Source of the DNA: a virus
Strand: one strand, 5' to 3'
DNA length: 64,000 nt
Virus record (IMG/VR): IMGVR_UViG_3300046314_000372
Coordinates: 2,349-66,348 of that record
In this document: positions 1 through 64,000 of the stretch, in pieces
Position numbering within the stretch: position 1 is the stretch's first letter
Layout: each line of letters starts with the position of its first letter
The notes under the pieces: model-generated
The model's input: the letters and a program-made list of their open reading frames with translations, nothing else
What the model was told of the DNA's origin: nothing
The model's database searches: none
Position numbers and translations under genes: made by a program

Positions 1-2882
1 CAGGAGTATCCTACACAGGGAATATTTCTGTCCCTGTTGGTAGTTGGTCACATATTGCAGTAAGCAGACAGTCTGGAACGCTAAGACAATTTGTTAATGG
101 CGTTTTAGCATACACCGGAATTGACATTAACACTGCGTTGGATTCTACTGGAGGCATAAGATTAATGGCCTCCAATGATGCGGCTCAGTACTTAGGTTAT
201 ACCTCCAACATACGCATTGTCAAAGGAACCGCACTTTACACAGCCAACTTCACACCACCTACCCAACCATTAACCGCAGTATCTGGTACAAGTTTGTTAA
301 CACTGCAAAACAACCAACCTGCAAACAATAGTACATTCTTGGATTCCAGCTCGACCAACAGTTTGATTACTCGTACTGGTAACACTACTCAAGGATCTTT
401 TAGTCCTTATAGTCCCAGTGGCTGGTCAAACTATTTTGATGGTACCGGAGATTACTTGACCGTTACTGCCCCAACTACCTTAGGTACAGATAAGTTTACT
501 ATTGAGGCGTGGGTATACAGAACATCAGCCTCAGCAGACGAAAATATTCTTGTTCAAGGTGTTGGTGGTACCGATGGGTTTGGTATAGCTGTACTTGGTG
601 GCGCCCTACGCATACGATTTGGGGCAACTAATTTATTTACTAGCGCGGCTACTTTAACTCAAAACACGTGGTATCATGTTGCACTAGTAAGAAACGGTAC
701 TACTCTTACCGGGTACTTAAATGGAATAAGTTTTGGTACTAGTACAGATTCGTCAAACCAAACTGCCACACAATGGAACATTGGTCATTATGGTGCGGGT
801 AATTACTTATTTACAGGATATATCTCTAATCTACGTGTAGTAAAAGGCACCGCAGTTTATACTTCAAACTTTACTCCAAGTATTCAGCCACTAACTGCTA
901 TTGCAGGTACTAGTTTGTTGACCTGCGCCGACAACAGATTTGTTGATAAGAGTGCTAACAACTTTGCTGTCACTAGTACCGGTGATGTGCGAGTGGCTAA
1001 CTGGTCGCCATTTGCAGCACAAACACAAACTCCTGTGAGTTACAGCGCATATTTGGATGGTACTGGTGATTATCTAAGTGTTCCTTCAAATTCTGGTTTT
1101 CAATTTGGCTCAGATAATTTTACTATTGAATGTTGGGTTTATATTAATGCGTTCGGCACCGCCGGCACTTGGTTTGCAGGCCCGTGGGGAGTACCTGGTG
1201 GCACCAATAGATCGTGGGATTTTGCCTATTATCCTGCTGGCGGCGGCATTGTTTTTGGTTATAGTACTAATGGTACCGATGGTACAATTATAACAGGAAG
1301 TACAACACTTTCATTGAATACATGGTATCATGTTGCTGCTGTTAGGTCTGGAAATACATGTACTATATATCAGAATGGTATTTCTATAGGGTCGGCCTCG
1401 ATGGCTGGCACTACTATTAATCCCGGAACAAATTCATTATGGATAGGTGCAAATCCCGAAGATAATGGCGGTTCAAATTTTATGCTTAATGGGTACATTT
1501 CGAACCTTCGAGTAGTCAAAGGAACCGCACTTTACACAGCCAACTTCACACCACCAACTCAACCACTCACAGCAGTTGCAGGCACTAGTTTGTTAACTTG
1601 CCAAAGTGCAACATTTGCTGACAATTCAGCCAACCGTTTTGCAATTACCGCAGCAGGTAACAGTCGCCCTGTTACAGTAAATCCTTTTGGGTCTACATTT
1701 GTTAAAAGCAGTGGGTATAGTGCGGTGGAACACTCAGGTAGTATGTATTTTGATGGTACTGGGGACTACCTGTCCGGGTCGTTTATACCTCATAGAACAA
1801 GCCAACTTACTGTAGAGGCTTGGGTATACATTACAAACAGAAGCGTTGCAAGGTGTGTATTTACATCTCGCTCCGGAAACACAACCGACGGATTCCAAGT
1901 GTTGGTAGATTCTGGCGGCGAAATTCGTGTTGGCTATGCTGGTACCAACTTTCTTAATACAGCAGCAGCTACAGTAGTAGCAGGGCAGTGGTATCACATT
2001 GCGGTTACTCGTAATAGTGCAAACTTGATGACGATATGGGTTAACGGTGTTGCTGCCACAACAGCAACGGTAACAGCAAACTTTAGTAGTACTGTATTCC
2101 GAGCCGGAATTACTGCAGAAAATGGCAGCCCTATGTTAGGGTATATTAGCGATCTACGTGTTATTACAGGAAGCTCATTGTACTCTAGCAATTTTGTGCC
2201 ACCAGAAACTCCAGTATTGCCAGTTGCTAACACAACCCTGCTGCTCAACGGAACCGGTGCAGCTATTGCGGATGCCACAACCAAAAACGACGTGGAAACC
2301 GCGGGTGATGCAAAAATCAGTACAGCAGTTTCGAAGTTTGGTGGTAGTAGCATGTATTTTGATGGTAGTGGAGATCGTTTTTCTGTTGCTGACAGCCCTA
2401 ACATTAATTTAGGTTCTGGTAACTTTACTTTAGAGTGCTGGGTGTATTTTAATGCGGTTAATGCAGAGATGTGCTTGATTAATAAAGGCTGGCAATCTAG
2501 CGGTGCGGCGTATGCTAGCTATTCAGTATATATGACTAACACAGGATCACTGAGATTTAATTCTAGTTCGAACGGTGCTTCTTGGGATATTGCAAACGAA
2601 AAAGTTATAGGTTCGGCAACTGCAAGTACTTGGAACCATATTGCAATCACTAGGGCCGGGTCTACGTTCAGGGCGTTTGTTAATGGAAGTATAAGTTCTG
2701 CCTTTACTTTTACATCTACTCTAGCTCTTGCAAATATATCAGCACAAGCACTATTTATCGGTGGAAGAGCGGATGGCAATAGTTCGATCAATGGTTATTT
2801 ACAAGACGTCCGAATTACCAAAGGTGTTGCACGTTATACCACAAGCTTTACCCCGCCCACAAATGCGCTTAGGCTAAAATAA
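1..2882 (+). CDS. LamG / concanavalin-A-like lectin repeat protein (tail fibre-like), 5'-partial
   Basis: Reading frame is open from position 3 with no stop before the window start. Four or more repeats of the motif 'FDGTGDYL..WVY..WYHVA..NG....YI.NLRVVKGTA.YT.NFTPP.QPLTA.AGTSLLT'. DNA-level repeats at ~200-300 and ~1500-1600. Confidence 0.55.
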   Translation, partial: GVSYTGNISVPVGSWSHIAVSRQSGTLRQFVNGVLAYTGIDINTALDSTGGIRLMASNDAAQYLGYTSNIRIVKGTALYTANFTPPTQPLTAVSGTSLLTLQNNQPANNSTFLDSSSTNSLITRTGNTTQGSFSPYSPSGWSNYFDGTGDYLTVTAPTTLGTDKFTIEAWVYRTSASADENILVQGVGGTDGFGIAVLGGALRIRFGATNLFTSAATLTQNTWYHVALVRNGTTLTGYLNGISFGTSTDSSNQTATQWNIGHYGAGNYLFTGYISNLRVVKGTAVYTSNFTPSIQPLTAIAGTSLLTCADNRFVDKSANNFAVTSTGDVRVANWSPFAAQTQTPVSYSAYLDGTGDYLSVPSNSGFQFGSDNFTIECWVYINAFGTAGTWFAGPWGVPGGTNRSWDFAYYPAGGGIVFGYSTNGTDGTIITGSTTLSLNTWYHVAAVRSGNTCTIYQNGISIGSASMAGTTINPGTNSLWIGANPEDNGGSNFMLNGYISNLRVVKGTALYTANFTPPTQPLTAVAGTSLLTCQSATFADNSANRFAITAAGNSRPVTVNPFGSTFVKSSGYSAVEHSGSMYFDGTGDYLSGSFIPHRTSQLTVEAWVYITNRSVARCVFTSRSGNTTDGFQVLVDSGGEIRVGYAGTNFLNTAAATVVAGQWYHIAVTRNSANLMTIWVNGVAATTATVTANFSSTVFRAGITAENGSPMLGYISDLRVITGSSLYSSNFVPPETPVLPVANTTLLLNGTGAAIADATTKNDVETAGDAKISTAVSKFGGSSMYFDGSGDRFSVADSPNINLGSGNFTLECWVYFNAVNAEMCLINKGWQSSGAAYASYSVYMTNTGSLRFNSSSNGASWDIANEKVIGSATASTWNHIAITRAGSTFRAFVNGSISSAFTFTSTLALANISAQALFIGGRADGNSSINGYLQDVRITKGVARYTTSFTPPTNALRLK

Positions 2883-2924
2883 TAAATAGCCGGAATATTC
2901 CGGCTATTTATTTAAAGGAACAAG

Positions 2925-3344
2925 ATGTTTTTTATTTTTAAAATTTTTCCAGACTGGATTTGGTGGCTTGTGCTAATAGCTGGATTTTTCGGCTATTTTT
3001 TAAGCCATTTAATTCCGGTAAAAATTTATGCTTTGCTATCCAAAACTTTGTCTGGTATACTGGTAGCAGTTGGAATTTTCGTTTTGGGTATGTTATATTG
3101 TGATAACACTTGGAAGGCAGCAGCAGCTGACCTACAGCAAAAAGTTGCAGAACTAGAAGTCAAGTCTCAAGAGGCCAATACGGTTATAAAAGACAGGCTA
3201 GTAACTCGTACACAAATTATAAAAGTACGTGGCGAGGATACTGTCAAGTACATAGATCGTGAGGTTGCCAAAACTGATCTAGGCTGTGTGATTTCTCCAG
3301 AATTTACTCAAGCACACAACCGTGCAGCGGAGCCGCTAAAATGA
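2925..3344 (+). CDS. membrane-anchored coiled-coil protein, i-spanin-like (possibly holin/spanin)
   Basis: N-terminal hydrophobic segments then a periplasmic coiled coil. Its 3' end overlaps the lipoprotein gene (ATGA), as in Rz/Rz1-type pairs. Confidence 0.4.
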   Translation: MFFIFKIFPDWIWWLVLIAGFFGYFLSHLIPVKIYALLSKTLSGILVAVGIFVLGMLYCDNTWKAAAADLQQKVAELEVKSQEANTVIKDRLVTRTQIIKVRGEDTVKYIDREVAKTDLGCVISPEFTQAHNRAAEPLK

Positions 3345-3607
3345 AGCTACCAATACTATTAGCCGCTGTGCTACTAACCGGGTGTACCACAGTGGTTCCG
3401 GTTACACAACCGTGGCCGGAAGCCCCAGGGCTTCAAGCAACCACTGGATGTTCCAACTTACAAAAACTTGCTGACAACCCTCAGTTGAGCCAAGTGGCCA
3501 AAACTGTCACCAACAACTACACAGAATACTATCAGTGTGCCACTAAACTGGATGCTTGGATCGACTGGTACCAGCAACAAAAACTTATCCACCAAGGACT
3601 TAAATGA
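3341..3607 (+). CDS. o-spanin-like outer-membrane lipoprotein
   Basis: Lipobox LLTGC after a signal peptide; Pro-rich mature region; embedded between the i-spanin-like gene and the endolysin. Confidence 0.5.
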   Translation: MKLPILLAAVLLTGCTTVVPVTQPWPEAPGLQATTGCSNLQKLADNPQLSQVAKTVTNNYTEYYQCATKLDAWIDWYQQQKLIHQGLK

Positions 3608-4224
3608 CCCATCAATTAAGCTATTCGGAATTACAACAATTAATTCCAAAGAATCCTTATGTCAAACAGTGGCACCAGGCATTGGCTCAACTACTACCAG
3701 ACTACGAAATTAATACTCCGCGTCGTATTGCTGCATTTGTAGCACAGTGCGCACACGAATCTGGAGGCTTTACAGCCCTTCGTGAGAACTTAAACTATCG
3801 TGCAGTTACATTACGCAAAATATTCCCAAAATATTTTCCCACTGATGAACTAGCACAGCAGTATGCGGGCAAGCAACAAGCAATCGCCAACCTAGTTTAT
3901 GCTAATCGTATGGGTAACGGCGGTCCTGAAACTGGAGATGGTTACAGGTATTCAGGCAAGGGTTTGATTCAACTAACTGGCAAGGATAACTATACTTGGT
4001 TTGCTGCTAGCCTAGATATTAGTGTTGAAGAGGCTGCACAATACTTGGAGACTTTTGAAGGTGCTGCGCAGTCGGCTTGTTGGTTTTGGGAAACAAACAA
4101 GCTTAATCAATGGGCAGATGCTGGAGATATACTAACCCTAACCAAACGTATCAATGGCGGTACTATTGGCCTAGAAGATCGAAAAAAGCACTACGAGCAT
4201 GCCTTACATGTTCTAGGAGAGTAA
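3604..4224 (+). CDS. endolysin, glycoside hydrolase family 19 (chitinase-like lysozyme)
   Basis: GH19 catalytic motifs 'AAFVAQCAHESGGF' and 'GKGLIQLTGKDNY'. Confidence 0.7.
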   Translation: MTHQLSYSELQQLIPKNPYVKQWHQALAQLLPDYEINTPRRIAAFVAQCAHESGGFTALRENLNYRAVTLRKIFPKYFPTDELAQQYAGKQQAIANLVYANRMGNGGPETGDGYRYSGKGLIQLTGKDNYTWFAASLDISVEEAAQYLETFEGAAQSACWFWETNKLNQWADAGDILTLTKRINGGTIGLEDRKKHYEHALHVLGE

Positions 4225-4225
4225 C

Positions 4226-4765
4226 TTGACCCGCATTAAATACTTTGTTCTAGCTAGTGCATTATTCTTAGGCAGTGCGCTAGCTCAGGATACTACCGTT
4301 AATACAAACAGCAGTGTAACTACCAAGTCAGATAGTTCTAGCACAATCAAATCTCCTCCAGCATCCGCTATTAGTCCTACGATTAATACCGCCAACAGTG
4401 ACTTATGTACTGTTGGCGTAGCAGGAGCTGTACAAACCCAGATACTTGGTATTAGTGCAGGTGCTACAGTTGTGGACCTTAACTGTGAGCGACTTAAGCT
4501 ATCCAAAACACTTTATGACATGGGCATGAAGGTTGCAGCTGTTAGTACCCTTTGCCAAGATCGCAGAGTTTTTGATGCAATGATGATGGCAGGCACTCCT
4601 TGTCCTTTTGACGGCACAATTGGCTCAGAAGCTCGTGCTGCCTGGCGTGCCAATGAAGCCCTGCAACCTAATACTAAGTCTACTATTGGAGGTATGACCA
4701 ATGAAACTAAGACACTACTTGGTGGTGGTGGTATTATTGCTCTGCTACTCCTACTCCTACTCTGA
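4226..4765 (+). CDS. secreted/envelope protein (signal peptide, C-terminal Leu tail)
   Basis: TTG start; N-terminal signal peptide; ends in LLLLLL. Confidence 0.3.
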   Translation: MTRIKYFVLASALFLGSALAQDTTVNTNSSVTTKSDSSSTIKSPPASAISPTINTANSDLCTVGVAGAVQTQILGISAGATVVDLNCERLKLSKTLYDMGMKVAAVSTLCQDRRVFDAMMMAGTPCPFDGTIGSEARAAWRANEALQPNTKSTIGGMTNETKTLLGGGGIIALLLLLLL

Positions 4766-5543
4766 AACCATTAGCGGTAAGTCCGCTAATGCTAGTAGCG
4801 GAAGTTTAGCATGGACTATGAATGAAGTACTGCCACAATATACTGGACTAACAGTTAACGCTGTTAGTTATCAGTATACTGCTGTTAAAAAAGCAGCAGA
4901 TCCATTTGTTGTTAGCGTACAAAATTCAAATGCACTTGGTACTGCGTACGTTTTTCGTAGCACAGATAACTGGACAGGGTTGCCTGGTAACACTATTACA
5001 AAAACGGTTCCAACTGAGAACATACCACTAAGTTACTGGGGGCCTGGACAAATACAGACTCAGGGGTTTGGCAGCGTATTAGATCCCAGTGTAGCCTATA
5101 GTTATAAATACGATACTTGCAAACTAAGTCCAGTAGTGGACACTAGTTGCAGTAACTATAAACCTAACATACCCGAAGTAAAACTACCAGAACAGCTGTA
5201 TAATACAGCCCCAAGTTTTGTTAGCAGTGAGTATATTCGCGAAGAGTATCAAAATAATCGTGTTGTATTAACCGAACCTGCAGAAAAGAAACCTAACGCT
5301 ACTAGGAGCGCTAATTCTTTGGTAACTGCACAAGCGGCTAAACAAGCTGCCGCCCTAGAAGCACTAAACAACAGCCCAGAATTTAAGCTATATACAATAG
5401 CCCTGCCTGGCGGCGTTTATCCAGAAACCTTAAAGTATGCCGACAAAGTACTACCGGATAGCAGCAGTAGTCGAAGACTAAACCTAAGTCAGCAGCGCTT
5501 ACACACACTAATGGTTGAGTCCCAACATAATCTCAGAAAGTAA
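4701..5543 (+). CDS. secreted protein
   Basis: ORF with N-terminal hydrophobic signal-like segment. Confidence 0.3.
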   Translation: MKLRHYLVVVVLLLCYSYSYSETISGKSANASSGSLAWTMNEVLPQYTGLTVNAVSYQYTAVKKAADPFVVSVQNSNALGTAYVFRSTDNWTGLPGNTITKTVPTENIPLSYWGPGQIQTQGFGSVLDPSVAYSYKYDTCKLSPVVDTSCSNYKPNIPEVKLPEQLYNTAPSFVSSEYIREEYQNNRVVLTEPAEKKPNATRSANSLVTAQAAKQAAALEALNNSPEFKLYTIALPGGVYPETLKYADKVLPDSSSSRRLNLSQQRLHTLMVESQHNLRK

Positions 5544-6045
5544 GAAAATGATTAAATCAATTTTATTAGCAATGGCACTATCTATCTCATTTGGCGCAAA
5601 TGCCGCCGAGGTGCCAATCAGGGGGGTTGTATCATCTAAATGTGTTATTAACACGGACACTCCTGGCATATACGGTAACCCAACGCCAGGTATGTTAAGT
5701 ACTGCAACTGTAGATGGTGGAGCTCCTGCAGTAATACGTTATGACGTAGTTCAAGCAGGTTACTACAAAGCAACAATTACTACACCTAACGGCTTTACAT
5801 CTAGCCCTAGTTTAGTAGATACGGTTAACTGGGCCGGCATTGTAAATGTTAGTCGCGTTACTGATGCAGCTATGTCTGCATATACTACCAACAAACGAGT
5901 ATACAACAATATTACCGAAATTGACTTAAGTGTACCAGGAACTGTTTGGTTTTCCGCTACTTCAAAAGCAGAGTATGGATACAACAAGTCTTTTCCAGCA
6001 GGTGAGTACCGAGCAGTTGTACTAGCGGAGTGTATAGCTCTGTAA
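5515..6045 (+). CDS. secreted protein (signal peptide)
   Basis: Signal peptide 'MIKSILLAMALSISFGANA'. Confidence 0.3.
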   Translation: MSPNIISESKKMIKSILLAMALSISFGANAAEVPIRGVVSSKCVINTDTPGIYGNPTPGMLSTATVDGGAPAVIRYDVVQAGYYKATITTPNGFTSSPSLVDTVNWAGIVNVSRVTDAAMSAYTTNKRVYNNITEIDLSVPGTVWFSATSKAEYGYNKSFPAGEYRAVVLAECIAL

Positions 6046-6049
6046 TACA

Positions 6050-6436
6050 ATGCGAATTTATTACACTTTTTTAGTGTTTGCATTATTATTTGGTGGGCAT
6101 GCAAATGCTCACCAATTTACTCCTACTTACCCTAAGTTTGAGCCGGCTTTTGTAGACGGAGTATTGCAGACCAAAATGGAGCTATTCAATAAACGACAAG
6201 AAGTAGAGTACTACGAGCTTGGTGTGTTTGACGAAAACTGGAACAAGGTTACTTTTGCAGCTTCTGAAAATAAGATAATGCACGTTGGGTACCTTGAAAC
6301 AAAAACCATAGAAGTATACGTAAAGACTCAGGACCTTAATAAGGCTGTATATATCTGTACTGAGTCCAGACTGTTCAAGGACAAGGGTCGAGAAACGCTG
6401 GTATCTTCTAAAATTTGTTCAAAGATTAAACCATGA
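6050..6436 (+). CDS. secreted protein (signal peptide)
   Basis: Signal peptide ...GGHANA. Confidence 0.3.
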   Translation: MRIYYTFLVFALLFGGHANAHQFTPTYPKFEPAFVDGVLQTKMELFNKRQEVEYYELGVFDENWNKVTFAASENKIMHVGYLETKTIEVYVKTQDLNKAVYICTESRLFKDKGRETLVSSKICSKIKP

Positions 6437-6840
6437 ATATTATTAAATATTTTTTGGCTATGTGCTTAATTGGCAGTTATTCGGTATACGCCCAAACAGG
6501 TTCATTAAACTTATCCCTACCAGGTGCCTATAGCAGTTACCAGTCAGATAGTTTCCGAGCTAATGGACTAGACTGCTCTATGGCTATTGGTTCTAGCACT
6601 AACGTTGAGTTTGGTGTTGTGGGTTTTGTAAACAAAGAAACCACAATTACTACAGCCCCAACAGATCCTGGCCGAAATATTGGAGTATACGGTAGAATTA
6701 CTATTCCCATAGGTGCTCCCAGGGAAAGGCTAGACTGCAATGAACTGTACCAACTAGAGCTACGTAAAAAACGAATTGAGGTTCAAAAACTTGAACGAGA
6801 GTTACTGAATCTTAAAAACTTAACCTTTGAGAATAAATAA
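6433..6840 (+). CDS. secreted protein (signal peptide)
   Basis: Signal peptide ...SVYAQT. Confidence 0.3.
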   Translation: MNIIKYFLAMCLIGSYSVYAQTGSLNLSLPGAYSSYQSDSFRANGLDCSMAIGSSTNVEFGVVGFVNKETTITTAPTDPGRNIGVYGRITIPIGAPRERLDCNELYQLELRKKRIEVQKLERELLNLKNLTFENK

Positions 6841-7411
6841 GGATACAATGTCTGATGATAAAAATTTAGATAAAAAAGTTGCCGAATTAGAATCAGCTGC
6901 TAAAAAGTACGCTAGTAAAGACACGGTTATTAGCATTGGTGGTTACGAGTTTACTCCAGCTAAACTTATGGTAGCTTTTACACTGGCTAGCTCACTATTA
7001 GGCGGTTTATATGGTGCATTTGAAGTATACAAAGACTATCAAAGCATGAAGAAAAAGATTGCAGAGTATTCTGCACCTGACCTTAGCGAATTCGATAAAC
7101 GACTAGCCGTCATAGAAGAAAATTCTCAGAAGACCAGTGACTATACCCGAGACATAAAAAACGACTTAAAAACTGATTTACGTCGAAACGAGAATGTCAC
7201 AGAACAAGTTGAGCGTAGCGTTAAGCAAGCTCAGCGAGAAACTGATCAAGACTTAAAATCGGCCCAAAAAGATCTGCGTACAAGCCTAGACCGTAACCGC
7301 GATGATATGGATAAACTAAAGCGAGAACTAGAGTCCAAATTAGACCGACTAAGTAAGTCCGTGGATGATAAGATTCAAAAGGCAATCGACAATCCACTAG
7401 CAGGGAAATAA
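6827..7411 (+). CDS. membrane-anchored coiled-coil protein
   Basis: One TM segment plus a long charged coiled coil. Confidence 0.3.
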   Translation: MRINKDTMSDDKNLDKKVAELESAAKKYASKDTVISIGGYEFTPAKLMVAFTLASSLLGGLYGAFEVYKDYQSMKKKIAEYSAPDLSEFDKRLAVIEENSQKTSDYTRDIKNDLKTDLRRNENVTEQVERSVKQAQRETDQDLKSAQKDLRTSLDRNRDDMDKLKRELESKLDRLSKSVDDKIQKAIDNPLAGK

Positions 7412-7412
7412 T

Positions 7413-7694
7413 ATGAATGATTTAAGAATGGTAAAGTGGCTGGTATTTTTACTAGCACTACCAATTGGTTTGGCTTATTTTGGAGGAGACCGATTTCGAT
7501 ACCCGTGTCAAGATCCAGATAATTGGGATAAGAAAATTTGTCAGAAGCCTACCTGTGACGTTACACGTACTTGTCCAGAGCATGTTTTTAAAGGTCAACG
7601 CGATCCACGCCTTGGGCCTCCAGAAGAAGCCCAGAATATATTGGCTAAGCAACAATTAGCTAAACCTACCCTAGGATGCCCTAATGTCAAATAA
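7413..7694 (+). CDS. small Cys-rich secreted protein
   Basis: Signal-like N-terminus and 6 Cys. Confidence 0.25.
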   Translation: MNDLRMVKWLVFLLALPIGLAYFGGDRFRYPCQDPDNWDKKICQKPTCDVTRTCPEHVFKGQRDPRLGPPEEAQNILAKQQLAKPTLGCPNVK

Positions 7695-8148
7695 TAGTTT
7701 TATTTATACCGATGAGCAATTAATGGCTCGCCTTAAGTTCTTTATTGGTGTATGCTTAGCTCTTACGCTTACAGGAATTGTTTTTGTTGTACTATACAGC
7801 TTGATATTTGTAACACAACCACTAAACGCCATTAGTCCAATTGACCAAAAGTTCTTTGAACTAATCGTACCTATTGCCACATTTTTAACGGGTACACTGT
7901 CTGGAATTATGTTAGCGGGTGGTAGCAAGGAAGAAGTAGATGCATCAATTGCGCTAATGAAACAAGCACAAGATAACGCAGCTGCTGCAGCTAAAACAAG
8001 CTACATCCCACCAGTGCACAAGCAAGAACCAAGTTTTAATCCAGGTATATCAACTACTCCAGGATTTAATGGTACATCGGCGCAGGCTGAGATTCGTATG
8101 GTTAACGGAAAACCAGCACCACAACCAGCACCACAACCGGAGATTTAA
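7684..8148 (+). CDS. membrane protein
   Basis: Two hydrophobic helices and a PQPAPQP tail. Confidence 0.3.
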   Translation: MSNNSFIYTDEQLMARLKFFIGVCLALTLTGIVFVVLYSLIFVTQPLNAISPIDQKFFELIVPIATFLTGTLSGIMLAGGSKEEVDASIALMKQAQDNAAAAAKTSYIPPVHKQEPSFNPGISTTPGFNGTSAQAEIRMVNGKPAPQPAPQPEI

Positions 8149-8149
8149 T

Positions 8150-8353
8150 ATGAATAAGTTATTTTGGGTACTTTTAATGGGTTTAGGTATTTTCTCCCTA
8201 TCCTACAACAACCCTGCTTTTGCCGCAGAAACTAAAAAAGTATGTGTTGAGCAAACAGATGCCAAGACTAAAAAAGTCAAGCAAGTCTGCAAAGAAGTTA
8301 AAGTGCATAAAAAGCTAGAAGGTACCCAGGTACCCGACAAAAAGGCTAAGTAA
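8150..8353 (+). CDS. small Lys-rich secreted protein
   Basis: Internal ATG at 8150 followed by a signal peptide; track ORF 8069..8353 likely starts here. Confidence 0.3.
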   Translation: MNKLFWVLLMGLGIFSLSYNNPAFAAETKKVCVEQTDAKTKKVKQVCKEVKVHKKLEGTQVPDKKAK

Positions 8354-8361
8354 ATTTTCAA

Positions 8362-8390
8362 TTGACAGTGATTTTATCTCGTGGTAAAAT
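8362..8390 (+). promoter_or_regulatory. sigma70-consensus promoter (TTGACA-N17-TAAAAT) for phoH
   Basis: TTGACA at 8362-8367, 17-nt spacer, TAAAAT at 8385-8390; the AAGGA RBS + ATG follow at 8431. Confidence 0.5.
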
Positions 8391-8430
8391 AATACGTTGC
8401 CCGAGATTTTACAAACCAACAAGGAAACCC

Positions 8431-9189
8431 ATGGCAAGAAATAGTGGTAAAACCCATCGCACCTTTCCAGCAAAGAAGTCTAGTAACCGCCCTTCTCAGG
8501 AAGAAAAGTCTAGACTGCGCACAGAAAAACATGCTGGAGCTAGCGAGCCTCAACCTCAACGTAATTATACCTTCAAAGAAGTTCAACCACTAAACTTCGT
8601 ACAAGGTGAGTACCTGGAAGCAATTAAATCCAACGATATTATATTTGGAATCGGCTCAGCCGGTACAGGTAAAACATTCATTGCAGCTAGCTATGCTGCA
8701 TCAGAATTGTTTCACAAGCGTGTAGACAAAGTTATTTTAACCCGCCCTAACATTGAAACAGGACGTGGATTAGGCTTCCTACCAGGTACTCTAGAAGAAA
8801 AGTATGCTCCATACTTGCTGCCTTTTGATGCAATCTTTACTAAGGCTCTTGGAAAAGGGTTTTATGAATATTGCTTGAAATCAAAAGACATTGACCCTAC
8901 TCCGCTGGGGTTTTTACGCGGAACTACTTTTGATAACTGTATTGTTTTAGTAGACGAGGCACAAAACTGTACTCGCGAAGAAATGAAAATGCTCTTATCA
9001 CGTATTGGTAAAAATTGCAAGATGATCTTTTCAGGCGATACAGAGCAGTCAGATATTCCTGATAGTGGTCTAGAAGATGCCGTTGATCGTTTAGAAGGTA
9101 TTGATGGTATTGAGGTAATAGAATTCCTTGATGAAGACATTGTACGTAGTAAGATGTGTAAACAGATTATTATGGCATACCGTAGTTAA
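8431..9189 (+). CDS. phoH: PhoH-like ATPase
   Basis: Walker A 'GSAGTGKT', 'VDEAQN', 'FSGDTEQ'. Start chosen at the RBS-preceded ATG downstream of the promoter rather than the TTG at 8362. Confidence 0.75.
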   Translation: MARNSGKTHRTFPAKKSSNRPSQEEKSRLRTEKHAGASEPQPQRNYTFKEVQPLNFVQGEYLEAIKSNDIIFGIGSAGTGKTFIAASYAASELFHKRVDKVILTRPNIETGRGLGFLPGTLEEKYAPYLLPFDAIFTKALGKGFYEYCLKSKDIDPTPLGFLRGTTFDNCIVLVDEAQNCTREEMKMLLSRIGKNCKMIFSGDTEQSDIPDSGLEDAVDRLEGIDGIEVIEFLDEDIVRSKMCKQIIMAYRS

Positions 9190-9192
9190 AAG

Positions 9193-9229
9193 AAAAGCCC
9201 CTAACTATTGCTAGTTAGGGGCTTTTTTG
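9193..9229. terminator. bidirectional rho-independent terminator at the strand switch
   Basis: 10-bp GC-rich stem (gcccctaact / agttaggggc) flanked by an A-run and a T-run; convergent genes on both sides. Confidence 0.55.
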
Positions 9230-9230
9230 T

Positions 9231-9668
9231 TTATACTTCCATACTTGAATAGAGCATCCAACCATGTTTACGGTGTTCGTCAACACGCTCACTTAAAAAT
9301 GCACACAAACCTGCTTCAGAATATTCTTCTGCTAGTGCGTATGCTGCCATTAGGTCTTGATGGACTTTTCCATTATCGACGTATAACGTGCGCAGCATTT
9401 CATTTTTAGGTAACACTTCCAGAGTGTCCGCAATCGACGAGTGTTCTGATAGTTGTGAAAAACTAGCAGGCACATAACAACGTAAAGCACGAAGACGCTC
9501 AGCAAAATCATCGAGTTCATCGTCTACCTCATCGTATATTTTTCCAAACAGTTCATGGTATTGTAAAAAATCAGCACCTGTTACATTCCAGTGAAAGTTT
9601 TCTGCTTTAACTAAAAAAGCATATGTTGTTGCAAATGCACGTTTAAGTGCAAGTTTAAGATCATCCAT
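9231..9668 (-). CDS. Dps-like ferritin (DNA-binding protein from starved cells family)
   Basis: 'FHWNVTGADFLQYHELF' and 'DDFAERL' match Dps ferroxidase-site motifs. Confidence 0.65.
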   Translation of the reverse strand: MDDLKLALKRAFATTYAFLVKAENFHWNVTGADFLQYHELFGKIYDEVDDELDDFAERLRALRCYVPASFSQLSEHSSIADTLEVLPKNEMLRTLYVDNGKVHQDLMAAYALAEEYSEAGLCAFLSERVDEHRKHGWMLYSSMEV

Positions 9669-9670
9669 TG

Positions 9671-10123
9671 TTATTCCCGTGATATTATAGCCCAGCTAGT
9701 TCCATTGAATAACACAACAATACAATCATTAGACCCCAATGATTTACTATTACTATTATCAATTTGTTGACCGCCAGTTGCTGTTAAAGTTATGTTTCCA
9801 TTTACTTGGTTTTTTACCATGTAAATTTTGCCTGTAATACCTAGTGGCAATGTAATAGTTATACCATTAGTATTAGCACCAATGTAGTAGTCGCTAGCTA
9901 ATATACTGTAATTTGCATTAGCTATTTTTACTTGAACTAGTCCAGCATTTTCTGCAGATAGAACACCTTGAGGCGTAATAGATAATCCGCTACCTACCTT
10001 AATTATTCCAAGAGTGCTAGTAGTAGCTATCTCACTCTCTAGTGTCTGCTCTTGTATTCCCGGCCTAGTGGTTGGTATTTGTTTTAGCCCTACTCCAGCT
10101 TTAATAGGTCTGTTGTACGACAT
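9671..10123 (-). CDS. fibrous structural-like protein (paralogue 1 of 3)
   Basis: Thr/Gly/Ala-rich beta-type sequence; conserved C-terminal 'NGT.W.II' motif shared with the next two ORFs. Confidence 0.3.
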   Translation of the reverse strand: MSYNRPIKAGVGLKQIPTTRPGIQEQTLESEIATTSTLGIIKVGSGLSITPQGVLSAENAGLVQVKIANANYSILASDYYIGANTNGITITLPLGITGKIYMVKNQVNGNITLTATGGQQIDNSNSKSLGSNDCIVVLFNGTSWAIISRE

Positions 10124-10124
10124 A

Positions 10125-10526
10125 TTATATAATTAACCACTGTGTACCGCTGTACACTAAAGTTAGGCTACCATATGGAGCATCAATAGTGGCAGTAACA
10201 GCACCGTCAATTGTACCCGCAGTTGGTGTAACAGTAATAGGTGTTGCAGGTGCTGCTAAGCCTAATCCATCTTTGATTGTAAATTCTTGGCCTAGTACAC
10301 CTGCCGGTAGTGTTACAGCAACAGCAACAGGGCCAGGAACAGCTACATCAATGATATTATCGGTTGCAGCCACTACGGTAATAGGAGTTGCAACTGCAGT
10401 TCTAATATCTGCAAACGCGCCCCCACTTGCACTAATAGTAATTGTTGTTGCGCCAGTGTTTGTTGTTGGAGTTACTGTGATGCCAGTTCCTGCGGCAATT
10501 GATAACGAGTTATTTGTATATGACAT
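10125..10526 (-). CDS. fibrous structural-like protein (paralogue 2 of 3)
   Basis: Paralogue; C-terminal 'YGSLTLVYSGTQWLII'. Confidence 0.3.
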   Translation of the reverse strand: MSYTNNSLSIAAGTGITVTPTTNTGATTITISASGGAFADIRTAVATPITVVAATDNIIDVAVPGPVAVAVTLPAGVLGQEFTIKDGLGLAAPATPITVTPTAGTIDGAVTATIDAPYGSLTLVYSGTQWLII

Positions 10527-10535
10527 ATTGTTTCC

Positions 10536-10982
10536 TTAAACAATGTTCCATTCGGTACCATTAAATATTAATGTTATGCTACCATATGGAGAATTAATAG
10601 TTGCACTAGCAGCACCGTCAATGGTAGTACTAGCAGTTATTGTGATTGGGTTTATTGCCGCATCTCCGTCAACATCTTTTATTATAAACACCGTACCTAT
10701 AGGGCTAACGGGTAATACTATTGATGCGGGTGCAGCTACATCGACCGCTAAATAATAATCAGTTAAGGCAGCGGTAAAAGGTGTAGCGGTAACTACGGTT
10801 GTCGGTACCAGTCCGGGGGTACCGGGCGGGCCTGGTGGACCAGGTGGGCCTACCGGGCCAGGCGGTCCTGGTTGGCCGTTTATAATGCTATTGATAAATA
10901 GATCATTATCCTCAATCAAAGGTGGTAGCGGTAAGTATGCAGGTAACGGCCATCCAAATGGCATAAATTGTTGTTGTTGCAT
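10536..10982 (-). CDS. collagen-like repeat fibrous protein (paralogue 3 of 3)
   Basis: 'GPPGPVGPPGPPGPPGTPG' G-X-Y run; C-terminal 'YGSITLIFNGTEWNIV'. Confidence 0.35.
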   Translation of the reverse strand: MQQQQFMPFGWPLPAYLPLPPLIEDNDLFINSIINGQPGPPGPVGPPGPPGPPGTPGLVPTTVVTATPFTAALTDYYLAVDVAAPASIVLPVSPIGTVFIIKDVDGDAAINPITITASTTIDGAASATINSPYGSITLIFNGTEWNIV

Positions 10983-11040
10983 ATTATTTCCTGTATTAAA
11001 AAAGCCCCCACGACTTGTGGTCTTGGGGGCTCCTCAAATA

Positions 11041-11973
11041 TTAACGAATGTTAGTATTTGTGTTTGTAGGTGTAGAAGTTTGTGTACCGCTTCCTACGTT
11101 GATTGCACTATTAGCATTAGTGATGTTCTGACCTAAGCTCCAGATCAGATTGGCTAATTGGCCGTACTGAGCTTGTTGTTGCTGTTGTTGTTGCATCTGG
11201 TTAATGTTATTAGTTGTAGTGATTTCAACACCGCGACTTAGTGCAGCGCTATTAGCGTTGCTACGTAGTTCAATTAGTGCTGCATTAGCTTCGCCTAACT
11301 GACGCTGTAGGTTGATTTCGTACTGTTGTGTGATTAGAGCACGAGTCTTTTCACCATCAGCACTAATATCTTTGCTTAGCTCATAACGATTTTCCATAAT
11401 GTTTTGGTTAATTGCAGCTTGACCTTGCATTAAGGCAACTGAATTAACGTTAATAACATCTTTTACACCGTCAATACGGCTAGCTAAAGCTTGCGTAATG
11501 CTGTTTAATTGACTAGTAAGACCCAGAGTTTGTGTTGCTTGAGAAGCTTCCATTGTTGCTGTGCTTACTGCAACAGACTTATCAACAGCGCCAATACTAG
11601 CCATTAAATCCATGTTAGCTTGGTTTTGTTCTGGAGGGTTACGTAGTGTTGCACCTAGTGCAGCTCCGCCAGCACCATCCCCACCTAGTAAGTTACCGCC
11701 GTTGCGTAGTAGGCTTCCTAGGATAAGACCGCCGATTAAACCACCACCGCCAGCTCCGCCACCGAAAAGTCCATCACCACCGCCGCCACCCATCATCATT
11801 GGGATTGTTGGAGTCATAATATCTGCCATTTTAGTTTCCTTTAAAGTTTCTTTAACTTGAGATGCTAGTTGCTTGTAATAATTGTCAGCAAAACTAGCTT
11901 GTTTTTTAAGCGCATCCATGACTTCTTCAGCTGCTGCTGTTGAAACCGGAACGCTAGTAGTTGTATCATCCAT
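11041..11973 (-). CDS. Gly/Gln-rich protein (possible virion/internal protein)
   Basis: Poly-Gly tract, poly-Q, coiled-coil-like N-terminal half. Confidence 0.3.
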   Translation of the reverse strand: MDDTTTSVPVSTAAAEEVMDALKKQASFADNYYKQLASQVKETLKETKMADIMTPTIPMMMGGGGGDGLFGGGAGGGGLIGGLILGSLLRNGGNLLGGDGAGGAALGATLRNPPEQNQANMDLMASIGAVDKSVAVSTATMEASQATQTLGLTSQLNSITQALASRIDGVKDVINVNSVALMQGQAAINQNIMENRYELSKDISADGEKTRALITQQYEINLQRQLGEANAALIELRSNANSAALSRGVEITTTNNINQMQQQQQQQAQYGQLANLIWSLGQNITNANSAINVGSGTQTSTPTNTNTNIR

Positions 11974-12229
11974 ATATGTAAATTTCTATGTAGTGGATTG
12001 ATATGATACTGCGTATCATCGCGCAGTTCACAAATCTTGTGAACTGATATAATTATACAACTATTTGCTATGTAGTGCAACCCAGCTTTTAGGGTTCCAG
12101 GAGTTAAAATGCACGGTAATAAGAAATTATGTAGGACATTTTTGGGCAAGTGCATTGGCGCACGTTGACAATTTTTGACGACAAAAAAGCCCCCGAGTTT
12201 TGCAACGCGGGGGCTTTTGCTTTGGCTAA

Positions 12230-12439
12230 TTATTCAGCTACTGGCTCAGCAGGCTTAGCCTGGCTGGTAGCTTGAAGTTTTATCTTATCACTAATTGGAT
12301 TACACACTTTACCGGGCAGCTCTTGTAAAGCTGCCAATATTGCGTTTATTTCATTAAGGGATAGGTCTAGTCTTAATATGGGATTGTTGTTCATAAAGCT
12401 ATTATTTAATTGGGCAAGCACCTGTGGCACATTCAGCAT
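12230..12439 (-). CDS. small hypothetical protein
   Basis: ORF only. Confidence 0.2.
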   Translation of the reverse strand: MLNVPQVLAQLNNSFMNNNPILRLDLSLNEINAILAALQELPGKVCNPISDKIKLQATSQAKPAEPVAE

Positions 12440-14369
12440 CTAAGATTTCGTCAAAACTGTTTGTGTTGTTCAAGTCAACAAGCTGCAAGGTATTAGCATA
12501 CTCTTTGTAGTCTTGCTCGGTAACGACTTCTTGCGGTAGGTATAAATAACCTAAGTCTTTAGCAGTCTTAGTTGGGTCGGTACGGTAGATGAAACTAACA
12601 CCAACATAACAATCCCAGTTATCCAGCAACCAGTCAATAATAGCAGGAGCTTCACTTGGATCATAGCTAATAGTTACCGAAGTGTTTTGCTGATTCCACG
12701 ATGTTTGCAGCAATTTATAACGCTCAAGCTGCACAATAGCCGACTCAACGTTAACTTCCTTGCCATCGACTTTATCAAATGGAACTCCGTCCCACATTAC
12801 TGGGAACGTAACAAGAACTCCAGAATCATCAACAGGATGATTAATAACACGGTAATTCGCTTCACGTAGCTTCTCAACCACCGGGTCATGTTTACTAAAC
12901 TGAACATTGTTGAAAATATACTTTCCTAGTGGTTTGTGTACGCCCTCTGTGGTATCCATAATCTTGGATAATGTACCACTTGGTTTGATGCAAGTTACGT
13001 TCTTGGGAGCTGGCAAGCCTAGCTCTAAGCTCATACCCATAGCAGCGCCAGTTGCAGTACGCTTCAAGTATTCGTAGTCATATGCACCCATATCTGGACG
13101 CATAGCAATACCTGTTAAGCCAACTCCGCAAAGACGCAAGAAGTAGTTGTTGAGATGCCAAGACTCTTGAAGAATTCCGTCCTGCAAGTTGACACAGGTT
13201 TGACGATAGTTTGCACGGGCTGCAAGTCTAATCGCTGCGTGTAGACCGGCTGTGTCGCCCTTGAATTTAGCAATATCGGTTTCTGTAAGATTACAGAATG
13301 ATTTATTACCAAGTAAGATTTCCACGCAAGGGTTTGCACCTTTGAACCATGGAGCGCGACGTAATGCTTCAATTTCATTGATAAATCCGGGTTCTGAACC
13401 ACCTGCTTCAATCATCAATCCAAAAATCTTTTCTAGATCTGATTTTAAGGGCTTCTTTTTAAATACTAGCGAGTTATTGGACTGTGTGCGGTGAGCATTG
13501 TCGTGCAACCACCAGTCTTTCTTGGCTACTGCGAATTCTTCCCACTCCGGCTGGTCATAATCAAAAAGAGCGATTTCAGCACTGCGACGACTTGAAAGAA
13601 TAGTGCCAAGGTGATTGACAATATCCATAATATCCATGCGAGTAAGAAGACTGTCGGCACGGCCGTTAAGGATATTAGCCACCGCAACGTAAGCAGTACT
13701 AATTGCCGCATCTCCGCTCGAAATCCATCCATATCCTTTTAACCTTTCACCAGCAGGTCGAAGCTGACTAAAGTCAAGCACAAGAGTATCAGCAGGATAC
13801 TTACCCGCAATAAGCTTACCAATAGACTTTGCCCAAGCCTCTGCGCTGTCTCCAACTGTGATTGTCCAAGTCTTGGTTTCAGCATCAAACGTTTCGGTAT
13901 TATGTTCATTTCCACCTTTTTCTGTACGAGTACTGCGAACTACTCGAATATTCTTAATAGGCTTTGAGAATCCGTTTAGTGTACCAACGATGGGCTTAAA
14001 GCCTACACCACAACCTTGTAGTAGCAACCATAAAACGTCAACTACGTCATAGATTGTTTCAACGTGTGTGAAGCTGCAATTAAACTGAGAGGCTTCGCGT
14101 GTTTTAGCAACATTAGTGCCGCCAAGCCAAAGTGTACGACCACTCATTAAGACCTTGCGATCTAGCATCAGCTGCTCAAGATCATAAAGTTCTGCGTATT
14201 CTACGTCATTTAAGTCGCGTGCAACTGCTCGTTCCCACAACCACTCTTGGTGATCAATAACGCGAGCTACCGTTTCTTCCCATGTTTCAAATTGTTTTCC
14301 GTCGTCTGAGGTTGGGCGATTATATGTACGACGTGTGATTACTTGCGCTCGTGTTGATGGTTGGTTCAT
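12402..14369 (-). CDS. nrdJ: class II (adenosylcobalamin-type) monomeric ribonucleotide reductase, RTPR-like
   Basis: C-terminus '...ECATGACPIK' mirrors the C-terminal redox Cys pair/CPIK end of monomeric class II RNR; active-site-like 'NPCVEI'; length 655 aa. Confidence 0.65.
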   Translation of the reverse strand: MNQPSTRAQVITRRTYNRPTSDDGKQFETWEETVARVIDHQEWLWERAVARDLNDVEYAELYDLEQLMLDRKVLMSGRTLWLGGTNVAKTREASQFNCSFTHVETIYDVVDVLWLLLQGCGVGFKPIVGTLNGFSKPIKNIRVVRSTRTEKGGNEHNTETFDAETKTWTITVGDSAEAWAKSIGKLIAGKYPADTLVLDFSQLRPAGERLKGYGWISSGDAAISTAYVAVANILNGRADSLLTRMDIMDIVNHLGTILSSRRSAEIALFDYDQPEWEEFAVAKKDWWLHDNAHRTQSNNSLVFKKKPLKSDLEKIFGLMIEAGGSEPGFINEIEALRRAPWFKGANPCVEILLGNKSFCNLTETDIAKFKGDTAGLHAAIRLAARANYRQTCVNLQDGILQESWHLNNYFLRLCGVGLTGIAMRPDMGAYDYEYLKRTATGAAMGMSLELGLPAPKNVTCIKPSGTLSKIMDTTEGVHKPLGKYIFNNVQFSKHDPVVEKLREANYRVINHPVDDSGVLVTFPVMWDGVPFDKVDGKEVNVESAIVQLERYKLLQTSWNQQNTSVTISYDPSEAPAIIDWLLDNWDCYVGVSFIYRTDPTKTAKDLGYLYLPQEVVTEQDYKEYANTLQLVDLNNTNSFDEILDAECATGACPIK

Positions 14370-14377
14370 CTAATTCC

Positions 14378-14569
14378 TTAAGTTCTGCAATATGGCAGCG
14401 ATACAATACGTACGCCACCATCGGGTTGTTTTTGTTGTTCAGCTAATTTTTCACTTAGCTTTAGGCAAGCATAATATGCTTTGCGATTTTCATTATTTGT
14501 GTACAGTATGCAACTAAGTATGCACACTACTACTAGTCCTAGTACTATTGATCTAATATCAAATTGCAT
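14378..14569 (-). CDS. small membrane protein
   Basis: Single TM helix. Confidence 0.2.
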   Translation of the reverse strand: MQFDIRSIVLGLVVVCILSCILYTNNENRKAYYACLKLSEKLAEQQKQPDGGVRIVSLPYCRT

Positions 14570-15046
14570 TTAAGTCCCTGTACTACCAAAACCGCCTGTA
14601 CCACGTTGTGTGTCATTCCAAATATCTTTAAACTCAGGCAGCAAAACTGGCATAATCACCAGCTGTGCAATTCGGTCTCCGACCGAAATTTTATATGGGT
14701 CTTCCGAAATATTTTTTAGCAATACTTTTAAATTTCCACGATAATCGGAATCAATGACTCCAACACTATGTGGGATTGTAATGCCTTTTTTCCCTTGCGA
14801 GCTGCGATTGAAAATAAAGCCTCCGTAGCCTTCTGGAATTTTTATCGCTATACCCGTATCCACAAGTTTTTGTTCTTGAGGATAAATTTCGTGTTCTTCA
14901 TAGCTAAACAAGTCTGCTCCGGCATCTGTGCGATGTGCTCGTTCAGGAAGTTTAGCTCCAGGCTGTACTTGACATTCTAGCTCTGGCTTAACAGGCACTC
15001 CACGAGCATGATCGTAGTCTCGGTTAATATTTATAAAATGGCTCAT
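14570..15046 (-). CDS. dut: dUTP diphosphatase
   Basis: dUTPase motifs 'GVIDSDYRG', 'RIAQLVI', C-terminal 'RGTGGFGSTG'. Confidence 0.85.
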   Translation of the reverse strand: MSHFININRDYDHARGVPVKPELECQVQPGAKLPERAHRTDAGADLFSYEEHEIYPQEQKLVDTGIAIKIPEGYGGFIFNRSSQGKKGITIPHSVGVIDSDYRGNLKVLLKNISEDPYKISVGDRIAQLVIMPVLLPEFKDIWNDTQRGTGGFGSTGT

Positions 15047-15888
15047 TTTAAGTAAATGTCTAAGGTTTCGTTGATTGTTTGTAGGTTATCGTCACCAATG
15101 GCATCAGCACAGTAAGTCACCAAGTCCATTAGTTGATAGTTGAGTAAGAGCAAGTCTTTGCATTTGTTTAAGTTTTGAATATAAACATATTTACCAGGAA
15201 TTGGAATACTAGCAGCAATATCGTAGGCTGTGCCGTACTGTTTGACCAATTCAACCGCACGCTTAGGCCCAACCTTGTCAACGCCCATTACATTATCGCC
15301 TGAGTCACCCATCAAACACTTAATGCTGATGTAATCTTCAGGATCAAAGTCGTAGTGGTCATTCCAGTTGTCAATGGTGACTTCTTTGCGTGTAACATAG
15401 GAGAATCGTGATACGCCTGGCTGCACTAGCAAGTCCCAATCCCGGTCGCTGGAAATCAACCAAATATCGTCAGTGCTCAACTTAGACTTTTGTGATACAA
15501 TATATGCTGCAATATCGTCGGCTTCTACGCCCTGAAACTTTAGCACTGGGTAGCTTGTAGTTTCTTCAATCTGTTTGATAGTGGCAAGGAAGTCTTCAAA
15601 GAAAAGTTCAAAAGCTGCGCGCTCAGCATCTGTTTGCTCAGCTTGTTTGTCTTTGCGGTTTTGTTTATATTCAGGGCTAAGTGCTTTACGATAAGTTGAA
15701 CTGCCTTGGTCGCAAGCAATAATAACGTGCGAAGCTTTATACGATTTTTTAAGGCTATCAACTGTACGGATATAGTCCAGTGCAAAATCAGTAGCACCCG
15801 AATGCTTGTATCGGAACGCTAGGTTAAGTGCGTCGACAACTAGCAATGTGTTATTAGTTGCTGCTGCTTGTTTAAATGTAATACTCAT
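15043..15888 (-). CDS. 5'-3' exonuclease / flap endonuclease (T5 D15-like)
   Basis: PIN-like N-terminus 'LLVVDALNLAFR', H3TH region 'GDSGDNVMGVDKVGPKRA'. Confidence 0.75.
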   Translation of the reverse strand: MSITFKQAAATNNTLLVVDALNLAFRYKHSGATDFALDYIRTVDSLKKSYKASHVIIACDQGSSTYRKALSPEYKQNRKDKQAEQTDAERAAFELFFEDFLATIKQIEETTSYPVLKFQGVEADDIAAYIVSQKSKLSTDDIWLISSDRDWDLLVQPGVSRFSYVTRKEVTIDNWNDHYDFDPEDYISIKCLMGDSGDNVMGVDKVGPKRAVELVKQYGTAYDIAASIPIPGKYVYIQNLNKCKDLLLLNYQLMDLVTYCADAIGDDNLQTINETLDIYLK

Positions 15889-15915
15889 TGGTTATATTTC
15901 TGTGGTTAAGAGTAT

Positions 15916-15944
15916 ATTATACACTAATAACCTCTTGTATTCAA
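15916..15944 (-). promoter_or_regulatory. sigma70-consensus promoter (minus strand) upstream of the flap endonuclease gene
   Basis: On the minus strand: TTGAAT-N17-TATAAT. Confidence 0.45.
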
Positions 15945-16399
15945 GTAACAAATTGTGGTTGCTCGTACTGTAACCAATCTTCTAAGAGCGCCACATAAAA
16001 CTCGTGGCTTTCGTGATTGTAGTAGATGCATCTGTAAGCTTGTGAATTAGGCATATCGTCAAACGCCACAAACACTTTGCTTCTGTTAAATTTAAATATC
16101 AGCAAAGGTTTTTTACTTACCTGCGTACCCTGACGTATAGTCTGCTCCCAAAACTCTACAAGTTGTGGAGTTTTGGAAGTTAGCAAGTGTGACGTTAAGT
16201 GATCTTCTGCGTAACCTTTTACTTCGGTACAGTAGAGGTTGGTTCGTCCAGGCACATAAAGATCGCCTTTTAGCAAATGTTTAGGGTCTAGTGCGCCGCT
16301 TCCAGGTACACGCTCCCAACCCAGACCCGTATGTTTCTTTAAAAGGTCACGTACTACTGTTTCAGTACGTGCCCCCTTAGCTCTAGCGTCGACGACCAT
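15941..16399 (-). CDS. Hjc-like Holliday junction resolvase (PD-(D/E)XK)
   Basis: 'KGARTE..LLKK...ERVPGSGA...LYCTEVKG' matches the archaeal Hjc pattern. Confidence 0.5.
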   Translation of the reverse strand: MVVDARAKGARTETVVRDLLKKHTGLGWERVPGSGALDPKHLLKGDLYVPGRTNLYCTEVKGYAEDHLTSHLLTSKTPQLVEFWEQTIRQGTQVSKKPLLIFKFNRSKVFVAFDDMPNSQAYRCIYYNHESHEFYVALLEDWLQYEQPQFVT

Positions 16400-16737
16400 T
16401 ACTTTGGTGTTCTAGGCTTAGGCTGAACTATCGTCTTAGGCGCAGGCGTAACTGGTGCCTCCACGGCAGGCTCACTCTGCTCAGGACTTTTGGTATCTGC
16501 AGCTACTTGCTCAGGGACAACTACCTGGCTATCTTCGCTAACAGATTGTGTTACACCAACAGTAACTACGTCTGTTTCGTCAATACTAACTACTACGGTA
16601 CCTTCAAGTACTCGTAGAGTTTTAAATTCGTCTCGTGTTAAGATAGAATTTAAAAATACTGGCTGTTCTAAACCATTACGTGTAAATACAGCCTTGGCTG
16701 TGTTTAGTTTTTCAATTTTAACCATTTTATACCTCAA
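16399..16737 (-). CDS. hypothetical protein
   Basis: ORF, Pro/Thr-rich C-terminus. Confidence 0.25.
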   Translation of the reverse strand: MRYKMVKIEKLNTAKAVFTRNGLEQPVFLNSILTRDEFKTLRVLEGTVVVSIDETDVVTVGVTQSVSEDSQVVVPEQVAADTKSPEQSEPAVEAPVTPAPKTIVQPKPRTPK

Positions 16738-18565
16738 TTTGTGATATATTATTGCTTTTCACCACATTTACTTTTTCAAGCAGTGGGTGGCTAAAGCCAT
16801 GAGACACTAAAAAGGTATTTAGGTGCTCTTCTCGCAATAAAACTTCAATTAAACGCTCTTTGCCATCTACGTCCAATGTCTCAACCGTCTCGTCTAGAAT
16901 CAATAAATTAATCCGTGAACTGGAAAGGGTTTGCATTAGCTTACGAATGGCCAAAAGCGTTGCTACGTTTACTCTAGCACGTTCGCCTCCCGACAGTGCT
17001 AGCATTTCAATGTCTTTGCCGTTATCTGTGATAACGACGTTTAACTTGTCACTGGCGTTTACTCGGAAAGCAATCTGAAATCTTCCGTCAGATAAGTCTA
17101 CCAAGTACTTGTTAGTGATTTCTTCCAAGTCTTTTACCAAGCACTCGATCTTGTAAGCAACAAGTCCTGTTGTCGAAAACGTCTTTGTTAGTACGTTTAG
17201 GATACTCATGCGTTCGGAAAGCTCGTGCAATTTACCTGAATAAGTTTCAAGCTCGGCGTTCATTTCCACCATTTGGTTAGAAATTATATCAACCTTGGCA
17301 TTATGTGCACTAGCACTTAAGTTGTGTTTCTCAGCTTTAGCAATAGAATCTTTTAGCGTACTAATGGCTTTTTGAAGGCCGATAAACTTAGATTCTAGCT
17401 CATTTTTATCCAACAAGTCCGACTGAATACTATCGTCAATTAAGGCATGGTATCGCTCCCACTCCTCTTTTGACTTATTGGCAGTATCCCATATTTGAGT
17501 ACGTTTTGTTATGTCTGCACGAAGTGCATCTAATTCCGAGATTCTGTTAGAAATACGTGCGCTTGCTTCTAGTGCTGTTTCCTGAATCTTTTGCTGTTCT
17601 GCAATTAGTTCAGCAATCTTTGCTTCGTCGATTTCCTGCAAACAAGTCGGGCACGTTCCGTGCAAAGCACCAATCTTTTTGGTAAACGCTTGCGAATCGC
17701 GAACAGTTTTGGACAGCTCTACAGATTGGGTGTTTAACTGACCTGCCTCAAATTGCAACGGCTTAGGGTCTTCAGTTGGTTTCTCTGGAATAGGAAACAG
17801 CTTAATCTTGCCTTGAACTTGCTTGTAAGTATTGTTCTGAGTAATCTTTTTATTGATAAACTCCAGGCTCTGAATCTGCTTGTCTAGCTGAGTGGCTTCG
17901 GAGATTAAGTCGTCTGAAATAACAGGAACTTCCACATAAGTTTCGGCAGATAGATTAGTCTTGGAATACTTGTTTAACCAAGCATTTACAGTATTAACCT
18001 GCGCCTGAACTTGGGTAATATCCTTGCCCAACTCTTGCGCGGTTTCTTTGAAAACTTCCTGTGCTCTAGTGTACTTGCCAAGATTTAAGATTTCAATAAG
18101 AAACTTTTTACGGGCAGTATCTGGGGCAGTTAAAAATTCCAGGCTACTAGAACTACTTTGATAAACAATCTGTGAGAATGTTTTATGGTCAAAGCCTAGA
18201 ATTTCCTCGATATTTTTATAAGTCTGAGTAGCTGTGTGTGCACTAATATCAACACCAGATTTAAACAGCTTAACAGTTTGAGTCGTACCTCGCTTAGTAT
18301 CAATACGATATTCTGTGCCGTCTTTGTCAAATACCACTGAAATACTATAAGACTTATCTTTGGTATACCTGTTAAGAATATCTGCTTTTTTAATCGACTT
18401 GGAGTTTTTGTTGAATAAGCCTTCTTCAAGAACTAAGGCAATAGAACTTTTACCATGCCCATTTTTACCCACAAGCTGCGTAAGCGCACAAGCAGAAAAG
18501 TCAATGGTATTATTAGTACCATAGCTAAAAGCATTATCCCATGCTAGTGTTTTTATTGTTATCAT
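16727..18565 (-). CDS. Rad50/SbcC-like ATPase
   Basis: Walker A 'GKNGHGKSS'; long coiled coil; signature 'LSGGERA'; Walker B 'LILDE'. Confidence 0.7.
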   Translation of the reverse strand: MITIKTLAWDNAFSYGTNNTIDFSACALTQLVGKNGHGKSSIALVLEEGLFNKNSKSIKKADILNRYTKDKSYSISVVFDKDGTEYRIDTKRGTTQTVKLFKSGVDISAHTATQTYKNIEEILGFDHKTFSQIVYQSSSSSLEFLTAPDTARKKFLIEILNLGKYTRAQEVFKETAQELGKDITQVQAQVNTVNAWLNKYSKTNLSAETYVEVPVISDDLISEATQLDKQIQSLEFINKKITQNNTYKQVQGKIKLFPIPEKPTEDPKPLQFEAGQLNTQSVELSKTVRDSQAFTKKIGALHGTCPTCLQEIDEAKIAELIAEQQKIQETALEASARISNRISELDALRADITKRTQIWDTANKSKEEWERYHALIDDSIQSDLLDKNELESKFIGLQKAISTLKDSIAKAEKHNLSASAHNAKVDIISNQMVEMNAELETYSGKLHELSERMSILNVLTKTFSTTGLVAYKIECLVKDLEEITNKYLVDLSDGRFQIAFRVNASDKLNVVITDNGKDIEMLALSGGERARVNVATLLAIRKLMQTLSSSRINLLILDETVETLDVDGKERLIEVLLREEHLNTFLVSHGFSHPLLEKVNVVKSNNISQIEV

Positions 18566-18809
18566 TTGCTAATTTTTGTTTTAGCTCTTGCAATCCGCCA
18601 ACATATTCACCATTAATGAAAATCTGCGGAACACTACGAGCGTTTGGAACTTTTTCAATCAAATCTTTTTTACTAAAACCATTAATGCCCAACATCTTTT
18701 CAGTGTATTGTACACCAAAGTTGTCTAGCATACGTTTGGCTTCGGTACAAGCAGGGCAGTTGGTTTGTGACCACACTTCGGCAGTTGAGTTACGTAAATT
18801 TTTCAGCAT
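18534..18809 (-). CDS. glutaredoxin
   Basis: CPAC active site and 'VPQIFINGEYVGG'. Confidence 0.6.
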   Translation of the reverse strand: MLKNLRNSTAEVWSQTNCPACTEAKRMLDNFGVQYTEKMLGINGFSKKDLIEKVPNARSVPQIFINGEYVGGLQELKQKLANDNNKNTSMG

Positions 18810-19761
18810 GATTCTGCATCTCCTGTAGAACCTTATCTATTGTAGGCTCCGGTAGTTCTAGTATGTAGGTTAAATACTCTTTGACCTCAGCATCTAAACT
18901 CATTTCAGGTTCTAGCATCAATGCAGAGTCCGTGTCTCGTTTAAGTATTTTTGAGGCAATAAGTTCTGAGTCTGCAAGTTCTCCGAGTTCTTGCATATCG
19001 CCTTGCACCTCATAGATTGTGTGATCAAAGGTGGTGGCATTGGCGGAGGTGGTGGCCTCTTCGGCCGTAAGGGTCTTTTTGAGTAGTTGTGGGAGCGCAA
19101 ATTTTCGCCACTCATGACTGAGAGTATCAACATCAAGGATAATAGCGCCAGTATCGACTCTGGTACGGTGAAAGCTAGTAGTATAAGGGCTGCCAGGATA
19201 AAGAATATTGCGCTGAGAGTTTTCATAGCTGTGTAAGTCACCTGCTAGAACTACATTCCAGCGGTTAAAAAGGTCCAAGTCAATTTCTGGCTTTACATGA
19301 GGTAAAATCTCAGCACGGAAATGGCTGCAAAGAATACGGCCTTTGAACTCCATTGAGGCGTGATTTTTCTCAAAGTCTTTTAGCTTGCAGTAAGGAATAA
19401 TGTCTAGGTCAAAGCCCACAAAGTATTCGTAATCATCTACCACTCGCACTAGTGGGTTTAATCTATGCGTGCTTTTCTTTAGGTAAGACAAAAAGGTTTG
19501 AGCTTTTTTGGTAGCCTCGTGATTTCCATCAAAAATAACTGTGGGTTTTTTCATGGAGGCAACAAAGTCAAAGTAAAGTTCTACTTCATCCATTGTTGGA
19601 AGTCGGTCAAATATATCGCCACCTATGATCACAAAGTCAGCTTCGGACTGCATTTCCTGAAACTGATCTATGAACATTGCAAATCGGTTTTTGGCCCACT
19701 CAACAGGTACATTTTTCTGACCGAGCTTAATGTGCACGTCAGCAGTAAAAAGTATTTTCAT
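18790..19761 (-). CDS. Mre11/SbcD-like nuclease (calcineurin-like phosphoesterase)
   Basis: 'FTADVHI', 'GGDIFD', 'DGNHE' phosphoesterase motifs. Confidence 0.7.
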   Translation of the reverse strand: MKILFTADVHIKLGQKNVPVEWAKNRFAMFIDQFQEMQSEADFVIIGGDIFDRLPTMDEVELYFDFVASMKKPTVIFDGNHEATKKAQTFLSYLKKSTHRLNPLVRVVDDYEYFVGFDLDIIPYCKLKDFEKNHASMEFKGRILCSHFRAEILPHVKPEIDLDLFNRWNVVLAGDLHSYENSQRNILYPGSPYTTSFHRTRVDTGAIILDVDTLSHEWRKFALPQLLKKTLTAEEATTSANATTFDHTIYEVQGDMQELGELADSELIASKILKRDTDSALMLEPEMSLDAEVKEYLTYILELPEPTIDKVLQEMQNHAEKFT

Positions 19762-19817
19762 TGTGTATAAGATAAGAAAGCCCGCTAAGCTTTTACGATT
19801 AGCGGGCTATGGGCATA

Positions 19818-20462
19818 TTAACCTAATTCTTTAACAGCTTCTTGTGCAGAGTCATCGCCTGCATCGCCGTCGTCAGTGTTGGTGGTAATCTTTTCCAACA
19901 GGGCCAATACTTCGGCTTCGGTTGGGCGGGGGTACTTTTCGTCAATGTTCTTAGCAGCTTCAGCAACTGCACGCTCATCGGCGGTTAAAGCACGTTTCTT
20001 GCACTTCAATGGCTTCAAGTCATAGCTGATGTTAAAAGCTAGCGGGCCTGTTTTAGCACGATTGAACACAATATCGAAGCCTTCGTCGAAATCGGTAGGA
20101 TCAAGCTCAAGGTCAGCAGCTGTGGAAAGAATCTGTTCAAACAGTTTCTTTTTCAGGTTCAGTGCCTTGACTTTACCGTCTTTAGGGTCGATACAGTTAA
20201 CTGTGTAGCTCCAAGAACACTTTAGTTCTGGGAAGTATGCTGGAACATGATCTTTTTCGAGGTTATCGAATTTTTCTTTGTCGCGGCTAAAAGCCAAGCA
20301 CTCAATAGGGATATCTTTGTTGTTGCTGCCCTTGACCCAGTAAATGTATCGAGGAAGAACTCCACCAACCAGGCGAACTGTGTTTTCGCCATCTTTGTAC
20401 TCATAAGCATCAACCTTGTTAGATTGTGCTTTGCCTTTGGTGTTTTTGAATGAAATTGCCAT
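19818..20462 (-). CDS. hypothetical protein with acidic C-terminal tail (possible ssDNA-binding protein)
   Basis: Position within the replication module; tail 'TDDGDAGDDSAQE'. Confidence 0.25.
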   Translation of the reverse strand: MAISFKNTKGKAQSNKVDAYEYKDGENTVRLVGGVLPRYIYWVKGSNNKDIPIECLAFSRDKEKFDNLEKDHVPAYFPELKCSWSYTVNCIDPKDGKVKALNLKKKLFEQILSTAADLELDPTDFDEGFDIVFNRAKTGPLAFNISYDLKPLKCKKRALTADERAVAEAAKNIDEKYPRPTEAEVLALLEKITTNTDDGDAGDDSAQEAVKELG

Positions 20463-20465
20463 TTT

Positions 20466-20843
20466 TTATTTGCTTTCGTATTTGAAATATATTTTGTTTT
20501 GCGTTATGTGGAGCAGAGGATTATTTTTTAATAAGCTGGTGTCAATATCCTTAAAGTAACTTAAGTCTAAGTAAGTAACTGCATACAGTTTATAAAGACT
20601 ATAGTCGCGGCGTCCTGCTAATCTTATGTATTGCGCTTTGTGTGCAACGTCTGCTGTATCTGTGAAAAGTTGATCGGCATTTAACAAAAAACTGTGGCCC
20701 GCTAGGTTTCGATAATTTAGTCTATCGCGGTTGTTTTTCGGTATTAGCTTTTTGCCAAAGTGCCTTTCAAGCATAGATAACATTAGTTTAGGGTCGCACT
20801 GAGATTCTGCTTCCAGTAATTCTAAGTTGAAAAAGAGTGCCAT
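20466..20843 (-). CDS. hypothetical protein
   Basis: ORF only. Confidence 0.25.
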   Translation of the reverse strand: MALFFNLELLEAESQCDPKLMLSMLERHFGKKLIPKNNRDRLNYRNLAGHSFLLNADQLFTDTADVAHKAQYIRLAGRRDYSLYKLYAVTYLDLSYFKDIDTSLLKNNPLLHITQNKIYFKYESK

Positions 20844-20901
20844 ATCTTGAACTCAGACTATATTATATCATAATGACCATGGTGTGACAAGTCTAAATTT
20901 A

Positions 20902-22197
20902 TCATACCGTTATGACCTGCCAGCCTTTACGCAAGTAAAGCGCAAGACGATCGTTATTTTGTTTCTTATCAGCGTATCCAGCAAAGTTAATATCTACTAC
21001 AAGTGGATTCAACTTGCCTTCGTGCATACGTTGTACCCGACCCACGATCTGCTCTAGTAGACTATCGTTGCTCATTGGAGCTGCAAGGATAACGCAGCTG
21101 AGTGAGTTAATAGAAATGCCTTCTGAGAAGATCTGCCTGGAACCACAGATGGCTTTTTTCTCTCCACTGAGGATTTGTTGTTTGACGAGCTGTCGCTCTT
21201 CAAATTCTGTGTCGCCTGTAACAACCGCGCAATCATCACCAATGTATTCCTTAACTATGTGTAAAAACTCGACTCGATCAGCAATAATCAATACCGAGTG
21301 GCCTTCAGCAATATGCATCCTGGCAATATCTGCAATAAAGAATCTGTACTTTTCTGATTCTAGTAACTCAGTTACCTTTTCAACCCAAGGTACTCCTGGC
21401 TTTAGTGTAACTCCTGACTTAACTACATGAACTGTAGGGGTAAGGGTATTAGACTGTGGTGGTTTATAGACAATAGGCCCAAAGTAATCTGGAAATACTA
21501 TGTGCTTGCCGTCTTTCCTAACCATCGTCCCGCTAAGTGCAATGCGGTATCTGGCGTGAAAGCTGTCGATAACACTTGCAAATGTAGTGGCAGGACAGTG
21601 GTGGGCTTCGTCCAGGATAATAGTCCCAAACTCCTTAGCAAGCTCCGCCGCATTTTTGGCCAGGGTTTGTATGTTGGCAACTGTGATAAAGTGGTCGGCG
21701 TGGTCAATTCGTCCACCGCCAATAACTCCGCACTGCGTCCCGAATAAGACCTGGATTTCTTCACACCACTGGTCTCGTAAGGCAGCGGTGTGGGTAATAA
21801 CAAGAGTTTTTTGTCCGAACTTGTGTGCAAGGTGTAAGGCTGTAAAAGTCTTTCCCCATCCCACAAGGGCATTGATAAAGCAGGTATCGTCGATTGGGTC
21901 ATAAACGACTTGTTGCTCGGGTCGTAGAGGATATTTAGGTGTTGGGAATGGTACATCCTCAAGTACTCGTTTATCAATGATTTCATAATCTTCGGGAATC
22001 AGGTCTAGGCGGCCTTGTGGAATACTCAAGATGCCTTTGGGCAATACCTTATAGTTCTTGATAATTTCTACCGTGGAGAACTGCTTCGATCCAGTATCTT
22101 TTTTGATTTTGTAAGTAAGTGCTTTGATGATATCCTTGGTATGCTCTACGCCAGGGTTATCCATGTAAATGCGATTACTAATTATTGCTTTAGGCAT
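20902..22197 (-). CDS. SF2 DNA helicase (DEAH-box)
   Basis: Motif I 'GWGKT', motif II 'LDEAHH', motif VI 'VGRVQR'. Confidence 0.7.
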   Translation of the reverse strand: MPKAIISNRIYMDNPGVEHTKDIIKALTYKIKKDTGSKQFSTVEIIKNYKVLPKGILSIPQGRLDLIPEDYEIIDKRVLEDVPFPTPKYPLRPEQQVVYDPIDDTCFINALVGWGKTFTALHLAHKFGQKTLVITHTAALRDQWCEEIQVLFGTQCGVIGGGRIDHADHFITVANIQTLAKNAAELAKEFGTIILDEAHHCPATTFASVIDSFHARYRIALSGTMVRKDGKHIVFPDYFGPIVYKPPQSNTLTPTVHVVKSGVTLKPGVPWVEKVTELLESEKYRFFIADIARMHIAEGHSVLIIADRVEFLHIVKEYIGDDCAVVTGDTEFEERQLVKQQILSGEKKAICGSRQIFSEGISINSLSCVILAAPMSNDSLLEQIVGRVQRMHEGKLNPLVVDINFAGYADKKQNNDRLALYLRKGWQVITV

Positions 22198-22441
22198 CCG
22201 CTATCCCAAAATATTCTTTTATATCATCTCGAATTTCACGGAGTGCGGCGTATGTCCACTCACAGGCTAATTCACCACTAGCACTATTACCAACTGGAAT
22301 ACGGTAGGTTTCGATCTTGTTGATACATTCACGGACAATTGACTCTGCAAAATTTTGGAGTTCAGTTTCGCCGCGAGGGTATCCTGGGCGTCCCGCCCGT
22401 AGCGCGAGTCTTTCAATTCGTTCATTCATACCATTCTCCAA
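22190..22441 (-). CDS. hypothetical protein
   Basis: ORF only. Confidence 0.25.
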   Translation of the reverse strand: MENGMNERIERLALRAGRPGYPRGETELQNFAESIVRECINKIETYRIPVGNSASGELACEWTYAALREIRDDIKEYFGIADA

Positions 22442-23028
22442 CTATCAGGCTTAACTGTTTCGCAAAAGCCATAAAATATAAATCCCATACCAAGTTTTAG
22501 TACTCTGGCAAAGTGCTGGTGTTCGCTAGGACGTTGTAGCGACTTAAAACGCGAACTAATTCCAGCTAACTCAACCACACAACCTATACCACTAGCAGGT
22601 AAAATCTGTTTGATTGGCTTTGTTATGAGTTTGGCGCGAGTATTTTTTTCATAATGAAATACTCGCCCTGAGTTATCAATAAACCAAGTGGTAGATTTAG
22701 CTAGTTTAACTAAATCTGCCAAGAAGTAAATGGCCGTGCGAATTGGGAACAGCTTTTCATCTAGAAGCTGTAGGCGACGCAATCCAAGCGTGTTACCGCT
22801 TAAACTGGCGTCATCTACAACACGTATGTTTACGTTCTCGATGTTATCATGGTCAACATAATGTGTATGGTAAAATACCAAACCTTCATGTTGACTAGGT
22901 TTACGCTCACCGAGCCTGAACACGGGCCAGGCTATCTCCGATAATTTCGTATGTTTCGACAAAATGTCCAAAGCTATAGTCCTCTCCAATATCTTGATCC
23001 ACACCGATTGGGCTACCAGGAATCTCAC
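22426..23028 (-). CDS. hypothetical protein (overlaps the polymerase 3' end; true start may be internal)
   Basis: ORF only. Confidence 0.2.
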   Translation of the reverse strand: MRFLVAQSVWIKILERTIALDILSKHTKLSEIAWPVFRLGERKPSQHEGLVFYHTHYVDHDNIENVNIRVVDDASLSGNTLGLRRLQLLDEKLFPIRTAIYFLADLVKLAKSTTWFIDNSGRVFHYEKNTRAKLITKPIKQILPASGIGCVVELAGISSRFKSLQRPSEHQHFARVLKLGMGFIFYGFCETVKPDSWRMV

Positions 23029-25201
23029 AGCCCCACTGGTGTTGAGTGTTACGCTTTAGGATCTCGCAGTATTCCACCACATCTTCGTCTTTTACTAGCG
23101 CAACAATCGAGTCATGAACCAACATAAAGATTTTAGCATCTAGGCCACGCGCTGTAACCTCTTGCGCTGTTCGCATAGCTCCAAGTAAGTTAACATCACT
23201 GGCAAGACTTTGTACTTCGGCGTTAATGCCACTACGAACTTCGTGAGCGGCAATGCCTTTATCTGCGCTAAAGACATTAGGTAGTCGGCGTTTCCGACCA
23301 AAGAATGAGTATGTGTAGCCATTGGTTTGAATAAAGTTTTTGCGATCTTCCAGCCAACGCTTTAGTTTGCTGAATTTTGTAAAGTATTGTTTAATATCAT
23401 CACGAGCCTGTTCAACAGCATAAGTTTCACCATCTGGTAATCCTTTGGTAACTGTTTGAGCAACTTTATTAGCACCTGAACCGTACAAGATACCGAAACT
23501 AATAGCCTTAGCCGATTGACGCATATTTCCAAACAGTCGCTTAACGTCTTCAACAGCACAAGGCAAGCTAAACACCATTTTAGCAATTGTTGAGTGAAAG
23601 TCACCGCCTGAGGAGAACACTTCTTGCAAGTTCTTATCACCCGAAAGCACAGCCGCATAATACATCTCGGCTGTGGTCAAATCCTGTGATACGATTTTAT
23701 AGCCAGCTGGAGCCTCGATACAACCTTTGATAATAGGGTCGTCGCGAGGGATTTGCTGAGCATTGAACTTCCCAGAACTACTAAGGCGACCACTAGTAGT
23801 AAAGATAAGGTTAAAATTTGTACGAATACGACCATCGCGGTCAATTTCCGGTAAAATCTTTGAAATATAGGTGTTTTGAATCTTGCCAAGTTGTCGTACC
23901 TTTAGAATCGCCGCTGGCAGTGGATGCTCTTCGGACAGCTCACCGAGCACTTCTGCGTCAGTTGAGACGGCTCCGGTAGCAGTTTTCTTACCAGTGGGAT
24001 TAAGTCCCAGATAATCAAAAAGCACAACACGAAGCTGCATAACTGAGTTAGGGTTAAAGATTTTTCCTGAATCACGTTCATATTGTTTTACTGCATCAAA
24101 GCTGTACACCACTTTCTTGGCGGCCTCGATTTCATAGTCCAAGTACTTACTGGCGGCAGCCATACGCTCAGTACTCATTGGAATACCGACTTCTTCCATG
24201 TCCATTAAGAACAATGTACCTGGAATAAGAATTTCTTGATATACCTTGAGCAATTTAGCATTTTGCTGAACAATAGGCCAGAACTTGTTGAACAGGTCAA
24301 AAGTTACAGCCGTATCAATACTAGCATAGCGGCTAATAGTATCAAAAGGGATAAGGTCATAAGTGAAATCGTCTTGAAGGAGGCCATGTGCCGCACAGTA
24401 GGCTTTCTTGAAATCGTCTAGCTCTGAATCATAATCACCGTAGTTGGTGTACTTTAGGGCCAGAGGTTTCAAACCATGAGAGTCAGTTTCGTCCAGTACA
24501 TAGTGCATAACCATTGTGTCATGTACTTTGTCACGAGGAAAGTCGATATCAAGGTGATACTTAATCATCTTAAAGTCGAACTTCATATTGTGAAACACGC
24601 TATAGAACTCACGTGCAATTTTACGCATCAAGTCTAAACAAACGTCGTCTAGGCAGTCAGTTAAAATATAACGTCCATGCAAAGTTTTGTAGCTCATGGA
24701 AACGCCTAGAACATACCCGTCTCGTGGGTAAAGGCAAGTTGTTTCCGTATCCCAAGCTACATAGCCTTGGGCATTAGCCAAGACTTCGCGCAAGAAGCGT
24801 TTGGCTTCAGCAGTGTCATCAATTCCAGCAAAGTCACCTTGTACGCTGGGCTTGAGCTGACCTTTAACGTACTTGTGAATACGATCCACAGCACGTTGAA
24901 AGTCAGGCTTACCTTCTGGCTTAAAACTCAGCATAGCAGGGTTACTAATAGCAATAAACTTATCATCTACTAGCTGACCTGCCATGTTTGTTACTGAAGT
25001 AATTTTAGCGTATTCTTTAGCCGCTTCCGAGCCTACTAGAACCACGAAGTCGTAAGGCTCCAAGTCAACTACCAAGTCTACGTCTTTTTTCAGTAACTTG
25101 GTAATTGGCACTGAACTCATGTGAAAATGGTCGAACTCAAACTCGAAATAGTCTGAGTAACGAGTGCGGTTCGGTGCTTTATCAATTAGCGCAATTTTCA
25201 T
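22907..25201 (-). CDS. family A DNA polymerase with 3'-5' exonuclease domain (T5 pol-like)
   Basis: Exo I 'WDTETT'; motif A-region 'R..TGRLSSS..N.QQIP'; motif B 'KAISFGILYGSG'; motif C 'LVHDS'. Confidence 0.8.
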   Translation of the reverse strand: MKIALIDKAPNRTRYSDYFEFEFDHFHMSSVPITKLLKKDVDLVVDLEPYDFVVLVGSEAAKEYAKITSVTNMAGQLVDDKFIAISNPAMLSFKPEGKPDFQRAVDRIHKYVKGQLKPSVQGDFAGIDDTAEAKRFLREVLANAQGYVAWDTETTCLYPRDGYVLGVSMSYKTLHGRYILTDCLDDVCLDLMRKIAREFYSVFHNMKFDFKMIKYHLDIDFPRDKVHDTMVMHYVLDETDSHGLKPLALKYTNYGDYDSELDDFKKAYCAAHGLLQDDFTYDLIPFDTISRYASIDTAVTFDLFNKFWPIVQQNAKLLKVYQEILIPGTLFLMDMEEVGIPMSTERMAAASKYLDYEIEAAKKVVYSFDAVKQYERDSGKIFNPNSVMQLRVVLFDYLGLNPTGKKTATGAVSTDAEVLGELSEEHPLPAAILKVRQLGKIQNTYISKILPEIDRDGRIRTNFNLIFTTSGRLSSSGKFNAQQIPRDDPIIKGCIEAPAGYKIVSQDLTTAEMYYAAVLSGDKNLQEVFSSGGDFHSTIAKMVFSLPCAVEDVKRLFGNMRQSAKAISFGILYGSGANKVAQTVTKGLPDGETYAVEQARDDIKQYFTKFSKLKRWLEDRKNFIQTNGYTYSFFGRKRRLPNVFSADKGIAAHEVRSGINAEVQSLASDVNLLGAMRTAQEVTARGLDAKIFMLVHDSIVALVKDEDVVEYCEILKRNTQHQWGCEIPGSPIGVDQDIGEDYSFGHFVETYEIIGDSLARVQAR

Positions 25202-25424
25202 TTATGTCTTTCCTTAATACTTTATTATAGCGTATCTAAGCTAGTGTTTCAAATTTCTTTTTCTAAACGTGTTAGAATATCTATTAGTTGTGGTATAGCT
25301 TTAGCGTCTATATTTACAACGTATCCTTTGTATAACTTTATTTGCAATATACCTTCGGCTAGTCTTACCAAAGCATACTCGTTTCCGCTTGGCGTAACAA
25401 TAGGATTCCACTCTGAAGTATTTA

Positions 25425-26279
25425 TCATTTATTTACATACTCTGCGATTGATCGCACATTCTCGGCATCTAAATCGCCCGGGTCGGTGCCATCAGGTAGC
25501 TCAACGATTTCTGTAATAAACCCTTCTGCTTCTAGCACCGGCTTGAGTGTTTTTGCCGCGCTTCGTCCCGCATCATCTCCGTCAAATAGAACATAGATGT
25601 GTGTAATGCCTTGTGCTCGAAAAGGTAAAAGTTTTGATTTAATGTCATTTTGAAGTGTGTTAGTGCCAAAAGCACACACAACATTCTCACAACCATTGTC
25701 GTATAAGTTCAGCATATCAAACAAACCCTCAACAATTACCATGCTAGAGTAGCCACTGGGTAAATGTGCTGGGTAAAGCGGAATCTTTACGCCTTGAGGA
25801 TAGTTGATATATCTGGGATTACCATTGGACATTGTGTGCCTGCCAACAAACACTTGCGTTTTATTGGTAATGTCTTTAATTGGAAAGATAATACGGTCTT
25901 GTAGCTTTTCTACTTGATTTGTGTAAAATGCACCAAAGTGCTTGAGCGTTGCAGGACTAACACCACGAAACTGTTTTGTCCAAGGTGTATAACCTTGCGG
26001 CAGCTCTAGCTCTTGACCAAACTTCTTGAGCGCAGATAGCTTTTCTTTTAGTGCCATGATCTTCATTGGCACTAAGTTGGTGAATACACCATAGTACTTG
26101 AAAAGATTTGTTTTAAACCCACAGGCAAAGCAATGAGCTACGCCCGTTACTTTGTCTACGCGAAAGCTAGGATTTGAATCCTGATGGTCTGGATTTAAAC
26201 ACTTGATAAGATAGTCGCGCCCAGATACGCTGAACGCTAGATTATTTTTCTGTATAAGTTCTAGTACTGGGTCTGACAT
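25425..26279 (-). CDS. DnaG-type DNA primase
   Basis: CHC2 zinc finger 'C..PDH....C..CG'; Toprim 'VEG' and 'DGDDAG'. Confidence 0.7.
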   Translation of the reverse strand: MSDPVLELIQKNNLAFSVSGRDYLIKCLNPDHQDSNPSFRVDKVTGVAHCFACGFKTNLFKYYGVFTNLVPMKIMALKEKLSALKKFGQELELPQGYTPWTKQFRGVSPATLKHFGAFYTNQVEKLQDRIIFPIKDITNKTQVFVGRHTMSNGNPRYINYPQGVKIPLYPAHLPSGYSSMVIVEGLFDMLNLYDNGCENVVCAFGTNTLQNDIKSKLLPFRAQGITHIYVLFDGDDAGRSAAKTLKPVLEAEGFITEIVELPDGTDPGDLDAENVRSIAEYVNK

Positions 26280-26280
26280 A

Positions 26281-26493
26281 TTAAGTATTTATTTTGTAGA
26301 AGTTTTTACAAGCCAACCAGCCGTTTTGGAAAGCGTTTAGTTCTTTCCATACTGGATGTTCGGGATGGTCATGAATACTTACAGGAAAGCTAGGATTTTC
26401 TCTGCTAAACCAGAAATCAGCACTAATATACGCCATTTCAGCTTCGTCTAGGACTTCTAGTAATTCGTTTGTGGTGTACATTATGCGTTCCAA
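26281..26493 (-). CDS. hypothetical protein
   Basis: ORF only. Confidence 0.25.
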   Translation of the reverse strand: MERIMYTTNELLEVLDEAEMAYISADFWFSRENPSFPVSIHDHPEHPVWKELNAFQNGWLACKNFYKINT

Positions 26494-27872
26494 GGTAAGT
26501 CAGCACCGGTATCACTTACTGGAGGAGCATCGTCCTGCGATTTCTTACCGGCTTTCTTTATCGTCTCTTTAGCTTGTGGGCGATCCACGCTTTGTGGGCT
26601 GATGCGTAGACTATCCCAGTCAATCGGGCACGTAAATGCCATTTCCTTGCCCCCACGAATTTTTGTCGTCTCAAAACTGATCGCATTAGTTTCTTTGTCA
26701 TGCGCTTCCATAGTAAGGGCAATATCCGCTGCGTCCAAGATACCTTTCGCGAAACGAGCTTCCCCGTCCTTGTCAATCTGATACGGGCTGACCATGACGA
26801 TTTCATACTTACGTGCAAGGTTTTTGAGTTTCTTTGAAACTTCGATTTGCGGTTTCCAATCATACTGATCGTTACCTTCTAGGACAATTTGGTTCAAGTA
26901 ATCTACCACTACTAGTTTGAGTTTATCGCCGAACTTTGCTTTGGCTTTACCAATATGCAAGTCGATGCTACTTAGGGTCAGGTCACGGTCATCAACAATA
27001 ATCATTTGATTATCTGGCTTCAAGCTACAACTACGTACTAGCATTTCTTCGAACTTAAAGCGATCACGATGACGCATAAATTCAGATACTAAATCGGAGC
27101 TATTGTCAAACATTTCTGCACGAGCCTTTACAACTCTTAGCAGCTCATCGTCGGTTAGTTTGTGTTGCTTTAGGTTCTGTAAGTTTACATTCGCTAGAAC
27201 CGATAGATTACGCTCCATCGTCTCCTTAGCAGTCATTTCAATTGAGAAATAAATGCTTGAATTGCCAGATTCGTACTGATTAATAAACAAGTTGCTACAA
27301 GCAACAGATTTACCAGAGCCCCTCTTACCTCCAATGAGGATAAGTTCCTGGCGAGCAACACCGCCAAGCACACTGTCAAAGCCGTTGTTAAGTCCAAGAT
27401 ATACACGTTCTTTCTCCAAGTCTTCTGGATGCTGAAACATCATCATGTCAGCCATGGTAAAGACTTTTTCACTTGTATGAGTCTTTTCCTCAATAGTCAG
27501 AGCAATTGTTGCTAGACTTTCTTTTATTTCATTCGTATCGTAGAGTGGGAGTTTATCTACGAATTTATCTAGTAATTTTACCGTTTCATTCTGAGTATAT
27601 TGGTCGATTAAAGCATCCAATGCTACTTCAGCAGAAACGTCTGGTACCTCGGTTAACCGGAGAGTTGCCAGAGTTTTAGACGCCGGACCCTCCCTTAAGG
27701 TTAGCTCAAGATCGTCAAATGACGGTATAGCGCTGTACTTCTCGTAGTACTTATTAACGACGCTATACAAGGAAGAGTACGCAGGGTCTAAGAATACCAA
27801 CTTCAGTTTTGCCCAGATATCTAGGTTACGCTCAGTTAATAATTTGTTTAAGACTACTGCACTAGTATCCAA
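26481..27872 (-). CDS. DnaB-like replicative helicase
   Basis: RecA-like core with Walker A 'GGKRGSGKS'; ~460 aa. Confidence 0.6.
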   Translation of the reverse strand: MDTSAVVLNKLLTERNLDIWAKLKLVFLDPAYSSLYSVVNKYYEKYSAIPSFDDLELTLREGPASKTLATLRLTEVPDVSAEVALDALIDQYTQNETVKLLDKFVDKLPLYDTNEIKESLATIALTIEEKTHTSEKVFTMADMMMFQHPEDLEKERVYLGLNNGFDSVLGGVARQELILIGGKRGSGKSVACSNLFINQYESGNSSIYFSIEMTAKETMERNLSVLANVNLQNLKQHKLTDDELLRVVKARAEMFDNSSDLVSEFMRHRDRFKFEEMLVRSCSLKPDNQMIIVDDRDLTLSSIDLHIGKAKAKFGDKLKLVVVDYLNQIVLEGNDQYDWKPQIEVSKKLKNLARKYEIVMVSPYQIDKDGEARFAKGILDAADIALTMEAHDKETNAISFETTKIRGGKEMAFTCPIDWDSLRISPQSVDRPQAKETIKKAGKKSQDDAPPVSDTGADLPWNA

Positions 27873-27873
27873 G

Positions 27874-28173
27874 TTACCCTACTTTCGATTCGTTGTCTAT
27901 TAGAACTTGATCTACGATTTCGGTTACTTTATACATAACTTGCTCTCGTAGCTTTTTAATATCTTGTTGATATGATGCACCACTATCGTATAGGAGACTT
28001 AGCTGCTCATGCGTAATAAGCTGCTGTAATCCGAAATAGATGTGGTCATAGGCCATAGTAGATTCTGGGGTAATCTCTACTTGTGCAGCCTTGCCATAAT
28101 TATGCACAGCCTGTTTTACGACTTCTTCCATTGTGAAAGAATCGTTATCATGGTATGTAATAGTTACTTTCAT
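27874..28173 (-). CDS. hypothetical protein
   Basis: ORF only. Confidence 0.25.
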   Translation of the reverse strand: MKVTITYHDNDSFTMEEVVKQAVHNYGKAAQVEITPESTMAYDHIYFGLQQLITHEQLSLLYDSGASYQQDIKKLREQVMYKVTEIVDQVLIDNESKVG

Positions 28174-28243
28174 ACTATGAACTCCTTAAACAGAAAAAGC
28201 CCGGGAGCTTTATGGGACTCCCGGGCTGATTGGTTAAACCAAA

Positions 28244-28993
28244 TTAAGCGGCTGCTTTGGCTTCGGCCTTAGCTTTTTTAGCTGCACCATCATAGTCAGC
28301 AACTTTGATACCACGGCGAGTCAGCAAAGTACGCAGACCACGCTCTGTTTTGTCAACTGCTTGAGCAATTTCAGCAACAGTCATGGTTGCAATAGAAGCA
28401 CCCAAGGCAGTAACTTGGTCAACAGATTCTTTAGCGTGAGATTCTTTTTGTGCAGGAATCTTAGCAATCTGACCTTTGCGTGTCAAGCTCAGAGCTTTAC
28501 CACGAACACTGGCAACAGTCTTGTTCAACTTGCTGGCGATTTCTTCAATGAAGCTACCGGCATCAGCCATTTTAACAAAAGTGGCTTCTTCAGCTTCGGT
28601 GTAAGTACGAGCAACTTCCACTTTTTCTGCTGGCTTAACGCTGCCAGTCAGTTCCAAGGCCAGCAATTTACCTTGGATTTGTTTTGCAGTGAACTTGCCA
28701 CCAGCAAAAGATTCAGCGATTTCTTTGTAAGTCAAATTACCGGCATTTGCACCAACGAAATCGGCGAGATCAGCACCTTCGTCAGCGGTAAAAGCAGAGG
28801 TTTTTTCCTTAGCAAGACTAGCAACTTCACGGTCTAGTTGACGCAGCTTAGAAGCGATACTACGAGTAGTTTTACCGAGTTGTTCAGCAGCACGCTCAAC
28901 AGACTCAACGCTAACAGGGCTTTGTGATCCAACGATGTTCATCAGTTGGTCAACAGCTTCATCGGACCAGTTTTTAGTTGTATTTGTAGTCAT
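28244..28993 (-). CDS. Ala/Lys-rich protein with repeated HTH-like modules
   Basis: Several copies of the '(T/S)V(A/R)S(V/I)(R/A)(G/S)KL..L.R.G' module also seen in the small paralogue family. Confidence 0.3.
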   Translation of the reverse strand: MTTNTTKNWSDEAVDQLMNIVGSQSPVSVESVERAAEQLGKTTRSIASKLRQLDREVASLAKEKTSAFTADEGADLADFVGANAGNLTYKEIAESFAGGKFTAKQIQGKLLALELTGSVKPAEKVEVARTYTEAEEATFVKMADAGSFIEEIASKLNKTVASVRGKALSLTRKGQIAKIPAQKESHAKESVDQVTALGASIATMTVAEIAQAVDKTERGLRTLLTRRGIKVADYDGAAKKAKAEAKAAA

Positions 28994-29754
28994 TGTTTAT
29001 TTTCTTTCAAGAAAGTATTTAGGTTTTTAATAATAGGGATGCCGAGAGATTCGGCTTTTTTGCGTTTTGTACTATCTTTATCTTCTTCATCAACCAAATA
29101 GTCTGTTGTTTTGGTAACAGACTCTACTGCCTTATATCCGGCAGCTTCCAGGGCTGTGTAAGCCTCTGCTTTGTTTTTGTAAGAAGATAACTTTCCAGTT
29201 ATACAAACAGTTTTATTATTGTTGTTACTGTTTGCAGTGGAATTTCTATTAGACTTAAATGAGAACGGCAAAAACTCTCGTAAGTCTGGGAAATCTGTTT
29301 CTAACCAAGTAATCAGGTTTTCGGTGACTTTATCGCCTAAACCAGCTGTTTTGCAAGTTTCATATGTAATCTGGTCAATGTTGTCAACCACACTACAGAT
29401 TTTCTGAGAAGCCGTATTACCAACCAGAGTAATCGAGAAACTTGCTAGCACTGTGGCTAGATCAGCCGATTTGGCTCGTTCGATTTCATCTAGTAGTTTT
29501 GCGGCAGTCTTTTCACTACCTAGGGCTTCTGTTACTGTGTCTAAGTCAAGATAAAACAGCTCAGTCAAATCCTGCAAGTCAAGTTTTTCAACTGACTTAG
29601 GGCCCATACCTTTAATGCCTAGAGTCTTGCAGAAGTGTTCAACTTTCTTTGTAAGCTGAGCACTGCAAGCCGTGTTGCGACAAAAGAGTTGATCATTGAC
29701 CAATTCTAATTTGTAGTCACAGCAGGGGCAGGTTGTTGGGATTTCGATTCTCAT
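28990..29754 (-). CDS. NAD-dependent DNA ligase, C-terminal subunit (Zn-finger, HhH, BRCT)
   Basis: Four-Cys zinc finger at the N-terminus, HhH 'LGIKGMGPKS', BRCT-like C-terminus; lies next to the adenylation-domain ORF, as in the T5 split ligase. Confidence 0.6.
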   Translation of the reverse strand: MRIEIPTTCPCCDYKLELVNDQLFCRNTACSAQLTKKVEHFCKTLGIKGMGPKSVEKLDLQDLTELFYLDLDTVTEALGSEKTAAKLLDEIERAKSADLATVLASFSITLVGNTASQKICSVVDNIDQITYETCKTAGLGDKVTENLITWLETDFPDLREFLPFSFKSNRNSTANSNNNNKTVCITGKLSSYKNKAEAYTALEAAGYKAVESVTKTTDYLVDEEDKDSTKRKKAESLGIPIIKNLNTFLKENKQ

Positions 29755-29825
29755 GTTCTTTTATCACTTTGTAGACTATATTATAACTGATTGGGGTCGC
29801 TTTGACAAGTGTAAATTTTTATTGC

Positions 29826-30779
29826 TCAAGCATCAACTTTGTGCAAGATGCAAGGGATGATTTCTCCAGCCCGGATAACGGCTACTGTGTCACCAATTCG
29901 TAAATCCAGCATTTCAATAAAACCAGGGTTATTAAGAGTAGCACGACTGACAAGGGCATCGCCAATATAAACAGGCTCCAGAATAGCAACTGGAGATACT
30001 TTACCACTTTTACCCACTTGCCATTCGACTGAGAGTAGTTTTGTTTCAACATGGGCTGCCCGTTCTTTTTTAGCATATGCACCGCGAGGATGTTTGGCCG
30101 TGTAGCCCATTTCATAAAATTGGGCATTGTCATTAACACGGAATACGATACCATCACAAGGAAAGATTTTATCCAAGTCTGGTTCATTGATTACACTAAA
30201 ACCAGCCAGACGCAGTGCGTTCATGTCTGCATTGAATGTATCGTGCAAGCTAGGTTGAACGCCATAAGCAAAGAAACTTAGTGCACGAGTACGAAATTCG
30301 TTTACATCTTTTAGGTTAAGTGCACCTGCTGCGTAGTTACGAGCATTTTCGATGTTAAGCGGAGCCGCAATCTCGCCAGTGATCTGGTGTACGCCCTGAA
30401 AGGGCACTGTTTGTGGAACAATAGGATTGCCCAAGAATTTGTCAGTAACAATCTGACCTTCTACACCATCCCCACGGGTAAGAACTCGAACAAGATTACC
30501 ATCAACATAAAGAAGGCTGAGAGCTGCCCCGTCCAGCTTAATACTTGTAGCAATGCCTCGGATGCCTTCGAGAGGGCGAGCTTTATCTTCATCTTCATAG
30601 TATTTCTGTAGGCTGTACATCTGATAAAGATGACGTTCAGTTTTGGAATTTTGCTTAGTGCCAACAGCACCATAGCCTACTGAATCAGCAAGAGCATCAA
30701 ACTGAGCGTCAGTGATGAATGGACTACCTGCGTAATAAGCGGCTGAAGCCGAATCTAAATATTGTGTGATTTTGTTCAT
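29826..30779 (-). CDS. NAD-dependent DNA ligase, N-terminal adenylation subunit
   Basis: LigA motif I 'KLDG' and OB region. Confidence 0.7.
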   Translation of the reverse strand: MNKITQYLDSASAAYYAGSPFITDAQFDALADSVGYGAVGTKQNSKTERHLYQMYSLQKYYEDEDKARPLEGIRGIATSIKLDGAALSLLYVDGNLVRVLTRGDGVEGQIVTDKFLGNPIVPQTVPFQGVHQITGEIAAPLNIENARNYAAGALNLKDVNEFRTRALSFFAYGVQPSLHDTFNADMNALRLAGFSVINEPDLDKIFPCDGIVFRVNDNAQFYEMGYTAKHPRGAYAKKERAAHVETKLLSVEWQVGKSGKVSPVAILEPVYIGDALVSRATLNNPGFIEMLDLRIGDTVAVIRAGEIIPCILHKVDA

Positions 30780-30968
30780 AAAGATAATTATAACACTTTA
30801 GGGTCACAGAAACAAGTCAAAAATTAGAAATGCCGTCCAAAAGCACAATAAACTTTAAACCACTTAACACCATTGTACTGCTCAGGGTCTTCATCCCAGT
30901 AGTGGTTTTTACCAAAACTAATTTCCCAGTCTCTGGAAAATTGCCAGTGATACTTTCCAAATCTGATA

Positions 30969-31325
30969 TTAAACCAAAGGTTGCTCATTTTTTAGTTTCT
31001 CATTATAGTGTTTGATAATTTCTTCGCCCTCAGCTTTAGAGCAAATCTCAAATAGTCCGTCTAAGATGGCATAAATATTTTCAGTACTGGCCGGAATACT
31101 AACACCTTCACGACTAGGAACCCAGTCACCTTCGTAGCTCAAAAAGAACTTACGAAGCTGAATATAGGTAATGTCCCTGAAGTCATTAACAGCTAGGCGA
31201 ATCTGAAAACCTTTGTCCATGTTTTCATCAATGATTCGGCTATATAAAATATTTTCATCCATTTTAGGTGCGTTCCATAAGTTGATTGGCCCAAAATGTA
31301 GTTCTGGCCAGGTAATCTTCGACAT
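30969..31325 (-). CDS. hypothetical protein
   Basis: ORF only. Confidence 0.25.
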   Translation of the reverse strand: MSKITWPELHFGPINLWNAPKMDENILYSRIIDENMDKGFQIRLAVNDFRDITYIQLRKFFLSYEGDWVPSREGVSIPASTENIYAILDGLFEICSKAEGEEIIKHYNEKLKNEQPLV

Positions 31326-31330
31326 TATAA

Positions 31331-31627
31331 TTATTGGGGGTTTGGCGCAGATATAATTTTAAGCAGGTTTTCGGGCGTGGCTTCTACTGCCCAATGCATT
31401 ACAACCCAATCTTGGATACAGTTGTGGGTAGTGATATTTTTATTAACGTCAAGTCCGTGTGCTTTGTTGTAAGCAATACCCTGACGATGCCAAATATCCC
31501 AGTATTGGGCAATAATAGCCTCCTCAGAGTATACCATCCACACTGGCTCGCTAGTCTCACCAACTGGTTCAGCAAATAGCCAGTGTTTCATATTACTTGC
31601 CAACGTTGACGTTGGTACCTGCACCAA
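31331..31627 (-). CDS. hypothetical protein
   Basis: ORF only. Confidence 0.25.
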   Translation of the reverse strand: MVQVPTSTLASNMKHWLFAEPVGETSEPVWMVYSEEAIIAQYWDIWHRQGIAYNKAHGLDVNKNITTHNCIQDWVVMHWAVEATPENLLKIISAPNPQ

Positions 31628-32405
31628 TCACCAAGGTGTTACCTTTGAATGTTGCAATAGCCTTGGCAGTTTCAAGAGCTGCATCAGCCTGCTTCATACG
31701 AGCCTGAGCATCCATGTACTGAATAGCACCTGCGTTTTGTGCAAGGGCAGCAATACGTCGAGCTTCTGCTTCAGCAGTTTTAACTTCAACTTCCTTCTGC
31801 TTTAGTTCATTTTTTGAACGAACCAAATCATTGGCACTGGCAACAACTGTGTCGCTGGGCTGCACATTACGAATCATAACCTGATTGATAGTAATAGAAC
31901 CGTCCAGTTTTTCTTCGGCAAGGTTTCGAGTGATCTCGTCCTTGATAAAGTTTTCCATTTCGGTACGGTTGTCTGCCATGTCAAGTGCTTCGTACTTTCG
32001 TGCTGCCTTGTAGATAGCATTACGAGCATTTTGCACAATGTAGTTGTACATCACATAAGTGTCGCCTCGGAACTCAGCGTGAAAGCTTTTGTTCTTGGTT
32101 GAATACAGTTCAGCAACGGTCTGTGGATTGATGTTGTAAACAACCACAGCGTCCAGGTCTTTCATGGTGCTGTTGTCTTTGGCCACAGGACTCATGTTTT
32201 CCAGCGACACGTTAACATCCTTGGTTGGGAAAGTCAACACATCACCAATAATGGTCTGGTTCATGCTACCAGGCATGAGCTCGCCTGGCTGTACTTGTTT
32301 GTAGGCATCAACACGAACACCAACCTCACCAGTTTCAATACGAGTGCAACCAGTGGCCAGTACCACAGCGGCGATAACAGCGGAAATTTTAAAGATATTT
32401 TTCAT
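31593..32405 (-). CDS. SPFH/band-7-like lipoprotein
   Basis: Lipoprotein signal (...LATGC), band-7-like core, coiled-coil C-terminus. Confidence 0.35.
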   Translation of the reverse strand: MKNIFKISAVIAAVVLATGCTRIETGEVGVRVDAYKQVQPGELMPGSMNQTIIGDVLTFPTKDVNVSLENMSPVAKDNSTMKDLDAVVVYNINPQTVAELYSTKNKSFHAEFRGDTYVMYNYIVQNARNAIYKAARKYEALDMADNRTEMENFIKDEITRNLAEEKLDGSITINQVMIRNVQPSDTVVASANDLVRSKNELKQKEVEVKTAEAEARRIAALAQNAGAIQYMDAQARMKQADAALETAKAIATFKGNTLVIGAGTNVNVGK

Positions 32406-32566
32406 TTAGAACAGTTGTGTGATAGCAAAAAGAATTAAAAGGGAAGCTGTGGCTGCTGCCCCAACTTTGAACGCAAGTTTGTACTCGCGCAGTGTAAACT
32501 TACCGACAGTTTGATAAACAAAAGCCACCAATAGTGCGACTAGCGCAAAAACAATTATTATTTTAA

Positions 32567-33193
32567 TCAAATCCGTACTCCTAGTTCGCGCAAGTGTTGT
32601 AGGCTGGCAAGCTCATATGCTTCTTGGTTAGCTGCTTGCAACCAACGTTCACTAAGCAACCATACTCTGTAGATGTAACCATACTTTTCAGTTTTAGTTT
32701 CTGAGTCAATACGTGCAATTGAATCATATCGTGCACTATAAACAATTTCGCCAATCTTGAAACGATCACGAACAGCACCATCAGGAATCAGTTCGGGACT
32801 AAAGTATGTATGCCCAGGAACCCGTAGAGGTACCGCGTTTGATTCTAGTACATTCTTGATAAATGTAGGTGATCGGTATGTCATCTTTGAAATAGCGTCT
32901 ACAGTTTCGCCACTAAGGTACTCTGAGATAATATAAACTACATCTTCGCGCGTAGCTGGCTTACCTCGAAGTTCAGCACGTCGCTGCGCATCGCGGGCCT
33001 GTGCACGCTTGAAGTCTTCGATAATAGTGCCAAGACGCGTGGTGTTATATGCCATGCCAAGAATCTGGCAAGCATCTTTTTTGGTAATAGGCTTCTGACC
33101 TTCTTCAGTGGGCTCCAGCAAACGGATTACTCGGCTAATGTTAGCCGGAGTCATCAATTCGGTTTCCAAGTCGCTTCGTTTTTTCGTTGCCAT
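32567..33193 (-). CDS. hypothetical protein
   Basis: ORF only. Confidence 0.3.
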   Translation of the reverse strand: MATKKRSDLETELMTPANISRVIRLLEPTEEGQKPITKKDACQILGMAYNTTRLGTIIEDFKRAQARDAQRRAELRGKPATREDVVYIISEYLSGETVDAISKMTYRSPTFIKNVLESNAVPLRVPGHTYFSPELIPDGAVRDRFKIGEIVYSARYDSIARIDSETKTEKYGYIYRVWLLSERWLQAANQEAYELASLQHLRELGVRI

Positions 33194-33233
33194 ATTAGTC
33201 CTTAATGAGAAAAGGCGGCCAGAGCCGCCTTGA

Positions 33234-33599
33234 TTACTTCAACACTGACAGGAAGTATACTGCTGCTTTACCAGTCAACTTAGACAAAATGTCTTCGTCA
33301 ACAGCTTTGCCTGCGTCTTCAAGTGCAGCTTTCAAGTCAGCGATAGCGGATTCTTTGCTAACGCGAACTGGCTTGTCACCGGATGCGGCTGTTTTGGTTT
33401 TGGATGTAGACGCTGCGCCAGGGTCTTTTTTAACGTACACGCCAGCTTGCACTAGCACCATACGCACACCGTTAGGAGACATTTCGATTTCTTCGGCAAT
33501 GTCTTTGATGATTTCTGTGGAGTTTTCAGGAGTTGGGCCTGCACCTTCGTATTTTTCAATAACGGATGCTTTGAGTTCGTCTGTCCAAGTTGCTGCCAT
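33234..33599 (-). CDS. small HTH-like protein (paralogue family member)
   Basis: 'SPNGVRMVLVQAGVYVKK' module shared with 47947, 61467, 63318 and 28244. Confidence 0.3.
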   Translation of the reverse strand: MAATWTDELKASVIEKYEGAGPTPENSTEIIKDIAEEIEMSPNGVRMVLVQAGVYVKKDPGAASTSKTKTAASGDKPVRVSKESAIADLKAALEDAGKAVDEDILSKLTGKAAVYFLSVLK

Positions 33600-33669
33600 G
33601 ATATGTGTTCTTTCTGTGATTTAAAATAGTATTATACAGTGTAAAGCTGTGATATTCAAGTTTGATTTT

Positions 33670-33942
33670 TTAAACGAATTCGGTAGTCACATTGGTCATG
33701 CGGCTGGGAACGAATCGTCGGTAGCTGTTTGTGAGGTCAAAGTCAGCATACAGTTTCATGCGGCTAGTGTACACAGCATCTTCAAACATCTTGAGTTGCT
33801 GAATAAATTCAGCGTAGGTATCCATGTCAAGTTCGCTAACGTCAATGCCTTCGATGTGCTCAGTGGGAGTAACCAGTTCAACCAAAGTACGATGTGAAAA
33901 ATCGCCGTTGGGTTTTGTGTATGTGAATTCTTTGATTTTCAT
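33670..33942 (-). CDS. hypothetical protein
   Basis: ORF only. Confidence 0.25.
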   Translation of the reverse strand: MKIKEFTYTKPNGDFSHRTLVELVTPTEHIEGIDVSELDMDTYAEFIQQLKMFEDAVYTSRMKLYADFDLTNSYRRFVPSRMTNVTTEFV

Positions 33943-33998
33943 TTGTAAGCCTTTGTTGTCTGTCTAAGTATATATTATACAGCGATAGGCTGGTGTGT

Positions 33999-34274
33999 TC
34001 AACTGCTAATTTCTGCGTCTGGTTTTAGAATCTCTGATCGGAGACCAATCTCAAATCGTAGTGCCATAGCAGAACTAAACATTGGAAACACCATTAGCGG
34101 AGCCACCACAGCAGATACTAGAATATAAATCACAGTGCTTAGCACTGGGTAGTACGTAAAAGAATTCTGAATTCTTGCAGTCCTAGCCTCTTGCAACAGG
34201 GGCCAGAACCAAAAGTAGCAAGCACTAATAGAGATACTAAATGCAAATAACAGGTAGTACCCAATCAATTCCAT
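33999..34274 (-). CDS. small membrane protein
   Basis: Two or three TM helices. Confidence 0.25.
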   Translation of the reverse strand: MELIGYYLLFAFSISISACYFWFWPLLQEARTARIQNSFTYYPVLSTVIYILVSAVVAPLMVFPMFSSAMALRFEIGLRSEILKPDAEISS

Positions 34275-34651
34275 GTAGCAGCCTCACGCATAAATGCACG
34301 TGCACCAATGGAGAAGTCTACCTTGCCTTGTGGCAGGTTTGTAAAGACTTTTGTGCTTGGCACGCTTAATGCCGCTTGCTGCACCTTAGGGTTAGTGCTG
34401 AACAATTCTTTTGGAGCGCGACCACTGAACTCTTTGAACAGTTTAGCCAGACGAATATCGCTGTGTGACCACTGCGAAGTAACTGGAGCTTTGCGCTTTG
34501 ATCCAACTTCTAGTAGTGCATTTTCTACTTGTTTGTTGTTAGGTTGCTGCTTGAAAGTTCTGGCAAGACGACGCTTACGGTTGGCTTGAGTGCGTTGTAC
34601 GCCTTGAGGAACTGCGGGTGCTGTAGCTGGAAGTTTAGATTTAGTTGCCAT
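34265..34651 (-). CDS. basic hypothetical protein
   Basis: ORF only. Confidence 0.25.
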   Translation of the reverse strand: MATKSKLPATAPAVPQGVQRTQANRKRRLARTFKQQPNNKQVENALLEVGSKRKAPVTSQWSHSDIRLAKLFKEFSGRAPKELFSTNPKVQQAALSVPSTKVFTNLPQGKVDFSIGARAFMREAATWN

Positions 34652-34663
34652 AGTATTTCCTTA

Positions 34664-34963
34664 TTAGATAAACAATTCGTCGTCGCTCTTAATGAAGTCT
34701 AGCTCGTCTTGAGCAGACTTTTGAGTCAAGTGCATACGATATACGGTAAGCAAGGCGTCCACTAGATTAGGGATATGTTCTACTGCAATAGGCATATAAC
34801 GTTCGCAGCCGTCTACAATGGATACTTCATCAGTACCGCCAGGGTTTGTTCCAAACTCCAAATAGTTGTAGTAAAAATTACCATCAAAATCTGGGCCGAA
34901 CAAACCTTCGTCGCCAAATGTGTCAACGTCAGTAGCAGGAACTTGGGCAAAATTAATTTTCAT
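34664..34963 (-). CDS. hypothetical protein
   Basis: ORF only. Confidence 0.25.
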   Translation of the reverse strand: MKINFAQVPATDVDTFGDEGLFGPDFDGNFYYNYLEFGTNPGGTDEVSIVDGCERYMPIAVEHIPNLVDALLTVYRMHLTQKSAQDELDFIKSDDELFI

Positions 34964-34999
34964 GTGTTTTAAAAGGTTGGGTTGCGTTGTTAAAGAATA

Positions 35000-35028
35000 A
35001 TTATATCAAAAAGTAGTCACTGTTTCAA
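35000..35028 (-). promoter_or_regulatory. sigma70-consensus promoter (minus strand)
   Basis: On the minus strand: TTGAAA-N17-TATAAT, immediately upstream of ORF 34664..34963. Confidence 0.4.
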
Positions 35029-35052
35029 GTGAATATTTATGCAAATGAAAAA

Positions 35053-35080
35053 GCCCCTCCAACAGGAAGGGCTTTTAAAA
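35053..35080 (-). terminator. terminator-like hairpin after the tRNA-Met gene
   Basis: Imperfect 9-bp GC stem (agcccctcc/ggaagggct) flanked by an A5 run and a T4 run. Confidence 0.35.
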
Positions 35081-35081
35081 G

Positions 35082-35158
35082 TGGTGCGCCGAGCAGGACT
35101 TGAACCCGCGACCAACCGATTATGAGTCGGCTGCTCTAACCAACTGAGCTATCAGCGC
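35082..35158 (-). tRNA. tRNA-Met (CAT) (or Ile2)
   Basis: Minus-strand cloverleaf; acceptor GCGCTGA/TCGGCGC, D 'TAGCTCAGTTGGTTAGAGC', anticodon loop CTCATAA, T-arm GGTTCAAGTCC, encoded CCA. Confidence 0.75.
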
Positions 35159-35571
35159 GTTTTATCTGCTAAATCTTTATATCCGCGATCGCTGGGATGA
35201 ACATTATCTTTGGTAGGGTATTTGATTGGTAATACTACGTCTTGATACATTTCAGCAACTTCGTTTACATACTGCTGAATCCGTTCAATAGGTACTTCAC
35301 TGCCTTTTAAATTACCGTGGGGCAATACCCAATAAACCCTATCTGCCTGAACTAGCTCACGCATATTTTCCAACTCACGACGAGTTTTAACATATTTGTG
35401 GTCGTTACTGCCCAAACTAATAATTACTGTTTTTGCAGATAGATTTTTAGTTAGGTATTTGTTATTCCACTGCCAGGTATTAATTCCACCTTTTGAGTAT
35501 GAAACACATTCTGGACGTTTGGCACTAACGCCAACGGCAATCGAATCTCCTAAGATTAGGCACTCTAGCAT
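35152..35571 (-). CDS. SGNH/GDSL-like hydrolase
   Basis: N-terminal 'LILGDSIAVG' GDS block and 'GSNDH'. Confidence 0.4.
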   Translation of the reverse strand: MLECLILGDSIAVGVSAKRPECVSYSKGGINTWQWNNKYLTKNLSAKTVIISLGSNDHKYVKTRRELENMRELVQADRVYWVLPHGNLKGSEVPIERIQQYVNEVAEMYQDVVLPIKYPTKDNVHPSDRGYKDLADKTR

Positions 35572-35706
35572 TTAGTCCTCGAAAGTAATGTAATCTTCTT
35601 TGCCTACCCCACACTCAGGGCACTCGAAATCGTCTGGAAGTGTATCCCAAGCGCCTTCTGTAGCTTCATCGTGAACGTGGTCACATAATACGCAAATATA
35701 TGTCAT
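35572..35706 (-). CDS. rubredoxin (44 aa; below the ORF-track size cutoff)
   Basis: Translation MTYICVLCDHVHDEATEGAWDTLPDDFECPECGVGKEDYITFED: two CxxC knuckles (CVLC / CPEC-G). Start overlaps the stop of the rubrerythrin-like gene (ATGA). Stop abuts the downstream gene start. Confidence 0.6.
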   Translation of the reverse strand: MTYICVLCDHVHDEATEGAWDTLPDDFECPECGVGKEDYITFED

Positions 35707-36155
35707 TTTACTGTTTCCCAAACTTGTTGATATGCTTCTGCGTGACGTTGCTCAACACGCTTTAATGCAGCAAAACGCTTTTCAGCTTTTTGTAGAACTC
35801 TGATAAAGGCTTCTGCGTGCTCACGAGACTCTGTGCCTTGGTGCTTAGCTTCTTGTGCAACTTCATAATTACCTTCACGAAGTGCCTTGGCTTCAAACAG
35901 CGGGTACATTTCTGTGTACTCGTAAGTTTCGCCTTCAATGGCTTTTTCTAAGCAAACTTTAGTACTAGGCTTGCCGATTAAGAGTTCTAGATGGCCCCAG
36001 GCGTGCTTTAGTTCTTGACCAGCAGTTTGCTCAAAGTGGTCAGCTACTTCATCATAGCCCTCTTCACGAGCAATTTTGGCAAAGTACAGGTACTTTGTGT
36101 ACGCCATGGATTCGCCAGCAAGGGCACTCTCCAAGTTTTGTAGTGTTACCGACAT
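35703..36155 (-). CDS. rubrerythrin-like ferritin-type diiron protein (no fused rubredoxin domain)
   Basis: Two E-x(n)-E..H half-sites ('EQTAGQELKHAWGH', 'AKHQGTESREHAEAF'). Confidence 0.5.
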   Translation of the reverse strand: MSVTLQNLESALAGESMAYTKYLYFAKIAREEGYDEVADHFEQTAGQELKHAWGHLELLIGKPSTKVCLEKAIEGETYEYTEMYPLFEAKALREGNYEVAQEAKHQGTESREHAEAFIRVLQKAEKRFAALKRVEQRHAEAYQQVWETVK

Positions 36156-36670
36156 TGTTTTTTAACCTCTTCTAATGAAATAGGGGTATAGTTGATACGT
36201 TCCATCGAAACATTAAAATAACGACGGTCTGGAATCTGTGCAAGAGGCATCTTTACCACATTGTGGTGTAAGTGACCATGCACATTTAAACCCCAGCGAG
36301 CTAAGCTTTCTGGGTGAATGGGAATATGGGTCATAATTAGCCCCTCAAACTGGTGACTACCGCGAACATCTTTGAAGTGCTCTAAGTAGGCCTCCATTTT
36401 ACACAAATCGTGATTGCCTTTAATTAGAACTTTTTGCCCATTCATTCTTTTTAAAATATCTAACGAATAGGACTTAGTACTCATGACTATATCGCCTAAA
36501 AAGTATACCTTGTCATTAGGGCGTACTACACTATTGTGACAATCAACGATATGTTCGTTCATGTGCGAGATTGTTTGAAACTCACGCAAGGCAGTGCCAT
36601 CATCACGTTTGAACGTAAGAATATTAGCGTGACCAAAGTGGTGGTCACTTGCAAAAAATATATTAGCCAT
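36146..36670 (-). CDS. calcineurin-like metallophosphoesterase
   Basis: 'FFASDHHFGH', 'FLGDIV', 'GNHD' motifs. Confidence 0.55.
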   Translation of the reverse strand: MANIFFASDHHFGHANILTFKRDDGTALREFQTISHMNEHIVDCHNSVVRPNDKVYFLGDIVMSTKSYSLDILKRMNGQKVLIKGNHDLCKMEAYLEHFKDVRGSHQFEGLIMTHIPIHPESLARWGLNVHGHLHHNVVKMPLAQIPDRRYFNVSMERINYTPISLEEVKKQCR

Positions 36671-36966
36671 TAGTACTCCTGCCAGCTAGTGTCGCTGCCA
36701 ACGCGGTGGCCATCGTGTTTTTCAGAGTCGTAGTCTTCATACCAACCCTCAATCCCCTCTGAATAAGACTCGTCATCTTCATCGAAACCTTCGGTATCCA
36801 CGTATTCATCACGCGGATAGATTCCGTACATTTCTGCATGGTCTTTAGCACATTCCCAGGCTAGTTCTGATAACTGTGTATCGGTCATGGATTTTGGAAC
36901 TAACCAAAAACTCCACGAGTCTGTGCCAGCTTGGCCAGCGTCCATGCCAATAACAATTTTACGCAT
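36670..36966 (-). CDS. acidic hypothetical protein
   Basis: ORF; C-terminal half very Asp/Glu-rich. Confidence 0.2.
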   Translation of the reverse strand: MRKIVIGMDAGQAGTDSWSFWLVPKSMTDTQLSELAWECAKDHAEMYGIYPRDEYVDTEGFDEDDESYSEGIEGWYEDYDSEKHDGHRVGSDTSWQEY

Positions 36967-36974
36967 AAGATTCC

Positions 36975-37364
36975 TTAGATACTAACGGTTGTTGGTTGTG
37001 GCACAAGCATTTCTGCACCCTGCAGCTGGACATATATAAATGTCTTGCCTGGGTACATTTTAGCCAGCCGCTTGCACTCAGTTCTAGCTTGCATACTGGA
37101 ATACTGTACGGTAGGCTCAGTGGAAAAGCTAATGCCAGTAGTTGGGCTAAAACTGCCTACAATATACTGGCGGTTGCGGACGGCATCGTGTGCTGTTTTT
37201 TGGTCTGTGATTTTTGTGTGATTCATAATAGTACGTAATTCGCTGATTTGTTCTAAATTAACCTTCATAAAAGGTCGTAGGTCGATAACTAATGTTTCTT
37301 GCTTCATAATGCAGAAATCCCCTAAAGAAGTATATATTATACCGTCTTTAGGGGATTTGTTCAA
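36975..37364 (-). CDS. hypothetical protein
   Basis: ORF only. Confidence 0.25.
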   Translation of the reverse strand: MNKSPKDGIIYTSLGDFCIMKQETLVIDLRPFMKVNLEQISELRTIMNHTKITDQKTAHDAVRNRQYIVGSFSPTTGISFSTEPTVQYSSMQARTECKRLAKMYPGKTFIYVQLQGAEMLVPQPTTVSI

Positions 37365-37457
37365 GTGGAAATTTATTCAGTTTAGGGTCAAGGGTAACCC
37401 TAATCGCCGCATCCCCTGGAGGCTCCAGTACATCGAGCTGTTCCTTAGCGGTTTAAT

Positions 37458-37532
37458 TGGTACATCCTGACAGTTTCGAACTGCCGACCCTCTCGGTGTA
37501 AACGAGACGCTCTACCACTGAGCTAAGGATGC
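37458..37532 (-). tRNA. tRNA-Val (TAC)
   Basis: Acceptor GCATCCT/AGGATGT; D GCTCAGTGGTAGAGC; anticodon stem TCTCG/CGAGA, loop TTTACAC; T GGCAGTTCGAAACTGTC; CCA. Confidence 0.75.
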
Positions 37533-37533
37533 G

Positions 37534-37716
37534 TTATAAGTTATCTTCTAGTCGTTGCCATACTGATGTGTCACCGTCAACGCTCTCCAAGAATTCTGAC
37601 TCCCATCCACAATTAGTACATTTTAAAGCACAATTTTGATGTGTGTGAGCACCTATAGTGATGGTATTAGTGCTATCTTGCACTAAAGAATTCTGAGAAC
37701 AAACTGGACATTGCAT
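37534..37716 (-). CDS. small Zn-ribbon protein
   Basis: CPVC ... CTNC. Confidence 0.3.
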   Translation of the reverse strand: MQCPVCSQNSLVQDSTNTITIGAHTHQNCALKCTNCGWESEFLESVDGDTSVWQRLEDNL

Positions 37717-37732
37717 AGTATTTACCTATAAT

Positions 37733-37806
37733 TGGAGCGGGGTACGAGGATCGAACTCGTCTCACTAGCTTGGAAGGCTAGAGCACAGCCACTATACCAA
37801 CCCCGC
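37733..37806 (-). tRNA. tRNA-Gly (TCC)
   Basis: Acceptor GCGGGGT/ACCCCGC; anticodon loop CTTCCAA; T GAGTTCGATCCTC; CCA. Confidence 0.7.
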
Positions 37807-37951
37807 GCTGTTTGATTTTGTTTAGTATTTCTACTTTTTCGTGATCTGATAGTTTATACCAGTCAGTTAATTCTGCTAAGGTTCGCTTACATCCTGTGCA
37901 AACGCTATCTTGGATTTTGCACAATTTTACGCAAGGCGACTCCACAGTCAT
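37778..37951 (-). CDS. DUF1289-like small Cys protein (57 aa; not in ORF track)
   Basis: 'C..LC.......CTGCKRTL.E...W' matches the C-x3-C...C-x-G-C-x-R...E...W pattern. ATGA overlap with the upstream ORF. 3' end overlaps tRNA-Gly by ~29 nt, which lowers confidence. Confidence 0.3.
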   Translation of the reverse strand: MTVESPCVKLCKIQDSVCTGCKRTLAELTDWYKLSDHEKVEILNKIKQRGVGIVAVL

Positions 37952-38178
37952 GGGTTCAGCAGTTGTGGTGTATACTCTGAGCCAGCCCCACGTGCGCCTG
38001 GCTTGCCAACCATGTTTGAATAGTCTGAAACCATAGTAACGTATTGCATACCTTGTTTGCGTAATAAGTCTACGTAAATTAAGGTGTTCTGTAGTTGAGG
38101 TATTTCCGCACTACAGGCATTACCAGTTTCATTTGTCCAGTAGACTTTGTACATTGTATTTTGGCCAGTTTGGCGCAA
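37948..38178 (-). CDS. hypothetical protein
   Basis: ORF only. Confidence 0.25.
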   Translation of the reverse strand: MRQTGQNTMYKVYWTNETGNACSAEIPQLQNTLIYVDLLRKQGMQYVTMVSDYSNMVGKPGARGAGSEYTPQLLNP

Positions 38179-38187
38179 GGGTAATTG

Positions 38188-38263
38188 TGGTGCGGGCTAC
38201 AGGGTTCGAACCTGCGACATCTTCGTTGGCAACGAAGTGCTCTACCAGCTGAGCTAAGCACGC
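38188..38263 (-). tRNA. tRNA-Gly (GCC)
   Basis: D GCTCAGCTGGTAGAGC; anticodon stem CTTCG/CGAAG, loop TTGCCAA; T GCAGGTTCGAACCCTGT; CCA; one acceptor mismatch. Confidence 0.7.
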
Positions 38264-38264
38264 A

Positions 38265-38651
38265 TTAAAAGGGAACGTCGTCTTCAAAACTTGTGTCGTA
38301 GTCTTGACGACTGGCAATTTCTGCCAAGTATTCGTATTTGTTGCCGTCCATGTATGGAGCAACTTCTTCGGCCTCATTGATCTTCCAGCGAGCAAAACTA
38401 GCCTGCTCTTGAATCAGCTCAATGGCCTCGGTTTGAAACTTAACGTAACCAGACTTTTCAGCCCAGATTAAGTATTCGTAGTGGTCTTGAGCTACATCGC
38501 ACACACGGCAACCACTTAGCTTGCCAAATGTTAGTTTGTCTGTTAGCCCCAATTTAGGGTCTTTGAGTTTTTTAAATGAAATAGCCATATATAACCACAC
38601 CAAGTGCCAGGGCTTCTTACCAGACCCGTTCGCGACTAGTACACTAGACAC
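38265..38651 (-). CDS. hypothetical protein with SSB-C-terminus-like tail (...FEDDVPF)
   Basis: ORF; C-terminal acidic-hydrophobic tail resembling the SSB tip DDDIPF. Confidence 0.3.
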   Translation of the reverse strand: MSSVLVANGSGKKPWHLVWLYMAISFKKLKDPKLGLTDKLTFGKLSGCRVCDVAQDHYEYLIWAEKSGYVKFQTEAIELIQEQASFARWKINEAEEVAPYMDGNKYEYLAEIASRQDYDTSFEDDVPF

Positions 38652-38683
38652 TACCGTGGAGTTAAGGCTGATGTGGTTATATA

Positions 38684-38775
38684 TGGCGGAAAGCAGAGGA
38701 GTCGAACCCCATCCCTGTTAAGAGAACCTGGTTTTCAAGGCCAGTCGCAGGACCAACCCCGCTGCATTACTTTCC
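38684..38775 (-). tRNA. tRNA-Ser (TGA), type II
   Basis: 92 nt; acceptor GGAAAGT/GCTTTCC; anticodon loop CTTGAAA; long variable arm; T-arm GGGGTTCGACTCCTC; CCA; some non-canonical pairs. Confidence 0.5.
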
Positions 38776-38843
38776 AAGGCACAAATCTCATGCACCTAAT
38801 GTTTCGTTTTATGTACGCGCATAACATTTACTGCGCTGCTTTT

Positions 38844-39308
38844 TTACCAGTAGTAAAGGTGTGGTTTACGGCCAACACCTGGAAGCGTTTCATCTACCAA
38901 TTCCTCTACGGGAACTTTAACTACTCGTCGCTCCCACAGCTTGCCTGAGCTGCGCTGTGGGCGGTTCATAAATAGGTTAATGTACCAGCCTGGCGTACTC
39001 ATCCAATGCCATTCGGCATCAACACGTTTTTTCTTTTTGGTTTTTACACCTGCAATACTAATGCGGCGATAGATAGTACAGAACTCGTCTGTGTCCCTAA
39101 AGCAATAGGTATTAGTCTCCAAATCGAGTTCATAGACTCTGCGAGTCGACTCGTAGGCGATCTGCTCTGTGCCAAAGTCCCAGCGAGACTCTGGATGTGT
39201 AACCTTCCAAGGTTTATCTTTATACGTTCTAGACATGAATTTCTCCTTTATATCTACAATCGCATAGTGTTCTCCTTGGCTGTAACTACTATTATAAGTG
39301 ATTTGCAC
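38844..39308 (-). CDS. hypothetical protein
   Basis: ORF only. Confidence 0.3.
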   Translation of the reverse strand: MQITYNSSYSQGEHYAIVDIKEKFMSRTYKDKPWKVTHPESRWDFGTEQIAYESTRRVYELDLETNTYCFRDTDEFCTIYRRISIAGVKTKKKKRVDAEWHWMSTPGWYINLFMNRPQRSSGKLWERRVVKVPVEELVDETLPGVGRKPHLYYW

Positions 39309-39329
39309 AAACCTTGCAAATCTAAATTT

Positions 39330-39929
39330 TTATTCCTGGGATTCAGCCGCTGCTTCGTCTGCTTCGCGTTTGGCGTGCATTGCAGTCAAGCGTTTTACAA
39401 CTTCTTCTGAATCCATCCAAATGTCTTTGTTGTGCATCATGGACTCAATTTCAGCTTCAGTTAAAAACTCAGCATAAACTTCGGTCATAAACTTACGAGA
39501 CCAAGCACGCTCAAACTGAATCTGATCGTACTGCTCACCACCTTTGCCAAATGTTCCTGACGAGTAATCGTGGAACATAAACAAGCTGTGTGGAGTTACT
39601 TCTTGCATATGGCCGTGTAGGAAGATCATGGTTGCTGCACTCATGCAAGCACCTTCAACGCTACAAACCACCGTGGCTTCTGTGTCCGACATAACTCGCA
39701 AGAATTGCAGTGTAGTAAAAAGATCTCCACCAGGTGAGTTAATATAGATGCGGATAGTATCTGTGCTAGAAGCGTTACGGATAACGTCAAACCACTCGAT
39801 ATATTCCTCAGCGTCTTCAATTGCTCCACTCAGGTAAAACTCATGAACTTGAGCTACTGGCTTGCTAAAATTATTGCTGAACTGCTGCGATTGAAACAGC
39901 TTAGGGTCGAGAATGTTTGTGTATTTCAT
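39330..39929 (-). CDS. ClpP-family serine protease
   Basis: 'IRIYINSPGGDLF' (ClpP INSPGG block), Ser-site 'ACMSAAT', His region 'MFHDY'. Track ORF begins at a TTG (39992); the RBS-preceded ATG at 39929 is the likely start. Confidence 0.5.
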   Translation of the reverse strand: MKYTNILDPKLFQSQQFSNNFSKPVAQVHEFYLSGAIEDAEEYIEWFDVIRNASSTDTIRIYINSPGGDLFTTLQFLRVMSDTEATVVCSVEGACMSAATMIFLHGHMQEVTPHSLFMFHDYSSGTFGKGGEQYDQIQFERAWSRKFMTEVYAEFLTEAEIESMMHNKDIWMDSEEVVKRLTAMHAKREADEAAAESQE

Positions 39930-39989
39930 GGTTTCCTTCATAAATTTTAGCATACTACGACAGTCCGGCTCTGATTGCCATATGTGGTT

Positions 39990-40214
39990 CAATATGCTAA
40001 AATTTATGTTGGTTTAGGGTCAGGTTTATTCTGTTACGAGGAAAACCTGACAAAACCCTAAGCGGCGTTTAGGCTGCTAATGCGAACTGTGTATCGTTTG
40101 CGTTTATTTTTTGTTTTGCTTCTGCGACCAGGAACAACCCTAATCCTAAGGCTTCTGCTTTACCTAGTTGTCCACTTGTTTACTCTTTGCCCTGTCGAAA
40201 CCAAATGCAGCCCC
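39990..40214 (-). ncRNA. ssrA: tmRNA (SsrA) coding piece: 5' acceptor strand GGGGCUG, D-analogue, tag ORF ANDTQFALAA, stop, helix-5-like hairpin
   Basis: Minus strand reads GGGGCTGCATTTGGTTTCGACAGGG ... AAAAAATAAAC GCA AAC GAT ACA CAG TTC GCA TTA GCA GCC TAA (resume codon GCA at 40101..40099, stop 40071..40069), then CTTAGGG...CCCTAA hairpin. Collinear with the E. coli tmRNA 5' ~250 nt; the 3' limit is approximate. Confidence 0.6.
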
Positions 40215-40280
40215 ATCAGAAGCATACTAGCACACAGACTTAACTGTGAATTGTGGGTTTCAAGACCACTAATATACTTT

Positions 40281-40406
40281 TGGTGGAGCTGGCGGGACTC
40301 GAACCCGCGTCCAGAACCTGTTTCTGTCTGCTTCATACAACCATATATAAATACACCCCACTAAAGCCCTCAGAGGTTTCTTTCATTTAGGACGTGTACT
40401 TATATA
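40281..40406 (-). ncRNA. ssrA: tmRNA acceptor piece: T-arm plus 3' acceptor strand CAGCUCC-A-CCA, encoded upstream of the coding piece (permuted)
   Basis: Minus strand ...GGAC GCGGG TTCGAGT CCCGC CAGCTCC A CCA is near-identical to the E. coli tmRNA 3' end. CAGCUCC pairs with GGGGCUG of the downstream piece, including G3.U70. The 5' limit (after tRNA-Thr) is approximate. Confidence 0.55.
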
Positions 40407-40481
40407 TGGTGCCCCAGGACAGAATCGAACTGCCGCACTCGCGTTACAAAGGCGAACCTCTACCATTAAGGATACAAGGGC
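40407..40481 (-). tRNA. tRNA-Thr (TGT)
   Basis: Acceptor GCCCTTG/CTGGGGC (1 mismatch); anticodon stem TCGCC/CGCGA, loop TTTGTAA; T GGCAGTTCGATTCTGTC; CCA. Confidence 0.65.
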
Positions 40482-40599
40482 ATGGGCAACAGTTTTTATA
40501 GAACTGCTGCGATAAAACTAGCAACTGTGAGCTTACACCATTAGCGTTGACCTTTTGGTAGCCAATATTATTTTAAGCCATCATGGACTCTGGCTAAAC

Positions 40600-40674
40600 T
40601 GGAGTAGGTGACAGGACTTGAACCTGCATAGAACGGATTTGCAATCCGACGCGTAGCCGTTCCGCCACACCTAC
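40600..40674 (-). tRNA. tRNA-Cys (GCA)
   Basis: Acceptor GTAGGTG/CACCTAC; anticodon stem CGGAT/ATCCG, loop TTGCAAA; T GCAGGTTCAAGTCCTGT; CCA. Confidence 0.75.
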
Positions 40675-40675
40675 A

Positions 40676-40897
40676 TTAAATTTGTTTGTTGCGAACACAG
40701 CCTTCAAAGTTGTCCCATAATCGCTCAAACTTCATTTGGTACATTTGCTGGAGTCCGATCAGGTAGTTTTGCTTGGCGTCTTCGTCCAGTTTATCCCACT
40801 GATCTAGTGCAAGCTGAATGTCATCTGTAACATTCCAGCATTGCATGATATTTTGTTCTAGGTCAAAACGGTCGGACATTTTAGTTAGCCAATACAA
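40676..40897 (-). CDS. hypothetical protein
   Basis: ORF only. Confidence 0.25.
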   Translation of the reverse strand: MYWLTKMSDRFDLEQNIMQCWNVTDDIQLALDQWDKLDEDAKQNYLIGLQQMYQMKFERLWDNFEGCVRNKQI

Positions 40898-41351
40898 ATT
40901 TTAGTCGATCAGCAGCATAGCTTGCTGCAAAAGCGTTGGGCTTTACTTGAGCATCAACGTTACAAGTACCTTTGATATAACCAATAGCCTGTTGAACAAC
41001 ACAGCTAGAACCATACATTAGGTTAGGGTTAATATCTAGGTGAACTTCAACGTGACGATCTTGTAGGACGTCCGATAGTTCGTGAAATAGGTCACTAACC
41101 TTATATACTTCTTGCATTAAGCGAAGTGCAGGTTTGGACACTTTTTGGTCAAAGTCGCGTTCACGAGTTACTGAACCAAAGATTTTGCAACCGTGATTAC
41201 CGTCAATGTGAACAACAACTGCTAGAGTATAGTCAGCGTGCCATACACCATGGATTTTAACACGTTCGCTATCAGCACCAAGATAAATCTTAGTGGTTTC
41301 TGATTGTGCAACGATGAAGTCTTTGACTTCTTGGATATTAAATTTGTGCAT
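40881..41351 (-). CDS. hypothetical protein
   Basis: ORF only. Confidence 0.3.
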   Translation of the reverse strand: MHKFNIQEVKDFIVAQSETTKIYLGADSERVKIHGVWHADYTLAVVVHIDGNHGCKIFGSVTRERDFDQKVSKPALRLMQEVYKVSDLFHELSDVLQDRHVEVHLDINPNLMYGSSCVVQQAIGYIKGTCNVDAQVKPNAFAASYAADRLKFVLAN

Positions 41352-41359
41352 GATATATA

Positions 41360-41436
41360 TGGAGCGTCCGGAGAGATTCGAACTCCCAGTTTCTAACTTC
41401 GTAGGCTAGGGCATTATCCAGTTATGCTACGAACGC
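41360..41436 (-). tRNA. tRNA-Arg (ACG)
   Basis: Acceptor GCGTTCG/CGGACGC; anticodon stem CTAGC/GTTAG, loop CTACGAA; T GGGAGTTCGAATCTCTC; CCA. Confidence 0.75.
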
Positions 41437-41444
41437 ATTAAGTG

Positions 41445-41518
41445 TGGCAGAGGGTACAAGAATCGAACTTGTGACAAGGGAATCAAAATCCCGTGTGATA
41501 CCATTTCACTAACCCCCA
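41445..41518 (-). tRNA. tRNA-Gln (TTG)
   Basis: Anticodon arm GGGA/TCCC with loop TTTTGAT; T-arm ACAAGTTCGATTCTTGT; CCA; weak pair at position 1-72. Confidence 0.6.
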
Positions 41519-41524
41519 ACAATT

Positions 41525-41600
41525 TGGCTCCACAGGCTGGGATCGAACCAACGACACTCTGATTAACAGTCAGATGCAACTACCGCTGTGCTACTGTGGA
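41525..41600 (-). tRNA. tRNA-Asn (GTT)
   Basis: Acceptor TCCACAG/CTGTGGA; anticodon stem TCTGA/TCAGA, loop CTGTTAA; T TTGGTTCGATCCCAG; CCA. Confidence 0.7.
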
Positions 41601-41879
41601 ATATTATTTAAATACTTAGAATTTGTATTTTCGGACTTAGACAGCACAGTATGCGCATACCTTTACGTCTAACTACGCTAAGTACTTAAATAATAGTGCT
41701 GCTTACGATATACAGCGTGACACTATCGTGGTCACCGATTGGGTTACGGACGCTCTAACCGGAACGGCACGGACCTAAGGCAGGTTCTTTTTATCTCGCA
41801 ACGCTTCAACCTTGCGTTCCACTGCACTGTTGCCAGTGAGATTTCCTGTTTCCAGGGGCTAATGCCTTGAGATAAAACT

Positions 41880-41955
41880 TGGCGGGTCTAGGGGGTAACG
41901 ATCCCCACTCTTCGGCAGTGACAGTGCCGTGTGCGTCCATGAACACTTTAGACCC
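41880..41955 (-). tRNA. tRNA-Asp (GTC)
   Basis: Acceptor GGGTCTA/TAGACCC (perfect); D GTGT/GCAC; anticodon stem CGGCA/TGCCG, loop CTGTCAC; atypical T-loop ATCGTTA; CCA. Confidence 0.6.
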
Positions 41956-42130
41956 AAATGAAATGTCTAGCCGGTGAGGTATCTAGCTTGCGCTTTAGAG
42001 TACGCTTGCTTGCCCATTCTCCGTTTGCTTTCCTTACTAGACTAAACTGATATGATTGGTGGCAGTTTCTATAGCACCCATTGAAACTACCAAACGTTGA
42101 GTACCGCCACTACAGCAATACTATTTGCCT

Positions 42131-42215
42131 TGGTACGACTGAAGGGACTTGAACCCTTAATCCTTGCGGCGTCAGATTTTAAGTCTGATGTGTATACCAA
42201 TTCCACCACAGTCGC
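42131..42215 (-). tRNA. tRNA-Leu (TAA), type II
   Basis: 85 nt; acceptor GCGACTG/CAGTCGT; anticodon stem TCAGA/TCTGA, loop CTTAAAA; 13-nt variable arm; T AAGGGTTCAAGTCCCTT; CCA. Confidence 0.7.
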
Positions 42216-42221
42216 GTAATT

Positions 42222-42307
42222 TGGTGGAGAAGGAGGGGATCGAACCCACTTGCCGCCTGCGGCCACGGATTTACAATCCGCTGTCCTACCATTAGAACAT
42301 CTTCTCC
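42222..42307 (-). tRNA. tRNA-Tyr (GTA), type II
   Basis: 86 nt; acceptor GGAGAAG/CTTCTCC; anticodon stem GCGGA/TCCGT, loop TTGTAAA; variable-arm stem GCCGC/GCGGC; CCA. Confidence 0.7.
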
Positions 42308-42319
42308 GTTTAAAGAATA

Positions 42320-42348
42320 ATTATATCAAGATTTGGAAAACAAATCAA
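42320..42348 (-). promoter_or_regulatory. sigma70-consensus promoter (minus strand) immediately upstream of tRNA-Tyr
   Basis: On the minus strand: TTGATT-N17-TATAAT. Confidence 0.45.
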
Positions 42349-42358
42349 ATCTAAATTT

Positions 42359-42433
42359 TGGCATCCCCCCAGAGACTCGAACTCTGACCAACGGTTTTGG
42401 AGACCGACGTGCTGCCAATTACACCAGAGAGAC
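42359..42433 (-). tRNA. tRNA-Trp (CCA)
   Basis: Acceptor GTCTCTC/GGGGGAT (with G.U pairs); D GTGT/GCAC; anticodon loop CTCCAAA; T CAGAGTTCGAGTCTCTG; CCA. Confidence 0.6.
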
Positions 42434-42437
42434 ACAA

Positions 42438-42605
42438 TTACTTGTTTGGCACTTGCTGAGTTTCTTCGTTGTTGCGGGTTGGCTTGTCCGTCTCGCTATC
42501 AGTGTCGGACTTGTCTCGACCAAAAATAGCATCCCAACGATTAGCGTATTCAGCATCCGATACGCTTAAGGGTCTAGGCTTCGAGCCTTTTCCACCATCA
42601 CTCAT
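42438..42605 (-). CDS. small acidic protein (55 aa; not in ORF track)
   Basis: ATG preceded by AAGGAAA at -8; translation MSDGGKGSKPRPLSVSDAEYANRWDAIFGRDKSD...; sits between tRNA-Trp and the first YrlA-like module. Confidence 0.3.
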   Translation of the reverse strand: MSDGGKGSKPRPLSVSDAEYANRWDAIFGRDKSDTDSETDKPTRNNEETQQVPNK

Positions 42606-42611
42606 AAAATT

Positions 42612-42775
42612 TCCTTATAAAGTAGCCTTAGAATTAGTATTGCAGAGGTTGCCGGGTTTTAAAGCCGGTGCCATAACCACTTGGCGAATTTTCCCATGGA
42701 AAATAAAAGAATCGAACTTTTGATGTATCTGCAAAAAGCACTAAAGGCTTAGAATAACATAGGAATAAGTAAGTA
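42612..42775 (-). ncRNA. YrlA-like RNA candidate 1: circularly permuted tRNA-like module closed by a long stem, downstream of rsr
   Basis: Minus-strand order: T-arm AAAAG-TTCGATT-CTTTT, acceptor hairpin ATTTTCC-ATG-GGAAAAT (perfect 7-bp), TC, D-arm GCCA-AGTGGTTAT-GGC. Flanking strands TTGCAGA / TCTGCAA plus AGTG/TACT and GCCTT/AAGGC can pair to close the module. Limits are approximate. Confidence 0.45.
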
Positions 42776-42917
42776 CAGTGTGTTTTCAAACCAAATAGAA
42801 GTAACTGTACTAGAGCACCATATGCTATTCTAAGCCTTCGCTTAGAGCCCCACTTCTGAGTCGGTCTGGCTACCGATCGGGACGGAATGGATACCGCCAG
42901 AGCGTGGGATAGTATTA

Positions 42918-44294
42918 TTAAAGCACTTCTGCTTCGAGGGCCTGAATGTAATCAATCACTGCTTCTGAAAAACCTGTTACAGTTTCCCATTCAGCGCTGT
43001 TGATACCATTCTGGTAAGAACCAACGTTCAGGATGTAGTTTTTGTCTTTAGACAAACGCTTGGCATTATGAGGCTCAAAACCTCTGCCACCTGTGTCTTG
43101 TTCATCAGTAAACACGATTACTCGGTCTACTGATGCACCTTGTTCTTGTTGTGCGATATAGTCCATAGCTTGCACCAGGAATATACCACCGCTGCCGATT
43201 TTACGGCTAACCTCACCACTGCGGATGTAGTCGCTAAGAGCAAACCCACGTCGATTTGGGATCAACATAGTTGCGTGCTTGCGAGAACCATCATTACCGG
43301 CCGTTGCGTAGATAACTACGTCTTCGCAGATTTCTCGTGCCAAGATAGCCAGCGAACAAGCGGCATCAAGACGAGAGATATCGCTTTTACCACTTATTGC
43401 CGCTCCCATGGAGCCGCTAGTGTCAACTACCAAGACTGTACGCCCTGGAAGTTTTGCCTGTGCTGACAGGCTGTTTAGCATCATGCGTTCAAGCATCGCC
43501 TCAAGTTGAGGAACCTGACGAGCCGCAGTAATGTACCGGAAAGGCAATACTTTAGAAGCGTCAAGGGTTTTTGAGTACGACTCAATTTGTGTTTGAGAAA
43601 TACCTGCTTGAAGCATATTACGCAAGTTACGTAAAAATGCTAGAGCACCCAGTTTGTTCTCTGCCATAAGGCGAGTGAACGTTTCCGCTTTGTTAGCACC
43701 TGAACTCAGTTGAGTTTCCCAAGTGTCTGGAGTTTCCAGTGAATCTGAGGCAATTCGTTTGAATAGCTCAGCTTGGGCTGCTGTTTGCGGTTTAGGGTGA
43801 CTGAGGAACATAACATCACGCAAGCGAATAGCTGCTGAGTTTTTGTCCCATTTAGCCAACTGGAATTCGCTGAACTTGTTAAAACAAGCAGCAAGACCAC
43901 GTTTAACCTGATTGCTCAGGGCTGACTTACCTTCACGCCAATAGATACTCAAGAATTCAGACATTTCGTCTGGACGCTGAATAACATTGGTCAAGGCATT
44001 TGCTTGCAATTTACCGTGTCGAGCAAGCTCGCGGACAAGCAACAGAGGAACGTGACGAAGTTTGAACTTAGTACGAGCCTCCAAAGCTAGTTGTGCAACC
44101 TTTTCAGGAGCAACTTTAGCCACAACGTCTTTAACCAACTCGGCATGGGTTTTACCATCAACATAGAACTGGTCTTCCCAAAGCATTGCTGCTAGGGTCA
44201 AACGACGCAGTTGTCGTTCTGGGTTAATAGTGCGTACTGGTATACCAACGCTATTAACTGTCATGGAAGCGGATTTGCGATTAATCGCGGACAT
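42918..44294 (-). CDS. rsr: Ro60-like protein Rsr (TROVE domain + vWA domain with MIDAS)
   Basis: N-terminal TROVE-like region; C-terminal vWA with MIDAS 'VVDTSGSM', 'ATAGNDG', 'VFTDEQD'. Confidence 0.6.
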   Translation of the reverse strand: MSAINRKSASMTVNSVGIPVRTINPERQLRRLTLAAMLWEDQFYVDGKTHAELVKDVVAKVAPEKVAQLALEARTKFKLRHVPLLLVRELARHGKLQANALTNVIQRPDEMSEFLSIYWREGKSALSNQVKRGLAACFNKFSEFQLAKWDKNSAAIRLRDVMFLSHPKPQTAAQAELFKRIASDSLETPDTWETQLSSGANKAETFTRLMAENKLGALAFLRNLRNMLQAGISQTQIESYSKTLDASKVLPFRYITAARQVPQLEAMLERMMLNSLSAQAKLPGRTVLVVDTSGSMGAAISGKSDISRLDAACSLAILAREICEDVVIYATAGNDGSRKHATMLIPNRRGFALSDYIRSGEVSRKIGSGGIFLVQAMDYIAQQEQGASVDRVIVFTDEQDTGGRGFEPHNAKRLSKDKNYILNVGSYQNGINSAEWETVTGFSEAVIDYIQALEAEVL

Positions 44295-44317
44295 TGTATT
44301 TTCCTTTTAAATAGATA

Positions 44318-44445
44318 AGAACTAGGCGAAACAGAGATTTTAGCGCTCTACCGACTGAGCTACCTTGGCTATTGCGCCTCGGGGTGGACTCGAACCACCG
44401 ACCTCTCGTTTAGAAGACGAAGTAACTGTTTCTTTCACTATACCT
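44318..44445 (-). ncRNA. YrlA-like RNA candidate 2: permuted tRNA-like module immediately upstream of the rsr start
   Basis: Minus-strand order: T-arm GGTGG-TTCGAGT-CCACC, acceptor-like hairpin CCGAGGC-GCAATA-GCCAAGG (5 of 7 pairs), TA, D-arm GCTC-AGTCGGTA-GAGC, then GAAACAG/CTGTTTC closing helix. Ends ~20 nt before the rsr ATG. Limits are approximate. Confidence 0.4.
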
Positions 44446-44664
44446 AAATTAAACACACTAACTGAGAATCTGCGAAAGCAGTTCTGGAATTGTTTAGCGT
44501 CTACATCACCTAAGACGTTTGCACATTTTAATGTGTATTGCTGCCACATTTGCAACAAAGTGCGAACACCTTGTGCCATATTAATCCGAAGATTATACGT
44601 TTTGCTTTAGTGTTGAAGTAACTGTCTTCTATCACTACAGCTAGAGTGTTTAATTTAAGTATAA

Positions 44665-44693
44665 ATTATATCAAATTTGAACAATACGATCAA
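44665..44693 (-). promoter_or_regulatory. sigma70-consensus promoter (minus strand) upstream of the YrlA-like 2 / rsr unit
   Basis: On the minus strand: TTGATC-N17-TATAAT. Confidence 0.45.
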
Positions 44694-44707
44694 ATATAAA
44701 TTTTTAG

Positions 44708-44782
44708 TGGTGGACATAGCTAGATTCGAACTAGCGACCAACGCCGTATGAAGACGCTGCACTACCGCTGTGCTATATGTCC
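44708..44782 (-). tRNA. tRNA-Met/Ile2 (CAT), second copy
   Basis: Acceptor GGACATA/TATGTCC; D GCAC-AGCGGTAGT-GCAG; anticodon loop TTCATAC; T GCTAGTTCGAATCTAGC; CCA. Confidence 0.65.
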
Positions 44783-44881
44783 GTGCGATCTTAATCATCG
44801 CAGCTGCACTGGTATATGGTGGGAAGCCATCCCCGATTTACCAGTTCACTAAGCAGTTCGCGGAAGTGCTGGAAGGCCAAT

Positions 44882-44952
44882 TGGTTGCGGGGGAAGGACT
44901 CGAACCTTCCAGGCGGAGCTTATGAGGCTTGCCTCTACCCTGACTCCCCGCG
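44882..44952 (-). tRNA. initiator-type tRNA-fMet-like (CAT), possibly degenerate
   Basis: C1.A72 mismatch and a 3' end CCCCCGCAACCA identical to the E. coli initiator; anticodon loop CTCATAA; only 71 nt, with a weak anticodon stem and a short D-arm. Confidence 0.4.
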
Positions 44953-44956
44953 TTAA

Positions 44957-45187
44957 TTATTTCTGGTTTACAAAGTCGTAGAATTTTTTGGACTTTTCCA
45001 GCATTTCATCAAAGTTAAATGCTTTGGGCATAAACTTTTCAATCATTTCTTTGGTGTTCAAGCCTTTGTCAGCTAGATTTTCTTGCATTTCTGTAATGAA
45101 TTCCATGTTGGATTCATACTCTGCTTGCATAAGTTCAGCAGTCATCTTGAGAATTTCAAGACGAATTTCAAAAGGAGATTTGGACAT
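44957..45187 (-). CDS. hypothetical protein
   Basis: ORF only. Confidence 0.3.
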   Translation of the reverse strand: MSKSPFEIRLEILKMTAELMQAEYESNMEFITEMQENLADKGLNTKEMIEKFMPKAFNFDEMLEKSKKFYDFVNQK

Positions 45188-45293
45188 TTTTTTGTTCCTG
45201 TGTGTTGTGTTGTAGAAGGTGTGGGGCTTCCACCCACTCCCACCTCGTTTTAGAGTCCGCGTGTCCTGGACTGTAACTTCGGGAGAAGTTATC

Positions 45294-45368
45294 TGGTACT
45301 GAGGGAGGATTCCGAGACCTCGACCTATCGCTTATCAAGCGAGTGCTCTGCCGCTGAGCTACCCCAGT
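45294..45368 (-). tRNA. tRNA-Ile (GAT)
   Basis: Acceptor ACTGGGG/CCTCAGT; D GCTCAGCGGCAGAGC; anticodon stem TCGC/GCGA, loop TTGATAA; atypical T-loop; CCA. Confidence 0.6.
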
Positions 45369-45416
45369 GTATTGGTGGACAGCGACACGATATTGCTATC
45401 GGCCTCCGCCCATAAA

Positions 45417-45491
45417 TGGTACTCCCGAACGGTTTCGATCCGTCTTTTCCGCCTTGAAAGGGCAGCGTCCTAGCCAGTAGACGACGGGAGC
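45417..45491 (-). tRNA. tRNA-Glu (TTC)
   Basis: Acceptor GCTCCCG/CGGGAGT; anticodon stem CTGCC/GGCGG, loop CTTTCAA; T GACGGATCGAAACCGTT; CCA. Confidence 0.65.
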
Positions 45492-45511
45492 ATTGTTTGA
45501 TTTAAAGATTA

Positions 45512-45540
45512 ATTATACAGCGAAAGAGCTGTGCAATCAA
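45512..45540 (-). promoter_or_regulatory. sigma70-consensus promoter (minus strand) upstream of tRNA-Glu
   Basis: On the minus strand: AAATATTGACTTGATT ... N17 ... TATAAT TAAT; same extended motif as at 47239. Confidence 0.45.
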
Positions 45541-45676
45541 GTCAATATTTATAAGTTTGGCCCCAACCACGGGCGATTATGAGTCGAGACGTGGGCCTAT
45601 TGCAACTACTAGGTGGATTAGTCCGTTCGTAAAGGATTGGTAATCACTCCAACTTAGGGTCAAACTTATAAATACT

Positions 45677-45752
45677 TGGTGCCTTGAACTGGACTCGAAC
45701 CAGTAACACACGGATTTTCAATCCGCTGCTCTACCATTGGAGCTACCAAGGC
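45677..45752 (-). tRNA. tRNA-Phe (GAA)
   Basis: Acceptor GCCTTGG/TCAAGGC; D GCTC-CAATGGTA-GAGC; anticodon stem GCGGA/TCCGT, loop TTGAAAA; T ACTGGTTCGAGTCCAGT; CCA. Confidence 0.8.
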
Positions 45753-45955
45753 TGTTTTTCTTGCCAATGCGTGGCTTGGTGACCATCACAGTCAATGCGC
45801 CAAGGGCAAGTGCTCATGATTTGGGTACTACAATCATCCATGCCCCAGCAACGTGGAGGCTCTGTACCACGCAGAATCTTAATCTGCTTGTGTACTAGCT
45901 CACGGCGATTTGCAAGGTTGGCCTCTTTATCTAGCAATACTTGTATTTCTGACAT
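45743..45955 (-). CDS. small Cys-rich protein
   Basis: ORF; 7 Cys/His in a 30-aa stretch; 3' end overlaps tRNA-Phe by 10 nt. Confidence 0.25.
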   Translation of the reverse strand: MSEIQVLLDKEANLANRRELVHKQIKILRGTEPPRCWGMDDCSTQIMSTCPWRIDCDGHQATHWQEKQPW

Positions 45956-45966
45956 AAAAACCTTTT

Positions 45967-46043
45967 TGGGCAGGAGAACGGGTTTCGATCCCTAACTTCT
46001 TGTTTCACAGACAAGTGTGCTTGCCACTGACACTATTCCCTGC
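45967..46043 (-). tRNA. tRNA-His (GTG) with encoded G-1
   Basis: G-1 paired with C73 (8-bp acceptor); anticodon stem CTTGT/ACAAG, loop CTGTGAA; T GGGATCGAAACCC; CCA. Confidence 0.7.
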
Positions 46044-46048
46044 ATATT

Positions 46049-46136
46049 TGGCGGAACACGTAGGAATCGAACCTACTCACCCATTACTGAATGTCAGATT
46101 AGCAATCTGATGCCTTAACCGGTCGGCCAGTGTTCC
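46049..46136 (-). tRNA. tRNA-Ser (GCT), type II
   Basis: 88 nt; acceptor GGAACAC/GTGTTCC; anticodon stem CAGAT/ATCTG, loop TGCTAAT; long variable arm; T GTAGGTTCGATTCCTAC; CCA. Confidence 0.75.
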
Positions 46137-46141
46137 GTGTT

Positions 46142-46233
46142 TGGTAGCCCCACCGGGATTCGAACCCAGATGAACCAATTATCTGTTGCTTACGGGATAT
46201 AAATCCGCCGTTTTACCGTTAAACTATAGGGCC
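46142..46233 (-). tRNA. type-II-length tRNA, anticodon loop TTTATAT (TAT; Ile-AUA-reading?) - unusual
   Basis: 92 nt; acceptor GGCCCTA/TGGGGCT; D GTTT/AAAC; anticodon stem GCGGA/CCCGT (A.C at the closing pair); ~21-nt extra arm; T CTGGGTTCGAATCCCGG; CCA. Confidence 0.4.
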
Positions 46234-46308
46234 GTAAATACCATATTTGAACACACTAAAATACTTAGGCTGCAATAGGAGCCATTGTTCTAATAATATG
46301 CTCAAATA

Positions 46309-46383
46309 TGGTAGACGCACAGAGAATCGAACTCTGATTTGCTGGTTAAAAGCCAGCTACTTTAGCCGTTAAGTTATACGTCC
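46309..46383 (-). tRNA. tRNA-Lys (TTT)
   Basis: Acceptor GGACGTA/TGCGTCT; anticodon stem GCTGG/CCAGC (perfect), loop CTTTTAA; T CAGAGTTCGATTCTCTG; CCA. Confidence 0.75.
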
Positions 46384-46512
46384 ATATTGCGCTTCCATTC
46401 GCCACGAAGCTGCTTGTGGCTTTTTTTATGTGAACCACTGCCGCCACGCTTCATCAAAGCTAAGGCAACGTGATTCCGAGGTTTTCGTGTTTTCATAATA
46501 AACTCTAAAAGT

Positions 46513-46560
46513 TGGTGGCGGATTTACCTTTACGCCGGAGCTATCCAGCAACGCCAAGGC
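46513..46560 (-). pseudogene. 48-nt tRNA-like minihelix/remnant ending in ACCA
   Basis: Begins with the tRNA-Phe acceptor sequence GCCTTGG and ends ...CCGCC-A-CCA with a GGCG/CGCC stem; no full cloverleaf. Confidence 0.25.
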
Positions 46561-46570
46561 TTTAAACTAT

Positions 46571-46646
46571 TGGTGGAGAAGAAGAGACTCGAACTCTCAA
46601 CAGTCTGCTTGCAAAGCAGGTGCACTACCAGTTGTGCTACATCCCC
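46571..46646 (-). tRNA. tRNA-Ala (TGC)
   Basis: Acceptor GGGGATG/CTTCTCC with G3.U70; anticodon stem CTGC/GCAG, loop TTTGCAA; T GAGAGTTCGAGTCTCTT; CCA. Confidence 0.7.
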
Positions 46647-46652
46647 AAATTC

Positions 46653-46736
46653 TGGTGCGTCAAGAGAGACTCGAACTCTCAATCCTTGCGGCATTGGCTT
46701 CTAAGACCAACGTGTATACCATTCCACCACTGACGC
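46653..46736 (-). tRNA. tRNA-Leu (TAG), type II
   Basis: 84 nt; acceptor GCGTCAG/TTGACGC; anticodon stem TTGGT/GCCAA, loop CTTAGAA; variable arm; T GAGAGTTCGAGTCTCTC; CCA. Confidence 0.7.
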
Positions 46737-46744
46737 ATAATCAT

Positions 46745-46921
46745 ATTGTTATAGCTTTTGTTTACTACACACTCCGCTAAGAGCGTAACTTTAGCTTATC
46801 CTGTTCATGACGCAGGCCTGTACTAAAATTTAAACTATACCACAGTACCTTTCCGGATGTACTGCGTCTCAAGTTTGCAAGGTTCCAAACTGAATTGGGC
46901 ACTAGCAAAAGCTATAACAAT
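46745..46921. repeat. element bounded by a perfect 16-bp inverted repeat (ATTGTTATAGCTTTTG / CAAAAGCTATAACAAT) between tRNA-Leu and tRNA-Pro
   Basis: IR arms at 46745-46760 and 46906-46921; the 145-nt interior carries nested hairpins (GACGCAG/CTGCGTC, CAGTAC/GTACTG). Confidence 0.5.
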
Positions 46922-46922
46922 A

Positions 46923-46996
46923 TGGTCTCGATGGCAAGAATCGAACTTGCGCTTCATGCTCCCAAAGCACGGGTGATGCCATTTCACTACACCGAG
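46923..46996 (-). tRNA. tRNA-Pro (TGG)
   Basis: Acceptor CTCGGTG/CATCGAG; D GTGA-AATGGCA-TCAC; anticodon stem CGTGC/GCATG, loop TTTGGGA; T GCAAGTTCGATTCTTGC; CCA. Confidence 0.7.
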
Positions 46997-47238
46997 ATAA
47001 CACTTTTTAGAGTAGTGGGAAATCTTTCCGATATAAAGCTGTCGGTAAACGCAGGCTTAGAAATTAGTAGCTTTTTGATAGCTCAGAGCTGCTGATCTGA
47101 GGTTCCAACCAGTGCACGCGTTAGCCTTGTATCCACTGAAATGCAGTGTTCCACTAATTGGCTACTATAGCTCAGCATTGTTCTGGTCTATCTGTGAAGT
47201 TCTTTGTTAGTGTCGGAACTTCTACTGAATAAACATTA

Positions 47239-47267
47239 ATTATACAGTAAAACAACTCTATAATCAA
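47239..47267 (-). promoter_or_regulatory. sigma70-consensus promoter (minus strand)
   Basis: On the minus strand: AAATATTGACTTGATT-N17-TATAAT; transcription would enter a 240-nt ORF-free hairpin-rich leader and then tRNA-Pro. Confidence 0.45.
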
Positions 47268-47410
47268 GTCAATATTTTACAAGGGCCAAGATTGCAGATT
47301 TATGACCAACACCAAGTTCATCACGAACCAGCTTGATTGCTTCTGCATAGCCACCACCCTCAAATTGCCAGCAAGCTAACTTACAGTCTATTTTCGTAAA
47401 AATTCGCATG
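47264..47410 (-). CDS. small protein (48 aa; not in ORF track)
   Basis: ATG with AAGG RBS and its own promoter (47437..47465); translation MRIFTKIDCKLACWQFEGGGYAEAIKLVRDELGVGHKSAILALGKILT. Confidence 0.3.
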
Positions 47411-47436
47411 GTTGCCTTTGTTTGAAAGAATATGTA

Positions 47437-47465
47437 TTATACTCGTTTTGTAAAACAAAAACAAG
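47437..47465 (-). promoter_or_regulatory. sigma70-like promoter (minus strand) for the 48-aa ORF
   Basis: On the minus strand: TTGTTT-N17-TATAAT. Confidence 0.35.
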
Positions 47466-47659
47466 TATAAATTTTTAAAGCTATGGTCTGCGGGTTGCAA
47501 CACGCCCGTAGTTACGTACCTATTGCTACTGGATTCAGGCTGGTACCAGCCTGTCAAGTTCAGACCATATTTAAATAACCTGTTACTGCGACATAAGAAG
47601 GTGGACATTCACCGGAGCCACAGTCTCCCTACCGCTGGCCACGCCAGGTTACTTAAATA

Positions 47660-47734
47660 TGGTGGGACAGGCAGGTCTCGAACCTGCTTCTCTAAATATT
47701 CTACAACCCGGAAGCGTATATTGCAAATCAGCCC
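47660..47734 (-). pseudogene. tRNA-like element with intact T-arm and ACCA end but degenerate 5' half
   Basis: GCAGG-TTCGAGA-CCTGC, then CTGTCCC-A-CCA; 75 nt; acceptor 5/7 pairs; no convincing anticodon arm. Confidence 0.3.
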
Positions 47735-47837
47735 AGAGCTAGTCACATAGAACTCGCGTTGCGCGCGGTTAACACGGTGATCGTTGTCTGAAGGGTTGTA
47801 GTCCGGATTTGTGCTTTAACCATGTTAAGCTACCGTC

Positions 47838-47923
47838 CCATATAAAAGCACATTTAAACAGTCCATCAGCGCTAGTCGCTATCTCCCTTACTAGAGGGCG
47901 GTAAAGTATGTGCTTTTATATGG
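47838..47923. repeat. element bounded by a perfect 16-bp inverted repeat (CCATATAAAAGCACAT / ATGTGCTTTTATATGG)
   Basis: Arms at 47838-47853 and 47908-47923, 54-nt interior; adjacent CTCCC-TTGC-GGGAG hairpin. Confidence 0.45.
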
Positions 47924-47946
47924 TCTCCCTTGCGGGAGCCATACTT

Positions 47947-48249
47947 TTAAAAATCACTATAACCAACTGCACCAACGCAGCTTTTATAGTAGGCAAGTAT
48001 GCCTGACTTTGTTTTGGGAAATTCACCTGATTTTGCAGGCGGATTGGAGATTACTTCTCTCCAGGCATCAAGTTTGTTAGAAACTTTGGTAGTCGCCTTT
48101 TGGTATACACCCAGCTTTACCAGTTTCATACGCACACTTGCTACGCTTTTTGAATACTCAGTGGCTAGAACCTCCAGGCTCACGCCACTTTGATACTTTT
48201 GGACAATTTCTTGAACTTCGGTTTCTGTGTATGTGAACTTGACAGCCAT
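47947..48249 (-). CDS. small HTH-like protein (paralogue family member)
   Basis: 'SVASVRMKLVKLGVYQK' module. Confidence 0.3.
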   Translation of the reverse strand: MAVKFTYTETEVQEIVQKYQSGVSLEVLATEYSKSVASVRMKLVKLGVYQKATTKVSNKLDAWREVISNPPAKSGEFPKTKSGILAYYKSCVGAVGYSDF

Positions 48250-48290
48250 TATTTCCCTTTAAAGAACAAATTATACAGCATTAACCACGA

Positions 48291-48491
48291 TCATTCAAGA
48301 CTGTTTTTATAGACTCGAAGTGCTGTAGCATCTAAGCTAGCATAAGTACGAAAGCTATCGCGACCTACTCGATCATAAAGACCATTTGCCATTTGTTCTA
48401 GCCGTACAAGACTCTCGATTGAAATCAAGGTACATTTTATGTAACGGCTCATGAAGGCATCAATTAAAAAGTCGCGTGAATAGCCTGCCAT
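48291..48491 (-). CDS. hypothetical protein
   Basis: ORF only. Confidence 0.25.
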   Translation of the reverse strand: MAGYSRDFLIDAFMSRYIKCTLISIESLVRLEQMANGLYDRVGRDSFRTYASLDATALRVYKNSLE

Positions 48492-48518
48492 AATATCTCC
48501 AAATCAGCCTATATTATA

Positions 48519-48848
48519 TCAACAAATAGTGGCTTCGTCAAATGTTAAAATTCGTATGTGAGTATTGCCACGCTCGTCAGCTTGTTTTAGCCATTTTGAT
48601 AGTACGTCTTGCATTAGTGAACTCATGTGATAGTTGTTGGGATGACAGCGGTAAGTACTACCACTATACCCATCAAACTCATACCAACCCTCTACTTGAC
48701 GAATTTCAGTAATACCCGAATTCAATTTCCAGGTATTGCTTCCTGCAAAACCACCATACCAGCCACCAAATAGCTTACGCATTGGTTTTTCTAGTTGAGG
48801 TGCATCAAATTCTAGGACTACCCAAACATCTGGTGTGTATTCACTCAT
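48519..48848 (-). CDS. hypothetical protein
   Basis: ORF only. Confidence 0.3.
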   Translation of the reverse strand: MSEYTPDVWVVLEFDAPQLEKPMRKLFGGWYGGFAGSNTWKLNSGITEIRQVEGWYEFDGYSGSTYRCHPNNYHMSSLMQDVLSKWLKQADERGNTHIRILTFDEATIC

Positions 48849-49072
48849 TTGTTAACTCCAAAATGTTCTAGGACGACACGGTCAGCGGAGAGCCAAGTGT
48901 GCCCGTCTTTTGTAATCTGTGTGCTAGACACTAGGCTGGCAGCTTCACGAACAATAAGTTCAGCAAACTCTTTCATGACGTCGTCTAGCTGAACGCGGTT
49001 TAGGCTATGCCAGGTATATGGCACCTGTTTGTCTAGTGCTTTGCCCAGAAGTTCGTTTGCTATGTTGTTCAT
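48845..49072 (-). CDS. hypothetical protein
   Basis: ORF only. Confidence 0.25.
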   Translation of the reverse strand: MNNIANELLGKALDKQVPYTWHSLNRVQLDDVMKEFAELIVREAASLVSSTQITKDGHTWLSADRVVLEHFGVNK

Positions 49073-49073
49073 A

Positions 49074-49241
49074 TTAGTCGTCCAAATCAGGTGCAGTAGT
49101 TTCTATATCTCGTTCTGTAAAAACGTAGCAATCGCCCTTGTATGAGGCTTCCAAGTCTTCTAAAGCAACTCCTTGGTATACTCCTACAATGCAGTCCCAA
49201 CCAAGTTCAGTTGAAGTTACTACAATGACTGTTTTGTTCAT
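49074..49241 (-). CDS. small protein (55 aa; not in ORF track)
   Basis: ATG with GGAGAAA RBS, and promoter TTGAAC-N17-TATAAT at 49265..49293. Confidence 0.35.
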   Translation of the reverse strand: MNKTVIVVTSTELGWDCIVGVYQGVALEDLEASYKGDCYVFTERDIETTAPDLDD

Positions 49242-49264
49242 ATTATTTCTCCAAATCAGCCTAT

Positions 49265-49293
49265 ATTATAAGCTGATTTAAACAAATGTTCAA
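49265..49293 (-). promoter_or_regulatory. sigma70-consensus promoter (minus strand)
   Basis: On the minus strand: TTGAAC-N17-TATAAT; the same 5' leader (TCTCCAAATCAGCCTATATTATA) recurs at 48497. Confidence 0.4.
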
Positions 49294-49303
49294 GTTTGAA
49301 ATT

Positions 49304-49380
49304 TGGCCCGTCTGGCAGGAATCGAACCCACATCTCAGGGTGTAGAAGACCCTTGTCTTATCCGTTAGACCACAGACGGT
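49304..49380 (-). tRNA. tRNA-Arg (TCT)
   Basis: Acceptor CCGTCTG/CAGACGG (perfect); anticodon stem AGGGT/ACCCT, loop CTTCTAC; T GTGGGTTCGATTCCTGC; CCA. Confidence 0.75.
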
Positions 49381-49385
49381 TATTG

Positions 49386-49868
49386 TTACATTGTTTTGGT
49401 TACTGGCCCGTATACGTCAAACAGCTCAGTTTCAAAGTGTTTGATCAAACCACGTTCCCTGTATTCGTAGTTGTCTGGAATATCCAAAACAATCTGCTTG
49501 CGCTCAATTTGTTCCAGCAGTTCACGATGGCCAAGGAAGTTATCTTCTAGCTGCCACAGGTTTTCACGATTAACAAACACAATCTTTTCAGCCCAGTTGA
49601 TTAGATTAGCCGAGCATGGGATTAGTGCGTAGTTAAAGTTTGAGCCACAACTGCGAGCATTAATACCGCGCTCAATGGCTAGACTGGCACCGGTTGGGCT
49701 ACGCAGGAGGCCAGCACTACACACAAAAAGCCAACGAGGAGCTTGACCTTGGTATTGGTTAGCATAAGGTGCGCTAGTTTTAAAGATTGAGTCATTTTTT
49801 GTACCTTGGGCAAATGGTTGAGTATTAGGCATTTTGTTTTGATTTAAGTAGCTGTTGGAATAAGGCAT
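49386..49868 (-). CDS. CX5R phosphatase-like protein (LMW-PTP/arsenate-reductase-like P-loop)
   Basis: 'FVCSAGLLRSP' CX5R(S) loop. Confidence 0.3.
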   Translation of the reverse strand: MPYSNSYLNQNKMPNTQPFAQGTKNDSIFKTSAPYANQYQGQAPRWLFVCSAGLLRSPTGASLAIERGINARSCGSNFNYALIPCSANLINWAEKIVFVNRENLWQLEDNFLGHRELLEQIERKQIVLDIPDNYEYRERGLIKHFETELFDVYGPVTKTM

Positions 49869-50866
49869 CGCTTTACAAGTTTAGTGCTTGCCAAGTTTTT
49901 TTGTTTTGATTCACACATTATATCAGCGTAAGTACTAAATGTCAAGGCCCAGTCATTTACTGCTGAATTCCAGTAGTAGTCACTATGAGCACGAAGTTTA
50001 GCACTTGTAAAACCACTGGACTTGAGTTGCCGGAAGTCAGGACGCACTGTTGTGTCGTGGTCAACAAGCACATCTTCGCGGCTGACACTATAGTGAATTA
50101 CTGGACGTACACCGCGCCACGAGTCACACACCTGCTTGAATTTAGGGTCAGTGGGTTCAATGTATTCGCCACTATTAATCCAGTGATGATGAATGTCAAG
50201 AACTAAGGCACAAGTGTCGACTAGCTCTAAGCTGGCATCAAGACCCCAGGTAAACTCGGCATTTTCGATTGTTAGGGTGTTGCGCGCTTCGGGACTAAGA
50301 CGACGCATAGCGGCTTTGATACCATCCGGGCCTAGCTTACCACCCACGTGCACATTGCATTTGAAGTCTTGAAATTGACGGCCGTAGCCCATGTAACGAA
50401 TCAAGTCTGCATGATACTCGAACTCCATAATGGAATTTTCAACAACACCAGGATTTTCTGATGCAAGCACACAGAACTGACCTGGGTGAAAGCTGAGTCG
50501 AATGTCGTTGGCACGAGCAAACTCGCCGCACAGGTTCAGGTGAGCTTCGAGCTTCGCAATAACATCAGGCTGGAAGTAAAACGGCATATAATCTTCATGA
50601 GTATATGCGGGCAACAAGTCTGATGTAATACGAAACATACGCTGATTATGCGGCTGTTTGGCAACCCATTTTAGCTGGCGATAGAACGCATTAAGATTGT
50701 GGTCAAGCAAACCCCACAGCTTGGCACGAGCAGCGTCAGGAGTTTGACGCTGCAAGTACGTGATAGTTGTGGACTTAGTGTTCAAGTCAGCATCGGCCTT
50801 GTCATGGTCAGATTGAATCTTGCAGGCAAAGCCAATGCGATTGATAGTGTGATTAAAATATGTCAT
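49844..50866 (-). CDS. uvdE: UV-damage endonuclease UvdE-like
   Basis: Blocks 'RIGFAC', 'MFRITSDLLPAYTH', 'IRLSFHPGQF', 'CNVHVGG', 'LTIENAEFT', 'LVLDIHHH' parallel UvdE. Track start (50872) is a GTG; the ATG at 50866 lies ~7 nt after the -10, which implies a leaderless mRNA. Confidence 0.55.
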   Translation of the reverse strand: MTYFNHTINRIGFACKIQSDHDKADADLNTKSTTITYLQRQTPDAARAKLWGLLDHNLNAFYRQLKWVAKQPHNQRMFRITSDLLPAYTHEDYMPFYFQPDVIAKLEAHLNLCGEFARANDIRLSFHPGQFCVLASENPGVVENSIMEFEYHADLIRYMGYGRQFQDFKCNVHVGGKLGPDGIKAAMRRLSPEARNTLTIENAEFTWGLDASLELVDTCALVLDIHHHWINSGEYIEPTDPKFKQVCDSWRGVRPVIHYSVSREDVLVDHDTTVRPDFRQLKSSGFTSAKLRAHSDYYWNSAVNDWALTFSTYADIMCESKQKNLASTKLVKRCLIPTAT

Positions 50867-50873
50867 AGCCACA

Positions 50874-50902
50874 ATTATATCAAAACTAAATCACAAAATC
50901 AA
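50874..50902 (-). promoter_or_regulatory. sigma70-consensus promoter (minus strand) for uvdE-like gene
   Basis: On the minus strand: TTGATT-N17-TATAAT. Confidence 0.4.
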
Positions 50903-50910
50903 ATTAATAT

Positions 50911-51144
50911 TTATCGACCCACTAAACCAAAGCAGATTCTGCAAACCGGAAACTCATCTGAGTCAGTTTTATGATCGCTGCCCCAAATTCCACAGTGTGA
51001 ACATTCTTTGCAGTATTCTTCTAGTAGGTAGTCATCAATGTTTTCAATATCAATGCCAGCGTCGTGGCATGCTTCTGTGAGAGTTTTTCTAGTACCTGAG
51101 AGCTTTTTAGTTAAGCGCTTGTACATCTGGTTTATATCGGTCAT
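50911..51144 (-). CDS. small Zn-finger protein
   Basis: 'CKECSHC...CRIC'. Confidence 0.25.
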   Translation of the reverse strand: MTDINQMYKRLTKKLSGTRKTLTEACHDAGIDIENIDDYLLEEYCKECSHCGIWGSDHKTDSDEFPVCRICFGLVGR

Positions 51145-51712
51145 CTAGGTGTTGGTGGGTTTTCTCAAATTCAAGAAGGAACATAATACAGCAAGCTGCA
51201 TGAGCTAAGTGGCTCAGGCCTGATTCAGGGTCAGTATCTTCACCTGCGTTAAATGCTGTAATGTGTCGCATTGCTGCGGCTAAGGGTCGGCTCCATGCAA
51301 AGCCTTTGCGCCAGTTGTGTTCTGCGTACTTGATAGCACCGAACTTCAATACTGCCGCAGTTTGATTCATTGCTTCAGTTGAAAGCAAGTGTAGTGGTAG
51401 TTTGTCTGTGTCAAATTTTAGTGCAGTGCCAGCAGCTTTGTGAATCTCGTCTATTTTCTTTGCACTACGGTAACTTATATCAGCCGCCATTGCTTTGATT
51501 TGTTCAGGTGTTGGATAGCCATCATCTGTTGGATATTGTGCTGCTCTATCAGCATCTGTGGGGAATTCCCCAAATACTGTTTGATGTTCTAGTGTGGCAA
51601 TAATTTCTTCTGTTTTAGGCATTGTGTTAGCTTTATATCGGGCAATTTGACTTGGCCCAGGTTTATAGTTTCGGTGAATATTCATTATAGGCGATTTAGC
51701 TACTTTTGTCAA
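51107..51712 (-). CDS. hypothetical protein
   Basis: ORF only. Confidence 0.3.
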   Translation of the reverse strand: MTKVAKSPIMNIHRNYKPGPSQIARYKANTMPKTEEIIATLEHQTVFGEFPTDADRAAQYPTDDGYPTPEQIKAMAADISYRSAKKIDEIHKAAGTALKFDTDKLPLHLLSTEAMNQTAAVLKFGAIKYAEHNWRKGFAWSRPLAAAMRHITAFNAGEDTDPESGLSHLAHAACCIMFLLEFEKTHQHLDDRYKPDVQALN

Positions 51713-51963
51713 CTCTGGGTTTTACCAAGCTGCATAGCTTTGGGCTATTTAGTTCAATGTCTACTTCAGGCTTTAAATAGTTTTGTCTGCAATACTCTAA
51801 ATAAGAGTAATAAGCATGTCTGTTAATGTATTCGCTAAATGTCATAAAACACCTATAATATTCGATTAGTTATTATAGCACCCAAGTACTATATCGTCAA
51901 GGCTAAAAATTTTCGAGGTTTGGCGCCGCCATATTAAAATTTTGACTTGTCGAAGAGCCCTGC

Positions 51964-52269
51964 TTGAGTTATAATGTAACTTCGACTATAAATTTAAAAG
52001 AAATTATGGATATTAATCTGCTGGTACAGCGTTTAAAGCACGGAGATAGTTATACCGTACAAGATGGGGATAATGACCCTTATCAGGTAAATAATCCGCC
52101 CAATAGCTTGATGATTAAAGCTGCTAATGTTATTGTACACCTAGATCATGAGCTAAAACAAGTTGTTGAGATTAGCAACAACCTACAACGTCAGTTAAAT
52201 GAAATTGCCCAACAATATGAAGCGCTTCGAAATTCTAGTTCTACTCCAGCACCTAGCAGAGAAACTTGA
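51964..52269 (+). CDS. hypothetical protein
   Basis: First ORF after the divergent promoter region. Confidence 0.25.
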   Translation: MSYNVTSTINLKEIMDINLLVQRLKHGDSYTVQDGDNDPYQVNNPPNSLMIKAANVIVHLDHELKQVVEISNNLQRQLNEIAQQYEALRNSSSTPAPSRET

Positions 52270-52328
52270 TAGTAATCAAGGTACTATTCTAGAACAACAG
52301 AGTTTCGATTGCATAATGGAGATCTTAA

Positions 52329-52790
52329 ATGAAGACATTAAAACTCGGACTACTAACAATTGTGCTGCTAATGAGTACAGGCTTAGGAACGGCTTTAGTG
52401 CCACAAACCAAAGTACACACTGCTAAACTCAAGGACATTGAGTGTTTAGCACGAAACGTCTACCATGAAGCCCGAGGTGAATCACTTAAGGGTCAGATAG
52501 CAGTTGCACAAGTCACAGTAAATCGCGTAGAATCTGGAGAGTTTCAGTCTAGCGTATGCAAGGCTGTGTACGCAGATCGTCAGTTTTCGTGGACATTAGA
52601 CAAATCAAAAAAGATCAAGGATCGTAAAGCCTGGGAAGCATCTGTTGCAGTTGCTACAGCTGTGTTAACCAAATCTATACACTTGCCAGACTTTAAAGCC
52701 CTTTACTTTCACACCAAACAAGTTAAGCCTCGTTGGAATCGTGGTAAACGTATTGTAGCTGTGATTGGAAACCACATTTTTTACAGTTGA
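52329..52790 (+). CDS. SleB-like cell-wall hydrolase (secreted)
   Basis: Signal peptide plus 'CLARNVYHEARGES' / 'GQIAVAQVTVNRV' hydrolase motifs. Confidence 0.5.
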   Translation: MKTLKLGLLTIVLLMSTGLGTALVPQTKVHTAKLKDIECLARNVYHEARGESLKGQIAVAQVTVNRVESGEFQSSVCKAVYADRQFSWTLDKSKKIKDRKAWEASVAVATAVLTKSIHLPDFKALYFHTKQVKPRWNRGKRIVAVIGNHIFYS

Positions 52791-52834
52791 ATTCCTTAGC
52801 TCAATCTGTTATAATAAAGGCTTAAGGAACAAAT

Positions 52835-53596
52835 ATGAAGATCAGACTCTTATCAGACTTACACACAGAATTCAGACTTCCCTACAAAACTCAGAGTTTT
52901 GCTGAATATCGCGGCGAAGACGTGCTTGTGCTTGCTGGCGACATTGCCAGCGGCTCAAGCAACACCATGGACGTAATCAAATTCTTTCGTGACCAGGGTT
53001 TTCCACAAATCGTTTATGTGCCAGGTAATCACGAGTACTATGGTACTAGCATTGAAGATTTCAATGATAAGATGATTAAAAAGAGCTGTAACTTTGATAA
53101 TGTTCACTACCTGAACCGTAACTCAGTTGAAATTAACGGAGTCGTATTTATTGGAGCTACTCTTTGGACTAACTTTCGTGATGATTGGTTTGCAGAACAA
53201 GTAGCTAAACGTGGTATTGCTGATTTCAAATATATCAAAGGTTTTACTACTAGCCACGCTAAGCAAAGGTTTAGTGATGACTTGGATTTTATTAGCAAAG
53301 AAACATTCAACAACCAAGATAAGCATTGCGTTGTTGTAACTCACTTTTTACCTACTGACAGCTGCGTTGCTGAACGCTTTCGTGACGCTAGATTCAGTGA
53401 CTTAAACCCTTATTTTGCTAACGATCTGGCCAAAAAGATTGAAACATTCAAAGATGTTACTTGGCTTTTTGGGCATACACACGACGCCGTAGATGCTGTG
53501 TGCGGTTCTACACGTTTAGTGTGCAACCCACACGGCTACTATAACGCCCTAAACGACGGCGTTGGCTTTGACCCTTTTAAGACCGTTGAAGTATGA
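52835..53596 (+). CDS. calcineurin-like metallophosphoesterase
   Basis: 'DLHTEF', 'GDIASG', 'GNHEYYG', 'GHTHD'. Confidence 0.5.
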   Translation: MKIRLLSDLHTEFRLPYKTQSFAEYRGEDVLVLAGDIASGSSNTMDVIKFFRDQGFPQIVYVPGNHEYYGTSIEDFNDKMIKKSCNFDNVHYLNRNSVEINGVVFIGATLWTNFRDDWFAEQVAKRGIADFKYIKGFTTSHAKQRFSDDLDFISKETFNNQDKHCVVVTHFLPTDSCVAERFRDARFSDLNPYFANDLAKKIETFKDVTWLFGHTHDAVDAVCGSTRLVCNPHGYYNALNDGVGFDPFKTVEV

Positions 53597-53632
53597 ACTC
53601 AGTATACCTAAACATGTTACTGCTTGGATTAA

Positions 53633-53935
53633 TTGGCAATCGTGACTTGGCTAAACTGTGGTGGGATGTACCTAATCGTGCTTTTGCTATGCAGTGTCCA
53701 CGCGATGTACCTGAAGACAAAGTCAAGGATTATCTTGAAGGTCATTGCTATGGCTAATCTCAGCTACCAACAACTGCGAGAAACTTGCTTGCTTGTAGGA
53801 TACAACTATAAGCTTGCTGCCAAGCATGGTTTATGGGTTGAACACTATGTAGGCCCAACACACGAGTACTTTGCCCTGTTCACAGAAACGTCACAGTCAC
53901 AATTACCACTAACTATTATACCACATGAACTTTAA
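53633..53935 (+). CDS. hypothetical protein
   Basis: ORF only. Confidence 0.25.
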   Translation: MAIVTWLNCGGMYLIVLLLCSVHAMYLKTKSRIILKVIAMANLSYQQLRETCLLVGYNYKLAAKHGLWVEHYVGPTHEYFALFTETSQSQLPLTIIPHEL

Positions 53936-54848
53936 AGACTTAATTACTGCCAGAATCGTTGCGGATTCAATTTCGCCAACAGGTGTTCGCATGACCACAA
54001 TGGAGATTGAGTATCCACGCTTTATCTTAGCAGAACTCAATACCCACCGCATGCTCTCAAAGAATAGTGCATCTAGCCGCGCTATTCCTGTTAAAGCCAT
54101 GCATGAGCAAATTAAGGCAGCACCTGCGGGCCCTGTGTTTTGGGGCAAGAATCAGCCAGGCATGCAAGCTAAAACAGAACTCACAGACAATGACTTGGCT
54201 GACGTTAAGTTTATGTGGACGCGGGCTATGCAAGACGCCTTACACTGGGCATGGGCAATGGCAGATCGTGCTGGCCTACACAAGCAAATTGCCAACCGTA
54301 TCACAGAACCTTGGATGACCATGAAAACTGTTATCAGTGGCACTGAATGGGCAAACTTCTTTTGGTTGCGTGACCATGCTGATGCACAGCCCGAGATTGC
54401 TGTGCTAGCACGCAAAATGTGTGAAGCTTATAATGCAAGCACACCGCAGCAACTAAACCCTGGAGAATGGCATGTTCCTTATGTTACTATTTACCGCGAT
54501 ACTCACACTGGGGTTCTTCATTATGTTGACGGAAATGATCGTTTTATCACAGCGGAAGAAGCTCGTGTTATTAGCGCTAGCTGCAGTGCTCAGGTGTCGT
54601 ACCGCAAGAATGATGATAGCTACGAAAAAGCTGTAAAGATTTATAAACAACTGATTGAGTCCACTCCTGCGCACGCAAGTCCAGTTGAGCATCAGGCTAC
54701 TCCCATTCATTATACCAATTATGCAGAACCTGAAGTATGCTGGGAAGCAGGCATTACTCACCAAGATCGCAATGGTGGTTTGTGGTCAGGCAACTTGCGT
54801 GGTTGGATTCAGCACCGTAAACTAATCCCCAACGAGGCTAAGTGGTAA
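53925..54848 (+). CDS. thyX: flavin-dependent thymidylate synthase ThyX-like
   Basis: 'THRMLSKNSASSRA' resembles the ThyX RHR..S....SxRY signature; 'FFWLRDHADAQPEI' resembles the ThyX 'FFW....R.DSHAQWEI' block. Confidence 0.5.
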   Translation: MNFKDLITARIVADSISPTGVRMTTMEIEYPRFILAELNTHRMLSKNSASSRAIPVKAMHEQIKAAPAGPVFWGKNQPGMQAKTELTDNDLADVKFMWTRAMQDALHWAWAMADRAGLHKQIANRITEPWMTMKTVISGTEWANFFWLRDHADAQPEIAVLARKMCEAYNASTPQQLNPGEWHVPYVTIYRDTHTGVLHYVDGNDRFITAEEARVISASCSAQVSYRKNDDSYEKAVKIYKQLIESTPAHASPVEHQATPIHYTNYAEPEVCWEAGITHQDRNGGLWSGNLRGWIQHRKLIPNEAKW

Positions 54849-54849
54849 C

Positions 54850-55206
54850 ATGAACGTTGTACTCTACACCAAAGATTTTGAACCTATTACGGTATTAGAT
54901 TTACCAGTTTGGCTGTTAGATCAATTGGAAAAGCAAGGGGCTATACGTGTAGCAGTACAACAACCTGTTAGAGTTACCCCGGCTGAGGGTCCGGTTGACT
55001 TCTCACCACCGCCAATAGTTACTATTTACTGCGAACGATTACGCTGGCGAGATGGTACTACAAAGCCTGTGCTAATAACTCCGGATGAGGAACTTGCACT
55101 ACTGTGTAAGCCAGACTGGTTGCCAGGCCAACGACAGGCTGTGAATAGTTACAAAACAGTCATTCGTGGTTTAACAGACCAGCTTGTTAAAGCAATGCGA
55201 AAATAA
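54850..55206 (+). CDS. hypothetical protein
   Basis: ORF only. Confidence 0.25.
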   Translation: MNVVLYTKDFEPITVLDLPVWLLDQLEKQGAIRVAVQQPVRVTPAEGPVDFSPPPIVTIYCERLRWRDGTTKPVLITPDEELALLCKPDWLPGQRQAVNSYKTVIRGLTDQLVKAMRK

Positions 55207-55265
55207 AGATTTGAAGTCTCGGAGTAAACCGTGTATAATAACAACATATTCAGGAGACTTCAACA

Positions 55266-55460
55266 ATGTATTTTTGCGTAAAATGTTCAGATGACGTAAA
55301 CCCACGCCGTTGGGCATTGGGCAAACATACGTGCTTGCCTTGTGGTGAACGTGTGGCACGAGCTTTTAAGCACTGTATTGTGCCTATTGCCAAAAGCAAC
55401 TATCAGCCAGTTACTGACCTACAAACACTCAAACAACTCAACAAATATGCTAGAACTTAA
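55266..55460 (+). CDS. small Zn-ribbon protein
   Basis: CVKC...CLPC. Confidence 0.3.
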   Translation: MYFCVKCSDDVNPRRWALGKHTCLPCGERVARAFKHCIVPIAKSNYQPVTDLQTLKQLNKYART

Positions 55461-55653
55461 AATTACCTGCGAAACTGCTGAAGAAGCTCGCATTTATCTT
55501 AACGCACACGAGTACCGTAATCTGCTAGATGACCTACGTAACGCACTTCGCAATGCCTATAAACATGGTGATGATAAAGATGCACTAAAGGTTTTAGCAG
55601 ACTTCTACACAGAGATTACTGCTGCCTGCGACCACCACCAAGGAGCTTATTAA
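55447..55653 (+). CDS. hypothetical protein (internal start of track ORF 55342..55653)
   Basis: ATG overlapping the upstream stop. Confidence 0.25.
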   Translation: MLELKITCETAEEARIYLNAHEYRNLLDDLRNALRNAYKHGDDKDALKVLADFYTEITAACDHHQGAY

Positions 55654-55976
55654 TGCCACGCAAAACCTTTAGCCTAGACCGCGAGTTCATCCGGTGGTTT
55701 TTTGAAGAACAGTATCCCGAGCAGGGCTCAAACCGTGCACAGGCTTATACATACGGTAATCCACATAACAAGGAAAACCGTGACTACTGGATGCGTCAAG
55801 CATACATGGCAGGTGCTCGTAGTGTGGCACAAGAAAGCACAGATGTGCTGGCTGATTGGGCTTGTGCGGTTGAGGGTCTAGACCCTGAAATGTTAGAGCC
55901 GTGTGAAGTCTATGACCGTGCTCGTGAAAGCTTATTTACCTACAACACAAAAATTCTTCAGAAAGCAAACGCATGA
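55653..55976 (+). CDS. hypothetical protein
   Basis: ORF only. Confidence 0.3.
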   Translation: MPRKTFSLDREFIRWFFEEQYPEQGSNRAQAYTYGNPHNKENRDYWMRQAYMAGARSVAQESTDVLADWACAVEGLDPEMLEPCEVYDRARESLFTYNTKILQKANA

Positions 55977-56094
55977 TTTATATTATAGTTACATTAGTAG
56001 TACTTGCTATGGTTATTGCCTTGTACACCATAGACACCGATCCTAGTGAAGCGGGTGTGTGTACACAGGACTGCGATCAGGGACATAACTGCAC

Positions 56095-56352
56095 TTGTGT
56101 AGACGAATCTTGGCCCTTTCCAAAGGCCCGACCATGAAACAGTTTTGGCACGAGTACTGTCTAGAAGTATACTTCCGCAGGTTTAAACTAATTGCACTGT
56201 TGCTGGTTATTGCGGTTTGGATTCTGCTTGCTGAACTGGTAGTCTCTGTACGTATCCGAGACTTGCTTGTATACGCTTGCTTTGGTTGGTTTGTATTAGG
56301 TGAGATTCTAGTGCCTTGGACAGAGCGTAAACTTGAGCAGCTATTCGGTTAA
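56095..56352 (+). CDS. small membrane protein
   Basis: Two TM helices. Confidence 0.3.
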   Translation: MCRRILALSKGPTMKQFWHEYCLEVYFRRFKLIALLLVIAVWILLAELVVSVRIRDLLVYACFGWFVLGEILVPWTERKLEQLFG

Positions 56353-56357
56353 CTTAA

Positions 56358-56392
56358 AGCCACAAGTGTTTTATTGCACTTGTGGCTTTTTG
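56358..56392 (+). terminator. rho-independent terminator
   Basis: 11-bp stem AGCCACAAGTG/CACTTGTGGCT followed by TTTTT. Confidence 0.6.
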
Positions 56393-56432
56393 CTGTTTAG
56401 AGTATAATATATTTATTGAACAGGAAAACACT

Positions 56433-56639
56433 ATGACACTTGACCAACTTATTTTTAGACTCGATAACATTCGACGTGACGCTGGCACAGGCAACTTGCA
56501 AGTACTGTTTCGCGACCCTGGAGCCGGTATGTTGTATGATGAAATTAACCCCTTCTTAACCGAAGTACTGCCCGACGACAACCTGGACTTGTACGACTGT
56601 TTTGACCTAGACCTTGGCGACCATTACGTGGAGATTTAA
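56433..56639 (+). CDS. hypothetical protein
   Basis: ATG after a TATAAT at ~56403. Confidence 0.25.
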   Translation: MTLDQLIFRLDNIRRDAGTGNLQVLFRDPGAGMLYDEINPFLTEVLPDDNLDLYDCFDLDLGDHYVEI

Positions 56640-56640
56640 T

Positions 56641-56895
56641 ATGATTAAACCAAATACACTTTGCATGATTCGTGGCGTGCCACAAGGACACTTGGGCAGC
56701 GAGTTCAACGGCAATGTTGTTACAGTTACTGGTTCTAAATACCGTCACGAGGACGGTTCACCAATTTACTGGATTGAGCCGGTATTGACAGACAAGGCTG
56801 GCCGCAGTTTTACCGGATGCCGGGAACAGTGGCTGCGGCCATTTAGTGACCCAGACGCGCTGGGTTTGACCAACAAAACCCTGGAGGCTGTATGA
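56641..56895 (+). CDS. hypothetical protein
   Basis: ORF only. Confidence 0.25.
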   Translation: MIKPNTLCMIRGVPQGHLGSEFNGNVVTVTGSKYRHEDGSPIYWIEPVLTDKAGRSFTGCREQWLRPFSDPDALGLTNKTLEAV

Positions 56896-57173
56896 CACAA
56901 ATTGTAATTAACGTATGTCACGGCGGATTTAGTCTTAGTGATAGTGCACAAGCACGTTATCGTGAGCTGGCCGGTACCCCCGTTGCTGAATACTGCTGGG
57001 AACTAGATCGCAGTGACATACATCTTGTACAGACTGTGCTAGAACTTGGCGAAGCGGCCAGTGGCCGTTATGCGGATCTTAAAGTTGTCACAATCCCAGA
57101 TGATGTGGAGTGGACAGTCTGTGAATATGATGGAACCGAGTGGGTTGCTGAAGCTCACCGTACTTGGAGTTAA
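56892..57173 (+). CDS. hypothetical protein
   Basis: ORF only. Confidence 0.25.
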   Translation: MTQIVINVCHGGFSLSDSAQARYRELAGTPVAEYCWELDRSDIHLVQTVLELGEAASGRYADLKVVTIPDDVEWTVCEYDGTEWVAEAHRTWS

Positions 57174-57379
57174 CGTGGAATTTAGTAAACGTAAAACAGT
57201 AAGTGTACCTCTGCGAGACTACTGTCACATGGCTAAAGTTGGCGACGTTATAGAAGTAACAGAGTGGACCAACGGCGAAGGCTGGGACATTAGCAGAGAA
57301 AACACCACTATAAGCCTAACAATGGGCGAACTGCAAGCAATCACAGTGCTTTGCAACGTCCAACACCCTAAAAACTAAT

Positions 57380-57586
57380 ATGAGCGATACTCTAAACAAA
57401 CTGCTTCGTGAGTGCGGCAACTACTCACCAGAAAGCCTTGCGCAAGAAATTGTAGGCGAAACTATCCTGGCAATCATGGCCACTGACCATCGTCATGCTG
57501 TGTTTACCACTTTTGACAAATCGGCCACGGACGGTGCCACACAACGCATTGTAAGCAATGTTCGCAAACACTGGGATTTCAAATGA
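57380..57586 (+). CDS. hypothetical protein
   Basis: ORF only. Confidence 0.25.
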   Translation: MSDTLNKLLRECGNYSPESLAQEIVGETILAIMATDHRHAVFTTFDKSATDGATQRIVSNVRKHWDFK

Positions 57587-57777
57587 TTTGGTTTAAAGTC
57601 TTAGCTTCAAGCGTTGTAACGCTTGTGTGTATTGGAGCACTAATTCAGATCTTTTGGCCACGTGCACGCAGCAGTGAAGATGTTCCAAAACTTGCTGTAA
57701 TCGTGCTTGGTAGCATTGCCACCCTTTGTTTAGCAACCATTCCAGCTAGCCTTTTGGCAATGATTTGGTTATATTAA
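57583..57777 (+). CDS. small membrane protein
   Basis: Two TM helices. Confidence 0.3.
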   Translation: MIWFKVLASSVVTLVCIGALIQIFWPRARSSEDVPKLAVIVLGSIATLCLATIPASLLAMIWLY

Positions 57778-57803
57778 GTGTTGTATTTTAGCAACAATCT
57801 CAA

Positions 57804-57845
57804 GCCCCTCAGTGTTTGCGCACTTGAGGGGCTTTGGCTTTTGTG
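57804..57845 (+). terminator. rho-independent terminator
   Basis: GCCCCTCA...TGAGGGGC stem followed by a T-run; a TATAAT (57847-57852) and AAAGGAAA RBS for the next gene follow. Confidence 0.55.
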
Positions 57846-57873
57846 ATATAATAATAACATCAAAAGGAAAATT

Positions 57874-58056
57874 ATGAAACTAAATATGCGACAAAAATTG
57901 GCGATTCGTTGCGCTGTGCTAGAACAGTTTGTGGTAAGTACTCCGTATGATACATGGTTTGAAGAAATCTGTAATCTGCGCTTTAGGGTCGCTGAACTTG
58001 AAAAACAAGTCTCCAACCTGGGTTGGCAACTACACCCGGAGTCAATAGGCCGATGA
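57874..58056 (+). CDS. hypothetical protein
   Basis: ORF with RBS. Confidence 0.3.
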   Translation: MKLNMRQKLAIRCAVLEQFVVSTPYDTWFEEICNLRFRVAELEKQVSNLGWQLHPESIGR

Positions 58057-58262
58057 AAAATTACCAATTCCGCACCAACTGGCGTGGGCTACTAATCCTA
58101 CAGCGCCAAGTCAGCTATCATACCGGTTATGGATGCCGTGAATATATGTGGCGTGACGCCACCACTGAAGACTTAAAGGATTACTATGCAGAACTATGTA
58201 CGCTACAAACAACACCTACTTGCCAAGAACTCCGACGCCGCTTTGATGCTGAGTGCGGCTAA
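58023..58262 (+). CDS. hypothetical protein
   Basis: ORF only. Confidence 0.25.
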   Translation: MATTPGVNRPMKNYQFRTNWRGLLILQRQVSYHTGYGCREYMWRDATTEDLKDYYAELCTLQTTPTCQELRRRFDAECG

Positions 58263-58352
58263 CAAGCTCACCGGCAAAGAGCGTGAGCAACAGTTGAAAA
58301 AGCTGGATGCTCATTTACGTGACGTTGATCGTCGCGCAGAGGAATTAAAGAA

Positions 58353-58667
58353 ATGAAACTAAAAGAATTACTAGATCAAACTCCACGCTTACGTGCTTGG
58401 GCAAAGATTGGCCCAGTGCAAATGGCTGAGCTAGAACAGTTTGCACAAACACTACTCGACACTCAAGCCACTGCCGTTACAGCTGATGGTGTGCTAGTTG
58501 AACCAGGCGACCAAGTTTGGGTATTCTCAAGCACTGGCAAGCCTACCAGAACCACAGTACGCAAAACTGAAGCTGTTACAGATTACAACCTTTTTGGCAA
58601 CATCCCAGTCTTCCATAGCTTTTCAACCCCACAAGCTGCACGAACGTATAAAGATACTGCACTATGA
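58353..58667 (+). CDS. hypothetical protein
   Basis: ORF only. Confidence 0.3.
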   Translation: MKLKELLDQTPRLRAWAKIGPVQMAELEQFAQTLLDTQATAVTADGVLVEPGDQVWVFSSTGKPTRTTVRKTEAVTDYNLFGNIPVFHSFSTPQAARTYKDTAL

Positions 58668-59089
58668 AACCATGTCGCAGCCCTTACTGTGAGTGCACTA
58701 AAAACCAGTGCACTCACCCTGGATACTACGACGCACGCCACGAACCCTTTAACTTTCCAAAACCTATGACAATCAAAACAACCCACCAAATTGCATACAA
58801 CTACTGCCAAGCCATGATTACTCAACGTGCTTATGAGGACCAGTTTTCACGAGCACTGCAGTGTATTAATCCCGACTACCAAGCATTTGGCTTAGCTGAT
58901 CCGGTTGAGGGTCCGTACACTGAATTGGTAGCCGAACTGCTAGGACCAGAACTTTTTGACTGGCTGATGTGGTGGATGTATGAAACGGACCATGGCACAC
59001 AACCAATGCACTTTTACATTGACATGGTAGAACATGACCCCACAACCATGACACTGTACAGCTTCTTGGAGACAGTTGATGCAAGTTAA
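58664..59089 (+). CDS. hypothetical protein
   Basis: ORF only. Confidence 0.3.
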   Translation: MKPCRSPYCECTKNQCTHPGYYDARHEPFNFPKPMTIKTTHQIAYNYCQAMITQRAYEDQFSRALQCINPDYQAFGLADPVEGPYTELVAELLGPELFDWLMWWMYETDHGTQPMHFYIDMVEHDPTTMTLYSFLETVDAS

Positions 59090-59303
59090 ACTCTGCCGTG
59101 ACTGTGTTCACGGAACCAAACAAACTGCATCAGCCTGGAAGATGAACTGTCAGAACCCCGAAGTCAATCGCCGTGATGCATATGCACTAGCCTATGCAGA
59201 CTTTGTTGGGTCAGACACTATTGATGAACGTCGCAAGACTACCTGGTGGGCAGCTTGTGGTCAACGCGGCAAATTATGGGAGCAAAAAGATGCAAGTATT
59301 TAA
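59076..59303 (+). CDS. small Cys-containing protein
   Basis: ORF only. Confidence 0.25.
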   Translation: MMQVKLCRDCVHGTKQTASAWKMNCQNPEVNRRDAYALAYADFVGSDTIDERRKTTWWAACGQRGKLWEQKDASI

Positions 59304-59521
59304 ATACCCACTACACGCAGGCATGAACGCCGTTGCAAGCCCAGGCACTAGCAAACTGGTAATGCTGGAGTATCAGGACCGAAAGCTCTATGGCTGGGTC
59401 TTGGAGTCTGAAACTGACAAACAAACAGAATACGAAATATACATTGCCGTAACAGGCGAACAAGTTCCCAGCAACTACAATTACGTAACTTCCACACAAA
59501 CCCAAATTTCCGGCGGCTACT

Positions 59522-59716
59522 ATGTGGTACACGCCTTTGACTAATATGCCACTAACTAAACTAGAAGAACACGTATTTGCACTAGAAGAACTTGTTAGAC
59601 GACTAATGAGTATTCGCATTGCTAACGGCAACCAACAAGAAGCACACCAGATTAATCTGGTGTGGGACGACTACTTGGAAGTTTGTAACAGCATTGAGCT
59701 GCACTATAAAAAGTAA
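59522..59716 (+). CDS. hypothetical protein
   Basis: ORF only. Confidence 0.25.
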   Translation: MWYTPLTNMPLTKLEEHVFALEELVRRLMSIRIANGNQQEAHQINLVWDDYLEVCNSIELHYKK

Positions 59717-59765
59717 TGTGCGTTAGCGCACAGTCAAATCTAAAAATTTAACTTATAATTAACAC

Positions 59766-60023
59766 ATGCAAAATCCAACACAATACCTTATCTGCAAACT
59801 GCAGGAGGAAGCAGCTGAGGTAATTCAAGCGGTAAGTAAAATCAACCGCTTTGGTGAGCAGAATACTCACCCAGATCGCACAACCACAAACAAACAAGAA
59901 CTAGTAGGCGAGATCGAAGATTTTCTTGCAATTCTCGCAGTTCTTGAACAACTACAATACATTGATCTGACCCCAAGTCGTAGCAATATTCTCCAAAAAG
60001 CACAAGCACTACTCAAGGGCTAA
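59766..60023 (+). CDS. MazG-like nucleotide pyrophosphohydrolase (small all-alpha NTP-PPase)
   Basis: 'LQEEAAEV' and downstream acidic helix pattern of MazG-type proteins. Confidence 0.35.
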   Translation: MQNPTQYLICKLQEEAAEVIQAVSKINRFGEQNTHPDRTTTNKQELVGEIEDFLAILAVLEQLQYIDLTPSRSNILQKAQALLKG

Positions 60024-60079
60024 ATGTCAGAAAGTTTCACACAAATCAAGAAATCATAACCCTAGCTGAAATTTACACC

Positions 60080-60108
60080 TTGATTTTGATAAAAACCTGT
60101 GATATAAT
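60080..60108 (+). promoter_or_regulatory. sigma70-consensus promoter (plus strand)
   Basis: TTGATT-N17-TATAAT. Confidence 0.45.
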
Positions 60109-60162
60109 ATATGTAATGATCAGCTAAACAAGATCAAAAGTAAAGTTGTTGTAAACAGCGTA

Positions 60163-60232
60163 TTTCAGAGAATGTGTGTGTTCCCCTTGCCCCCTGCGGC
60201 AATTCAACACACGCACCTTATCGAAATACGGA
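60163..60232. promoter_or_regulatory. 70-bp imperfect palindrome (operator-like) between two plus-strand promoters
   Basis: GTATTTCAGAGAATGTGTGTGTTCC ... GGTGCGTGTGTTGAATTG ... GAAATAC symmetry. Confidence 0.3.
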
Positions 60233-60299
60233 CCTGGTTACTGACAACTTTCTAAATTCATATCATATGATCAAAGTACCATACCCACGTTTATTGGGT

Positions 60300-60331
60300 A
60301 TTTTTTATTTTTAAAGAATATGTGGTATAAT
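60300..60331 (+). promoter_or_regulatory. extended -10 promoter (TGGTATAAT)
   Basis: TGn-TATAAT at 60323-60331 with AT-rich upstream, ~95 nt before the 60429 ORF. Confidence 0.4.
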
Positions 60332-60428
60332 GCAAATTTGATAATCCATCCCACCTCCCACCACTGGACTCTAGCTGCGATACTTTTTGCAGTTTAGGGT
60401 CACATCCCACTAGAGACTTAGGCTCACA

Positions 60429-61454
60429 ATGTACTTTCAAAAACGAGCGGCTACAAGCCAGCTTAACACAAAAATCATCACCAGTAATCTAGATTCAATT
60501 CCCTGGGACGAAGCCAGCAGAATATACCGTGAAGCAGCTGATACTGCTGAAGCAAACACACTAGAGGCAGCAAGGGTTGCTTACGACTCTGACTATAATC
60601 GCAGACATAAATCTGCGATTATGCTAGCTGGAATTGACGAAACTGAAGCCAGCTACGAGGGGGATCTTGGCTTAGAGTATAAACCCCCGACATTATCAGA
60701 ACTACAAAAGCGCAGGCTTCGATCAAAAGCCGGAGGCGAAGCATTGGGTGAATACTTCATCAAGCCCTACCACATCAAGAGTTGGGGCCTTCGTCTCCTA
60801 GATCAAATTGTTGCAGAGTTCAGCAAGCACAAATTGAACGCCTTAGGGTCGAATGGTACCATTAGCGGATTGCAGTACCTCAAAGATAACTTAAACCCTA
60901 AGTCGGAGAGAGACATGGGGATTTATAGATTTCTTATGATGGACAAGCGCAGCGACTATTTGGACAAAATGGGTTCTGGCGATGCTAAAAAGTACTGCAC
61001 ACTAGTGCCTCTAATTTTATACGCTCACAAGTTATACAACAGCGTAGACTACTCACAGTGGGAGCGAGAATCCCTACACTTTGTGGTTAATGAATCACTT
61101 TGTGAGTCTATGCTAACAGAAACACCACAGCTTAGTACTGAGCGACTGCTAGCACTTCGTAATATTGGGCTAATGCAGGCAGGTAAGCCTCGTAGTCCTA
61201 GTACTACGTATAGTCTTTACAGGCTGGGTGACACGGAGTTGTCCGACTGCCCTGGTTTGGTTAAGATTATGTTATGCCAAACGTGGGCAGCACACCCAAG
61301 CAATCGTACTAAGTATATGATTTTAGACCCCATGAACTGGGATAAGATGCCTGTGCCATTAATCGACCCCGGCATCTTCAAAACTCCTGTTACTGCACTT
61401 ATGCAGCAGCCCCCTGTACCTAAACCAGCATCTGATGCAGATACTTGGTTATAA
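60429..61454 (+). CDS. hypothetical protein (341 aa)
   Basis: ORF only. Confidence 0.35.
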   Translation: MYFQKRAATSQLNTKIITSNLDSIPWDEASRIYREAADTAEANTLEAARVAYDSDYNRRHKSAIMLAGIDETEASYEGDLGLEYKPPTLSELQKRRLRSKAGGEALGEYFIKPYHIKSWGLRLLDQIVAEFSKHKLNALGSNGTISGLQYLKDNLNPKSERDMGIYRFLMMDKRSDYLDKMGSGDAKKYCTLVPLILYAHKLYNSVDYSQWERESLHFVVNESLCESMLTETPQLSTERLLALRNIGLMQAGKPRSPSTTYSLYRLGDTELSDCPGLVKIMLCQTWAAHPSNRTKYMILDPMNWDKMPVPLIDPGIFKTPVTALMQQPPVPKPASDADTWL

Positions 61455-61466
61455 GGAGTACACAAC

Positions 61467-61778
61467 ATGAAATACACCAAAGAAATCATAGACCGTATGG
61501 TAGCTGACTACAAGTCGCAGGTGCCGGTTATGCAGATTGCCCAGCAGCTCGAGCTCCCAGAACGTTCAATTATTGCCAAGCTCAGTAGTTTGGGTGTCTA
61601 TCAAAAAAAGACATATACAAACAAGCGCGGTGAAATCCCAGTTAAAAAGTCTGAACACATCGAAAACATCTCAGTGTTACTCGATTGCGACCTGGAATTG
61701 CTTGAAAGCTTGGAAAAAGTCAACAAAGTAGTACTTAAGCTGATCGAATCCAAGTTATCCGACCCTAAATCTGCGTAA
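61467..61778 (+). CDS. small HTH-like protein (paralogue family member)
   Basis: 'PERSIIAKLSSLGVYQKK' and 'ESLEKVNKVVLKLIE' shared with 63318..63629. Confidence 0.35.
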   Translation: MKYTKEIIDRMVADYKSQVPVMQIAQQLELPERSIIAKLSSLGVYQKKTYTNKRGEIPVKKSEHIENISVLLDCDLELLESLEKVNKVVLKLIESKLSDPKSA

Positions 61779-61787
61779 TCGCGCCAA

Positions 61788-61822
61788 AGCCCACTTAATT
61801 TCGGTTAATGTGGGCTTTTTTG
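61788..61822 (+). terminator. rho-independent terminator
   Basis: AGCCCAC...GTGGGCT stem followed by TTTTTT. Confidence 0.5.
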
Positions 61823-61954
61823 CGTGTGCACAAATCAGCGTCAATTTAACAGACTTGCCACAACTTAGGGTCAAGAGTGTTTGAAAATGCACTTGACACA
61901 ATTGGTTTAACACTAGTATAATTTGGCGCAAGGTTTTGACCACAAATGTTCCGA

Positions 61955-61992
61955 CCAAACAAAAGCCCCCAAGGCAGCAACGCCTTGGGGGC
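61955..61992 (-). terminator. rho-independent terminator (minus strand)
   Basis: 11-bp stem GCCCCCAAGGC/GCCTTGGGGGC; on the minus strand it is followed by UUUUGUUUGG. Confidence 0.55.
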
Positions 61993-62317
61993 TCGTGAAC
62001 ACTCTCGAGATTAACCACCGATGACTCAGCAGTTGTGTTTTTATTTGCTCAATTCAGGGGCTTCTAACCAGGCACCACCTGGAGTATAAAATTTACTGCC
62101 CTGACCCTAAATTGCAGCACTGTAGACACCTGTTAGGTTATGGGTGTTGTAGCTAGCAACTGGTGAGACTTTAGTATTGGTTCAGGTCTTCACCCCACCA
62201 CATTTTTAGAGACTTTGGGCTTTGTCAATTTTAAGGACATAGCGTCCACTGTGCGTTTAACGACTGACACAGTTTATGGTCGGTGGTTATGCTTCGGGTA
62301 TTAAGCCCGCCTGCAGC

Positions 62318-62426
62318 CACAGCTTTTAACGACTTGGGGTCGGCTGGTTGAGGTTTAACGACTTCTAACAGCTTAGGGTCGGCTGGTTGAGGTTTTACGA
62401 CTTGCCACAGCTTAGGGTCGGATCAC
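62318..62426. repeat. tandem direct repeats, ~2.7 copies of a ~40-bp unit (ACGACTT...ACAGCTTAGGGTCGGCTGGTTGAGGTTTT)
   Basis: Read directly from the sequence; sits inside a 1.1-kb ORF-free stretch between promoter 63082..63110 and terminator 61955..61992. Confidence 0.6.
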
Positions 62427-63081
62427 AGTAACGAGGATCAAGCTCGGGTAGGTAAGTCCACCAGGCTACCAAGACCATTTTACGCCGGTACCAGATAAGG
62501 CGACAGTTTATATAGTAACTGCTCACTAGGACTACTCATTACATTTCGGTACTAAGCCGTATATGGTTTTCGCACAATGCCACGTACTAGATTTCAGCCT
62601 AGACTCCGTCTGGATTTCACCCTGTATGAGAGGGCTACTAAGCTTCGGGAGCGCGTCAGCATTCAGTTTTCGGTGGGATCCTTACCCCCAGTTGCTGCAA
62701 TCGTTGATTTGGGACAATCAAGCAAGACTGCTACGAGACCAGGGGTTTCGCTGAAATTGCATCAGCTCGTCAGAGGGTTGGTGGGCGGTAGCTAGAGAAT
62801 TCGGCTACCATTAAGTTGTTATCACAGACTCAGAACTGGACTCATAACACCCATAATAAATTGCTTAGCAAAGCCTAGGCCGTGGTTGTAGCATTACGAC
62901 GTTCGCCGATTCGGCCGAATCCTACTAATCGGATTATCTACACGACACTCCTAGCACACCAGGCTAGCACTGTCTAAACAATTTATTATAAGCACTAAGG
63001 GCTGTGGCTCGGCATCGTATTTGCCCACAATTAAGACGTATCTCAGTCAGTCGAGACCGCTGTCACCCAATCTATATATCT

Positions 63082-63110
63082 ATTATACAGTAAATCAACT
63101 ACACAATCAA
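63082..63110 (-). promoter_or_regulatory. sigma70-consensus promoter (minus strand) firing into the ORF-free repeat region
   Basis: On the minus strand: TTGATT-N17-TATAAT. Confidence 0.45.
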
Positions 63111-63317
63111 GTAAAAAATTACACAGTCGTCGCGAACAGGCTGGCCACACAGATGATTGCAATTCAATTGCTGGTTAGCGAGGTGGGCTGCTGTCGCTGA
63201 ACAGGCTCGACAAAGATTTTGTCATTTTTAAAGCCTTTCCCGACTGTCTAAGTATATATTATACTTGATTTGGCTGTGAGGATCAAGCCAATATTTCTTG
63301 ACCCTCAACCGTGGCAA

Positions 63318-63629
63318 TCAGCCCAGTTTGGCAACCAGTGCCTCAAGCACATCGTGATTGGCTTTTTCCAGTGATTCAAACACTTCTGGAGCCACGCCAC
63401 ACTTTGCAGCAAGCTGGTCAACCAGCTCGGCTTTCTTCACGCGGTGTTGGCCGGTGGTCCGAGTTTTTGCCACGTACACACCTTCACGTGAAAGCTTAGC
63501 CACTACGCTGCGAACTGTTTTGCCCATGGCTTGGGCGAGTTGTTCCACGGTCTCGCCTTGGGCATAGCCCGTGACGAGTTGAGCAGTTTGTTCTGCGGTG
63601 TAGTTTGTGGGGGTTGCTTTAGTCATCAT
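63318..63629 (-). CDS. small HTH-like protein (paralogue family member)
   Basis: 'GKTVRSVVAKLSREGVYVAKT' and 'ESLEKANHDVLEALVAKL'. Confidence 0.35.
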   Translation of the reverse strand: MMTKATPTNYTAEQTAQLVTGYAQGETVEQLAQAMGKTVRSVVAKLSREGVYVAKTRTTGQHRVKKAELVDQLAAKCGVAPEVFESLEKANHDVLEALVAKLG

Positions 63630-63675
63630 ATGTCCTTTGGTTGGTTTCTGCGCTGTTTAAGATATTATTATACTG

Positions 63676-63810
63676 TTAAAAGGGAACATCGTCAAATTCA
63701 AAATTTTCGATCTGTGGATTGGTACACACGAAAATTTCATGACGTTCCGCACCGGCAAATTCATGGAACCAGTCGTCCTGAATTTGTGCAAAAAATTCGC
63801 TGTCTGTCAT
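63676..63810 (-). CDS. 44-aa protein ending in SSB-tip-like ...FEFDDVPF (not in ORF track)
   Basis: ATG with AGGAGAG RBS and promoter TTGAAC-N17-TATAAT (63838..63866); translation MTDSEFFAQIQDDWFHEFAGAERHEIFVCTNPQIENFEFDDVPF. Confidence 0.4.
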   Translation of the reverse strand: MTDSEFFAQIQDDWFHEFAGAERHEIFVCTNPQIENFEFDDVPF

Positions 63811-63837
63811 GATCTATTCTCTCCTGTTGATATAATA

Positions 63838-63866
63838 ATTATACAAAACTTTGCAAAAGTGTTCAA
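63838..63866 (-). promoter_or_regulatory. sigma70-consensus promoter (minus strand) for the 44-aa ORF
   Basis: On the minus strand: TTGAAC-N17-TATAAT. Confidence 0.45.
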
Positions 63867-64000
63867 ATCTAAATTTTCGAACTTGCACTAGACTGGCCAC
63901 TGGCGCAGAGCGCATCTTAGATTTTGCACTTGAAAAGCTTTTCCACTGGCGCAGCATGAATATGCGTGCATACTTTTGTTTTCAAATTGGTTTGAGGAAC

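What the first reader, a model, noticed from the sequence alone, without database searches (positions are those of the whole stretch)
39930..40410. Phage-encoded tmRNA that appears circularly permuted (two-piece), with tag ANDTQFALAA, directly upstream of a ClpP-family protease gene
Read on the minus strand, the T-arm plus 3' acceptor strand (...GGAC GCGGG TTCGAGT CCCGC CAGCTCC ACCA; CCA at plus-strand 40281-40283) is almost identical to the E. coli tmRNA 3' end. It lies about 66 nt upstream of the matching 5' acceptor strand GGGGCTG, whose first G is the complement of plus-strand base 40214.

The downstream piece continues with a D-loop-analogue (CATTTGGTTTCGACAGGG), a pseudoknot-like region and a resume context (AAAAAATAAAC GCA). 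It then carries an in-frame tag GCA AAC GAT ACA CAG TTC GCA TTA GCA GCC TAA (ANDTQFALAA, an ALAA-type degron) and a helix-5-like hairpin built on CTTAGGG.

Only one copy of each acceptor strand exists, and no T-arm/CCA follows the tag region before the ClpP-like ORF starts. A CCA end that precedes its partner strand cannot be charged unless the precursor is cut. The simplest model is therefore a two-piece tmRNA like those in alpha-proteobacteria, here derived from a gamma-proteobacterial-type sequence with PK2-4 deleted.

G3.U70 (the AlaRS identity element) is preserved in the inter-piece acceptor helix. The adjacent ClpP homologue (INSPGG and Ser/His blocks) could favour turnover of SsrA-tagged proteins. 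I could not find an obvious P2-like inter-piece helix by eye, so a degenerate pseudogene remains possible.
Basis: partly seen in the sequence, partly recalled or inferred. Interest (0 to 1): 0.85.

Follow-up and report, generated by a model that had tools for sequence, protein, structure and literature searches.

The report
Phage two-piece tmRNA, beta type
A T5-like phage carries a real, well-conserved circularly permuted (two-piece) tmRNA gene for rescuing stalled ribosomes, but it belongs to an already known family that is common in phages, so it is a solid new example, not a new kind of thing.

Summary
On the minus strand, a T-arm plus acceptor 3' strand plus CCA (ending at 40281) lies 66 nt upstream of the matching 5' acceptor strand (G1 = 40214). 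A tag ORF for ANDTQFALAA follows at 40101-40069. ARAGORN calls it a permuted tmRNA and Rfam tmRNA_permuted scores 110 bits.

It is not a fresh permutation of a gamma-type gene. It aligns end to end with the betaproteobacterial two-piece model (RF01850, 82.8 bits, cut-off 84). Homologues occur in 85 IMG/VR viral contigs and in cultured Stenotrophomonas, Xanthomonas, Alcaligenes and Acinetobacter phages, some already annotated as tmRNA.

So does a leader-trailer helix in the excised spacer. Between the window and its closest relative, the mature parts are 94-100% identical and the spacer interior only 39%. This is a functional gene, not a pseudogene.

The ClpP-like gene is a divergent ClpP with an intact Ser-His-Asp triad. 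The order tmRNA then ClpP is conserved in this phage lineage and recurs in two other ClpP clades. Most phage ClpP genes have no tmRNA nearby and most phage tmRNAs have no ClpP nearby, so functional coupling is only suggestive.

Verdict: new member of a known kind, modest interest.

The parts
40410..40481 (-). tRNA-Thr(UGU), immediate 5' neighbour. The tmRNA gene sits inside the phage tRNA array.
   Evidence: Rfam tRNA 44.8 bits. ARAGORN misses it here but calls tRNA-Thr(tgt) at the same place in relatives L157, L159 and L164.
40281..40342 (-). Acceptor piece (minimum extent). P2-distal 5' strand 40342-40337; P2-proximal 5' strand 40317-40312; T-arm 40308-40292; acceptor 3' strand 40291-40285; discriminator A 40284; encoded CCA 40283-40281.
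   Evidence: Identical at 62 of 62 positions in relative L013.
40215..40280 (-). 66-nt intervening segment, predicted to be excised. Its ends form a leader-trailer helix (40279-40273 with 40226-40220) that stacks on the acceptor stem in the precursor.
   Evidence: All 7 pairs show compensatory changes; 90.7% of cells paired against 34-57% when slid. Precursor hairpin folds at -32.9 kcal/mol, z = -4.2. Interior only 39% identical to L013.
40166..40214 (-). 5' part of the coding piece. Acceptor 5' strand GGGGCUG 40214-40208 (predicted RNase P site 5' of G40214); D-loop analogue CAUUUGGUUUCGA 40207-40195; P2-proximal 3' strand 40194-40189; purine-rich internal loop; P2-distal 3' strand 40171-40166.
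   Evidence: 48 of 49 positions identical to L013.
40126..40165 (-). Two pre-tag hairpins: P3 (40165-40162 with 40152-40149) and the subfamily-specific 7-bp hairpin HB (40145-40139 with 40132-40126). They occupy the position of PK1.
   Evidence: RNAalifold on 6 subfamily members: 6 of 11 pairs compensatory. 100% paired with compensatory changes in the 8-member lineage alignment.
40069..40125 (-). A-rich linker with UAAAC before the resume codon (U at -5, A at -4), then the tag ORF GCA...GCC UAA at 40101-40069, encoding ANDTQFALAA.
   Evidence: Relatives vary only at tag positions 4-6 and 9 (ANDTQFALVA, ANDQVYALAA, ANDNTYALAA, ANESVYALAA).
40020..40078 (-). Helix 5 (40078-40073 with 40066-40061, stop codon in its loop), then an H-type pseudoknot: S1 40059-40056 with 40042-40039, S2 40050-40043 with 40027-40020, and a conserved loop UCCUCGUAACAGAAU.
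   Evidence: S2: 77% paired against 28-47% when slid, many pair types. S1: perfect complement in 51 of 58, null mean 42.9, maximum 48. Lineage counts.
39942..40005 (-). Long hairpin (13-bp arms 40005-39993 with 39954-39942, extendable to about 19 bp) between the tmRNA and the ClpP ribosome-binding site. Role unknown: possibly a processing site or a 3'-end stabiliser.
   Evidence: the 151-nt region that also holds the post-tag hairpin folds at z = -6.4. 94.9% paired with one compensatory pair in relatives.
39330..39929 (-). ClpP-like serine protease gene (199 aa from ATG 39929 behind AAGGAA). Same strand, with no terminator-like site in between.
   Evidence: Pfam PF00574. PHROG 1827 'ATP-dependent protease' at 213 bits, against about 100 bits or less for head-protease families. 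Ser97, His120 and Asp169 aligned to ClpP and invariant. Start supported by homologue lengths of 193-199 aa and. No terminator-like site.

Best explanation
This is a functional, phage-encoded two-piece (circularly permuted) tmRNA gene of the 'beta' type. It is embedded in the tRNA array of a novel, distantly T5-like phage.

**Shown**
- The gene order is acceptor piece (P2 5' strands, T-arm, acceptor 3' strand, encoded CCA), then a 66-nt spacer, then the coding piece. The coding piece holds the acceptor 5' strand, D-loop analogue, P2 3' strands, two hairpins, the resume codon GCA, a 10-codon tag ANDTQFALAA, helix 5 and one pseudoknot.
- All helices that hold the two pieces together are maintained by compensatory substitutions.
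- A helix between the trailer after CCA and the leader before G1 is maintained in the same way.

**Inferred from established tmRNA and tRNA biology**
- The precursor is made as part of the tRNA-array transcript or from its own promoter, and folds like a tRNA precursor.
- RNase P cuts 5' of G40214, and the 3' trailer is trimmed back to the encoded CCA at 40281. The spacer loop is discarded.
- The two RNAs stay paired through the acceptor stem and P2. Host AlaRS charges the complex through G3.U70 and A73, and host SmpB and EF-Tu deliver it to stalled ribosomes.
- Translation resumes on GCA and appends (A)ANDTQFALAA. This is a host-like ssrA degron with the C-terminal LAA read by ClpX.

**Likely benefit to the phage (inferred)**
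Extra ribosome-rescue capacity and disposal of truncated proteins while host nucleic acids are being destroyed and translation demand is high. This is the same logic as carrying 25 tRNA genes.

The downstream ClpP-like gene may add proteolytic capacity, but that coupling is not established.
For: **Identification**
- ARAGORN calls a permuted tmRNA.
- RF04321 scores 110.4 bits.
- RF01850 matches full length, E = 2e-25.

**Family**
- Seven GenBank phage loci and 85 IMG/VR contigs carry the same arrangement. ARAGORN calls every one whose gene is complete in the fetched DNA as permuted, with AND...(A/V)A-type tags.

**Structure under selection**
- P2-distal and P2-proximal each have 5 of 6 pairs with compensatory changes, with 89% and 99% of cells paired.
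- G3.U is present in 62 of 62 sequences.
- 0 of 500 shuffles reach the observed values, and slid controls give 50-57%.
- Leader-trailer helix: 7 of 7 pairs compensatory.
- Lineage alignment: 97.2% paired, 20 compensatory pairs.

**Selection on the mature RNAs only**
- Against L013, the acceptor piece is 62/62 identical, the 5' coding part 48/49 and the tag 31/33. The spacer interior is 39%.

**Tag behaves as a coding degron**
- Close relatives vary mainly at positions 4-6.
- U(-5) and A(-4) before the resume codon are conserved.

**Other**
- No second T-arm or acceptor strand anywhere.
- Phage context: DNA polymerase 47-48% identical to T5-like vibriophages, T5-type replication genes, 25 tRNA genes.
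- Published precedent for phage two-piece tmRNAs: PMC9004378.
Against: - No expression, processing, charging or tagging data exist.
- RF01850 scores 82.8 bits, 1.2 below its gathering score.
The RNA must therefore rely on host SmpB, whose compatibility is untested, and the host is unknown.
- PK1 is not evident in this subfamily; two hairpins stand in its place.
- The 5' end of the acceptor piece and the 3' end of the coding piece are not defined.
- The physiological benefit to the phage is inference.
Confidence: 0.88

Rival explanations
1. Tag-and-degrade module. The tmRNA and the ClpP-like protease are a co-selected functional pair. The phage tmRNA tags proteins, and the phage ClpP subunit, docking on host ClpX or ClpA, degrades them to recycle amino acids or remove host proteins. 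This is an add-on to the best explanation, not an alternative to it.
For: - The two genes are on the same strand with no terminator-like site between them.
- The order tmRNA then ClpP is conserved in the window's lineage: L013, L157-L161 and L164.
- A ClpP-like ORF lies on the same strand within about 2.1 kb downstream in 14 IMG/VR contigs, and never upstream or on the opposite strand.
- The linked ClpPs fall in three clades interleaved with unlinked ones, and the L072 group is sister to XacN1/Xoo-sp13, which lack the neighbour.
- The triad is intact and invariant.
- The tag ends in the ClpX-type ALAA.
Against: - About 35 tmRNA loci with at least 2.5 kb of downstream DNA have no ClpP.
- Eleven ClpP-bearing phage loci checked have no tmRNA within 2.7-4 kb.
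- Within the lineage other genes (heme oxygenase, a 186-aa ORF) are inserted between the two.
- Only about three independent lineages show the linkage, and the NJ tree is rough.
- No unfoldase, adaptor or SmpB gene was seen nearby.
- A ClpP this divergent (E about 1e-6 to solved ClpPs) may not dock on host ATPases.
Confidence: 0.2
2. Decoy or inhibitor. The phage RNA mainly competes with host tmRNA for SmpB, AlaRS or ribosomes, to blunt host trans-translation or a defence that depends on it. Productive tagging is not its main job.
For: PMC11915505 reports a phage precedent: the CDS-less tmRNA-like RNA of mycobacteriophage DS6A inhibits endogenous tmRNA when expressed in E. coli. The tRNA-like domain is the most conserved part of the gene.
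Against: - The tag ORF, resume context, stop codon and helix 5 are all intact.
- They are conserved with degron-preserving variation (AN[D/E]...[F/Y]AL[A/V]A) among relatives. A pure decoy would not need that.
Confidence: 0.06
3. Non-functional remnant: a decaying, rearranged fragment of a host ssrA gene picked up by the phage.
For: RF01850 scores just below its gathering score. No canonical PK1 is present. Two lineage members (L159, L162) have altered T- and D-loops, and L162 is not called by ARAGORN.
Against: - Compensatory substitutions occur in nine of the eleven helices at lineage level (the other two do not vary there) and in all of them across the wider family, including the spacer stem.
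- Mature regions are 94-100% identical to L013 while the spacer interior is 39%.
- The family is spread over 85 viral contigs.
- The closest bacterial copy is only 68% identical in the core, against 75-96% for viral copies.
Confidence: 0.03
4. A one-piece tmRNA whose 3' T-arm and acceptor strand were overlooked.
For: None found.
Against: - No GTTCRANYC, TTCGA or CAGCYCC motif lies between 40068 and 39300 on the minus strand.
- There is only one copy of each acceptor strand in the window.
- ARAGORN and both permuted covariance models place the CCA end upstream of G1.
Confidence: 0.01

Closest known systems
Betaproteobacterial two-piece tmRNA (Rfam RF01850 beta_tmRNA). The attribution to the 'third lineage' of Sharkady & Williams 2004 is from memory and from citations in PMC9004378 and PMC11915505; the paper itself was not held.
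   Same: - Same permuted order.
- Same tRNA-like domain sequence (GUUCUGGACGNGGGUUCGANUCCCNCCANCUCCACC ... GGGGNUG..UGGUUUCGACAGGG).
- Same P2 architecture.
- Same tag type (ANDERFALAA / ANDEQFAIAA against ANDTQFALAA).
- Same post-tag hairpin with a CCU..UAAC..AA loop.
   Different: - The window copy encodes the terminal CCA. The Rhodocyclaceae chromosomal copies read ACC+U/C.
- The spacer is 66 nt against 24-43 nt.
- There is an extra 7-bp pre-tag hairpin.
- The model's 3' terminator hairpin is absent.
- Core identity to any bacterial copy is 68% or less.
- The score is 82.8 bits against a gathering score of 84.
Phage-encoded two-piece tmRNAs already in public genomes: Stenotrophomonas phages Marzo, Bhz51, Yut2 and Yut3 (annotated tmRNA/ssrA); DLP_6; Xanthomonas phages Rb1, JGB6 and BUDD; Alcaligenes phage QDWS595; Acinetobacter phage BUCT628.
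   Same: - ARAGORN-permuted.
- RF04321 scores of 77-137 bits.
- AND-type tags.
- Encoded CCA.
- Often located in tRNA arrays.
   Different: - Only the acceptor piece is alignable by BLAST (81-89% over about 45-70 nt).
- Different phage families.
- No ClpP-like gene within the 2.4-3 kb fetched downstream in the six of these seven loci that could be scored (BUDD was not).
- Longer or divergent tags.
Marine phage two-piece tmRNAs (OM43 phage Melnitz, pelagimyophages, cyanophages; PMC9004378)
   Same: The concept is the same: a lytic phage carrying a complete permuted ssrA, proposed to maintain the hijacked translation machinery or to tag proteins for recycling.
   Different: According to that paper, those belong to the alpha and cyano permuted lineages, and in Melnitz the gene is coupled to a glutamine riboswitch. 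The window copy is beta-type, and no riboswitch was found.
E. coli SsrA (one-piece tmRNA) with ClpXP degradation of AANDENYALAA-tagged proteins. Stated from established knowledge, not tested here.
   Same: - G3.U70, A73 and CCA.
- GGUUCGA T-loop and UUCGAC D-analogue.
- UA at -5/-4 before a GCA resume codon.
- A 10-codon tag with AND, an aromatic residue at position 7 and C-terminal ALAA.
- Stop codon in the helix 5 loop.
   Different: - Permuted into two pieces.
- One post-tag pseudoknot instead of PK2-PK4.
- Hairpins in place of PK1.
Phage accessory ClpP-like proteases (PHROG 1827 'ATP-dependent protease'; ClpP of XacN1/Xoo-sp13, T5-like DU_PP_V/KEY/Kamaji, Vibrio T4-like phages; noted as patchy and probably host-directed in PMC7824862)
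   Same: - Pfam CLP_protease domain.
- Conserved Ser-His-Asp triad.
- Located among early or replication genes, not in the head module.
   Different: - Only 32-41% identical to any cultured-phage homologue.
- Here it lies directly downstream of a tmRNA, which none of those eight loci shows.

Membership tests
tmRNA (SsrA) | tRNA-Ala-like acceptor stem with G3.U70, discriminator A and 3' CCA | tested here: met
   GGGGCUG (40214-40208) pairs with CAGCUCC (40291-40285), followed by ACCA. The G.U pair is present in 62 of 62 homologues, and one other acceptor pair covaries with five pair types.
tmRNA (SsrA) | T-arm with GGUUCGAnUCC loop, and D-loop analogue ..UGGUUUCGAC.. | tested here: met
   Both are invariant in the 62-sequence alignment. 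The T-stem is 100% paired, with one pair showing 5 pair types.
tmRNA (SsrA) | Long helix P2 linking the tRNA-like and mRNA-like domains | tested here: met
   40342-40337 with 40171-40166, and 40317-40312 with 40194-40189. 5 of 6 pairs are compensatory in each; 89% and 99% paired against 50-57% when slid.
tmRNA (SsrA) | Internal tag ORF starting at an Ala resume codon with no start codon, a conserved upstream UA, a hydrophobic ALAA-type C-terminus, and a stop codon in the helix 5 loop | tested here: met
   GCA at 40101 preceded by AUAAAC; ANDTQFALAA then UAA. Helix 5 at 40078-40073 with 40066-40061, 87.5% paired with 3 compensatory pairs. Tag variation among relatives preserves the degron.
tmRNA (SsrA) | Pseudoknot PK1 just upstream of the resume codon | tested here: not met
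   In this subfamily the position holds two nested hairpins, P3 and HB. No complementary partner for the P3 loop was found by eye. In other family members a PK1-like pairing appears by eye (for example CUGA/UCAG and CCGA/UCGG in the listing), but this was not formally tested. From memory, PK1 is replaceable by a hairpin in E. coli, so it is not strictly defining.
tmRNA (SsrA) | Alanylation by AlaRS, SmpB binding and trans-translation activity | not testable with these tools
   Needs biochemistry.
Permuted (two-piece) tmRNA, Rfam RF04321 | The 3' acceptor strand and CCA are encoded upstream of the 5' acceptor strand, with an intervening segment to be excised; score at or above the gathering score | tested here: met
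   110.4 bits against 47, full model 1-213. ARAGORN calls tmRNA*. Single copy of each strand. The spacer interior is unconstrained while its terminal stem covaries.
Beta-type two-piece tmRNA, Rfam RF01850 | Score at or above the gathering score of 84 bits over the full model | tested here: inconclusive
   82.8 bits, E = 2e-25, model 1-331 matched, which is 1.2 bits short. Five of seven cultured-phage homologues pass at 94-104 bits. The model's promoter region and terminal hairpin have no counterpart here.
Beta-type two-piece tmRNA, Rfam RF01850 | Residence in Rhodocyclaceae-type betaproteobacterial chromosomes | tested here: not met
   The window is a T5-like phage. The nearest copies are in viral contigs (75-96% core identity), and Rhodocyclaceae copies are 68% or less.
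ClpP (peptidase S14) for the neighbouring ORF | Pfam CLP_protease domain above its cut-off, and a Ser-His-Asp triad | tested here: met
   48.5 bits against 20.2. Ser97, His120 and Asp169 align with S. pneumoniae ClpP 1y7o and are invariant in 15 relatives. All 21 PDB matches are ClpP subunits.
ClpP (peptidase S14) for the neighbouring ORF | ClpP fold, tetradecameric barrel, and docking of a Clp ATPase | tested here: inconclusive
   The AlphaFold2 model was poor (mean pLDDT 57.7), so no fold search was run. Oligomer state and ATPase docking are not testable here.

The most novel reading that the evidence does not exclude
The tmRNA and the ClpP-like gene form a phage 'tag-and-degrade' cassette that has been assembled or retained repeatedly. 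The evidence is three ClpP clades with a tmRNA upstream on the same strand, interleaved with clades that lack it. On this reading the phage supplies both the degron-writing RNA and a protease core that plugs into host ClpX or ClpA. That would speed the clearance of truncated or host proteins during infection.

A second, weaker reading: the 'beta' two-piece tmRNA is primarily a phage-borne, horizontally spreading gene, and the Rhodocyclaceae chromosomal form descends from such a copy.
Probability: 0.2. Interest if true: 0.6.

Novelty: new member of a known kind. Interest (0 to 1): 0.3.

Why it matters
It adds a well-documented example from a new, metagenomically common T5-like phage lineage to the known set of phage two-piece tmRNAs.

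Three points are worth a specialist's attention.

1. The beta-type permuted form is widespread in phages whose known hosts (Stenotrophomonas, Xanthomonas, Acinetobacter) I would expect, from memory, to use one-piece tmRNA. That bears on how the permuted gene spreads.
2. The excised spacer keeps a covarying leader-trailer stem that the Rfam models do not include. This gives a concrete, testable processing model.
3. A ClpP-like protease gene is recurrently placed just downstream. This is a cheap hypothesis to test for phage control of the host's protein quality-control pathway.

None of this overturns current understanding.

Tried and rejected
**Searches that found nothing useful**
- Megablast of the locus against GenBank phages found no match. 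Only the distant blastn mode found the acceptor piece.
- Exact-sequence look-up of the ClpP-like protein with three alternative starts found nothing on record.
- The Sharkady & Williams 2004 paper is not held, so its structural description could not be compared directly.
- Three literature searches found nothing on a phage tmRNA-ClpP link.

**Analyses that failed or had to be redone**
- The AlphaFold2 model of the ClpP-like protein had mean pLDDT 57.7 because the alignment was shallow. I did not run a fold search and used a profile search against PDB sequences instead.
- A diverse ClpP alignment was too divergent for the search for related loci. The narrower clade returned only 7 loci.
- My first register for pseudoknot stem S1 was not distinguishable from a +1 slide, 79% against 78%. 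It was re-tested with a register-free search and permutation.
- MAFFT misaligned the regions around the tag in the 62-sequence alignment, so helices 5, 6 and 9 are uninformative there. They were re-tested on A3, A4 and with anchored counting.

**Ideas I dropped**
- My guess that the Stenotrophomonas and Variovorax genome copies are prophage-borne was not supported in the one case checked: S. chelatiphaga, with an MFS transporter and a PAS/HWE kinase as neighbours.
- The extended outer stem UUAGGGU/ACCCUAA that RNAfold draws for the window is not conserved in L159, L160 or L164. The pseudoknot reading is preferred.
- The ARAGORN 'tRNA-???' at 40281-40370 is an artefact of the acceptor piece.
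Full report
**1.

Read on the minus strand, the window contains ...GGUUCUGGACGCGGGUUCGAGUCCCGCCAGCUCCACCA, with the CCA at 40283-40281. A 66-nt spacer follows (40280-40215). Then comes GGGGCUGCAUUUGGUUUCGACAGGG starting at 40214. Further on lie AAAAAAUAAAC-GCA and the in-frame tag GCA AAC GAU ACA CAG UUC GCA UUA GCA GCC UAA (40101-40069).

ARAGORN calls this a permuted tmRNA ('tmRNA*', 39978-40373, tag ANDTQFALAA). Rfam's tmRNA_permuted model RF04321 matches 40069-40342 at 110.4 bits against a gathering score of 47.

It fails: no T-loop, TTCGA or acceptor 3' strand lies between the tag and the end of the next ORF, and each acceptor strand occurs once in 64 kb.

**2. Which family it belongs to**

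With permissive thresholds, the betaproteobacterial two-piece model RF01850 aligns over its full length. The match is 40014-40403, model positions 1-331, 82.8 bits, E = 2e-25, just under its gathering score of 84.

A distant blastn of the locus hits 24 GenBank phage records from Stenotrophomonas, Xanthomonas, Alcaligenes and Acinetobacter phages. Five of those records already annotate the site as tmRNA or ssrA.

In the seven loci I fetched, ARAGORN calls a permuted tmRNA with AND-type tags. RF04321 scores 77-137 bits, and RF01850 passes its cut-off in five.

A strict DNA pattern for the permuted arrangement finds 85 IMG/VR viral contigs. ARAGORN calls a permuted tmRNA in all 84 whose gene is complete in the fetched DNA (one is cut off by the contig end), mostly with ANDxxFALAA-like tags.

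The literature already documents phage two-piece tmRNAs. In PMC9004378, ARAGORN flagged 53 of 133 unique phage tmRNAs as two-piece. The 2025 tmRNA database lists 79 phage sequences (PMC11915505).

So the idea of a new permutation 'derived from a gamma-proteobacterial-type sequence' is not supported. This is a member of the known beta-type permuted family, in its phage-borne form.

**3. Relation to bacterial copies**

- **Rhodocyclaceae** (Dechloromonas, Propionivibrio, Accumulibacter, Azonexus, Rhodocyclus and others). These have tags ANDERFALAA, ANDERFAIAA or ANDEQFAIAA and do not encode the terminal A of CCA (ACC followed by U or C).
- **Stenotrophomonas, Variovorax, Herbaspirillum and others.** These encode CCA like the phage copies and have unusual tags.

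The window copy is 75-96% identical in its core to viral copies, and at most 68% identical to any bacterial copy.

**4. Anatomy and evidence of function**

On a MAFFT alignment of 62 non-redundant homologues (A1), a structure projected from the window gives 88.9% paired cells, against 50-57% when partners are slid. None of 500 shuffles reaches any of the five measures.

| Element | Window coordinates | Support |
|---|---|---|
| P2 distal | 40342-40337 with 40171-40166 | 5 of 6 pairs compensatory |
| P2 proximal | 40317-40312 with 40194-40189 | 5 of 6 pairs compensatory |
| Acceptor stem | 40291-40285 with 40214-40208 | third pair G.U in 62 of 62 |
| Leader-trailer stem | 40279-40273 with 40226-40220 | 7 of 7 pairs compensatory, 90.7% against 34-57% |
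| P3 hairpin | 40165-40162 with 40152-40149 | covaries |
| HB hairpin, 7 bp, subfamily-specific | 40145-40139 with 40132-40126 | covaries |
| Helix 5, stop codon in the loop | 40078-40073 with 40066-40061 | 87.5% paired, 3 compensatory pairs |
| Post-tag stem S2 | 40050-40043 with 40027-40020 | 77% in register against 28-47% when slid |
| Post-tag stem S1 (pseudoknot) | 40059-40056 with 40042-40039 | perfect complement in 51 of 58; null 42.9, maximum 48 |

The leader-trailer stem was not anticipated. The first nucleotides after CCA pair with the nucleotides just before G1, extending the acceptor stem in the precursor. The precursor hairpin folds at z = -4.2. The Rfam models do not include this stem.

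P3 and HB together sit where PK1 usually lies. The S2 stem closes a conserved loop, UCCUCGUAACAGAAU, and with S1 it makes an H-type pseudoknot. S1 partners covary as ACCU/GGGU, GCCU/GGGC and ACUU/GAGU.

On eight members of the window's own lineage (A4), the full 73-pair structure is 97.2% paired, against 37-52% when slid. Twenty pairs carry compensatory changes.

The comparison with the closest relative, L013, shows what is under selection.

| Region | Identity to L013 |
|---|---|
| Acceptor piece | 62/62 |
| 5' part of the coding piece | 48/49 |
| Tag ORF | 31/33 |
| Post-tag region | 52/55 |
| Spacer interior | 18/46 (39%) |

Tags in lineage members are ANDTQFALAA, ANDTQFALVA, ANDQVYALAA, ANDNTYALAA and ANESVYALAA. 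Variation is confined to positions that, from what is known of the E. coli ssrA tag, matter least for ClpX recognition.

A pseudogene is therefore excluded as far as sequence analysis can exclude it.

**5. How it most likely works**

*Shown:* the gene order and the conserved pairings.

*Inferred from established tRNA and tmRNA biology:*
- The precursor folds like a pre-tRNA.
- RNase P cuts 5' of G40214, and the trailer is trimmed to the encoded CCA.
- The spacer is lost, and the two RNAs remain joined by the acceptor stem and P2.
- Host AlaRS (through G3.U70 and A73), SmpB and EF-Tu act on the complex.
- Stalled ribosomes switch to GCA at 40101 and append (A)ANDTQFALAA.

No SmpB homologue is in the window. 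No sigma-70-type promoter or terminator was flagged on the minus strand between the upstream tRNA-Thr (40410-40481), the tmRNA and the next ORF. Co-transcription with the tRNA array and read-through into the ClpP-like gene are therefore plausible but unproven.

A long hairpin (40005-39993 with 39954-39942) sits just before the ClpP ribosome-binding site. The 151-nt region containing it folds at z = -6.4, and the hairpin is 94.9% paired in relatives. It may mark a processing site.

The likely benefit to the phage is more ribosome-rescue capacity during infection. That is inference.

**6. The genome**

The window is from a novel phage with T5-like replication genes. Its DNA polymerase is 47-48% identical to those of T5-like vibriophages. 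It also carries a split NAD-ligase, SbcC, a flap endonuclease, a D10-like helicase, a primase and a DnaB-like helicase.

It has 25 tRNA genes: 23 called by ARAGORN, plus two (40410-40481 and 45970-46042) that only Rfam calls.

No GenBank phage is close at the DNA level. The lineage is nevertheless common in metagenomes: more than 120 ClpP-like homologues at 76-96% identity.

**7. The ClpP question**

The ORF 39330-39929 is a divergent ClpP.
- Pfam PF00574 scores 48.5 bits.
- Its best PHROG is 1827, 'ATP-dependent protease', at 213 bits, well above the head-maturation protease families.
- Ser97, His120 and Asp169 align to S. pneumoniae ClpP and are invariant in relatives.
- All 21 PDB sequence matches are ClpP subunits.

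*Linkage.*
- In the window's lineage the order tRNA-Cys, tRNA-Thr, tmRNA, ClpP is conserved. Sometimes a heme-oxygenase or a 186-aa ORF is inserted between the tmRNA and ClpP.
- Among all tmRNA loci, a ClpP-like ORF lies on the same strand within about 2.1 kb downstream in 14 contigs, and never upstream or on the opposite strand. About 35 loci with enough downstream DNA have none.
- The linked ClpPs form three clades in a rough NJ tree, interleaved with unlinked ones. The L072 group is sister to XacN1/Xoo-sp13, where ClpP sits between ligase and primase with no tmRNA within 4 kb.
- Eleven ClpP-bearing phage loci checked lack a tmRNA within the 2.7-4 kb fetched on either side.

The juxtaposition is more than a one-off and may have arisen more than once. 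But it is a minority pattern with few independent events. I rate a functional cassette at about 0.2.

**8. Verdict**

It is a new member of a known kind. Three modest additions are worth recording:
- the covarying leader-trailer stem;
- the breadth of the phage-borne beta-type family;
- the recurrent ClpP neighbour.

Noticed in passing
window 42918-44294 (-) and 44325-44432 (-): A TROVE (Ro60-like) plus vWA protein is encoded inside the tRNA array (Pfam TROVE 54 bits; PHROG 850). Directly 5' of it is a full-length but sub-threshold Rfam YrlA (Y-RNA-like) match: 28.4 bits against a gathering score of 69, E = 0.002. This may be a phage Ro/Y-RNA module. The TROVE gene is conserved in relatives L157, L158 and L161.
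   Followed up: partly
window 40410-40481 (-): A tRNA found by Rfam (44.8 bits) but not by ARAGORN. Its anticodon is UGU (Thr) and it has an acceptor-stem mismatch. Relatives have an ARAGORN-called tRNA-Thr(tgt) at the same position. A second Rfam-only tRNA lies at 45970-46042 (31.7 bits).
   Followed up: partly
window 40281-40370 (-): The ARAGORN 'tRNA-???' with a 2-base anticodon is an artefact of the tmRNA acceptor piece.
   Followed up: yes
window 39942-40005 (-): A long hairpin lies immediately 5' of the ClpP-like ribosome-binding site. Its 3' arm, GUAGUAUGCUAAAAU, resembles the sequence just upstream of P2 in L013, L157 and L164, which looks like an extended -10 element (TGnTAAAAT). Whether it is a promoter, an RNase III site or a 3'-end stabiliser is undecided.
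   Followed up: partly
L159 3443-4010 and L162 741-1200 (same phage lineage): The tRNA-like domain is re-modelled. The T-loop reads GGCAGUG instead of UUCGAGU, and the D-loop analogue reads GACACAGGAUCGAC instead of CAUUUGGUUUCGAC. The acceptor stem and G3.U are kept. ARAGORN still calls L159 but not L162. This could be a co-evolved T/D-loop variant or early decay.
   Followed up: no
L112, L113, L117, L119, L124, L131, L135, L142, L148 (Stenotrophomonas); L120, L136, L143, L144, L150, L155 (Variovorax); L128, L129, L153 (Herbaspirillum): Bacterial genomes outside the Rhodocyclaceae carry CCA-encoding permuted tmRNA genes with unusual tags, for example ANESFYLKQA, ANADYYDQNEQDTLLAA and ANQVDYHQARIAA. 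In S. chelatiphaga the gene lies between an MFS transporter and a PAS/HWE kinase, not in a prophage. Whether it is a second ssrA gene was not checked.
   Followed up: partly
L160 3436-3996; L162 1189-1734; L164 1528-2073: In some lineage members a heme-oxygenase gene (Pfam PF01126), or in L160 a 186-aa ORF with no Pfam hit, is inserted between the tmRNA and the ClpP-like gene.
   Followed up: no
L013 about 660-700 (spacer of its tmRNA): The excised spacer of the close relative contains a T-arm-like fragment, GGGGGTTCGAGTCCTCTC, that is absent from the window's spacer.
   Followed up: no
window 35703-36155, 36146-36670, 40881-41351, 49844-50872, 51107-51712 (all -): Accessory genes around the tRNA array: rubrerythrin, phosphoesterase, RNaseH-like (PF04308), UvdE UV-endonuclease, and a dATP/dGTP diphosphohydrolase N-terminal domain. 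In relatives the rubrerythrin is followed by a rubredoxin.
   Followed up: no

What the first reader, a model, noticed from the sequence alone, without database searches (positions are those of the whole stretch)
42435..44700. Ro60/Rsr gene flanked by two circularly permuted tRNA-like modules (YrlA-type Y RNA candidates) inside the tRNA gene cluster
ORF 42918..44294 (-) has a TROVE-like N-terminal ~290 aa and a C-terminal vWA domain with a DxSxS MIDAS, which is the Ro60/Rsr architecture.

Immediately upstream of its start (44318-44445) and ~130 nt downstream of its stop (42612-42775), the minus strand carries tRNA parts in permuted order. Each has a canonical T-arm (GGTGG-TTCGAGT-CCACC and AAAAG-TTCGATT-CTTTT), then an acceptor-like hairpin closed by a 3-6 nt loop. 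In module 1 this hairpin is ATTTTCC-ATG-GGAAAAT, a perfect 7-bp stem. A two-nucleotide linker and a canonical D-arm follow (GCTC-AGTCGGTA-GAGC and GCCA-AGTGGTTAT-GGC).

The flanks can pair to form a closing helix where a tRNA would have its anticodon stem (TTGCAGA/TCTGCAA in module 1, GAAACAG/CTGTTTC in module 2). This is the published description of YrlA RNAs, partners of bacterial Rsr in which a tRNA-like module sits on a Ro60-binding stem. Neither module is a decodable tRNA.

A consensus promoter (44665..44693) sits upstream of module 2 and rsr. If correct, this phage carries a Ro60 RNP next to its own tRNA set, which suggests a role in tRNA/structured-RNA quality control or decay during infection.

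Two caveats. Track ORF 44340..44579 (-) would run through module 2. The 55-aa ORF 42438..42605 has its RBS inside the putative 3' strand of module 1's closing helix.
Basis: partly seen in the sequence, partly recalled or inferred. Interest (0 to 1): 0.85.

Follow-up and report, generated by a model that had tools for sequence, protein, structure and literature searches.

The report
Phage Ro60 gene with Y RNAs

Summary
ORF 42918-44294(-) is a Ro60/Rsr orthologue: it has a Pfam TROVE hit, and its AlphaFold model matches only Ro60 structures, best the Thermus phage phiLo Ro60. Both flanking modules are real structured RNAs. Module 2 (44322-44440) belongs to a family found beside Ro genes in 32 of 44 sources searched, with 94.7% of cells paired and compensatory changes in 27 of 28 pairs. 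It is about 85% identical to Ro-adjacent DNA of Caulobacter phage CcrColossus, a phage in which YrlA-like RNAs were already reported. It scores 28 bits on Rfam YrlA (gathering score 69), the same range as those phage copies. Module 1 (42624-42752) is a clade-restricted variant (ten copies, 94.9% paired).

Each module also holds an anticodon-arm-like hairpin, 5' of the T arm in module 2 and 3' of the D arm in module 1. This fits the published idea that YrlA arose from dimeric tRNAs. The 79-aa ORF is spurious. The most likely function is a Ro60-Y RNA particle that recruits host PNPase; this is inferred, not shown. Novelty: new member of a known kind, with variant features.

The parts
44665..44693 (-). 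Sigma-70-like promoter (TTGATC-17-TATAAT, with TG before the -10 hexamer), the likely start of the Ro/Y RNA transcription unit.
   Evidence: 10 of 12 consensus matches. The next such site on this strand is at 42348-42320, after tRNA-Trp. The -10 region and the downstream sequence are conserved in relatives. Function is inferred.
44441..44661 (-). Structured non-coding leader ('module 0', about 220 nt). It is closed by a roughly 24-bp helix between its 5' end and the sequence just upstream of module 2. It contains the Y-like motif UAGUG..AAGACAG-UUACUUC. It replaces the predicted 79-aa ORF.
   Evidence: The MFE is -69.7 kcal/mol against -45.4 for shuffles, z=-5.75. The terminal helix is 93.4% paired in 12 sequences, with 6 pairs changed on both sides and slid controls at or below 52%. 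The ORF is not conserved and has no Pfam or PHROG hit.
44322..44440 (-). Module 2, a YrlA-type Y RNA. Its parts are: 5' motif UAGUG 44440-44436; closing stem 44432-44426 with 44334-44328; UUAC; V/anticodon-arm-like hairpin 44421-44405 (loop CUUCUAA); AGGUC; T arm 44399-44383; closed acceptor-like stem 44382-44363; UA; D arm 44360-44345; linker GCUAAAAUCU.
   Evidence: Rfam YrlA gives 28.4 bits, E=0.002. It shows 78-87% identity to Ro-adjacent DNA in Xanthomonas and Caulobacter phages. Model R1 finds 42 sites at E<1e-6, all on the Ro strand. Covariation: 94.7% paired, 27 of 28 pairs with changes on both sides, slid controls 36-48%.
42918..44294 (-). rsr / Ro60 orthologue (458 aa): a TROVE/HEAT-repeat ring plus a vWA domain with a DTSGS MIDAS motif.
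   Evidence: Pfam TROVE 1.8e-14, VWA_2, vWA_Ro60. PHROG 850 'RNA-binding protein' 1.5e-40. The PDB profile search gives phiLo Ro60 9KOP/9L5Y at 2e-30, human Ro60 at 0.0045 and Rsr 2NVO at 0.018. The AlphaFold model has pLDDT 82. Foldseek's top 13 hits are all Ro60 (9KOP TM 0.74, 2NVO 0.68, 1YVP 0.62), followed by a gap of seven orders of magnitude in E-value.
42830..42909 (-). Conserved structured spacer after the rsr stop codon. Element (i) is 42850-42909 (stem CCCAC/GUGGG enclosing a hairpin with loop UAGCCAGN). Hairpin (ii) is 42830-42849 (CUCUAAGC-GAAG-GCUUAGA). Its role is unknown.
   Evidence: It is part of a 165-nt stretch that folds with z=-3.34. The stems are conserved with compensatory changes visible in relatives (CCCAC/GUGGG to CUCAC/GUGAG; UCGG/CCGA to CCUG/CAGG to CCGG/CCGG), read by eye and not counted formally.
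42753..42829 (-). Minimal Y-like RNA (iii), with no tRNA-like body (YrlB-like). It has an 11-bp outer stem with a bulged U, motif UGGUG, a 6-bp closing stem GUACAG/CUGUAC, UUACUUC, and a loop of about 25 nt.
   Evidence: On a plain MAFFT alignment of 9 orthologues, 99.3% of cells are paired, 13 of 17 pairs change on both sides, and slid controls are 36-49%.
42624..42752 (-). Module 1, a variant tRNA-like Y RNA. Its parts are: outer stem 42750-42741 with 42631-42624; motif UAGUG; closing stem 42734-42729 with 42645-42640; T arm 42721-42705; closed acceptor-like stem 42704-42688; UC; D arm 42685-42670; A; an extra anticodon-arm-like hairpin CCGG-CUUUAAAAC-CCGG 42668-42652.
   Evidence: Model R2 finds it in the window (112 bits) and at the syntenic position in 9 related loci. 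Covariation: 94.9% paired, 21 of 34 pairs change on both sides, slid controls at or below 48.7%. It has window-specific compensatory pairs in the outer stem.
42438..42605 (-). 55-aa ORF downstream of module 1 (context only). It is probably a real small gene, and its RBS AAGGAA at 42616-42611 lies outside the RNA.
   Evidence: The start region ATGAGTGATGGTGG is conserved after the Y RNAs in L003, L008 and L004. The ORF is called as a gene on metagenomic contigs. It has no Pfam or PHROG hit.

Best explanation
This is a phage-borne Ro60/Rsr-Y RNA ribonucleoprotein module.

What is likely transcribed: one transcript starting at the promoter at 44693-44665 probably carries, in order, a structured leader, a YrlA-type Y RNA (module 2), the rsr mRNA, a structured spacer, a minimal Y-like RNA, a second tRNA-like Y RNA (module 1), a small ORF and tRNA-Trp. 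The RNAs are presumably cut out by the same host enzymes that process the surrounding tRNA cluster.

What is shown:
- The protein has the Ro60 fold.
- Each RNA has a covariation-supported structure.
- The RNAs share a scaffold: outer stem, U-R-G-Y-G motif, closing stem, then (A/U)UAC-(U/A)UC.
- Two of the RNAs carry a complete cloverleaf whose acceptor end is closed into a hairpin.

What is inferred from characterised relatives (D. radiodurans Yrn1, S. Typhimurium YrlA, Thermus phage phiLo Yrl1/2):
- The conserved 5' motif and stem bind the outer face of the Ro60 ring.
- The tRNA-like body folds into an L shape that stabilises the RNA and docks a tRNA-binding partner.
- The Y RNA tethers Ro60 to host PNPase, so that structured RNAs are fed into the exonuclease during infection.

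Which RNAs are the targets is unknown. They could be host rRNA or tRNA, or misfolded products of the phage's own 25-gene tRNA/tmRNA cluster.

The two tRNA-like modules look like fossil junctions of tandem tRNAs. Module 2 keeps the anticodon arm, variable loop and T arm of an upstream tRNA and the D arm of a downstream one. Module 1 keeps the T arm of the upstream tRNA and the D arm and anticodon arm of the downstream one.
For: Protein: TROVE plus vWA; full-length match to phiLo Ro60, E=2e-30; only Ro60 structures match the model.

Module 2:
- Rfam YrlA E=0.002.
- Sequence homology to Ro-adjacent DNA of CcrColossus, CcrPW and Xanthomonas phages.
- 42 family members, all on the Ro strand, in 32 of 44 sources, up to 5 per locus.
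- All five helices covary.
- The same sites score 25-50 bits on Rfam YrlA in CcrColossus, Olaya, Kikimora and RHph_TM2_3B.

Module 1: ten syntenic copies, six helices, 21 of 34 pairs compensatory.

Minimal RNA.

Anticodon-arm mimicry of the V hairpin: 34 of 42 loops are 7 nt, with U at '33' in 33 of 34, A at '37' in 31 of 34 and A at '38' in 33 of 34. The hairpin is followed by AGGUC or another NGGUC in 24 of 42. Constructs un-permuted by hand are called tRNAs by ARAGORN.

Literature:
- YrlA occurs near Ro60 in 254 bacteria and 22 phages, and has the elements YUAY, V, T, AS, D and a 5' GNCGAA motif (PMC4201824).
- phiLo Ro60 binds two upstream Yrl RNAs and forms a complex with host PNPase (PMC12135203).
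- The dimeric-tRNA origin model is discussed in bioRxiv 10.1101/312249.
Against: - No expression, processing or binding data exist for this phage. RNA ends are inferred from where conservation and helices stop.
- No promoter or terminator separates the RNAs from rsr, so stand-alone RNAs depend on processing that has not been shown.
- Module 2 reaches only 28.4 of the 69 bits that Rfam requires. The published GNCGAA(N)G motif is not matched exactly in the window (AGUGAAAG; relatives have GGCGUAG or GGCGAUAG).
- My covariance-model alignments are fitted to the proposed structures, which inflates the pairing percentages, although the slid controls and the unfitted MAFFT alignment point the same way.
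- Some close relatives lack module 2 entirely (L004, L005, L008) or keep only its stem and hairpin (L010, L011). No single RNA is therefore indispensable.
- No PNPase, RtcB or RtcA gene is in the window, so any partner must come from the host.
Confidence: 0.85

Rival explanations
1. The structured RNAs are cis-acting parts of the rsr mRNA and not free Y RNAs. They would be 5' leader and 3' UTR elements that stabilise the message or let Ro60 autoregulate its own synthesis.
For: Module 2 ends 27 nt before the rsr start codon, and the RNAs downstream of rsr begin right after the stop codon. No intervening promoter or terminator is seen. The leader and module 2 are contiguous.
Against: - In other phages the same RNA lies upstream or downstream of Ro, at distances up to about 700 nt, and in tandem arrays of 3-5 copies. 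This does not fit a positional cis element.
- Relatives delete module 2 cleanly without changing the RBS region.
- Characterised homologues (YrlA, Yrl1/2) are free RNAs bound by Ro60 (PMC4201824, PMC12135203).
- The two roles are not mutually exclusive.
Confidence: 0.07
2. The modules are decaying remnants of tandem tRNA genes in a dense tRNA cluster (pseudo-tRNAs or dimeric-tRNA junctions) with no function of their own.
For: Real tRNA-tRNA junctions in the window give weak hits to my model (41474-41588, 25 bits). Chen et al. warn that dimeric tRNAs can score on YrlA models. Homologous elements are annotated as tRNA-Thr and tRNA-Ser in two phage records.
Against: - Compensatory changes maintain every helix, including the closing and outer stems, which have no counterpart in tRNA.
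- The elements stay beside Ro across Xanthomonas, Caulobacter, Brevundimonas and Rhizobium phages and metagenomic viruses.
- They are not close copies of any of the phage's own tRNAs.
Confidence: 0.03
3. The tRNA-like bodies act mainly as decoys or mimics for tRNA-directed host factors, such as anticodon nucleases or modification enzymes. Ro60 would be only a carrier or protector, and the module would not direct RNA decay.
For: The V hairpin keeps anticodon-loop hallmarks (U33, A37, A38) while the 'anticodon' triplet varies freely, with 16 different triplets. The module sits in a tRNA cluster of the kind phages are thought to use to replace depleted host tRNAs (my own knowledge). [quoted passage not shown]
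Against: No direct evidence. Module 1's corresponding loop is 8-9 nt in most copies and lacks U33. L014 lacks that hairpin and L010/L011 lack the tRNA body. The known biochemistry of Ro-Y RNA complexes points to PNPase.
Confidence: 0.05

Closest known systems
YrlA RNAs of bacteria and phages (Chen et al. 2014, RNA 20:1715; Rfam RF02553; crystal structure 6CU1)
   Same: Encoded next to Ro60 and on the same strand. Same order of elements: 5' motif, stem, YUAY, V stem-loop, T arm (GGUUCGAnUCC), closed acceptor-like stem of variable length, UA, D arm (GCUCAGUnGGUAGAGC), 3' stem strand. Module 2 is homologous in sequence to the Ro-adjacent RNA of CcrColossus, one of the phages in which such RNAs were reported.
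   Different: - It scores 28 bits against the Rfam gathering score of 69.
- S. Typhimurium YrlA has a continuous 'anticodon stem' and no anticodon loop. Here a separate 5-bp/7-nt anticodon-like hairpin plus a 5-nt variable-loop-like linker precede the T arm, and 10 unpaired nt follow the D arm.
- The 5' motif is URGYG(N)AG, not GNCGAA(N)G.
- Module 1 has a different D arm (GCCAAGUGGUUAUGGC), no V hairpin, and an extra hairpin 3' of the D arm.
Thermus phage phiLo Ro60 with Yrl1/Yrl2 (NAR 2025, PMC12135203; PDB 9KOP, 9L5Y)
   Same: It is the closest solved structure to this protein (E=2e-30, TM 0.74). It is phage-encoded, with several Y-like RNA genes beside the Ro gene. Binding to the RNAs and to host PNPase has been shown experimentally.
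   Different: About 22-23% sequence identity. The Yrl RNAs are both upstream and are described as stem-bulge-stem RNAs with a CGAA motif. The paper's text never uses 'tRNA-like' or 'YrlA'. The host and phage lineage are different.
S. Typhimurium rsr-yrlB-yrlA and D. radiodurans Rsr-Yrn1-PNPase (RYPER)
   Same: One Ro60 gene with both a tRNA-like Y RNA and a Y RNA that lacks the tRNA-like body, probably co-transcribed. This is the mechanistic model for tethering PNPase.
   Different: The bacterial loci are stress-induced and, in Salmonella, linked to rtcBA. Here there is no RNA-repair gene, and the RNAs flank rsr on both sides inside a phage tRNA/tmRNA cluster.
Circularly permuted tRNA genes (red alga Cyanidioschyzon merolae) and two-piece (permuted) tmRNA
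   Same: tRNA parts are encoded in permuted order. A permuted tmRNA is present 2 kb away in this window.
   Different: Those RNAs are processed to give a free acceptor end that is aminoacylated. Here the acceptor is a closed hairpin with no CCA, the anticodon-like loops are not conserved as anticodons, and the permutation is better explained as a junction of two tandem tRNAs.

Membership tests
Ro60/Rsr (TROVE + vWA ring protein) | TROVE (HEAT-repeat) domain detected by sequence | tested here: met
   Pfam PF05731 E=1.8e-14, 54 bits against a cutoff of 23. PHROG 850 at 1.5e-40 over residues 18-456.
Ro60/Rsr (TROVE + vWA ring protein) | C-terminal vWA domain with a MIDAS DxSxS motif | tested here: met
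   VVDTSGSM at residues 289-296. D291, S293 and S295 are invariant in 30 homologues. It aligns with LVDVSGSM of phiLo Ro60. VWA_2 and vWA_Ro60 hits fall below the Pfam cutoffs.
Ro60/Rsr (TROVE + vWA ring protein) | Overall fold matches solved Ro60 structures | tested here: met
   AlphaFold model pLDDT 82. The Foldseek top 13 hits are all Ro60: 9KOP TM 0.74, 2NVO 0.68, 1YVP 0.62, 9NEN 0.61. The next hit has E=8e-4.
Ro60/Rsr (TROVE + vWA ring protein) | Binds Y RNA on the outer surface and RNA ends in the central cavity | not testable with these tools
   Needs EMSA, RIP or a structure.
YrlA-type Y RNA | Reaches the Rfam RF02553 gathering score | tested here: not met
   Module 2 scores 28.4 bits against 69 (E=0.002). 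Module 1 has no YrlA hit. None of 20 related loci reaches the gathering score. Ro-adjacent copies in CcrColossus and other phages score 25-50 bits.
YrlA-type Y RNA | Encoded within 4 kb of Ro60 on the same strand (criterion of Chen et al. 2014) | tested here: met
   Module 2 ends 27 nt upstream of rsr and module 1 starts 166 nt downstream, both on the minus strand. All 42 family hits are on the Ro strand.
YrlA-type Y RNA | T arm and D arm with tRNA-like loops, separated by a closed acceptor-like stem and a UA dinucleotide | tested here: met
   Module 2 meets all of these, and the T, AS and D helices are 100%, 92% and 99% paired with compensatory changes. Module 1 has the same arrangement with UC in place of UA and a different D-arm sequence; it is also supported by covariation.
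YrlA-type Y RNA | V stem-loop upstream of the T arm, beginning at a conserved YUAY | tested here: met
   Module 2 has UUAC followed by a 5-bp hairpin. UUAC is the commonest form among the 42 members. Module 1 has AUAC but no V hairpin, so it does not meet this feature.
YrlA-type Y RNA | 5' GNCGAA(N)G motif proposed as the Rsr contact | tested here: inconclusive
   Module 2 in the window has AGUGAAAG. Relatives have GGCGUAG or GGCGAUAG. All four RNA types share U-R-G-Y-G at the equivalent place. The motif is similar to the published one but not identical.
YrlA-type Y RNA | Bound by Rsr; modified by TruB and DusA; folds into a tRNA L shape | not testable with these tools
   Requires biochemistry. 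The conserved GG of the D loop and UUCGA of the T loop are compatible with the elbow interaction.
Functional (decoding) tRNA or permuted tRNA gene | Free acceptor stem with a 3' end that can receive CCA, and recognition by tRNA finders | tested here: not met
   There is no ARAGORN call at either module. Rfam tRNA gives 22.1 and 19.5 bits against 29. The acceptor stems are closed by AUG and GCAAUA loops. The modules are called tRNA only after I cut and rejoined them and added CCA by hand.

The most novel reading that the evidence does not exclude
The Ro locus of this phage lineage may be a modular 'adaptor array'. A common Ro-binding scaffold (outer stem, URGYG motif, closing stem, UUACUUC) would be re-used to display interchangeable apical modules. 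These are a full cloverleaf opened at position 26/27, a full cloverleaf opened at the variable-loop/T-stem junction, a bare anticodon-arm mimic, unrelated multi-hairpin inserts, or a large loop.

The two permutation registers would be living intermediates of the proposed birth of Y RNAs from dimeric tRNA transcripts. The anticodon-loop mimics (U33/A37/A38 kept, triplet free) would be functional baits. They could act as decoys for tRNA-targeting host defences, or as handles that bring tRNA enzymes to Ro60/PNPase.
Probability: 0.2. Interest if true: 0.65.

Novelty: new member of a known kind. Interest (0 to 1): 0.4.

Why it matters
Ro60-Y RNA particles are conserved from bacteria to humans, where Ro60 is a lupus and Sjogren autoantigen. 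The role of the tRNA-like domain of bacterial Y RNAs is still unknown.

This locus adds a compact phage example with four or five differently built Y-like RNAs around one Ro60 gene, together with dozens of covarying relatives. These give natural variants for binding and deletion experiments. They provide sequence-level support for the dimeric-tRNA origin model. They also show that the current Rfam YrlA model misses this phage clade at its gathering score, and that some copies are mis-annotated as tRNAs in GenBank records. None of this changes the existing picture of what the system is.

Tried and rejected
- Rfam at gathering thresholds finds no YrlA in the window or in 20 related loci. Only the E-value mode shows the sub-threshold matches.
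- phmmer of the protein against PDB reached only phiLo Ro60. A profile search and a fold search were needed to connect it to Xenopus, human and Deinococcus Ro60.
- I tested whether the tRNA-like bodies are recent copies of the phage's own tRNAs. After un-permuting, the best local alignments to the window's tRNAs (25 sequences compared) are weak and patchy (tRNA-Ala and tRNA-Asn on top), so this was rejected. The resemblance of module 1's D and anticodon arms to E. coli tRNA-Gln is from memory only and was not tested.
- The 79-aa ORF 44340-44579 as a gene: rejected. It is intact only in the window and L011 and has no family hits.
- I looked for more Y-like scaffolds in the window using the GTTACTTC motif. 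Three of six matches are in the Ro locus. Those at 34476 and 57253 read like protein-coding sequence by eye, and 39595 lies on the plus strand inside the minus-strand ClpP ORF; all three were taken as chance.
- The leader ('module 0') as a canonical Y RNA: I could not find a convincing partner for its AAGACAG strand. The candidate CUGCUUU is used by a covarying local hairpin. It is therefore described only as a structured leader.
- The Ralstonia phage RsoM2USA locus (the best cultured protein match, 51%) and crAss001 give no significant hit to either model.
- The review PMC10870794 is not held.
- I built no third covariance model for the minimal RNAs. A plain alignment was sufficient.

Full report
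**The observation.** ORF 42918-44294 encodes a 458-aa protein with a Pfam TROVE hit (E=1.8e-14) and weaker vWA hits, including the Ro60-specific vWA family. ARAGORN finds 25 tRNA or tmRNA genes in the window, all on the minus strand between 35 and 49 kb, but none at the two modules. At gathering thresholds Rfam reports only tRNAs and a permuted tmRNA. In E-value mode on 42400-44720, the best match is YrlA (RF02553) at 44325-44432, at 28.4 bits and E=0.002. Sub-threshold tRNA matches over the two modules come next. The promoter-like site at 44693-44665 is found by the scan.

**The protein.** tblastn finds relatives in 98 phage records. The best is Ralstonia jumbo phage RsoM2USA at 51%. Xanthomonas, Brevundimonas and Caulobacter phages, crAss-like phages and Rhizobium phages follow at 35-45%; these are annotated as TROVE, 'RNA-binding' or hypothetical proteins. 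More distant Streptomyces and Gordonia phage hits carry 'Ro-like' annotations. The metagenome protein search gives thousands of homologues.
- Against PDB, the single sequence reaches only the Thermus phage phiLo Ro60 (9KOP/9L5Y, E=2.5e-19, residues 25-454), with VVDTSGSM aligned to LVDVSGSM.
- A 30-sequence profile raises this to 2e-30 and adds weak vWA-region matches to human Ro60, D. radiodurans Rsr and Xenopus Ro60.
- An AlphaFold model (pLDDT 82) matches only Ro60 structures in its first 13 Foldseek hits (9KOP TM 0.74, 2NVO 0.68, 1YVP 0.62). The next hit is seven orders of magnitude weaker in E-value.

The refutation test 'a TROVE-less vWA protein' therefore fails, and the protein is a Ro60/Rsr orthologue.

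**Module 2 (44322-44440).** Its DNA is 78-87% identical to about 95-nt stretches that lie next to the Ro genes of eleven Xanthomonas phages and of Caulobacter phages CcrPW and CcrColossus. These stretches are unannotated, or in one case annotated as tRNA-Thr. In 35 IMG/VR loci fetched with the protein, the module recurs just upstream of the Ro gene.

I built a covariance model from seven copies with five helices: closing stem, V hairpin, T arm, closed acceptor-like stem and D arm. It finds 42 sites at E<1e-6 in 32 of 44 sources, all on the Ro strand. These include three tandem copies in Xanthomonas phage Olaya and phage 10KY502B, three each in the Rhizobium phage and CcrColossus (the Rhizobium phage rising to five at E<0.01), and two each in CcrPW and Kikimora. 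Across 41 distinct sequences, 94.7% of cells are paired and 27 of 28 pairs change on both sides. The same structure slid by 1-3 columns gives 36-48%. The alignment is fitted to the model, which flatters the numbers, but the margin is large.

The same sites score 25-50 bits on Rfam YrlA in CcrColossus, Olaya, Kikimora and the Rhizobium phage. None reaches the gathering score. The window's 28 bits is therefore typical for this phage clade.

**Comparison with the literature.** Chen et al. 2014 (PMC4201824) reported YrlA-related sequences within 4 kb of Ro60, on the same strand, in 254 bacteria and 22 phages. They described a 5' GNCGAA(N)G motif, a conserved YUAY that opens a 'V' stem-loop, near-invariant T and D arms, and an acceptor-like stem of variable length. 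Module 2 fits this point by point: UUAC, V hairpin, GGUUCGAGUCC, UA, GCUCAGUCGGUAGAGC. The exception is the 5' motif, which is AGUGAAAG here and GGCGUAG in most relatives. The 2025 phiLo study (PMC12135203) names CcrColossus, Bacillus phage G and mycobacteriophages as phages with known Y-like RNAs. It also shows that a phage Ro60 binds two adjacent Yrl RNAs and assembles with host PNPase. Ro60 with Y RNAs in phages is therefore an established kind of system.

**Module 1 (42624-42752).** Relatives carry, downstream of Ro, an RNA with the same T arm (AAAAG-UUCGAUU-CUUUU), a closed 7-bp stem, a D arm, an extra hairpin after the D arm, a closing stem and an outer stem. A second model finds it in the window (112 bits) and in nine related loci at the same position. 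Elsewhere it gives only weak cross-hits. Of its cells 94.9% are paired, 21 of 34 pairs change on both sides, and slid controls are at or below 48.7%. The window's own outer stem differs from the others by compensatory pairs. L014's copy lacks the extra hairpin. Module 1 is thus a clade-restricted variant. It has a different D-arm sequence, UC in place of UA, no V hairpin, and a hairpin in the place an anticodon arm would occupy after the D arm.

**Both modules are whole cloverleaves.** In module 2 the V hairpin has a 5-bp stem and a 7-nt loop. Across the family 34 of 42 loops are 7 nt, with U at position '33' in 33 of 34, A at '37' in 31 of 34, A at '38' in 33 of 34, and 16 different 'anticodon' triplets. 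The linker to the T arm is AGGUC or another NGGUC in 24 of 42 copies, like a class I variable loop. When I cut the acceptor loop, removed the closing helix and added CCA, ARAGORN called both modules, and two relatives of module 1, as tRNAs. This only illustrates the point, because I made the constructs by hand.

Read as tandem tRNAs, module 2 is the anticodon arm, variable loop and T arm of a first tRNA, then the fused acceptor strands, then the D arm of a second tRNA. Module 1 is the T arm of a first tRNA, then the fused acceptor strands, then the D arm and anticodon arm of a second. This matches the dimeric-tRNA origin model quoted in the YrlA structure paper (10.1101/312249). That paper states that Salmonella YrlA lacks an anticodon loop. 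The modules are not recent copies of the phage's own tRNAs.

- The 165 nt between the rsr stop codon and module 1 fold far better than shuffles (z=-3.34) and are conserved.
- Within them, 42753-42829 is a minimal Y-like RNA: an outer stem, UGGUG, closing stem GUACAG/CUGUAC, UUACUUC, and a loop of about 25 nt. On an unfitted MAFFT alignment of nine orthologues, 99.3% of cells pair and 13 of 17 pairs are compensatory.
- Relatives have a further minimal RNA between this one and the tRNA-like one. The window's module 1 carries that RNA's flank and outer stem, so the apical parts appear to have been exchanged on a shared scaffold.
- Upstream, the stretch from the promoter to module 2 (44441-44661) folds with z=-5.75. 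It is closed by a roughly 24-bp long-range helix that is 93% paired in 12 sequences, with six compensatory pairs.
- The 79-aa ORF that would overlap module 2 lies in this leader. It is intact only in the window and in L011. Other close relatives have no ORF there, and it matches no family. I regard it as spurious.
- The 55-aa ORF after module 1 is conserved in several relatives and has its own RBS outside the RNA.
- L004, L005 and L008 lack module 2 altogether. L010 and L011 keep only its stem and hairpin.

**Context.** The DNA polymerase is 48% identical to those of T5-like Vibrio phages. Related IMG/VR contigs are about 100 kb. The exact protein occurs only on metagenomic contigs. A relative's permuted tmRNA scores 79 bits (gathering score 84) on the betaproteobacterial tmRNA model, which hints at the host group. 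Near the locus are a ClpP-like protease, an RNase H-like protein, UvdE, a rubrerythrin and an SPFH protein, but no PNPase and no RtcB or RtcA.

**Mechanism.** The fold of the protein, the structures of the RNAs and their linkage to Ro are shown. The rest is inferred from relatives: co-transcription from the promoter at 44693 and processing, binding of Ro60 to the URGYG motif and stem, an L-shaped tRNA-like body that stabilises the RNA and docks a partner, and recruitment of host PNPase for decay of structured RNA during infection. The targets are unknown.

**Rival explanations.** I considered a purely cis-regulatory role, functionless tRNA relics, and anticodon-arm decoys. The first two are disfavoured by variable position, tandem copies and covariation of non-tRNA helices. 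The third is not excluded.

**Verdict.** The system is a new member of a known kind, with some variant architecture, so interest is moderate.

Noticed in passing
window 40069-40342 (-), with ORF 39330-39992 (-): A permuted (two-piece) tmRNA (Rfam 110 bits; ARAGORN tag ANDTQFALAA) lies directly upstream of a ClpP-like protease gene (Pfam CLP_protease 1.4e-12; PHROG 'ATP-dependent protease'). The phage may bring both the tagging RNA and a protease subunit. Relatives L012, L041, L009 and L001 also have permuted tmRNAs near Ro.
   Followed up: partly
window 44441-44661 (-): A structured leader of about 220 nt between the promoter and module 2, closed by a long-range 24-bp helix with compensatory changes. 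It contains a Y-like UAGUG...GUUACUUC motif but no clear closing stem, and it matches no Rfam family.
   Followed up: partly
window 42830-42909 (-): A conserved hairpin-in-hairpin with an 8-nt loop UAGCCAGN, followed by hairpin CUCUAAGC-GAAG-GCUUAGA. The UCUAAG string recurs at the 5' and 3' ends of module 1, so it may be a processing signal. It is unexplained.
   Followed up: no
L042 1723-2829; L037 1784-2379; L043 2991-3562; L038 2003-2622; L040 1918-2533: Cultured phages carry tandem arrays of 3-5 YrlA-like RNAs next to Ro: Rhizobium RHph_TM2_3B, Xanthomonas Olaya and 10KY502B, and Caulobacter CcrColossus and CcrPW. Most are unannotated. One is annotated tRNA-Thr (10KY502B), and one overlaps a 'tRNA-Ser' call (Brevundimonas Kikimora, L041 2811-2885).
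   Followed up: partly
L017 47-368: A bacterial class A RNase P RNA (Rfam 148.8 bits against a gathering score of 100) sits on an IMG/VR viral contig at the start of a large tRNA array that also contains Ro60 and a YrlA-like RNA.
   Followed up: no
L008 5819-5919, L004 4851-4951, L010 5387-5487, L006 6310-6410, L002 5900-6000: Relatives have yet another Y-like RNA between tRNA-Asn and tRNA-Gln. It has UAGUG, a closing stem, UUACUUC, a hairpin with loop CUGUUAA and a T arm, but no clear D arm. In the window those two tRNAs are only 6 nt apart (41518/41525), so this RNA is absent here.
   Followed up: partly
window 40410-40481 (-), 45970-46042 (-), 46142-46233 (-): Two tRNA-like sequences pass the Rfam tRNA threshold (44.8 and 31.7 bits) but are not called by ARAGORN. 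A 92-nt 'tRNA-Ile(tat)' is unusually long. The tRNA set deserves a careful re-annotation.
   Followed up: no
window 51107-51712 (-), 49844-50872 (-), 35703-36155 (-), 31593-32405 (-): Accessory genes in and around the tRNA region: a dATP/dGTP diphosphohydrolase N-terminal domain (PF18909), UV endonuclease UvdE, a rubrerythrin, and an SPFH/Band-7 protein. An SPFH gene also lies near the Ro gene of crAss001.
   Followed up: no
L004, L005, L008 (upstream of Ro); L010 2917-2970, L011 2916-2974: Module 2 is cleanly absent in three close relatives. In two others it is reduced to the closing stem plus the anticodon-like hairpin. The complement of Y RNAs therefore turns over quickly within one phage lineage.
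   Followed up: partly
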